26,548 nucleotides of DNA. Source: Chitinivibrionales bacterium. GTDB taxonomy: Bacteria; Fibrobacterota; Chitinivibrionia; Chitinivibrionales; FEN-1185. The DNA is taken from assembly GCA_028718065.1 (NCBI GenBank), contig JAQUMP010000001.1, positions 1 through 26,548 on the forward strand, in the 5' to 3' direction. This document shows, in pieces, positions 1 through 26,548 of the stretch. Both the position numbers and the translations under genes were made by a program. The notes beneath the pieces were generated by a model, which worked only from the letters and a program-made list of their open reading frames with translations, was not told the DNA's origin and ran no database searches. Position 1 is the stretch's first letter. Each line of letters starts with the position of its first letter.

Positions 1-2232
1 CTTGGGATCGGGAGCGTACTTAAAGCCCACATCGATGGTATTAAGATCGAGCGGCGAGCTGGTGTTGGTATTTAAATTAAAAACACTGGAAACGGAACGC
101 CGCGTGTATTCATAGCGGGCGCTCCCTGAAAATTGTTCGGTATATTGTTTTGAGGCCGAAAGCAAGATGTAATGCCGGTCCGTTTCCAGATAAGGGTTCC
201 CCGCCGAAAAATACCCGGCGGCAATATCGGACCCGCTGGCATTCAGCAAATATCCTTTCCACAATCCGTCGACGTTCAAATTCAACGCATAATGATTTTG
301 GTCGGGGATCGCGCTAAAAACTTTGCTTACCGCGCTGGGAATCTGCGGATCGTACCAGGTTACGGTGGTTGAATCGTGTGCCGAGCTCAGCGTATCGTCG
401 GTGCCCATGTCACCCTCCGCCGAAATGCCGAGCTTGCCTCCGAGCAGGCTAACACGACCGTCGATGCAACCGGTCTGCGCGGCAATAGGACGGGGAGCCG
501 CCGGGTCGGTGACCAAAGGCCGCAAAAATGATTGCATCTGGTCGCGCGCGATAATGCTCCGGACCGAAACCGAAGAAATGGCGTTGGGCTTTACGGTTAC
601 GCCGATTAAGTAGGTAAGCTGCTGGCGTAGCGCCATGCCGGAATCGACTTTCGTATTGTAAAGATCGACCTCATGCGAACCGCTGTCCTTGGGAATCTGG
701 GTTTCGCCGGCGACGGCCCGCACCTCCACCTTTTTTACGCCGCGCCCCATCTCAATGAAATTGGCGGCATACTTAAGACCGGTTATTTTACGGTTGGAAA
801 TTGACGTTTCGGAACTGTTCTCGTAAAAATCGCCGAAAACCGCGGTCTGGTCCTGATAATTCACGGAAAGGTTGAACGTGTTTTTGCGCAGATGGGTCGG
901 CGCGTTCAGCCACTCGTTGCCGTAATAATCCATAAGCAGGTTAATGTCCGCATCGCCCCGGCGGCCGCTGGTAAAGAGCTGCAATTCCGGTTGCAGTCCC
1001 GCCAAGACGCCTTTGCTCTGTTCTCCCAGGTAGCGGGTTTGCAGACGAAGCGTGTCGTCTTTGGGATTAGGATGCGAGGTCGGCGCAAAATAGGTAAACC
1101 CGGTGGTAACGTTCCCGATAAAATTTCCCTGCGGCTCGCGCGGCGTTTGCACGGCCGAAAAACCCTCCTTAAAACCGCCTTTAAGCACGAGCGGCGCTTC
1201 ACTTTTGGGAAGCGCGACGGATTTTACACCCTCGGGAGGCTTCAGCATTTTCTGGATTTCGCCGAGGGAGACGATTTTAAAATCGAGGCCGTTCCCGAAC
1301 ACCATCTGGCGCGAGCGCGGCAGAATGGTTTCCTGGGCGATAAGACCGGTCCTGTTTTTGGTTATATCGGCGCCCACGATCGACACCGCGGCGCCCTTGA
1401 AGGCCACCAGGCCGTTGTTGTTTTTGTCAATCGATCCCCCGGTCAGGGCGAGCGAAGATTTGTCTTCGCAAACCACACCCGTAATATTATTGCGCACCAC
1501 CAGGCTTTCGGCCGTGACATCGGCGCCGCCCTGCAAAAGCAGGGCGACAACCTGACCGCCCTGAAACAGGGAGTGCGTGATCGTTACCTCGGAATTGCGC
1601 GCGACTAAGCTATGCAGGGAATTGGTCTCGAAGGTGCAATGATTAATGGAAACCGATCCGTTCTCGGCCATAACGCCGTAATTGGAATGACGGATCACGC
1701 AATATTCAAGCACCGAACGGTTGCGGCTGCGGCAGTATATCCGATCCCAATCCCAGGGATTGGGACGTTCCCTGGCGGACCGGAAAAGAACAGGGGCATC
1801 GGACGTTCCTTTGGCAAGCAACTGCCCGAACACGGTGATGGTTGAATACTCGCCGCCCATATAGATTACGCAGCCGGGGCCGAATTCAAGCGTCTGTCCC
1901 GAGGGAACCACCACGCTCCCCTCGATTAAATAGGGCCCACTCTCCTTTGTAAACTTGCCGAACAAAATACCCGCCGGTATTTTTACCGCGGCAGCCGGAG
2001 CGTTCACGACCGGTTGCACCGGCGCCGGCGCAACCGCGGCAGCTTTACTTGGAGAAACCGCCGAATCCTTTTGCGCTACGGCGGGGGAAGCCTTTTTTTG
2101 TACGGGCGACTGCTTTATTGCCGCGGCCGAATCACCCGGGAAACGCGACGGATGGCCGGAAAGGCTTACGGGAGCGGTAAAGCCGGCCTCCACAATTAAA
2201 CACACAATGGCGGTCATGGAAACAGGTTTCAT
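1..2232 (-). CDS. Large exported protein, 3'-truncated by the window edge (at least 744 aa): Ala/Pro-rich linker, right-handed beta-helix (pectin-lyase-like) region, then a probable outer-membrane beta-barrel
   Basis: Not in the ORF track because no stop falls in the window. Manual translation from ATG 2232 (GGGGAG upstream) is open to position 1: MKPVSMTAIVCLIVEAGF...SGPYLIEGSVVVPSGQTLEFGPGCVIYMGGEYSTITVFGQLLAKGTSDAPVLFRS...PWDWDRIY...IRHSNYGVMAENGSVSINHCTFETN, then alternating polar/hydrophobic strands (NTFNLSVNYQDQTAVFGDFYE, YFSAGNPYLETDR, FSGSARYEYTRR). Confidence 0.8.
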   Translation of the reverse strand, partial: MKPVSMTAIVCLIVEAGFTAPVSLSGHPSRFPGDSAAAIKQSPVQKKASPAVAQKDSAVSPSKAAAVAPAPVQPVVNAPAAAVKIPAGILFGKFTKESGPYLIEGSVVVPSGQTLEFGPGCVIYMGGEYSTITVFGQLLAKGTSDAPVLFRSARERPNPWDWDRIYCRSRNRSVLEYCVIRHSNYGVMAENGSVSINHCTFETNSLHSLVARNSEVTITHSLFQGGQVVALLLQGGADVTAESLVVRNNITGVVCEDKSSLALTGGSIDKNNNGLVAFKGAAVSIVGADITKNRTGLIAQETILPRSRQMVFGNGLDFKIVSLGEIQKMLKPPEGVKSVALPKSEAPLVLKGGFKEGFSAVQTPREPQGNFIGNVTTGFTYFAPTSHPNPKDDTLRLQTRYLGEQSKGVLAGLQPELQLFTSGRRGDADINLLMDYYGNEWLNAPTHLRKNTFNLSVNYQDQTAVFGDFYENSSETSISNRKITGLKYAANFIEMGRGVKKVEVRAVAGETQIPKDSGSHEVDLYNTKVDSGMALRQQLTYLIGVTVKPNAISSVSVRSIIARDQMQSFLRPLVTDPAAPRPIAAQTGCIDGRVSLLGGKLGISAEGDMGTDDTLSSAHDSTTVTWYDPQIPSAVSKVFSAIPDQNHYALNLNVDGLWKGYLLNASGSDIAAGYFSAGNPYLETDRHYILLSASKQYTEQFSGSARYEYTRRSVSSVFNLNTNTSSPLDLNTIDVGFKYAPDPK

Positions 2233-2259
2233 GCAATGATCTCCCCGCATCCCCAAGCG

Positions 2260-3444
2260 TCAACGGATGCGAATACTTGCCTGCGTCGTAATAATGCGAT
2301 CGTTGATATCGTGTACGGCGATCGTAAAAACATTTTGCCCGGTGCGTTCCACTTCCAGATCAAGATTAAAATCGATGCCGACCGGGTTCCGCTCAAGGGC
2401 CGTGGCGCCATTGGTCGAATTGGTCACGGTCACCTCTTTAAGCAACTTGGGGTTATCGTCCGGCAGGTTGCCGATAGAAAATGAAACGGTATAGTTGCGG
2501 CCGGATTCTTCGCGCGATGACGGCCAACTCAGGACCTCGCCCGGCAAAGGATGATTTACTTTAATAGTAAAGGGACGGCTCAAAAACTTTATTTCTCCGC
2601 TGATATGTTTTGTCTGATTTTTTGCTTTGTTCTGGGCATAGATGGTATAGGAATGGATGCCCTCTTCCACCGGTAAAATAAACTGGCCGTTTCCCTGACC
2701 GACTTCGCTCTCTTTGGCGCCATCCATTTCCCGGAAAAACGTGATTTCTTCCCCCGGCGTGCGATCGATAACCGAAAAATAGAGCTTGTCCTGGCGCGCA
2801 ATCGCGGGCAAAAAAGCGGGACTTATTACCGGCCCGACCCCGTCGGAAGCGCGTTTGTAAATTACCGTGCGCTGCATTTTTGATTGTTTTGCTCCGGCGA
2901 CGGCAATGAATTCGAGCTTGATCTCCGGTTCCGGACCGTTAACGGCAATGCTGCCCGAAAAGGAGCCGTCTTTTTTAACGATAATTTTTTTATTATTAAC
3001 GCTCAGGGCGGCATTGCACGGGGTCACATCGCCCTGGAAAGAAACCATCGTATCCCCAACGGTCTCTCCTTCGGCGGGGGAAATTACCCTCACGCGAACG
3101 GCGGCCGCATATCGAATATGGCGTGCGATGACATGCGACCGGCCATTAAGCTTGACCGTAATCGGAAGCTCCAAACCGGCATCTTCATCGGGTATGGGGA
3201 TTTTGCCATTAAAGTTTCCATTGGAATCAACTAAAATTTGTATTCCCAGCACCCAAACCTGCGCGCCCGGAACGGTCGTACCGGCAACCGGAATAAGGGG
3301 CGCGTCAAATTTCTGGCTGTCGGCCGGTATAGACACCGTCAACGGCAGCGGCGCGGCCTGCTGACTGGAGGACGCGGCATTGTCGGCGAACCCGGCAAAA
3401 ACGAATGTTCCGAAAATTATAAAAAACACATTTTTAAGTATCAT
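2260..3444 (-). CDS. Secreted protein with repeated Ig-like beta-sandwich domains (hypothetical)
   Basis: ORF 2260..3477. ATG 3444 gives a signal peptide (MILKNVFFIIFGTFVFAGFA). Repeated units such as GTTVPGAQVWVLGIQILVDSNGNFNGKI and GDVTPCNAALSVNNKKIIVKKDGSFSGSI resemble bacterial Ig-like cell-surface repeats. Confidence 0.7.
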   Translation of the reverse strand: MILKNVFFIIFGTFVFAGFADNAASSSQQAAPLPLTVSIPADSQKFDAPLIPVAGTTVPGAQVWVLGIQILVDSNGNFNGKIPIPDEDAGLELPITVKLNGRSHVIARHIRYAAAVRVRVISPAEGETVGDTMVSFQGDVTPCNAALSVNNKKIIVKKDGSFSGSIAVNGPEPEIKLEFIAVAGAKQSKMQRTVIYKRASDGVGPVISPAFLPAIARQDKLYFSVIDRTPGEEITFFREMDGAKESEVGQGNGQFILPVEEGIHSYTIYAQNKAKNQTKHISGEIKFLSRPFTIKVNHPLPGEVLSWPSSREESGRNYTVSFSIGNLPDDNPKLLKEVTVTNSTNGATALERNPVGIDFNLDLEVERTGQNVFTIAVHDINDRIITTQASIRIR

Positions 3445-3531
3445 ATACTTCCCAGCTTGCCGATTTGCCCCAACCACCCGTTTGGAGTTATTTTTGAATT
3501 GTAATAATTATAAAAATCTTACTATCCGAAA

Positions 3532-3996
3532 ATGCAAAGGTCAACATATTTGTCGAGACGACACCACAAGTACCCGGTAACCTTTATTCACGCTTTTAAG
3601 CGCATCCCTTTCCCCCGGGCAAAACTCTCCCGGCTGGTCGCGGCGCTCTATACGGGCGAACATATTAAACCGGACGGAAACGTAACCGTTGTTTTTTGCT
3701 CGGATTATTTTATTAAAAAACTCAATGCCGCCTATCGAAAAAAAAACCGGCCGACCGACGTTCTCTCCTTTGAATTCAAGGAGCCGGCTTACCTGGGCGA
3801 AATTTATATCTCGCTGGAGCGTGCCGCCGTGCAGGCGCGGCGATACCAGGTAACGCTGGGCGGCGAGCTGGAAAGGCTCCTGATCCACGGGATGTTCCAC
3901 CTGTTGGGGTTTGACCATAAAAATACCCCGGACCGTGCGCGCATGGAACAAAAAGAAAAAAAATACCGGCCGCGTGAATTTGACAATTGCAAATAA
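3532..3996 (+). CDS. ybeY: rRNA maturation endoribonuclease YbeY
   Basis: LNAAYRKKNRPTDVLSF, LGEIYIS and HGMFHLLGFDH (H3xH5xH zinc motif). Start uncertain (ATG 3532 or TTG 3550). Confidence 0.95.
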   Translation: MQRSTYLSRRHHKYPVTFIHAFKRIPFPRAKLSRLVAALYTGEHIKPDGNVTVVFCSDYFIKKLNAAYRKKNRPTDVLSFEFKEPAYLGEIYISLERAAVQARRYQVTLGGELERLLIHGMFHLLGFDHKNTPDRARMEQKEKKYRPREFDNCK

Positions 3997-4042
3997 ATGC
4001 GACCGCGGCATTTAGCGAGAAAGACCGAATGAGAATTTTACC

Positions 4043-5350
4043 ATGATTTCCGAACGGCTGTTTTTATCCTACGCGGGGCTCGCGGCAAGTTTTTTGAGCG
4101 CCGCATTTTTTGCAAGCGTAAAGCTTGTCTTTTCTTCCATTGCCGCCAGTTACATTCCGGTAAGAGCCGAACGCCTGCGCTATTTTGCGCCCCGCATTGC
4201 CGCGCTCATGGCCAATAAACAAAAATTCAAATTTACGGTCTCTTTCGGTAAACTGATTTCCAACACGGCATTCTCCATCCTGGTTTTTGCGCTCATGCAA
4301 ACCACATTCCCCGGCCTCGGCACCACCAGTATCGCCTTTGTTTCGTTTTTACTCGGCGTGGCAATGCTCGGACTTTTCGGCAACATCATCCCCGGCGCTT
4401 ACGCGCAAAGCTTTTACCTGAGCTATGCCCCGGCGGCCTATATTATTTACCTTTGCTTTAACTGGCTCTTTTTCCCGGTCACCCTCGGATTGACCGTACT
4501 GCACGCGGTGCTGCTGCGACTGTTTAAATACGACGTCAAGCTGGCCTTTTTGCCCGAACGGGAAAAGGAAATGCTCGCCAAGGCCAACGCGGCCCCGACC
4601 TCGCTTAATCAGGAAGAACAGGCCATGGTTCACAGTATCTTTGAACTAAAAAAAACGACGGTGGACGAAATCATGATGCCGCGGATTAACATAGAAGGCC
4701 TGGATTACGACGCGGCTTTACAAACCACCATCGAGATGATCAAGGAAAAGGGCCATTCTAGAATACCGGTGTACAAAGAGACCATCGATTCCATCGTCGG
4801 AATCCTTTATGTCAAGGACCTGATCGGCAGCATCGCCTTGAACGACCCACAGGCCTGGGACCTGCCGCGCCTTTTAAAAAAACCGCTTTTCGTGCCCCTT
4901 TCCAAAAAAATCGACGATCTCATGCGCGAATTCAAGCGCAAGCATCTGCACATCGCGGTCGTGGTTGACGAATACGGCGGCACGGCCGGAATCGTGACCA
5001 TGGAGGACATCCTGGAAGAAATCGTCGGGGAGATCAACGACGAATACGACGTCGAGACCAGGCCGGTAACAAAAATATCCGACACAAAGTATTTTGTGGA
5101 TCCGCAAATCGACCTCTATGATCTGGCCGATGCGCTCCATATTCATCTGGACGTTTCCGATGCCCGGTACAACACGCTCGGCGGCCTGATTTATAATCAA
5201 GTGGGCGCCATTCCCGCCGTGAACACCCATTTTGAATTTCAGGGATTGACAATTAAGATTATCGCCATGGACAATCAACGCATCGCGAATGTTGAAATCG
5301 AAATCCTTAAGCCCGGCGCCGCCGCAACCGAACCCGAAGGTCCCTTTTAA
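4043..5350 (+). CDS. Hemolysin-family / CNNM(DUF21)-CBS-CorC_HlyC protein (Mg/Co homeostasis-related)
   Basis: Hydrophobic N-terminal domain, VDEIMMPR, GHSRIPVY, AVVVDEYGGTAGIVTMEDILEEIVGEINDEYD and YNTLGGLI. Typically lies next to ybeY. Confidence 0.9.
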   Translation: MISERLFLSYAGLAASFLSAAFFASVKLVFSSIAASYIPVRAERLRYFAPRIAALMANKQKFKFTVSFGKLISNTAFSILVFALMQTTFPGLGTTSIAFVSFLLGVAMLGLFGNIIPGAYAQSFYLSYAPAAYIIYLCFNWLFFPVTLGLTVLHAVLLRLFKYDVKLAFLPEREKEMLAKANAAPTSLNQEEQAMVHSIFELKKTTVDEIMMPRINIEGLDYDAALQTTIEMIKEKGHSRIPVYKETIDSIVGILYVKDLIGSIALNDPQAWDLPRLLKKPLFVPLSKKIDDLMREFKRKHLHIAVVVDEYGGTAGIVTMEDILEEIVGEINDEYDVETRPVTKISDTKYFVDPQIDLYDLADALHIHLDVSDARYNTLGGLIYNQVGAIPAVNTHFEFQGLTIKIIAMDNQRIANVEIEILKPGAAATEPEGPF

Positions 5351-6910
5351 ATGAACTTCCCGACATTATCGGAATCCTTGCATTTTAACGGGCTCTCGGC
5401 GCTCTACCGGATCGCGCGTATACTCGGCACCGGCGGCTCCCTTCCCGATATAATGGCGTCGGTGCTGGAGATCCTTGATGTGGAGGCCGGCATGCAGCGC
5501 GGAATGATTTCGATTTTAAACGCCGACAACTCGCAACTCATGGCCGACGTTACGCACGGCATCCCCGACAGCGCCAAAGTACGCGGCAAATACCGGCTCG
5601 GCGAAGGCATTACCGGCAAGGTCGTGGCAACGGGCAAAGCCATTATCGTACCGGATATCCGGAATGAACCTGCGTTTTTAAATAAAACCGGGGCCCGTAA
5701 AAATTTAAAAGAAAAGCAGCGTTCGTTCCTGTGCGTTCCCATTAAGGCGGGCAGCCATGTCGTGGGCGCGCTTTCGGCGGATAGCGTCGCGGCATCCGAG
5801 GCGGACAAGCTCACCCCCCAGTTGCATTTTCTGGAAGCGGTTTCCGATCTTATCGCCCAACTCGTCCAGCAGCGGCGCAAACAGACCGAACGCATCGCCG
5901 CGCTTGAGGAAGAAAATTTACAACTGCGAAAAACTCTCGAGGAGCAGGGCAAACCCGCGGAAATGATCGGCAACAGCAGTTCCATGCGCGAGGTGTACCG
6001 GCAGATCGGGCAGGTGGCGCTATCGCCGACCTCGGTCCTGGTCCTGGGAGAAACCGGCACGGGCAAGGAACTGGTGGCGCGCGCCATCCACCAAAAAAGC
6101 GCCTGCGCGGACGGGCCGTTTATCGCGGTCAATTGCGCCGCGCTGCCCGAATCGCTTTTGGAGAGCGAGCTTTTCGGGCACGAAAAAGGGTCCTTTACCG
6201 GCGCGTTCAATAAGCGCATCGGTAAATTTGAGGCGGCCGGCGGCGGGACGCTGTTTCTTGACGAAGTCGGAGAAATGCCGCCCTCGGCCCAAAGCAGGCT
6301 CCTGCGGGCAATCGCCGAAAAGGAATTCACGCGCGTCGGCGGCGACGAGGTGATCCGGGCCGACGTGCGCCTTATTACGGCCACCAACCGCAACCTGCAG
6401 GAGGACGTGGGCGAAGGACGTTTTCGCGAAGACCTGTTTTACAGGATCAACGTGTTTACCATTGCGATTCCTCCCCTGCGCCAGCGCGGCGCCGACGTGC
6501 TCCTGCTTGCCGACTATTTTGTAAAAAAATACACGGACCTGCACCAGAAAAAAATCGCCCGCATCTCGACGCCGGCCATCGATATGCTTTCGGCCTATCA
6601 TTGGCCCGGCAATGTGCGCGAACTGGAAAATGTCATGGAGCGGGCGGTCCTGGTGGCCGCCAACCACACCATCGAAGGTCACGACCTGCCGCCGACCCTC
6701 CAGATCAAAGGCGTGGCGCAGCAGCAAAACCGCAAAGGCACCTTTGAGGCTATGGTGTCGGCCTATGAAAAAGAATTGATCGTAGACGCTCTCAAGGACA
6801 CGCGCGGAAACCAGACCGCGGCGGCGGAGCTGCTCGGCACCACCAAACGGGTGGTCCAGTATAAGATCGAAAATTATCAGATTGACTATAAGCGATTTAA
6901 GAAATCGTGA
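5351..6910 (+). CDS. NifA-like sigma54-dependent activator (GAF + AAA+ + Fis-type HTH)
   Basis: N-terminal GAF ([23 protein letters not shown]...FLNKT...SFLCVPIK), Walker [24 protein letters not shown], Walker [24 protein letters not shown] and a C-terminal HTH ([11 protein letters not shown]). The ATG directly follows the upstream TAA. Confidence 0.9.
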
Positions 6911-6949
6911 TTGATTTGACGAGATGGTCGAAGCATTTGTTTTTTAAAA

Positions 6950-7036
6950 ACCTCACCCCTGGCCCCTCTCCGAATCGGAGAGGGGAAAAGGGGTTGTCCT
7001 GAGCGTAGCCGAAGGACCGGGGTGAAGGGGTGAGGT
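6950..7036. repeat. Nested-palindrome REP-like intergenic element
   Basis: Outer IR acctcacccct (6950-6960) / aggggtgaggt (7026-7036); inner hairpin cccctctccg (6963-6972) / cggagagggg (6976-6985); second hairpin gtcct (6996-7000) gagcgtagccga aggac (7013-7017). Confidence 0.8.
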
Positions 7037-7074
7037 CAAAAACAACAGGAACATAGTCTCTCTGACATTCCCAC

Positions 7075-7422
7075 CTACAGGGCAACTTCTCCCCGTTCGC
7101 GCGTGCGGATGCGCATGGCGTCTTCGCAGGGCAAAATAAATATTTTGCCGTCCCCGATCTTTCCCTCGCTGCCGGTGCGCGCCGCGTCCGAAATCGCCGC
7201 GATGGTCGGCTCGGCGGACTTGTCGTCGACGGCGATTTCGATCTTGACTTTCCGGACGAAGTTTATCTGGTATTCATTGCCGCGATACACTTCGGTATGG
7301 CCGCGCTGGCGGCCGACCCCCTGGCAATCGCTGATGGTCATGCGGAAAAGGTCGATACGGCTGAGCGCCTCTTTAACGGCCTCCAAACGGGAAGGCTGTA
7401 TTATAGCCACTATAAATTTCAT
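7075..7422 (-). CDS. glnK: P-II nitrogen regulator (GlnK by linkage to amtB)
   Basis: GVGRQRGHTEVYRGNEY (T-loop, Tyr51 equivalent present), KVKIEIAV, GKIGDGKIFI and RIRT. Directly downstream of amtB. Confidence 0.93.
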   Translation of the reverse strand: MKFIVAIIQPSRLEAVKEALSRIDLFRMTISDCQGVGRQRGHTEVYRGNEYQINFVRKVKIEIAVDDKSAEPTIAAISDAARTGSEGKIGDGKIFILPCEDAMRIRTRERGEVAL

Positions 7423-7462
7423 GGTTTATTCCTTTTTGTTAAGAACAAATTACGGTTATCGT

Positions 7463-8821
7463 TCAGCCTGCATAGGCATGTTCGCCGTGCTGGCTCTCGT
7501 CCAGACCGGACATCTCTTCATCCACGCTTACGCGCAACCCGATCGTGTATTTGATCGCCAGGAAAATCAGGACCGTTACGATCGCGTCGTAGCCGATGGT
7601 CGTGGCCACCGCGATCGTCTGGATCCATAATTGTTTCGGATTGCCGTAGAGCAGGCCTTTGCCGGCGCTGTTGATGGCCGGATCGGCCAGAACGCCGGTC
7701 AAAAGCGCGCCGATGGTCCCGCCTACGCCGTGGATGCCGAAGGCATCGAGCGAATCGTCGTAGCCGAGTTTGTTCTTTACATAAGCAACCATGCAATAAG
7801 GCCCCACGCCCGCGGCGATCCCGATGATAATGGCCCCGCCCACGTTCACGAACCCCGCGGCCGGCGTTATGGTCACCAGTCCGGCGACCGCGCCCGAAGC
7901 CAGACCGAGCACCGTCGGCCGTTTGTTGACGATCCAATCGCATATCATCCAGGTAAGGGCTGCAACGGCCGTGGCCGTGTTGGTATTAATGAATGCGGCG
8001 GCAGCAAGGCCGTTCGCGGCGCAGGCCGAACCGGCATTAAATCCGAACCAGCCGAACCATAAAAGTCCTGCGCCCAGCACGGTAAACGGAAGATTGTTGG
8101 GCAGAAGCGTGGGCTCTTTGCGTTTGCCCAGCATCAGCGCTCCCACCAGCGCCGCGATACCGGCATTAATATGCACCACGGTGCCGCCGGCAAAATCCAG
8201 CGCTCCCATTTTTGCCAGGAATCCGTTGCCCCAGACCCAATGGGCAATCGGCAGATACACGAGCGTGAGCCACAGTACCGAAAACACTACCCACGCCGAA
8301 AACTTCATGCGCTCTATGTAGGCGCCGCTGGCCAGGGCCACGGTGATTGCCGCGAATGTCAACTGAAACACCACAAAAATGAATTCGGGCATGGTCATGG
8401 AAAGGGAGTTTACGGTAATGCCCTTCATCATCCATTTGTCAAGATTGCCGATGATGCCGTTCACATCCGTGCCGAACGCCATGGCGTACCCGTAAACAAC
8501 CCAGAGCACGCTCACGATGCAGAACGTTACAAACGACATGGCAATGGTGTTAAGAAGGTCTTTGCGCTTTGCCAGGCCGCCGTAAAAAAGCGCCAGGCCG
8601 GGCAAGGTCATGAGCATGACCAGCGCGGTGGCGACGATCATCCAGGCCGTATCGCCCGAATCAAGTTTCACGACCGGTGTCGCGGGGGCTGCCGCCGCAG
8701 GCGCCAACACCGACGCCACGGCCCCGGGCGTTGTATCTTTTTTGGTCGTGTCCTGGGCATACAACGCTGCCGCGCCGATAACAAACGCGACCCCGAGGCA
8801 AAGCCAAACAATCTTTCTCAT
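7463..8821 (-). CDS. amtB: Ammonium transporter AmtB
   Basis: DSGDTAW, FQLTFA, DFAGGTVVH and DDSLDAFGIHG (twin-His), WFGWFGFNAGS, C-terminal GLDESQHGEHAY, N-terminal signal peptide and a GGAGG RBS. Confidence 0.97.
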   Translation of the reverse strand: MRKIVWLCLGVAFVIGAAALYAQDTTKKDTTPGAVASVLAPAAAAPATPVVKLDSGDTAWMIVATALVMLMTLPGLALFYGGLAKRKDLLNTIAMSFVTFCIVSVLWVVYGYAMAFGTDVNGIIGNLDKWMMKGITVNSLSMTMPEFIFVVFQLTFAAITVALASGAYIERMKFSAWVVFSVLWLTLVYLPIAHWVWGNGFLAKMGALDFAGGTVVHINAGIAALVGALMLGKRKEPTLLPNNLPFTVLGAGLLWFGWFGFNAGSACAANGLAAAAFINTNTATAVAALTWMICDWIVNKRPTVLGLASGAVAGLVTITPAAGFVNVGGAIIIGIAAGVGPYCMVAYVKNKLGYDDSLDAFGIHGVGGTIGALLTGVLADPAINSAGKGLLYGNPKQLWIQTIAVATTIGYDAIVTVLIFLAIKYTIGLRVSVDEEMSGLDESQHGEHAYAG

Positions 8822-8866
8822 TACACACCTCCGGAAGTTAAAGAGTATAAAAATTCCTGATGGTAT

Positions 8867-9613
8867 TTAAAACAAATTGATGTCGATCTGCACCGTAAAT
8901 GTCGGTTTATAGGTTGTATTATCGTTAAAAATGTCATATCCGAGAATCGCACTCGCATTTGCGGCAAAATTATAGGAAAATCCAAAACTCAAGGCCCCAT
9001 AGCTGCTTTTGCTCCCCTGATAATCAAGAGCCAGCCAGAGTTTGTCGCTTATTTCCGAAATCGTCCGGTCCCATGAGAGCAGAAGGCCGCTATTATCCGC
9101 TTTGGCATTGTCGCTCATATCTAATAATAATTTTTTATTGCCGGCGTAATAACCGACCGACAAACGCCCGAATTTCCCGATTGTTTTAGCGGCAAGGCCA
9201 TAAATGATGTTATTATCGTTAATGTCTTTTTTTGTGCCGAAATCATAACCGCCCACGGCTAACGCCGGCATATATTTAAAGAAAGCATCTTCGGGCGTTC
9301 CAAGTTTTGCATTAAAATAGACGGGATAAACATGGTTGCCCCCCAAATCGCGATAGTCAATACCCACTTCCATTCCAATTTTACTAAAAGGTAAAACACC
9401 GATAGTAATTCCACCATTAGAAACCGAGCCCGTCTGGCCTCCGTTGTCATTTCCGGTATTCGTCAAATAGATGTCCCATCCAAAATGGGGATCGGCAAAC
9501 TTCTGAATATCGGTTGATGGAATCCAAATTTGTGTCGATGGCGTCGCGCCTATGGAAGCGCAATATCCCAAAATTCCGGCAATAACTAACGGAACAAACA
9601 TTCTGCGGGCCAC
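8867..9613 (-). CDS. Putative outer-membrane beta-barrel (porin-like), first gene of the amtB-glnK operon
   Basis: AAGGAGG lies 5 nt before GTG 9613. Signal peptide, then TPSTQIWIPSTDIQ, amphipathic strands and a C-terminal VQIDINLF ending in Phe (beta-signal-like). Confidence 0.65.
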   Translation of the reverse strand: MARRMFVPLVIAGILGYCASIGATPSTQIWIPSTDIQKFADPHFGWDIYLTNTGNDNGGQTGSVSNGGITIGVLPFSKIGMEVGIDYRDLGGNHVYPVYFNAKLGTPEDAFFKYMPALAVGGYDFGTKKDINDNNIIYGLAAKTIGKFGRLSVGYYAGNKKLLLDMSDNAKADNSGLLLSWDRTISEISDKLWLALDYQGSKSSYGALSFGFSYNFAANASAILGYDIFNDNTTYKPTFTVQIDINLF

Positions 9614-9665
9614 AAAAACCTCCTTGAAAAGTTTAATAAAACGACATTTCATAACCCATTTCTTT

Positions 9666-9681
9666 TGCAAGTTCTATGCCA
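9666..9681 (-). promoter_or_regulatory. sigma54 (-24/-12) promoter for the porin-amtB-glnK operon
   Basis: The minus strand reads TGGCAT-AGAAC-TTGCA (GG-N10-GC), about 50 nt upstream of GTG 9613. Confidence 0.85.
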
Positions 9682-9848
9682 AATATGCGGGTCGCTTAAT
9701 TACAATAGGAATACAAAGAGGAATAATAGGAGAGCTATTTCTTGATACAGATATGTACTTTTAAAAGAATTGTCGATTCATTTTTGTATTTGATAAATGC
9801 CCGATATTTATTTTTACAGAAAATCAACAAAAAAGGATTCCGCAATCT

Positions 9849-11048
9849 ATGTATCAACCCTCTCAATCCGTGCTTACAAACTATGCCAAAGTCCTGATAA
9901 ATTTTGCGCTTAACAGCGGCCGGGGGCTCCGCAAAGGTGAAGTTGTGTACTTAAGCTCGCCGCTGGCGGGTCTGCCTCTGGCGCGTGAAGTTTACAAAAC
10001 CGTTCTGGCAAGCGGCGGCCATTGCATGCTGAATTTAATCGATGATTCATTCACGCTTATCAAGCTTAAAAACGCCGCGCAAAAACAGTTGCTCTTTTTC
10101 CCCGCCAAATTTTATCGCGGCCTGGCGCAAACCATCGACCACCAGGTCCGAATTCTGGCAGAGGAAGACCCGCTTTTTTTAAAAAGTATCGACCCTAAAA
10201 GAATCATTTGTTCCCAAAAAAGCAGCAAGCCCTACCGCGATTGGTTAGACAAAAAAGAGGACGATGGCCGCCTTACCTGGACGCTTTGTCTCTACGCCAC
10301 CGCCGGCGTTGCCAAGCAGGCCGGGATTTCGCTTGAACGCTACTGGCGCCTGATCGAGCGGGCCTGCTTTTTAAACGCAGCGGACCCTATCGCGCAGTGG
10401 CAACAAACATTCTCCGAAATAAATCGCATTATAAAAACCTTAAACAAATTACCAATTGACAAACTGCACCTTACCGCATATAAAACGGACCTCTGGCTCA
10501 CCCTCGGAGAAAAACGGAAATGGCTCGGCGGCAGCGGCCGGAACATTCCCAGCTTCGAAATCTTTACCTCGCCCGATTGGCGCGGCGTAAACGGCTCTAT
10601 ATTTTTTGATTTGCCCCTCTTTCGCTACGGCAACATAATCAAGGACATTGCGCTCGAATTCAAAAACGGCCGCGTGATTAAAGCCACGGCCCGCAAAAAC
10701 GAAAAGCTGCTGCACGAAATCATAGCCCAGAAAAACGCCGATAAAATCGGCGAATTTTCCCTGACCGACAAGCGCTTCTCTAAAATCAATGCTTTTATGG
10801 CCGATTCGCTCTACGACGAAAATTTCGGCGGCCCCTTCGGCAACACGCACCTGGCGGTGGGCAAATCCTACCACGACACCTTCGCCGGTGACGCTAAAAA
10901 ACTGCGCAAGGGCGATTGGGATAAATTAGGCTTTAACGATTCCGTGGAGCACACGGACATAATCGCCGGCACCAACAGGAAAGTCGTGGCGACGCTTAAA
11001 AACGGTTCTCAAAGGACCATCTATGAGCATGGAAAGTTTTTGATATGA
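9849..11048 (+). CDS. Aminopeptidase, thermophilic metalloprotease family M29 (AmpS/PepS-like)
   Basis: YAKVLINFAL, NIPSFEIFTSP, FKNGRVIKA, GEFSLTD, LYDENFGG, HLAVGKSY and NDSVEHTDII match the M29 metal-binding motifs. Confidence 0.92.
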   Translation: MYQPSQSVLTNYAKVLINFALNSGRGLRKGEVVYLSSPLAGLPLAREVYKTVLASGGHCMLNLIDDSFTLIKLKNAAQKQLLFFPAKFYRGLAQTIDHQVRILAEEDPLFLKSIDPKRIICSQKSSKPYRDWLDKKEDDGRLTWTLCLYATAGVAKQAGISLERYWRLIERACFLNAADPIAQWQQTFSEINRIIKTLNKLPIDKLHLTAYKTDLWLTLGEKRKWLGGSGRNIPSFEIFTSPDWRGVNGSIFFDLPLFRYGNIIKDIALEFKNGRVIKATARKNEKLLHEIIAQKNADKIGEFSLTDKRFSKINAFMADSLYDENFGGPFGNTHLAVGKSYHDTFAGDAKKLRKGDWDKLGFNDSVEHTDIIAGTNRKVVATLKNGSQRTIYEHGKFLI

Positions 11049-11728
11049 CAAACGCAGACGCCTCAGGGCATCACCAGCGCCTGCGCGAACGCTTTACCAA
11101 TAGCGACCTCTCCGGCCTGGCCGATTATGAAATCCTCGAACTGCTCTTAACGTTTGTAATCAACCGCAAAGACACAAAACCGATTGCAAAAGAACTTATC
11201 CGCCAATTTAAAACCATCAATCGCGTCCTGAATGCCGATGCCGCAGACCTGCAAAAAATCGACGGTATCGGCGAGAGGACTTGCGCGTTTTTTCACCTTA
11301 TAAGAGAGGTGGGCGCTTATTGCCTGCTCGAAAAAGCCTCGAAGCAATCGGTGATCACGCGCCGGACCGATGTCGAAGAATATTTGCGATTTACTTTTGG
11401 CAATAAGCAGGACGAATATGTCGCCATGGTTTATCTGGACAACGGCAACCATGTTTTAGGCGCCGATATCGTGGCCGAAGGCACCGTGAACCAGTGCGCC
11501 GCCTATCCGCGCGCCTTTTTTGAAAAAGCGCTTAAAAACCGCGCCACCTCGTTTATTATCGCCCATAATCATCCCGGCGGCTCGTTACACGCTTCGCAGG
11601 CCGACTGGGAGCTTACCGAACGTTTGCATAAGATCGGGAAACTGCTCGACATTCCCCTGCTCGACCATATTATTATTTGTCAGGATTCGGTTGTTACGTT
11701 GCGGGAAGATGGCCGCTGGCCGGGGTGA
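11045..11728 (+). CDS. radC: RadC family (HhH + JAB/MPN) protein
   Basis: GHHQRLRERF, DYEILELLL, KIDGIG, HNHPGG and LLDHIII. ATGA overlap with the aminopeptidase stop. Confidence 0.95.
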   Translation: MTNADASGHHQRLRERFTNSDLSGLADYEILELLLTFVINRKDTKPIAKELIRQFKTINRVLNADAADLQKIDGIGERTCAFFHLIREVGAYCLLEKASKQSVITRRTDVEEYLRFTFGNKQDEYVAMVYLDNGNHVLGADIVAEGTVNQCAAYPRAFFEKALKNRATSFIIAHNHPGGSLHASQADWELTERLHKIGKLLDIPLLDHIIICQDSVVTLREDGRWPG

Positions 11729-11736
11729 AACGGCCA

Positions 11737-11904
11737 TCATGCCGCTAAAACCGGGACCTTAGCCGCCATTCTATCATGCATCAGGTTTTTGTAATTACGT
11801 TCTTCTTCGGGAAACAACGTTGGGATGTGTTTCCCGCCGGCGCCGGTCATTCTATTGTAATCTTTGTAAACCGGGCAGGCCATGCAGTTATTCTCTTTCT
11901 GCGG
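11737..11904 (-). pseudogene. Possible headless fragment of a Cys-rich two-CW-type gene
   Basis: The minus frame reads PQKENNCMACPVYKDYNRMTGAGG...; QKExNCxxCxVY resembles the C-terminal half of the two-CW domain. The upstream part of this ORF is only antisense to the plus-strand gene. Confidence 0.3.
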
Positions 11905-11908
11905 GGTG

Positions 11909-12541
11909 ATGATGAATAAAAGGACAAAAAGGGAAATACTGCTGGAAGGGCTTCTGGATGAATTACTATCACCGGGGGAGGACCGCTGGAGCATGCCGGA
12001 CGACCATCTCCTTACCTGCTGGCGCGAATACAATTGCAAAGTAAAACGCTGCCCCGTATATGGAAAGGAAAAAATACGGTGCTGGCAGGTTGTGGGGACC
12101 TTCTGCTCCCAAAAGCGGAAACCGTTGACTTTCAAGAAAAGGATGCGTACCTGCCTGAAATGCCGGGTATATCAAGCCGCGCTTGGAACCGCCGAATCAC
12201 GCTCGTACGAAACCCTTAACAATATCGTATTCATTTTGACCGGATTCAATCTCTCTTTTTTTAAAACGAGCAGGACCGTTTTACAAAAAAGCATCGAAGG
12301 CCTTCGCGCCCGATTTGTAGCTTGTGAACTGTTAAACGAGGTGGGAAAATCAATTACCGAACAGCATATTTCCGTCGGCTGCTCCTGGCGCCCGGAGCGA
12401 TTCTGCTACTGCCTTTACTTCCGGGTAAGCGCCTGTAAAAACTTTACAAAGCCGGTAATGTCTTTCTTAAAAAGCCGGGAAGCGCCTTTAAACTTTTTTA
12501 CCAGATGTGCCAATCTTTCGCTGTCTATTGCAAATCCGTAG
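11909..12541 (+). CDS. Cys-rich 'two-CW' domain protein; C-terminus doubtful because it overlaps the convergent toxin gene
   Basis: CWREYNCKVKRCPVYGKEKIRCWQVVGTFC...CLKCRVYQ (12017-12175; 7 Cys, two CW motifs). GGGGTG precedes ATG 11909/11912. The last 127 bp overlap 12415..12903 antisense. Confidence 0.6.
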   Translation: MMNKRTKREILLEGLLDELLSPGEDRWSMPDDHLLTCWREYNCKVKRCPVYGKEKIRCWQVVGTFCSQKRKPLTFKKRMRTCLKCRVYQAALGTAESRSYETLNNIVFILTGFNLSFFKTSRTVLQKSIEGLRARFVACELLNEVGKSITEQHISVGCSWRPERFCYCLYFRVSACKNFTKPVMSFLKSREAPLNFFTRCANLSLSIANP

Positions 12542-12903
12542 ATATTCCTTACAACATGCCTGAACCCCAAAAACTCGGTAAGCGCGGTTTCGGTTTTGCC
12601 GGAGATCACGGGTGGGCGGACGGATCCAAGTTCCAGGCTCATGGAGTGCAGCAAACGCCTGTGCCAATCGAACGAATCTGGCGTACCGCCGTTAATGTCA
12701 TCGGCGATTTTTTTGAAAATACGTTCGCATCCCGTATAGAAATTATGGAGTTTTAAAGCGACCGATTCTTCGTGGATTCGGCGCTTCTTCGCTTCGCGCG
12801 GAAGCGAGGCCCACGTTTCACCTAATTCGGCCGCCAATATATCAAGCTGGCGCAACTCATCCTTAATTTCCGCGATCAGATCGATAATCCTATCGTCGTT
12901 CAT
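12415..12903 (-). CDS. HEPN/HepT-like (DUF86-related) toxin
   Basis: LHNFYTGCERIF, WHRRLLHSM and FRHVVRNIY (RX4HXY position). Overlaps the upstream nucleotidyltransferase by 14 bp. Confidence 0.85.
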   Translation of the reverse strand: MNDDRIIDLIAEIKDELRQLDILAAELGETWASLPREAKKRRIHEESVALKLHNFYTGCERIFKKIADDINGGTPDSFDWHRRLLHSMSLELGSVRPPVISGKTETALTEFLGFRHVVRNIYGFAIDSERLAHLVKKFKGASRLFKKDITGFVKFLQALTRK

Positions 12904-13249
12904 AAAGGACCTTTCCTTTCGCGATCCGCGAGGTCATGAGCGGCGTGGCAGCCGCAGTCTCGATGAGATCCACGGGAAAACCGGCAGTTTGACACTGGAC
13001 AAGTGCGTTGAAATATTGATCCGGCTTTATCCCTTCTACCGCAAGGTCGATATCGGAGTTTGCTTTAAAACGACTGCCATGCAAAATGGAACCGACCAGG
13101 GTGACTTTTTTTGCGCCAAATTGATCGGCAAGAACGCGCGAAAGCTTTCGCGCACATCCGAGCGCTTTTTGCCTTCTTGATTCATTCATTACCCTGGTTT
13201 CTTCGTCGCGTTTTTTCCATGCTGCGCGGTATTTTTTCATCGAAATCAT
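12890..13249 (-). CDS. Minimal nucleotidyltransferase (MntA-like antitoxin)
   Basis: LVGSILHGSRFKANSDIDLAVEG (GS...DxD) and FPVDLI. Paired with the HEPN gene. Confidence 0.88.
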   Translation of the reverse strand: MISMKKYRAAWKKRDEETRVMNESRRQKALGCARKLSRVLADQFGAKKVTLVGSILHGSRFKANSDIDLAVEGIKPDQYFNALVQCQTAGFPVDLIETAAATPLMTSRIAKGKVLYERR

Positions 13250-13307
13250 AGTGGCTGCCTCTATGTTAAAATATATTATTGACCGTCTTCAGAAACGATT
13301 CCGTCTG

Positions 13308-13931
13308 TTACCGGCCCAGCACCCATGCCAAAATCACGTCCGCCTGTTTTGCCGCCGCAATACTTACCGCCGGACTCAGCGGTTTTAATTCCGCAGATAT
13401 TTCTGAAGTCTGATCGCCGATCATAAAAAAATTATCGCGGATTTTTTTAACTTTTATGCGGTCGCTGTCGCCGAACCCGGCCAGCCCGCTGGCGCAAACG
13501 ACGAATTTATCCGAATTAATAAAAGTTTCGGCTAGCATAGCTTTGCAACCAGCGGTGTCAAATGCCTCCACGATCACCGTGCAGGAAGCAAAGATGTTCC
13601 CGATATTTTGCTTGTCAAGCTTGAGCTGGTAGGTTTTTATGGAAACCGCAGGGTTAATCCGCAATAAACTTTCCTTGAGCGCCTGCACTTTCGGCAGTCC
13701 GATTTGATTTAAAAAATAAAACTGCCGGTTTAAGTTTGATTCTTCGACATTATCAAAATCTACAATTACGAATTTTTCAAAACCGCACCTGACCAAGTTC
13801 ATGGCGCAATTGGAGCCCAGACCGCCGGCGCCGGCAATGCCGATGCGCGTATTCCTGGTTTTTTTTATTTGTTCGGGAGTAAAATAGCGTTCCGAAACAT
13901 TATCAAATGAAAAATTATTCGGGCTGTTCAT
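13308..13931 (-). CDS. thiF: ThiS adenylyltransferase ThiF (short form)
   Basis: IGIAGAGGLGS, DFDNVEESNLNRQ and EAFD. ATG 13931 overlaps the thiH TGA (ATGA). Confidence 0.93.
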   Translation of the reverse strand: MNSPNNFSFDNVSERYFTPEQIKKTRNTRIGIAGAGGLGSNCAMNLVRCGFEKFVIVDFDNVEESNLNRQFYFLNQIGLPKVQALKESLLRINPAVSIKTYQLKLDKQNIGNIFASCTVIVEAFDTAGCKAMLAETFINSDKFVVCASGLAGFGDSDRIKVKKIRDNFFMIGDQTSEISAELKPLSPAVSIAAAKQADVILAWVLGR

Positions 13932-15034
13932 GATAGTTTGCTGTTCCAATCGTGCATCACGGGTTGAAAGCCGCGTGCGAGCAAATCGCAGTTTACCTCC
14001 TGCACACTGCGCGTATCGGCGATTTCAAACTGCCCCACCGAGGACGAATCCAGGTGGCCGCCAACGGCGGTGGATACGCCCGCCGACATTTTAGTAACGC
14101 CAAGCGAAACAATATTATTGCGAAAATCCGCCGATTCGCGGGTAGAAACCGTTAACCCAGCCGCAGGCAAAAACAGGCGCAGGGCAATGAGCATGCGCAC
14201 GAATTGCGTGTCGTTAACGTAAAACGGCTGCTTAAACTCCCCCACCAAAGGCCGCAGGCGCGGCAGCGACACCGAGAGTTCGGCAGCGGGATATTTTTTC
14301 CATAAATAGTCGGCATGCAGGGCGGCAAAAAATATTTCCGATACCGGCTGCGCCAGTCCCAAAAGCGGCCCGATGGTCACGGCGCGCATGTTCTCCTTTA
14401 ATGCGCGTTCGGGCGCATCTAAGCGAAAAACAAAATCCTCTTTGGGGCCACCCCGGTGATAACCTTTGTAAAGATATTCATCGTAGACTTCCTGATATAT
14501 GGTCAGGCCGTCGACCCCGTGGCCGATTAACTCTTTATACCCGTCACCTGCTAAAGGAAAAATCTCAAGGGCGATGGAGGCGAAATGTTCTCTTAAAATA
14601 TCCACAACATCCGCCAAATACCGCAAGGGCGTTTTCGCCGGCGCTTCGCCGGTTAAAACCAGAACATGACGCATGCCGGTTTGGGCGATCGCGCGCGCCT
14701 CTGATTCTATTTCGTCAAGGGATAGCGTGCGGCGGTCTATGGTTTGCCGGCAGCCGAAGGAACAATAGGGACAGACATTTTCGCAGTAGTTGGAAATATA
14801 GAGCGGTGTAAAGAGCCGGATCGTATTGCCGAATTGGCGCCGCGTAATCTTAAATGCGCGCCGGGCGATAGCTTCGCGGTAAGGTGCCGCGGCATCCCCG
14901 AGCAGGGTTAGAAAATCGAGCGGCGCGAGATTCTCTTTTGCCAATATAGCTTCTACACTTGTCGCGCTTACCTCCGTAAAAAAGCCGTTAAAATCAAACG
15001 AGCGCCACTGCTGCAAAACATCGTAAAAGCCCAT
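13928..15034 (-). CDS. thiH: 2-iminoacetate synthase ThiH (radical SAM)
   Basis: LFTPLYISNYCENVCPYCSF (CX3CX2C), YQEVY, SLPRLRP, STRES and MSAGVSTAVGG...QFEIADTRS. Confidence 0.95.
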   Translation of the reverse strand: MGFYDVLQQWRSFDFNGFFTEVSATSVEAILAKENLAPLDFLTLLGDAAAPYREAIARRAFKITRRQFGNTIRLFTPLYISNYCENVCPYCSFGCRQTIDRRTLSLDEIESEARAIAQTGMRHVLVLTGEAPAKTPLRYLADVVDILREHFASIALEIFPLAGDGYKELIGHGVDGLTIYQEVYDEYLYKGYHRGGPKEDFVFRLDAPERALKENMRAVTIGPLLGLAQPVSEIFFAALHADYLWKKYPAAELSVSLPRLRPLVGEFKQPFYVNDTQFVRMLIALRLFLPAAGLTVSTRESADFRNNIVSLGVTKMSAGVSTAVGGHLDSSSVGQFEIADTRSVQEVNCDLLARGFQPVMHDWNSKLS

Positions 15035-15042
15035 AGCGGCAA

Positions 15043-15840
15043 TTATTCCAAAAAACCGGTGAGCGGCGAAGAGGCAACGGCCGTATCGGATTGCGGCCCC
15101 AGACCGGCCAAAAAGGCCGCGCGGCCCGCCAGCACGGCATGATAAAAGGCCGCGGCCATGGCGACCGGACTATGGCTTGACGCAATGGCAGTATTGAGCA
15201 GCACGGCGGCGGCGCCCATTTCCATGGCGGCGGCCGCGTGCGAAGGCGCGCCGATGCCCGCATCCACGATAACCGGCAGGTCGATCTCTTCAATCAGCAG
15301 CCGAATCTGGTCAACTGTTTGTAAACCACGGTTGGACCCGATGGGCGCGCCCAGCGGCATGACGGCCGCAACGCCGATATCGGCCAGGCGCCGCGCGACC
15401 GAAAGGTCGGGATAGATATAGGGCAAAACAATGAATCCCTCTTTGACAAGCTCTTCCGCGGCCTTGATGGTCTCCACGCTGTCGGGCATAAGGTATTTGG
15501 CATCGTTAATGACTTCGATCTTTATCCAGGCGCCAAGATTCATGCCGCGGGCAAGGCGCGCGATGCGCACGGCCTCGGCGGCATTGCGCGCGCCGGAGGT
15601 GTTGGGCAGGATTATTTTTCCGGGGGGAATAAAATTTAGCACCGAATCGTGGGGTTTGTCAAAGTCGATGCGCCGCAGGGCCACGGTAATAATATCGCAT
15701 TGCGCGGCCGCAAGCACGGCGCTTATTAAGCGGTCGTCGCGATATTTTCCCGACCCGGTAATGAGGCGCGATTTTATTTTTTGCCCGGCAATAACTAAAA
15801 AATCTTCTTCGGATTCGGTTTTATTTTGCGGGTTGTTCAT
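15043..15840 (-). CDS. thiG: Thiazole synthase ThiG
   Basis: SRLITGSGKY, LPNTSGA, WIKIEV, MPLGAPIGSNRGL, VDAGIGAPSHAAAAMEMG and AVASSP. Confidence 0.97.
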   Translation of the reverse strand: MNNPQNKTESEEDFLVIAGQKIKSRLITGSGKYRDDRLISAVLAAAQCDIITVALRRIDFDKPHDSVLNFIPPGKIILPNTSGARNAAEAVRIARLARGMNLGAWIKIEVINDAKYLMPDSVETIKAAEELVKEGFIVLPYIYPDLSVARRLADIGVAAVMPLGAPIGSNRGLQTVDQIRLLIEEIDLPVIVDAGIGAPSHAAAAMEMGAAAVLLNTAIASSHSPVAMAAAFYHAVLAGRAAFLAGLGPQSDTAVASSPLTGFLE

Positions 15841-15860
15841 ATTTATTTATGTTATCAATA

Positions 15861-16061
15861 CTATCCGCCACCGACAAACCGGATAATTTCGATGGCGTCG
15901 TTTTCTTTAAGATTAGTGCTTCCGAATAATTCTTTGACGATTATATTCGTATTTATTTCTACCACGACATGGAGAGGATTAATGGATTTTTCTTGCAGTA
16001 ATTTGCTGATTGATTTCTCTCCATCAATATCGATTGTTTTTCCGTTGATTCTTAATTTCAT
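15861..16061 (-). CDS. thiS: Sulfur carrier protein ThiS
   Basis: 66 aa, MKLRING...VVVEIN...EIIRFVGGG with a C-terminal di-Gly. Confidence 0.95.
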   Translation of the reverse strand: MKLRINGKTIDIDGEKSISKLLQEKSINPLHVVVEINTNIIVKELFGSTNLKENDAIEIIRFVGGG

Positions 16062-16080
16062 AAATATTTAAATAACTACC

Positions 16081-16254
16081 TTGGAAGGGGCTGGCCGCCC
16101 CTTAAACCCGCCAGGGAAAATGCTTATTATAGCTAAAAGATAAAACCATGCTTGTTTGACAATGGGGACTTAATCGCACGCAAAATGGTCGGAATATTTT
16201 AGCTATAATACGTATATTCCTTACCGGATCTAAAGGGCGGCGAGCCCTTTCCAT
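16081..16254. repeat. 174-bp element bounded by 60-bp imperfect inverted repeats, each with an internal hairpin (REPIN/MITE-like)
   Basis: 16081-16140 versus the reverse complement of 16195-16254 gives 47/60 identities without gaps (manual count), including a perfect TATTATAGCTAAAA. The hairpins are aaggggc-N5-gcccctt and aaagggc-N5-gcccttt. Confidence 0.8.
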
Positions 16255-16268
16255 ATTATTTTATTTAA

Positions 16269-17219
16269 TTAAGTCTTATAAATCTTAGAATTAGAGGGAA
16301 CTGATTTTGTAATCCAGGTATTCCCGCCGATAACGCTGCCCTTACCAATACGGGTTTTGCCGCCCAGAATCGTGGCATTGGAATAAATGACAACGTCGTC
16401 CTCGATGTCCGGATGGCGCTTGACCCCTTTTACCGGCTTGCCTCTTTTGTCAAGCGTAAACGACAGCGCGCCGAGCGTAACGCCCTGGTAGAGCTTTACA
16501 TTTGCGCCGATGGTAGTGGTTTCGCCGATCACCACGCCCGTGCCGTGGTCGATAAAAAACCGCGGTCCGACGGTAGCGCCGGGATGGATATCGATCCCGG
16601 TGCGGGAATGGGCGCGCTCGGACATGATGCGCGGAATGATGGGCACGTCTAATTTGTAAAGCAAGTGCGCGATGCGGTGCGTGGCGATGGCCTCGATGCA
16701 GGGGTAGCTCATGATGATTTCGTCGAGCGAGCCGGCCGCCGGATCGCCGTCGTAGGCGGCCTGGATGTCTTTGAGCAGGATCGCGCGGATTTGGGGCAGC
16801 GATTCGATCAGCTCCTGCAGGACCGCCTCGGCCCGGTCGGCGCACGTGCAGTTACGGCATGAATTGCGCGAGCAAAGATAACGAAAAACGGCCTTGATAT
16901 GCCCGCCGAGGGCAATGCTGATGTGCCGCAACTTGTCGCCCAGGAAAAAATTAATATCGTCTTTGGTGACTTTTTCGGTGCTGTAATAACCGGGGAACAG
17001 GACCGCGAGAATATCGTCGAGGATGTCGCAGATTTCACTGCGGCCGGACAAATTGAGCCCGTCCTCCGCCTGGGCATTTAAATGGCCCAGGACGCTGCGT
17101 TCGAGCTTGGCAACCACCCCGGGCAATTGGTGGTTGATCCAATGTTTGTTGCCGGACCCAACCATAGTATTGCCGGTTTTTTTTTTGCTTTCCCGGCCGA
17201 TCTTCCGTGATGGAACCAT
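16269..17219 (-). CDS. cysE: Serine O-acetyltransferase (CysE, EpsC-type long N-terminus)
   Basis: DIQAAYDGDPAA, SYPCIEAIATHRIAH, GIDIHPGA, FFIDHGTGVVIGET, LYQGVTLG and KRHP. AAAGG RBS before ATG 17219; alternative ATG at 17165. Confidence 0.93.
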   Translation of the reverse strand: MVPSRKIGRESKKKTGNTMVGSGNKHWINHQLPGVVAKLERSVLGHLNAQAEDGLNLSGRSEICDILDDILAVLFPGYYSTEKVTKDDINFFLGDKLRHISIALGGHIKAVFRYLCSRNSCRNCTCADRAEAVLQELIESLPQIRAILLKDIQAAYDGDPAAGSLDEIIMSYPCIEAIATHRIAHLLYKLDVPIIPRIMSERAHSRTGIDIHPGATVGPRFFIDHGTGVVIGETTTIGANVKLYQGVTLGALSFTLDKRGKPVKGVKRHPDIEDDVVIYSNATILGGKTRIGKGSVIGGNTWITKSVPSNSKIYKT

Positions 17220-17235
17220 GGTGGAAGACCTTTCG

Positions 17236-18132
17236 CTAAAAAGAGGTGGTTTCGTGGAGAAATTTTATCCACTGGCTGAAAAATTCGTTGCGGTGGCTGC
17301 GCCAGCAGTTGACCGGGTTCTCCAAATCGTAATTTTGCGGCGGCGCCACATCGGCGCGACCCAGGTTCTTATCGCGTAAATATTCCTCGCGCAGACGGTG
17401 CTTGCTGTATTCCGGATGGCCCAGATGCATTATAAAACGGCCGTCGGCGCTTTCAAAAATAACATACCCCCCGCCGTGTTCGGAATAGGCCAGAAGGTTC
17501 ATGTTGCCCTTGTCGCGTTCGTGTTCCATTGCCTGGTCGGCAACGCCCGAATGACGGCTCTGGGGGCACCAGAAAACATCATCGAGGTCGCCGGTAATGC
17601 GATGCCCGCGACTAAGGTTTTTAGTCTCGAAGATGCCGAATATTTTCTCGGAATACATTGTTTTTTCGACTCCAAGGAATTTTGCGAGCGCCAGCGCGCC
17701 CCAGCACATGCCGAGCGTGGAAGGAATATTGTTGCGCGCGTACTTGAGAATGCGTTTGATTTCTTCCCAGTAGGAAACCTCTTCGAACGGGATCTCCTCC
17801 ACCGGCGCACCGGTAACGATCAGGCCGTCGATGTGGTCGTTTTTGATGGCGTCCTCAAAGTTGACATAATGCTTATTTAAATGCGCCTGGTCGCTGCTGG
17901 AATAGGTGTGATTTTCGAGCCGGATAAAAACCGGTTCGATCTGCAGGACCGAACGGCTCAGCGGGTACAACAGGTTAAATTCGTAGGTTTCGGCCTTCGG
18001 CATGATATTTAAAATGCCGATGTGCAACGCGCGGATGTCTTCGCGCAGCGCCTGTTCATGATCCATGCACAGCACGCGGTTCTGCTCGAGTGCGGCCTTG
18101 GCATGATAATCTTTTGGAATAACTATGGCCAT
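17236..18132 (-). CDS. metA: Homoserine O-acyltransferase MetA family, probably acetyl-CoA-specific
   Basis: ILNIMP, DGLIVTGAPVE, GMCWGA (catalytic Cys), PQSRH and GHPEY. GAPVE carries Glu at the specificity position (Glu in acetyltransferases, Gly in E. coli succinyltransferase). Confidence 0.92.
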   Translation of the reverse strand: MAIVIPKDYHAKAALEQNRVLCMDHEQALREDIRALHIGILNIMPKAETYEFNLLYPLSRSVLQIEPVFIRLENHTYSSSDQAHLNKHYVNFEDAIKNDHIDGLIVTGAPVEEIPFEEVSYWEEIKRILKYARNNIPSTLGMCWGALALAKFLGVEKTMYSEKIFGIFETKNLSRGHRITGDLDDVFWCPQSRHSGVADQAMEHERDKGNMNLLAYSEHGGGYVIFESADGRFIMHLGHPEYSKHRLREEYLRDKNLGRADVAPPQNYDLENPVNCWRSHRNEFFSQWIKFLHETTSF

Positions 18133-18183
18133 AAATTAAGAGATTCCCTCGCCATTCTTAAAAATATATTCCTCCAATCTCCA

Positions 18184-18280
18184 AGTATTCAGAATTCAGG
18201 AGACAGGATTCAGAAGATATTGGATCTCTGTTTTTTCTTCAAAGCACCGGCAAAGTTCTTTGTTCTGACTTCTGAATTCT
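18184..18280. repeat. Heptamer-periodic inverted repeat between rrf2 and metA
   Basis: Left arm agtattc-agaattc-aggagac-aggattc-agaagat; right arm ttctgac-ttctgaa-ttct. 18184-18201 versus the reverse complement of 18263-18280 gives 15/18 identities. Confidence 0.65.
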
Positions 18281-18314
18281 CGATCCCGGCTTCGGCGTTA
18301 GCGATATTTTATCC

Positions 18315-18749
18315 TTAGATTGAATAATTTTCAAGCGAGGTTTTTTGTTCCATTTCAAGCAGATCGGCAAGCGTAAGGGCGGTTAACACGGCCTTTTGCG
18401 CATTATGCAGTTTTTCCCATACCGTGCGGGCCACACAATTGGAGGCGCGGTCGCACAGGGTGGGATTTTCCACGCACTCAACCGGCGAAATCGACCCTTC
18501 CAGAGCGCCGACGATTTCGTACAGCGTTATGCTCGCAGGAGGCAGGGCCAGTGAAAATCCGCCGGAAGCGCCGCGCACGGTCGTTATCAGCCGCGCCGAT
18601 TTGAGCGCAATTAAAATATTTTCCAGATACCCGTGGGAAATACCCTGGGTTTTGGAAATGTCCTTGCGCTTGCGGGCGCTGCGGCCGTAAACCTTGGCGA
18701 TTTCGACCATCGCCCGCAGGCCGTACCGGCACTTGGTGGAAAGTTTCAT
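18315..18749 (-). CDS. Rrf2-family regulator (CymR/IscR-like) with three Cys
   Basis: MKLSTKCRYGLRAM, YLENIL, VRGASGGF and ECVENPTLCDRASNC. Lies inside the Cys/Met cluster and ends -LENYSI. Confidence 0.92.
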   Translation of the reverse strand: MKLSTKCRYGLRAMVEIAKVYGRSARKRKDISKTQGISHGYLENILIALKSARLITTVRGASGGFSLALPPASITLYEIVGALEGSISPVECVENPTLCDRASNCVARTVWEKLHNAQKAVLTALTLADLLEMEQKTSLENYSI

Positions 18750-18763
18750 GGTCCCCTGCTTGG

Positions 18764-20059
18764 TTAATGCGCTTTTTGTAAACCTTCATCCAGCGCCGCG
18801 ATAAGATCGTCGATATGCTCCAACCCGATCGAAAGACGCACCAGGTCGGGCGTCAGGCCGCCCTGCCGCTGCTGTTCCTCGCTTAATTGCGAATGGGACG
18901 TACTTGACGGATGCAGAATAAGGCTTTCGGCGTCGCCGACGTTTGCAAGGTGCGAAAAGAGGCCGATGGAATCGATTAGTTTTACCGCGGCCGCGTACCC
19001 GCCTTTAACGCCAAAGACTACCATGCCGCCAAATCCGCGCTTAAGGTACTTGCTCGCGACCGGATAGGCGGGATCGGAGGGCAACCCCGGATAACGCACC
19101 CAAGCGACCTGGCGGTGCCCCTTTAAAAATTGGGCGACGGCAAGCGCATTGCTGCAATGACGCTCCATGCGCACCGGCAGGGATTCCACGCCCTGAAGCA
19201 GGATCCAGGCATTGTCCGGTGAAATGCAGGCCCCCAGATTGCGAAGCGGTACGGTACGCAGGCGCAGCGCAAAGGCGATGGGCGCGAGCGGGGCCGGCAG
19301 ATCGGAGGCCCAGCGCAGACCGTGATAGTTATTGTCCGGTTCTGTAAAGAGCGTAAATTTTTTGTCCTGCCAGTTAAAATTTCCGGCATCGGTCACCACG
19401 CCGCCGATCGCGGCGCCATGCCCGCCGATCCATTTTGTAGCGGAATTAATAACGATATTGGCGCCATGCTCGATGGTCCGGAGCAAATAGGGCGTGGTAA
19501 AAGTGGCATCGACGACAAGCGGGAGATTATGCTTGCGCGCGATCGCCGCCACCCCGGCGATATCGGTAAAATCCAGGCTGGGATTGCCGATGGTTTCGAT
19601 AAAAACAAGGCGGGTTTTATCATTGATGGCGCTCTCGTAACTTTTTAAATCGGCGTGATTTACAAAACGGGTTGTAATGTTAAATTGCGGCAAAATTGCC
19701 TCAAACATGGTATAGGTGCCGCCATACAGGTTGCCGGCGGAAACGATTTCGTCCCCGGCCCTGGCGATGGTAATGACGGTGTTGAATATCGCCGCGGTGC
19801 CCGAAGCCTGCGCCACGGAGGCCAGGCCCCCTTCGAGTTGACTGATGCGCTTCTCCAGGACATCGTGGGTGGGGTTCATAAGACGGGTATAAATATTACC
19901 CAGTTCCTTAAGCGCAAAAAGATTGGCGGCATGCTCGGTGTTTTTGAACAGATAGGAGGTCGTGCGATAGACCGGCACCCCGCGGGAAAGCGTGTCCGGC
20001 TCAACCACCTGGCCGCCGTGAACCGCTAAAGTTTCGAAACGGTACTTGTCGTTACTCAT
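18764..20059 (-). CDS. metY: O-acetylhomoserine aminocarboxypropyltransferase / sulfhydrylase
   Basis: [40 protein letters not shown] (PLP Lys), HLANVGD and RLSIGLEH. Start placed at ATG 20059 (MSNDK) to avoid overlapping cysK. Confidence 0.93.
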
Positions 20060-20108
20060 GTTTTGCTCGCTTTCATCGTTGATAACGTTTGTAAATGCAA
20101 TACTCTTA

Positions 20109-21044
20109 TTAAGCAAGTGCGGCGTCGTCGAACAACCAGGTGCTTAAATAGCGTTCGCCGGAATCGGGCAACACAACCACGATTAATTTTTCGGCGTTTT
20201 CGGGCCGGTTGGCAACCTGGATCGCCGCCCATAGCGCCGCTCCGGAAGAAATGCCGACTAAAAGACCTTCCTGCCGAGCCGCCGCCCGCGCCAAATTGGC
20301 GGCATCGTCGTCTTTTACCGTAATTATTTCGTCGATAAGGTCGCGCCGTAAAACCCCCGGAATAAAGCCCGCTCCAATGCCCTGAATTTTGTGCGGCCCC
20401 GCCTGTCCGCCCGAAATCACGGGTGAACTGGCAGGTTCAATCGCAATCGTTTTTATCGACGCTTTTTTACTCTTTAATACTTCGCTTACGCCCGTAATCG
20501 TGCCGCCCGTACCAACGCCGGCAATAAAAATATCTACCGTACCATCGGTGTCGTTCCAAATTTGCTCAGCCGTGGTTTTCCGGTGGATTTCCGGATTGCT
20601 CGGATTATTAAATTGTTGGGGGATAAATGCGCCTTTTATTTCTTTGGCCAGGGCATCGGCTTTTTCGACGGCGCCGCGCATTCCCTTTGGCCCCTCGGTT
20701 AAAACCAACTCCGCGCCGAATATTTTAAGCAGCTTGCGGCGTTCCAGACTCATAGTCTCGGGCATTGTTAGGATCAGCCGGTATCCTTTAACGGCACATA
20801 CGTACGCCAGCGCAATCCCGGTATTGCCGCTGGTTGGTTCAATAATAACACTATTTTTATTAATGCGTCCATTTGCCTCCGCTTCCTCAATCATGGCAAG
20901 GCCGATGCGGTCTTTAACACTCGAAAGCGGGTTAAAAAATTCAAGCTTGGCAGCGATGATTGCTTTGCCGCCCTGGTTGAGCTTGTTGATTTTAACCATC
21001 GGCGTTTTTCCGATAAGCTTAGTAATGTCAGAGGCGATTTTCAT
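20109..21044 (-). CDS. cysK: Cysteine synthase A (O-acetylserine sulfhydrylase)
   Basis: [16 protein letters not shown] (PLP Lys), [37 protein letters not shown] and DSGERYLST. Confidence 0.97.
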
Positions 21045-21084
21045 GATGTTCCTCGCTCAGATTAAAGTGATATATTTTAACCCT

Positions 21085-21348
21085 TCAGATTCCGGCGCCT
21101 TCCACAAAGAACAAGGAGAGTTCTTTAAAAACCAGCTCCTCGTCTTTGCCTTCTACCTGAAGTTTAACTTTATCTTCGTGACCTACCTCAAGCATTAACA
21201 ATTCAATAACAGAGCTCCCGCTTGCACATTTATCATCATTGCAGAGAGTTACTTTGGATTCAAATTGCTTTGTGGTATCGGCAATTTTAGCGGCAGCCCG
21301 CAAATGCAACCCGTTTTGATCTTTAATTTTTACGATTCTTTGCTTCAT
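21085..21348 (-). CDS. HPr-family phosphocarrier-like protein with a C-terminal GAGI tail
   Basis: From ATG 21348 (87 aa), NGLHLR places His at residue 15 and GSSVIELLML places Ser at residue 46, matching HPr numbering. EGKDEE is present, and the protein ends FFVEGAGI (codons checked). Confidence 0.9.
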   Translation of the reverse strand: MKQRIVKIKDQNGLHLRAAAKIADTTKQFESKVTLCNDDKCASGSSVIELLMLEVGHEDKVKLQVEGKDEELVFKELSLFFVEGAGI

Positions 21349-21377
21349 AAATATTGTCAACTTTGTTTATTAACAAT

Positions 21378-21406
21378 AATATATTATAATTATTAAAAAC
21401 TGTCAA
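21378..21406 (-). promoter_or_regulatory. Candidate sigma70 promoter for the HPr-cysK cluster
   Basis: Minus strand TTGACA (21406-21401), 17 nt spacer, TATATT (21383-21378), about 30 nt before ATG 21348. The region is very AT-rich, so a chance match is possible. Confidence 0.6.
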
Positions 21407-21461
21407 TAAAATAATTAAAAAAATGCGCTTAAAATCAAACCTTTTTAATAAAATACGAATA

Positions 21462-21484
21462 TGTACATTGGTTTAGTGTACATT
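21462..21484. promoter_or_regulatory. Tandem TGTACATT boxes (candidate regulator site)
   Basis: TGTACATT at 21462-21469 and 21477-21484, each with a palindromic TGTACA core, in the divergent promoter region. Confidence 0.35.
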
Positions 21485-21601
21485 TTTATTCTCTCATTTT
21501 TTCGGAATCCTTTATCCGTTTTATTTTCATAAAAAGGGGCCCCTGGAATATATTATTTTAAGTATATCAATTAAAAAGTCTTTTCGGAATTAAAAGCATA
21601 T

Positions 21602-21907
21602 ATGATTCATATTTTCCCGCGAATAGTACCGTTTTTTTTGCTTTTTCTCTCTGTATCCCTTGTATCCGGCGCATCATCGCCGTTAGATACCTCGCGGACT
21701 TCAATCAACAACTTTGTCGTCGGGGATTCTTCGGCGCAGGCTGGAGGCATTAATAAAAATAAGAGCGGGCTGCCGGCGCAACGCATGGAGAATTTTAAGA
21801 TAATCCGGCGTTCAATTGATTATAAAGAACAAATAACGCTCTCCGTCGCCATGATGGCCCTGATCGCGCTCATTATAACGACGACGCAGGCATGGAACCC
21901 GAATTAA
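21602..21907 (+). CDS. Small hypothetical membrane protein (signal peptide plus C-terminal TM helix)
   Basis: 101 aa; hydrophobic N-terminus and C-terminal QITLSVAMMALIALIITTTQAWNPN. Confidence 0.65.
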   Translation: MIHIFPRIVPFFLLFLSVSLVSGASSPLDTSRTSINNFVVGDSSAQAGGINKNKSGLPAQRMENFKIIRRSIDYKEQITLSVAMMALIALIITTTQAWNPN

Positions 21908-21912
21908 TTCTA

Positions 21913-21941
21913 TTGACTTGGAAACAATTAATGGTTATTTT
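21913..21941 (+). promoter_or_regulatory. Candidate sigma70 promoter for tRNA-Gly
   Basis: TTGACT (21913-21918), 17 nt spacer, TATTTT (21936-21941), 14 nt before the tRNA 5' end. Confidence 0.55.
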
Positions 21942-21955
21942 TTACCCTGCGTTTT

Positions 21956-22030
21956 GCGAGAGTAGCTCAGGGGTAGAGCTCTACCTTGCCAAGGTAGCTG
22001 TCGCGAGTTCAAATCTCGTCTCTCGCTCCA
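21956..22030 (+). tRNA. tRNA-Gly(GCC)
   Basis: GCGAGAG/CTCTCGC acceptor stem, CTACC-TTGCCAA-GGTAG anticodon arm, GTTCAAATC T-loop and encoded CCA. Confidence 0.97.
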
Positions 22031-22065
22031 TTGGGTTTCCTTTTTTAAGGAAACCCAATTTTTTT
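22031..22065 (+). terminator. Intrinsic terminator-like hairpin between the two tRNAs
   Basis: Perfect 12-bp stem TTGGGTTTCCTT/AAGGAAACCCAA, 4-nt loop, then T7. Confidence 0.8.
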
Positions 22066-22100
22066 AATTAATCGGCATTTTCCACGTAATGCTTATTTGG

Positions 22101-22174
<74 letters not shown>

Positions 22175-22205
22175 ATTTTTTCCCTCATAAAAACACCTGC
22201 TTTCT

Positions 22206-24017
22206 TTACAAACGCCCAAACGTCCGGCGCAGCACTTCTTTAAGCGCGCGACGCTTGGCCTCTGCGTCGAGCATGGGAACCGGTACGGCGGCGGGCGTAT
22301 AAATGCTCTTCTTGGCAAGCGCCGGCAGGTTTTGTTGGCGCGCCAATTCCCCGCGAATAAATGCACCCTGCGTCCCTGTGTTTTCGAGCCACCATATCTG
22401 GCTGCCGCGACGAATTAACTGCGTGGTGCAAATTGCCGAGGCATAGGTATAAATGGTCTGGGTGTCGGCAACGCTACTGTCAAGCGCCGAAAACCAGGGC
22501 CGCAGAGCGCCCAACTTGCGCGACCGGATCCGGTCATCGAACTTACCGAACAGATAAGACGCTTTTTGCGCATCGGTCAAGGCAAGCGCCCAGATCAACG
22601 TCCCGTATTTTTGCCCGGCATCAATAAAAAACATAAAGCGGTCGCCCGACCATCCCAGCCCCGAGGAAACAAAGGCGCTGTCAAGTTCTCCGTAAAAGAG
22701 CGCAAAAAGAATAATGGCGCCGGCATTGTCGTCATCCAGAAATACCAGGGCCGAATCGGCGTTTATCAGCCGTTGCTGCAGCGGAGTAAAATCGAAGCCG
22801 TGGACCAACCGATTATCAACGGCAAATATTCCCGCCGTGCTGAGCGGAGCGCCCGTGATGGAAAACTTGCTGTTGACGCCACTCCAGCCGCTACTATGCA
22901 TATAGGTCTGCGCAACATAATAAGGACCCAGGTCGTAGGGCGCCAAGGACTGGACATCGAGATAAACGGGAGTATCCAGGGTCTCTTTATATTTTATAAA
23001 ATTCGACCTGATATTTAAGAACATGTTCCCGATAAGTGTGTAGGGATCGGCGATGGTGGAACTAAGGTAATTCAACAAACATACATATCCTGTAAAACTG
23101 GCGTCACCCTCAACTAAGCTTTTCCAGGCAAAATACCTATCGCTGTTATAATACGAATATACCGGGACATCGGGCGCCCGTGAACGTAAATGCTGATCCT
23201 GCAAAGCGTGCGTCATCTCGTGCGCAACGTAATAGGTTATCGCCGTGTCCGAAAAAGCAAGGTCGGTCAGGAAATAGAGCGAATCCGAACCGGGAACGTA
23301 ATACGCTGCGGGGAAACCAGTATAATGGTCGGTGTAGGTTGTCTGCAGGGCGGTGTCGAATTCGTCGATAAGACCCATTTGCAGGAACTCGGTGTTGAGA
23401 TACCCGGCCTGGTCATTACTCAAGTCATTATGCACCGATGCGGCAATCTGCGCCCCATATTCCGCCCTCGTAATAAACCCCAGTTTAAGCGGGCGCGTAA
23501 AGGTGAGCCCGCGCAATTTTTCGATGCGCGGTCCGATCTGTTGCATTTTGTAAACAAAAGGAATTGCTTCCGGAGAAAAATGGTCCCCGGAATCATCCTG
23601 CACCGCTACGCGGTGTATTGCCAAGATTCCCAGGGCGGCGTTGGTGGGATTAAAAAGCTTGATGACCGCGGTCTCCGTTCCGGTTTTGATGGTGTCGTTT
23701 ATCAAACGCAGCGCAATCGTGGCCGTGGTCTGCCGCTCCATGAATGCCAGGGAATTTTCATTGCTTTCAAAATTACGGCCCTGGCTTCCGGAATCGGGAT
23801 TTATTGAATAATGCACGACGACCACTTCGGCGGAGGCCGACGAAAGCGCTACCCGGACAAGGTGCACCGAATCGGTCTCAACACAACTTGAGTTAGACTC
23901 GACAAACGAAATCGAGACTGCGGTCATGGGGGCTGTTGCTACGTTTGTGCAATCGGCGAAGGCGCAGCAAAGTGCAAATGCGGCGCAAATCCGTATTATT
24001 TGATCGGCCCTACTCAT
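22206..24017 (-). CDS. Exported Calx-beta-like domain plus putative zinc metallopeptidase (HExxH)
   Basis: ATG 24017 overlaps the upstream stop. Hydrophobic/Cys-rich leader; Calx-beta-like VRVALS...VHYS...TATIALRLINDTIKTGTETAVIKLFNPTNAALG...VQDD; then RGLTF, VAHEMTHALQDQH and LVEGDA. Confidence 0.7.
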   Translation of the reverse strand: MSRADQIIRICAAFALCCAFADCTNVATAPMTAVSISFVESNSSCVETDSVHLVRVALSSASAEVVVVHYSINPDSGSQGRNFESNENSLAFMERQTTATIALRLINDTIKTGTETAVIKLFNPTNAALGILAIHRVAVQDDSGDHFSPEAIPFVYKMQQIGPRIEKLRGLTFTRPLKLGFITRAEYGAQIAASVHNDLSNDQAGYLNTEFLQMGLIDEFDTALQTTYTDHYTGFPAAYYVPGSDSLYFLTDLAFSDTAITYYVAHEMTHALQDQHLRSRAPDVPVYSYYNSDRYFAWKSLVEGDASFTGYVCLLNYLSSTIADPYTLIGNMFLNIRSNFIKYKETLDTPVYLDVQSLAPYDLGPYYVAQTYMHSSGWSGVNSKFSITGAPLSTAGIFAVDNRLVHGFDFTPLQQRLINADSALVFLDDDNAGAIILFALFYGELDSAFVSSGLGWSGDRFMFFIDAGQKYGTLIWALALTDAQKASYLFGKFDDRIRSRKLGALRPWFSALDSSVADTQTIYTYASAICTTQLIRRGSQIWWLENTGTQGAFIRGELARQQNLPALAKKSIYTPAAVPVPMLDAEAKRRALKEVLRRTFGRL

Positions 24018-24987
24018 CCTTGAATAAATCTTCGCTGTCGCGGTCTTCCCACAGGCGGGCGGCGCGATCTGCCGATTTGTCAATTGCAATGCAATTGAGT
24101 TTGGGATTATCTCTCATTTCCTTGACGCGGTTGTTGCGGACGTTGCTAAAAACGCTGATATAAGAATTGGCCTTTTTCTGGTCCCCCAGCCGCAGGGCGA
24201 TCGCCACAATGGTATAGAGCACCTGCATTTCGATTTCTTCCGACGGGCAGTTGGAGGTGCGAAAAGCCTCTTCGTAAAATTCCAGCGCCTCTTGCAGCAG
24301 TTTGCGGTTGTCGCCCCCGCCGTCTTTTATAATTTTGGCGATCTTGAGCGCATAGGCGCCCTGCTTGTAAAATGCGTACGGCTGTTCGTACCAGGCCTCG
24401 ACGCTGGCGCGCGCCATGGCAAGGCGGTAGCTTGCTATGGCCGCATCGTCGAAGCGGGGCCGCTTGAAATAATTCTCGAAGTCGGTCACGGATTTCAGGA
24501 TTGCGCGACGTTCGCCGATTTTTTCCTGCAGGGTCATGATGATATTGCTTAAAAGCTGGCTTTTGGCATCTTCGCCGACGCCGGCCTGGGGACGGTTAAA
24601 ATCCCTTTTGTCCGGAGAAGCGAACAAACAACGCGGACAAACGGTGACCCCCAGCAAGGTGTAATCGACGGTTTTAAAGCCGCTGGCGCCGGCATAAAGG
24701 GGCACTAAAAATTTATTCTGGATGATCTGCTGGCTCTTGGCGCGCAGTTCGTAGCAAATAATATCGCCGCGGTTACAGACCGGACACTCGACCTTAATTT
24801 CAAAAATAGGGTCTTCGCCCTTGTCGCCTTCGACTACCCGGGTGCTTTTAAGCTTGTTTTCTTTAACGGACTTGATATTTTTAATATCGATCGTGGGCCC
24901 GAACTGCCGAATATATTCGCCCACCAGATTGACATCGTTCAAAAGCGCCAGCAAACGGCGCTTGACATCCGCTACATCGATGGCCAT
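24010..24987 (-). CDS. DUF2225-like protein (two CPxC zinc knuckles plus a TPR-like helical C-terminus)
   Basis: VECPVCN...VTVCPRCLFAS followed by helical repeats (AIASYRLA, ALEFYEEAF, YTIVAIALRLGD). Confidence 0.7.
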   Translation of the reverse strand: MAIDVADVKRRLLALLNDVNLVGEYIRQFGPTIDIKNIKSVKENKLKSTRVVEGDKGEDPIFEIKVECPVCNRGDIICYELRAKSQQIIQNKFLVPLYAGASGFKTVDYTLLGVTVCPRCLFASPDKRDFNRPQAGVGEDAKSQLLSNIIMTLQEKIGERRAILKSVTDFENYFKRPRFDDAAIASYRLAMARASVEAWYEQPYAFYKQGAYALKIAKIIKDGGGDNRKLLQEALEFYEEAFRTSNCPSEEIEMQVLYTIVAIALRLGDQKKANSYISVFSNVRNNRVKEMRDNPKLNCIAIDKSADRAARLWEDRDSEDLFKDE

Positions 24988-25035
24988 GAGCCGACTCCCC
25001 GCATTTTTTTATGCCCGCCTATCCGAACACCCATA

Positions 25036-25065
25036 ATTATGTACCCATATTAGCGGATAAGTCAA
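25036..25065 (-). promoter_or_regulatory. Candidate sigma70 promoter for the DUF2225-peptidase pair
   Basis: Minus strand TTGACT (25065-25060), 18 nt spacer, CATAAT (25041-25036), about 50 nt before ATG 24987. Confidence 0.45.
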
Positions 25066-25106
25066 GAGCGCCGTTGCGGCCGCGAAAAACGAACGGGGCG
25101 TTGTTT

Positions 25107-26261
25107 TTAGTACCGGGGGACCAACAGAAAGGAGCGTGCGACACCGGCGGCGTCGAGCGTGCGATGGATAACGACCCGGCCTTTTCTTGGGCTGAAGGGG
25201 CCGTTTGCGGGCGCCAGGCGCCGGCCGGAAATCGAAAAATATTCGTTCTTGACAATAAGCAAATTTGCGGCCCCGCCCGGGGAAATTTTACGAATCACCC
25301 CGTCCGGCGTCCAGGCGCAATTTGCGGTGGCGGCGTCAAGCGCCGGACCATACTGGATATTCTGCCAGGTGGGACGATTGACCGGATCAAGAGGCATGGC
25401 GGAAGGGTCGTCGAAGCCGCCCACCCGCAATTGCTTAACGCCGCTGTTCATGCCCACGTCCACATCGTTATACCCGAAATTGCAGGCGCTCAGGCTGCCC
25501 AGGCTCGGCGCCGCTGCGAAGCCCGGATTGCCGACTTGACTCCAGGGAATCAGCCATTCCTGCACGCGGGTGTTGCCGGAACTTTGCCCGATAATCTCGC
25601 TGCGAATGCCGAGGGTCGCGGCCGCATCGGCAAAGGTATGTGGCGTTAGCGTAAAAGCTTGCACCGTTTCATCAGTAAGGTAGGCAGCATTAAACTCGTT
25701 GATATACATGGCTGTGGGCGGCGTCGAGCCGCCAAAGCGCAACAGGTATTGTCGTGTCGAAGGCGTTTTTGAGCCAACCCCTAAGGCCGTTCCGGCGTTA
25801 TACGCGGCAAAAATCGCGCTGGCGGGTTGATTGTCAAAGTACAAATCCGCGGCATCGTTGGCCCATTGCGAATAATCGCCATATTGATTATTCACAACAT
25901 TCTGATAATCGACCCAGGAATCGTCTTCGACCTTTATATAAAGGTATATCCCCATTTCGCCGTAGGCGGCATAGACTGTTAATTGGGCGTCGAGCGGACC
26001 GTTAAAGGCAACCGTGCCGCGCGAGCAGCACGAAGGATCGCAGTATTGATAGTCTAACTTATCGGTACATACATCCCACGCATTCCAGAACGGCGAGCGA
26101 ATGCCGTCGCTGGTGCTGAACCAAGATTCCTGAACAGCGGAAAGCTTATAGGCCACCAACACAAAATCGGTCACGTCGGGTGGATAAATAGATTGGGCGT
26201 AACTGAATGATAAAATGCCAGTTGCGCCCATTAATAAAATAATTGACTTTAACATTTTCAT
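25107..26261 (-). CDS. Secreted CBM9/DOMON-like sugar-binding protein with a basic C-terminal tail
   Basis: Signal peptide; LTVYAAYGEMGIYLYIKVEDD, DAADLYFD, EWLIPWSQV and FGYNDVD are CBM9-like; the C-terminus is EYFSISGRR followed by a Lys/Arg-rich tail. Confidence 0.6.
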   Translation of the reverse strand: MKMLKSIILLMGATGILSFSYAQSIYPPDVTDFVLVAYKLSAVQESWFSTSDGIRSPFWNAWDVCTDKLDYQYCDPSCCSRGTVAFNGPLDAQLTVYAAYGEMGIYLYIKVEDDSWVDYQNVVNNQYGDYSQWANDAADLYFDNQPASAIFAAYNAGTALGVGSKTPSTRQYLLRFGGSTPPTAMYINEFNAAYLTDETVQAFTLTPHTFADAAATLGIRSEIIGQSSGNTRVQEWLIPWSQVGNPGFAAAPSLGSLSACNFGYNDVDVGMNSGVKQLRVGGFDDPSAMPLDPVNRPTWQNIQYGPALDAATANCAWTPDGVIRKISPGGAANLLIVKNEYFSISGRRLAPANGPFSPRKGRVVIHRTLDAAGVARSFLLVPRY

Positions 26262-26288
26262 GGCTTGCTTTAGCGCCTCGTAACTCCT

Positions 26289-26548
26289 TTATCTGGCAAC
26301 CAGCATCACCGAATGCATACCGCCGCGCGCATCGACAGTGCGATTAACGACGATCGTGTTGCGAGCCACACTGAGGACGCCGTTTTTAAATTCGAGGCGT
26401 TTGCCGGCGAGCGAAAAATATTCGCTTCTAACAATCGACGTTTTTAAAGCGGCGTTGCGGGAGATTTTATTAATGACGCCGTCTTCGGCCCAAGTGCAAC
26501 CGGAGGTCGCGGCGCTGAGCATGGGACCATATTGAATGTTCTGCCAAT
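26289..26548 (-). CDS. C-terminal end of a paralog of 25107..26261 (5' part outside the window)
   Basis: The frame is open to the edge: WQNIQYGPMLSAATSGCTWAEDGVINKIS...SEYFSLAGKR...IVVNRTVDARG aligns with WQNIQYGPALDAATANCAWTPDGVIRKIS...NEYFSISGRR...VVIHRTLDAAG. Confidence 0.85.
   Translation of the reverse strand, partial: WQNIQYGPMLSAATSGCTWAEDGVINKISRNAALKTSIVRSEYFSLAGKRLEFKNGVLSVARNTIVVNRTVDARGGMHSVMLVAR

Follow-up and report, generated by a model that had tools for sequence, protein, structure and literature searches.

The 'moonlighting' partners of the O-acetylserine sulfhydrylase CysK are CysE, CymR, CdiA-CT and EGL-9. Aromatic residues at positions P2 and P3 give isolated CysK peptides high affinity, and tail-mimicking peptides are under development as CysK inhibitors. 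In textbooks, carbon and nitrogen status is sensed by the PTS, and sulfur status by CysK together with O-acetylserine. To our knowledge, no physical link between the PTS and CysK/O-acetylserine sensing has been described. Where HPr proteins regulate partners outside the PTS (glycogen phosphorylase, Rsd, FruR, CcpA with Crh or HPr-Ser-P, and the case of NPr of PTS-Ntr), the HPr fold binds an enzyme or regulator, the switch is phosphorylation of His15 or Ser46, and the partner takes the His15 face of the general HPr. CysE of E. coli and Salmonella ends in a flexible tail with the pattern G-x-G-I (FEYGDGI, read for E. coli from MG1655). The CdiA-CT toxin of E. coli 536, a small, delivered, non-CysE protein, is activated by CysK: its CysE-mimicking Ile tail anchors it in the cleft of the enzyme, and its body packs against CysK (PMC5562914). 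CymR, an Rrf2 regulator described with CysK in B. subtilis and S. aureus, has the aromatic-x-Ile tail GYMFYI; the -YMFYI end, which the original prediction gave for B. subtilis, was verified for S. aureus CymR (bioRxiv 10.1101/2024.09.19.614015).

We analyzed a stretch of 26,548 nucleotides from a Chitinivibrionales bacterium (the window), which contains an operon in the order HPr-cysK-metY-Rrf2-metA-cysE. The features are collected in Table 1. The original prediction had described an 87-aa HPr with His15, Ser46, Ala18 and a C-terminal FFVEGAGI, encoded 40 bp upstream of cysK at the head of a sulfur cluster, in a window without other PTS genes, and each of these points was borne out. ORF translation and profile matches agreed on the protein, in which His15 lies within GLHLRAA, placing Ala at position 18 instead of Pro18, and which also contains Arg17, Cys36 and Cys41. 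The HPr stop codon (21085-21087) and the cysK ATG (21044) leave the 40-bp gap. Because a promoter-like site lies upstream of it, the HPr gene heads the cluster. Pfam scans of all large ORFs in the window detected no PTS gene besides HPr, while the rest of the genome holds two further HPr paralogs, three EI-N matches, one HPrK and three EIIA-Ntr-type genes. The third HPr paralog of the genome adjoins a PhoU-like gene and ends LFAPDAG.

Table 1. Features of the sulfur operon and its promoter region in the window.
Feature	Position	Strand	Remarks
Tailed HPr paralog	21085..21348	(-)	87 aa; ORF translation, profile matches, AF2 model, Foldseek
His15 codon of tailed HPr	21304-21306	(-)	
Ser46 codon of tailed HPr	21211-21213	(-)	
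C-terminal tail codons (F-V-E-G-A-G-I)	21088..21108	(-)	proposed CysK-docking peptide
HPr-cysK spacer	21045..21084	(-)	40 bp, with GAGGAA ribosome-binding site
Promoter-like site upstream of HPr gene	21378..21406	(-)	TTGACA-17-TATATT; 11/12 matches
Operator-like motif TGTTAATAAACAAAGTTGACA	21355..21375	(-)	directly 3' of -10 hexamer; probable Rrf2 site
cysK (O-acetylserine sulfhydrylase A)	20109..21044	(-)	TIGR01139, 455 bits; proposed tail receptor
metY (O-acetylhomoserine sulfhydrylase)	18764..20116	(-)	Pfam and equivalog profiles
Rrf2-family regulator, CymR-like	18315..18749	(-)	PF02082; C-terminal -ENYSI
metA (homoserine O-acyltransferase)	17236..18132	(-)	profile matches
cysE (EpsC-type serine O-acetyltransferase)	16269..17219	(-)	NF041874; N-terminal extension; ends -KIYKT

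Identical promoter hexamers with identical spacing were found upstream of cysK in the operons of relatives. The motif nGTTnATAAACAnnnTnnACA occurs at the place corresponding to TGTTAATAAACAAAGTTGACA in seven of eight relatives' cysK promoters, and the window motif is probably the site bound by the CymR-like Rrf2 repressor. An Rfam scan upstream of the operon returned no riboswitch or other family, only two tRNAs (21956-22171). Within the operon, metY probably starts at the ATG at 20059 (431 aa) and not at the TTG at 20116; the metY products of relatives are 429-430 aa long. The genome search recovered a single cysE, that of the window, which matches NF041874 with 155.8 bits (cut-off 150).

The window protein belongs to the HPr family by profile (PF00381, 73.3 bits against a cut-off of 23; TIGR01003, 72.6 bits against 47.9) and by its His15, Arg17 and Ser46. 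An AF2 model (pLDDT 87.8) shows the open-faced beta-sandwich of HPr (beta-alpha-beta-beta-alpha-beta-alpha), and a Foldseek search matched it to 3le1 (TM 0.86, rmsd 1.1 A), to 1poh and to the solved complexes 9s8k, 4xwj, 7x7h and 1zvv. With the NPr (PtsO) equivalog NF008146 it scores 44.8 bits, below the cut-off of 119. Nor is it a Crh, in which His15 is replaced by Gln and only Ser46 is functional, as its His15 is kept and invariant. Residues 85-87 of the model have pLDDT below 50, and the C-terminal tail is thus predicted to be flexible.

A word-indexed search with the window HPr alone returned only the self match; a full HMMER scan and profile searches revealed its family, and a tight Omnitrophota alignment used as a profile against the genome contigs recovered nine loci. 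The resulting set comprises 188 proteins of 85-92 aa (typically ~87), all ending in G-x-G-I, in which G13, H15, S46, G84, G86 and I87 are invariant; L53 and G67 are also invariant in three subfamily alignments. The C-terminal pattern [FL]-x-[DE]-G-x-G-I does not vary, although body identity across phyla is only 30-40%. Around His15 the tailed proteins read HLRVA, as opposed to HARPA in ordinary HPr, and position 45, commonly Lys in ordinary HPr, holds Ser or Cys. Arg17 is present in ~90% of the subfamily; its replacement by Thr in one subgroup argues against universal phosphotransfer. The tail was found on 113 of 114 subfamily profile matches and on none of ~105 ordinary HPr representatives. 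Among the ORFs of 150 aa or more in the window's genome, 4.4% have Ile as the last residue, and a single one out of 4750 ends in G-x-G-I. Because of this rarity and its invariance in the subfamily, the tail exceeds chance.

In a tree built without the last seven residues, one clade takes in 45 of 49 tailed representatives, and eight label changes were needed compared to 41 in shuffles; tail-less relatives exist inside the clade. Members occur in the window's order (including a MAG labelled Chitinispirillaceae), Omnitrophota, Aureabacteria and elsewhere. The two extra cysteines pointed out in the original prediction are present in the window protein, but the subfamily does not conserve them precisely at positions 36 and 41; its recurrent trait is a Cys-rich hairpin adjoining Ser46 in ~40% of lineages. 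A search of the literature on HPr or phosphocarrier proteins with cysteine synthase, on ptsH-cysK operons and on CysK moonlighting partners found no such protein described. Judged from sequence, the tailed HPrs are a distinct, widespread and previously undescribed HPr subfamily.

Tailed HPr and cysK share an operon in five different gene orders: HPr-cysK-metY-Rrf2 in the window; cysK-metY-HPr-Rrf2 at all eight loci of the window's order; sulfate ABC transporter-HPr-cysK-cysH/D/N in Omnitrophota (seven of seven species genomes); cysK-HPr with a convergent Rrf2; and metY-cysK-HPr-tusA in Aureabacteria. All of the neighboring cysK genes tested exceed the cysK equivalog cut-off. In contrast, no cys or met gene lies within 1.5 kb of any of ~24 ordinary HPr loci in the window's order, and the ordinary HPr of Omnitrophota adjoins ptsI. 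The original prediction had proposed enrichment of G-x-G-I HPrs next to cysK as a check, and the comparison came out in its favor. The common denominator of these loci is cysK, not metY. Two groups lie outside this arrangement: an HLTPS subgroup, found in nitrogenase-like/ThiS-MetY-ThiF-TusA sulfur clusters, lacks a PALP gene in the surrounding 5-10 kb, and one member ending in GEGI has no sulfur gene within 10 kb. The link is therefore to sulfur clusters in general and not always to cysK. Thus, the earlier proposal of a dedicated CysK ligand was partly supported, by the distinct subfamily, the five cysK operon orders and the CysE-like, predicted-flexible tail, and is limited by the subgroups without cysK.

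The proposed receptor is a cognate CysK, not CysM. The window protein scores 455 bits with TIGR01139 (cut-off 351) and 293 bits with the cysM model, below that model's own cut-off, and its gene is the only cysK found in the genome. The alignment of the window CysK with M. tuberculosis CysK1 (2q3b) spans 309 residues and keeps SVKDR, TSGNTG and QQF, so that the carboxylate-binding loop is intact. In S. aureus CysK, the counterparts of the TSGNTG loop and of the QQF glutamine bind the terminal carboxylate of docked peptides (bioRxiv 10.1101/2024.09.19.614015; PMC5562914). On the side of the ligand, the HPr tail combines a terminal Ile on a predicted-flexible segment with likeness to a verified docking tail, that of E. 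coli CysE. The EpsC-type CysE proteins of two tailed-HPr clusters (L056 and L100) end in FENGSGI, and a DUF2292 protein in tailed-HPr clusters carries a matching tail. A terminal Ile is absent from all 29 CysE orthologs of the window's order (0/29).

The window operon encodes another candidate for the same pocket. Among equivalogs, its Rrf2 regulator matches CymR best, with 110 bits against a cut-off of 195, and a [YF]-x-I end is found on 26 of 29 Rrf2 orthologs of the window's order and likewise in other phyla. The -ENYSI end of the window Rrf2 is therefore a candidate second CysK-docking tail. This third player had no part in the original interpretation. Because Rrf2 has its own conserved -[YF]-x-Ile tail, competition of the HPr and Rrf2 tails for CysK is the more likely logic.

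The original prediction named PTS or HPrK phosphorylation state as the input to the tailed HPr. Of the 41 genomes of the window's order, 40 gave an EI-N match, as did all eight of its tailed-HPr genomes and five of five Omnitrophota carriers, and tailed-HPr genomes have 1-7 EI paralogs and several HPr paralogs each. HPrK is present in three of the eight tailed-HPr genomes of the order (4 of its 41 genomes overall) and in none of the five Omnitrophota carriers examined. Thus, EI accompanies tailed HPr in all carriers examined, but the HPrK route is not general, and we rejected HPrK as the general kinase of tailed HPr. With HPrK lacking in most carriers, phosphorylation of His15 by EI would be the likelier control, and for the same reason the invariance of Ser46 is left unexplained.

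We consider it reasonably probable that the tail of the tailed HPr docks in the CysK active site. The protein would then be a regulatory CysK ligand and not a component of sugar transport. In the manner of CysE, CymR and CdiA-CT, its short flexible tail would put the terminal Ile and carboxylate into the active site and fill the O-acetylserine site. There it would vie with the -[YF]-x-Ile end of the CymR-like Rrf2 repressor from the same operon, and O-acetylserine should displace it. Since the last structured element of HPr is followed by no more than 4-6 residues, docking would place the body of HPr at the rim of the CysK cleft, and because G-x-G-I lacks P2/P3 aromatics, contacts made by the body would be needed. 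The C-terminus of HPr probably lies beside His15 and Arg17. We propose His15 phosphorylation (PEP to EI to HPr) as the gate for docking because His15 is invariant and EI is present in every carrier genome examined. Carbon/energy status would in this way act on CysK activity and/or on Rrf2-dependent repression of the cys/met operon, a direction of regulatory effect that we infer. The combination suggests a possible direct tie of carbon/energy signaling to sulfur assimilation.

The tail might instead be a docking peptide for another sulfur partner that HPr regulates, such as MetY, Rrf2, a TusA/rhodanese sulfurtransferase or a PDZ-like reader of C-termini. In the window's order HPr sits between metY and Rrf2 without adjoining cysK, the HLTPS subgroup has ThiS-MetY-ThiF-TusA genes as neighbors but no cysK, and in Aureabacteria tusA is directly 3' of HPr, all of which fit such a partner. 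However, most Omnitrophota loci, like the cysK-HPr/Rrf2 locus, have cysK but no metY, the HPr tail matches CysE tails, and CysK is the only enzyme of the pathway known to read C-terminal Ile tails, so that we regard a partner other than CysK as unlikely. An ordinary PTS-Ntr-like phosphocarrier, with G-x-G-I as a structural quirk of the lineage and the sulfur linkage due to joint regulation or to a target of phosphotransfer encoded in the cluster, appears quite unlikely. A quirk leaves unexplained both the absolute invariance of a disordered G-x-G-I across phyla with such divergent bodies and its convergence with the CysE and DUF2292 tails of the same clusters, even though His15 and mostly Arg17 are kept, several EI and HPr paralogs coexist in these genomes, the PhoU-adjoining paralog suggests nutrient-specific HPr branches, and tail-less relatives are nested in the clade.

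The Gly-rich end, and the ThiF, JAB, ThiS and MetY genes of some clusters, recall sulfur carriers such as HcyS and CysO: the Ile would be trimmed and the Gly end adenylated and thiocarboxylated to deliver sulfur to MetY or CysK. This is very improbable for an HPr fold that is not a beta-grasp and ends in G-x-G-I and not in a C-terminal Gly-Gly, and it gives no role to the invariant His15 and Ser46. Additionally, clusters with ThiF and JAB have their own ThiS with a Gly-run end or a ThiS-MetY fusion, and thiF in the window is part of a thiS-thiG-thiH-thiF operon whose own ThiS ends in GGG. On the grounds of fold, motif and separate ThiS genes, we rejected a sulfur-carrier identity for the tailed HPr.

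Docking in CysK, the reading we prefer, has parallels in each of the described systems. Similar to CysE, the tailed HPr is encoded with cysK and carries an Ile-ended G-x-G-I tail, and its binding would compete with O-acetylserine (PMC5562914); unlike CysE, it bears this tail, which is much shorter, on an 87-aa PTS phosphocarrier fold and not on an acetyltransferase, and the CysE of the window's order has lost the Ile. As with CymR, the operon includes a gene for an Rrf2 protein that ends in aromatic-x-Ile, and CysK would be both sensor and co-regulator. The operon differs in its additional HPr-type tail-bearer and in the low CymR score of its Rrf2 (110 versus 195 bits). The CdiA-CT arrangement, a small non-CysE protein with its tail in the cleft and its body on the enzyme, comes close in geometry, but the tailed HPr belongs to a housekeeping operon and shows vertical conservation across phyla. 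Finally, the general HPr regulators share the fold and would share the phosphorylation switch with the tailed HPr, which in contrast would be a dedicated paralog with a docking peptide and with sulfur assimilation as its proposed target.

A broader reading is possible, although we hold it only tentatively: in several uncultivated phyla, CysK may be a signaling hub for many C-terminal Ile tails, with CymR-like Rrf2, tailed HPr, CysN, CysA, DUF2292/YezD, DUF3034 and DUF2061 as candidates. Here the tailed HPr would provide the PEP-phosphotransferase input as a His15-phosphorylation-dependent competitor of the repressor tail, so that carbon/energy status gates the sulfur regulon, and the Cys-rich hairpin would allow it to sense thiols, sulfide or redox state as well.

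As a natural ligand carried by a folded scaffold, the G-x-G-I tail would also bear on the work toward CysK peptide inhibitors. If docking is true, an HPr paralog that plugs CysK would be a physical link between the PTS and CysK and a new class of CysK moonlighting partner, and it would account for the presence of an HPr gene in the sulfur operons of organisms without a sugar PTS.

The open reading frame of the tailed HPr scores 73.3 bits against Pfam PTS-HPr and 72.6 bits against TIGR01003, each over the cut-off. It has every feature listed in the original prediction: His15 lies within GLHLRAA, alanine replaces the usual Pro18, Ser46, Cys36 and Cys41 are all there, and the C-terminus of the 87-residue protein reads FFVEGAGI. 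The 40 bp noted between the HPr stop codon and the cysK ATG were confirmed, and the promoter just upstream agrees with an HPr gene that heads the sulfur cluster. As claimed, no further PTS genes were found in the window; elsewhere in the genome are two more HPr paralogs, three EI-N matches, one HPrK and three EIIA-Ntr-type genes. The third HPr paralog (contig G000:C509; locus L003, 1486-1791, minus strand) is of the HARVA type, ends LFAPDAG, is 34% identical and adjoins a PhoU-like gene, which hints at nutrient-specific HPr branches. A second cysK was not found in the 80%-complete MAG. The listed TTG start of metY overlaps cysK, and the ATG at 20059, giving 431 aa (relatives, 429-430 aa), is the likelier start.

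Features of the window around the tailed HPr gene
Feature	Position	Strand	Remarks
Promoter TTGACA-17-TATATT	21406-21378	-	near-consensus; upstream of HPr gene
Operator-like motif nGTTnATAAACAnnnTnnACA, core palindrome GTTTATAAAC	21355-21375	-	conserved after TTGACA-17-TATATT
Tailed HPr	21085-21348	-	87 residues
cysK	20109-21044	-	cysK equivalog 455 bits, cut-off 351
metY	18764-20116 (as listed)	-	downstream of cysK
Rrf2 regulator	18315-18749	-	C-terminus ENYSI
metA		-	operon member; downstream of Rrf2 gene, upstream of cysE
cysE, EpsC-type	16269-17219	-	C-terminus KIYKT
thiS-thiG-thiH-like-thiF operon	12415-16061 region	-	directly downstream of cysE; thiS 15861-16061, ending GGG
HepT/MNT-type toxin-antitoxin pair	12415-13249	-	after thi operon
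glnK-amtB pair and GAF/sigma-54 activator	7075-8821	-	further along window
Two tRNA genes	21956-22027, 22101-22171	+	between operon and upstream Calx-beta protein gene

A full HMMER scan covered 1.8 billion cluster representatives, and among the best 150 matches ~45 were ~87 aa long and ended in G-x-G-I. Profile searches brought the total to 188 tailed HPrs, known to the databases only as 'HPr family phosphocarrier protein'. By source name they belong to Omnitrophota, Aureabacteria and Chitinispirillaceae; the protein labelled Chitinispirillaceae by NCBI is 100% identical to one from a relative of the window's order. In three alignments, whose members share only 31-49% overall identity with the window HPr, residues G13, H15, S46, L53, G67, G84, G86 and I87 are invariant. 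The tail is present in 113/114 profile matches, the remaining one carrying extra residues after it, and none of ~105 ordinary HPr representatives ends in G-x-G-I. Of the long ORFs in the window genome, 4.4% end in Ile and 1/4750 in G-x-G-I. Compared with ordinary HPr, tailed members have Leu16 for Ala and Val18 for Pro, and have lost Lys45. With the last seven residues removed, tree building placed 45/49 non-redundant tailed sequences in one weakly supported clade, and 8 label changes are needed versus 41 in shuffled controls.

AlphaFold2 (42-sequence alignment) predicts an HPr fold for the window protein (pLDDT 87.8; TM 0.86 to solved HPrs), with residues 85-87 below 50, as would be expected for a docking peptide. 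Adjoining Ser46, the beta2-beta3 hairpin (positions 33-46 of the alignment; codons at about 21211-21252 in the window) is Cys-rich: at least three Cys (C36, C39, C45, often CxxC) occur in 18/44 non-redundant tailed HPrs versus 1/99 other HPrs, and the window HPr has two (C36, C41). The hairpin may have a thiol, metal or redox role.

Within the order, cysK-metY-HPr was found in 8 loci of 7 genomes, most with Rrf2 directly next. Two genomes, G003 (L050, L055) and G033 (L051, L054), each carry two separate operons of this kind. The Omnitrophota order is Rrf2-porin-sulfate ABC transporter-HPr-cysK-cysH/cysD/cysN, with cysK immediately after HPr in all seven species-representative genomes with enough sequence. 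Aureabacteria have Rrf2-DUF2292-DUF3034-metY-cysK-HPr-tusA, and in a fourth lineage the order is cysK-HPr, the Rrf2 gene being convergent. The cysK neighbours tested exceed the equivalog cut-off. Thus, the partners of tailed HPr that recur throughout the five gene orders are cysK and an Rrf2 gene, and metY is not among them. In the window's order, ~24 loci of ordinary HPr lack cys/met genes within 1.5 kb, and ordinary HPr adjoins ptsI in 3/5 Omnitrophota genomes. The expected preference of tailed over ordinary HPr for cysK therefore stood, but with exceptions. The HLTPS subgroup (Arg17 to Thr; L056, 5403-5666, and L100, 10001-10264) lies in clusters of nitrogenase-like genes (Oxidored_nitro, NifH-like, radical SAM) and ThiS-MetY-ThiF-DsrE-TusA-JAB-sulfite reductase, where cysK was not found. 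No sulfur gene lies within 10 kb of a GEGI member, whose syntenic site is also occupied by a tail-less relative. Another tailed HPr is divergent from a DUF3034-metY-PALP cluster ~3 kb away.

CysK grips the carboxylate of a docked partner with a Gln and a Thr/Asn/Thr loop, in competition with O-acetylserine (bioRxiv 10.1101/2024.09.19.614015; PMC5562914). An alignment of 309 residues to M. tuberculosis CysK1 (2q3b) shows that the window CysK retains SVKDR, TSGNTG and QQF. The HPr tail has the same G-x-G-I pattern as E. coli CysE, which ends FEYGDGI in MG1655. Additionally, the EpsC-type CysE of the two HLTPS-type clusters ends FENGSGI and the DUF2292 protein of the Aureabacteria cluster EKGGGI, so three unrelated folds converge on one tail, one of them the canonical CysK partner. 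In the window's order, none of 29 CysE orthologs has a terminal Ile and their ends are unconserved, so CysE would leave the CysK pocket unclaimed there. The only CysE of the window genome, of the EpsC type, is extended at its N-terminus by roughly 130 aa. These comparisons make CysK the likely receptor, and we consider docking of the tail on it moderately probable.

The metY-adjacent and cysK-less contexts would suit a different sulfur-pathway protein as receptor, which we judge unlikely since cysK is the common denominator and no reader of such tails other than CysK is known. Slightly less probable still is an ordinary regulatory phosphocarrier whose G-x-G-I is a lineage quirk, a reading that leaves unexplained why an invariant disordered tail converges on that of CysE. 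We rejected a sulfur-carrier role as highly improbable: fold and motif are contrary to it, and separate ThiS genes are present.

The Rrf2 regulator may also bear on CysK. Its closest equivalog is CymR, yet its 110 bits fall below the cut-off of 195. The tail [N/D]-[Y/F]-x-I occurs in 26/29 orthologs of the order, with or without a tailed HPr in the genome, and the 27-39% identical Rrf2 proteins of Omnitrophota, Aureabacteria and another lineage end NYVI, DYVI, DYTI or SYAI. This [N/D/S]-[Y/F]-x-I end is a candidate CymR-like CysK-docking tail kept across phyla. The operator-like motif directly follows the promoter -10 hexamer in the window and upstream of cysK in 7/8 relatives (L048-L055). In the simplest model, a CymR/CysK-type sensor would be common to the whole order, and HPr would have been added in some lineages, able to compete with Rrf2 for the same CysK pocket. 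Other Ile tails occur on CysN of the window genome (G000:C138:5123-6976, L111; DYMI), on Omnitrophota CysN and CysA (L038, L044; EYEI), on a DUF2061 protein (L045; DYEI), and at locus L047 on DUF3034 (KYEI) and DUF2292 (GGGI). With aromatic-x-Ile or G-x-G-I ends on several sulfur-assimilation proteins, CysK may read many C-terminal tails.

The original prediction had PTS or HPrK phosphorylation as the input. HPrK was found in only 4/41 genomes of the order, in 3/8 tailed-HPr carriers (G000, G003, G005) and in 0/5 Omnitrophota carriers, and four HPrK-less genomes are at least 94% complete. EI-N is present in 40/41 genomes of the order (1-7 paralogs each) and in 5/5 Omnitrophota carriers. Because HPrK is rare and EI near-universal, phosphorylation of His15 by an EI paralog is tenable as the general input. 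The interpretation in the original prediction is thus supported in part: comparative evidence for a candidate CysK ligand is strong, but the HPrK route is not general. In HPr structures the C-terminus is adjacent to the His15/Arg17 centre, so docking and phosphorylation would be interdependent. Literature searches turned up no description of an HPr with a CysK-docking tail, in line with the claimed novelty. While the docking mechanism itself is known, the tailed HPr as its ligand, and with it a PTS-to-sulfur link, would be new.
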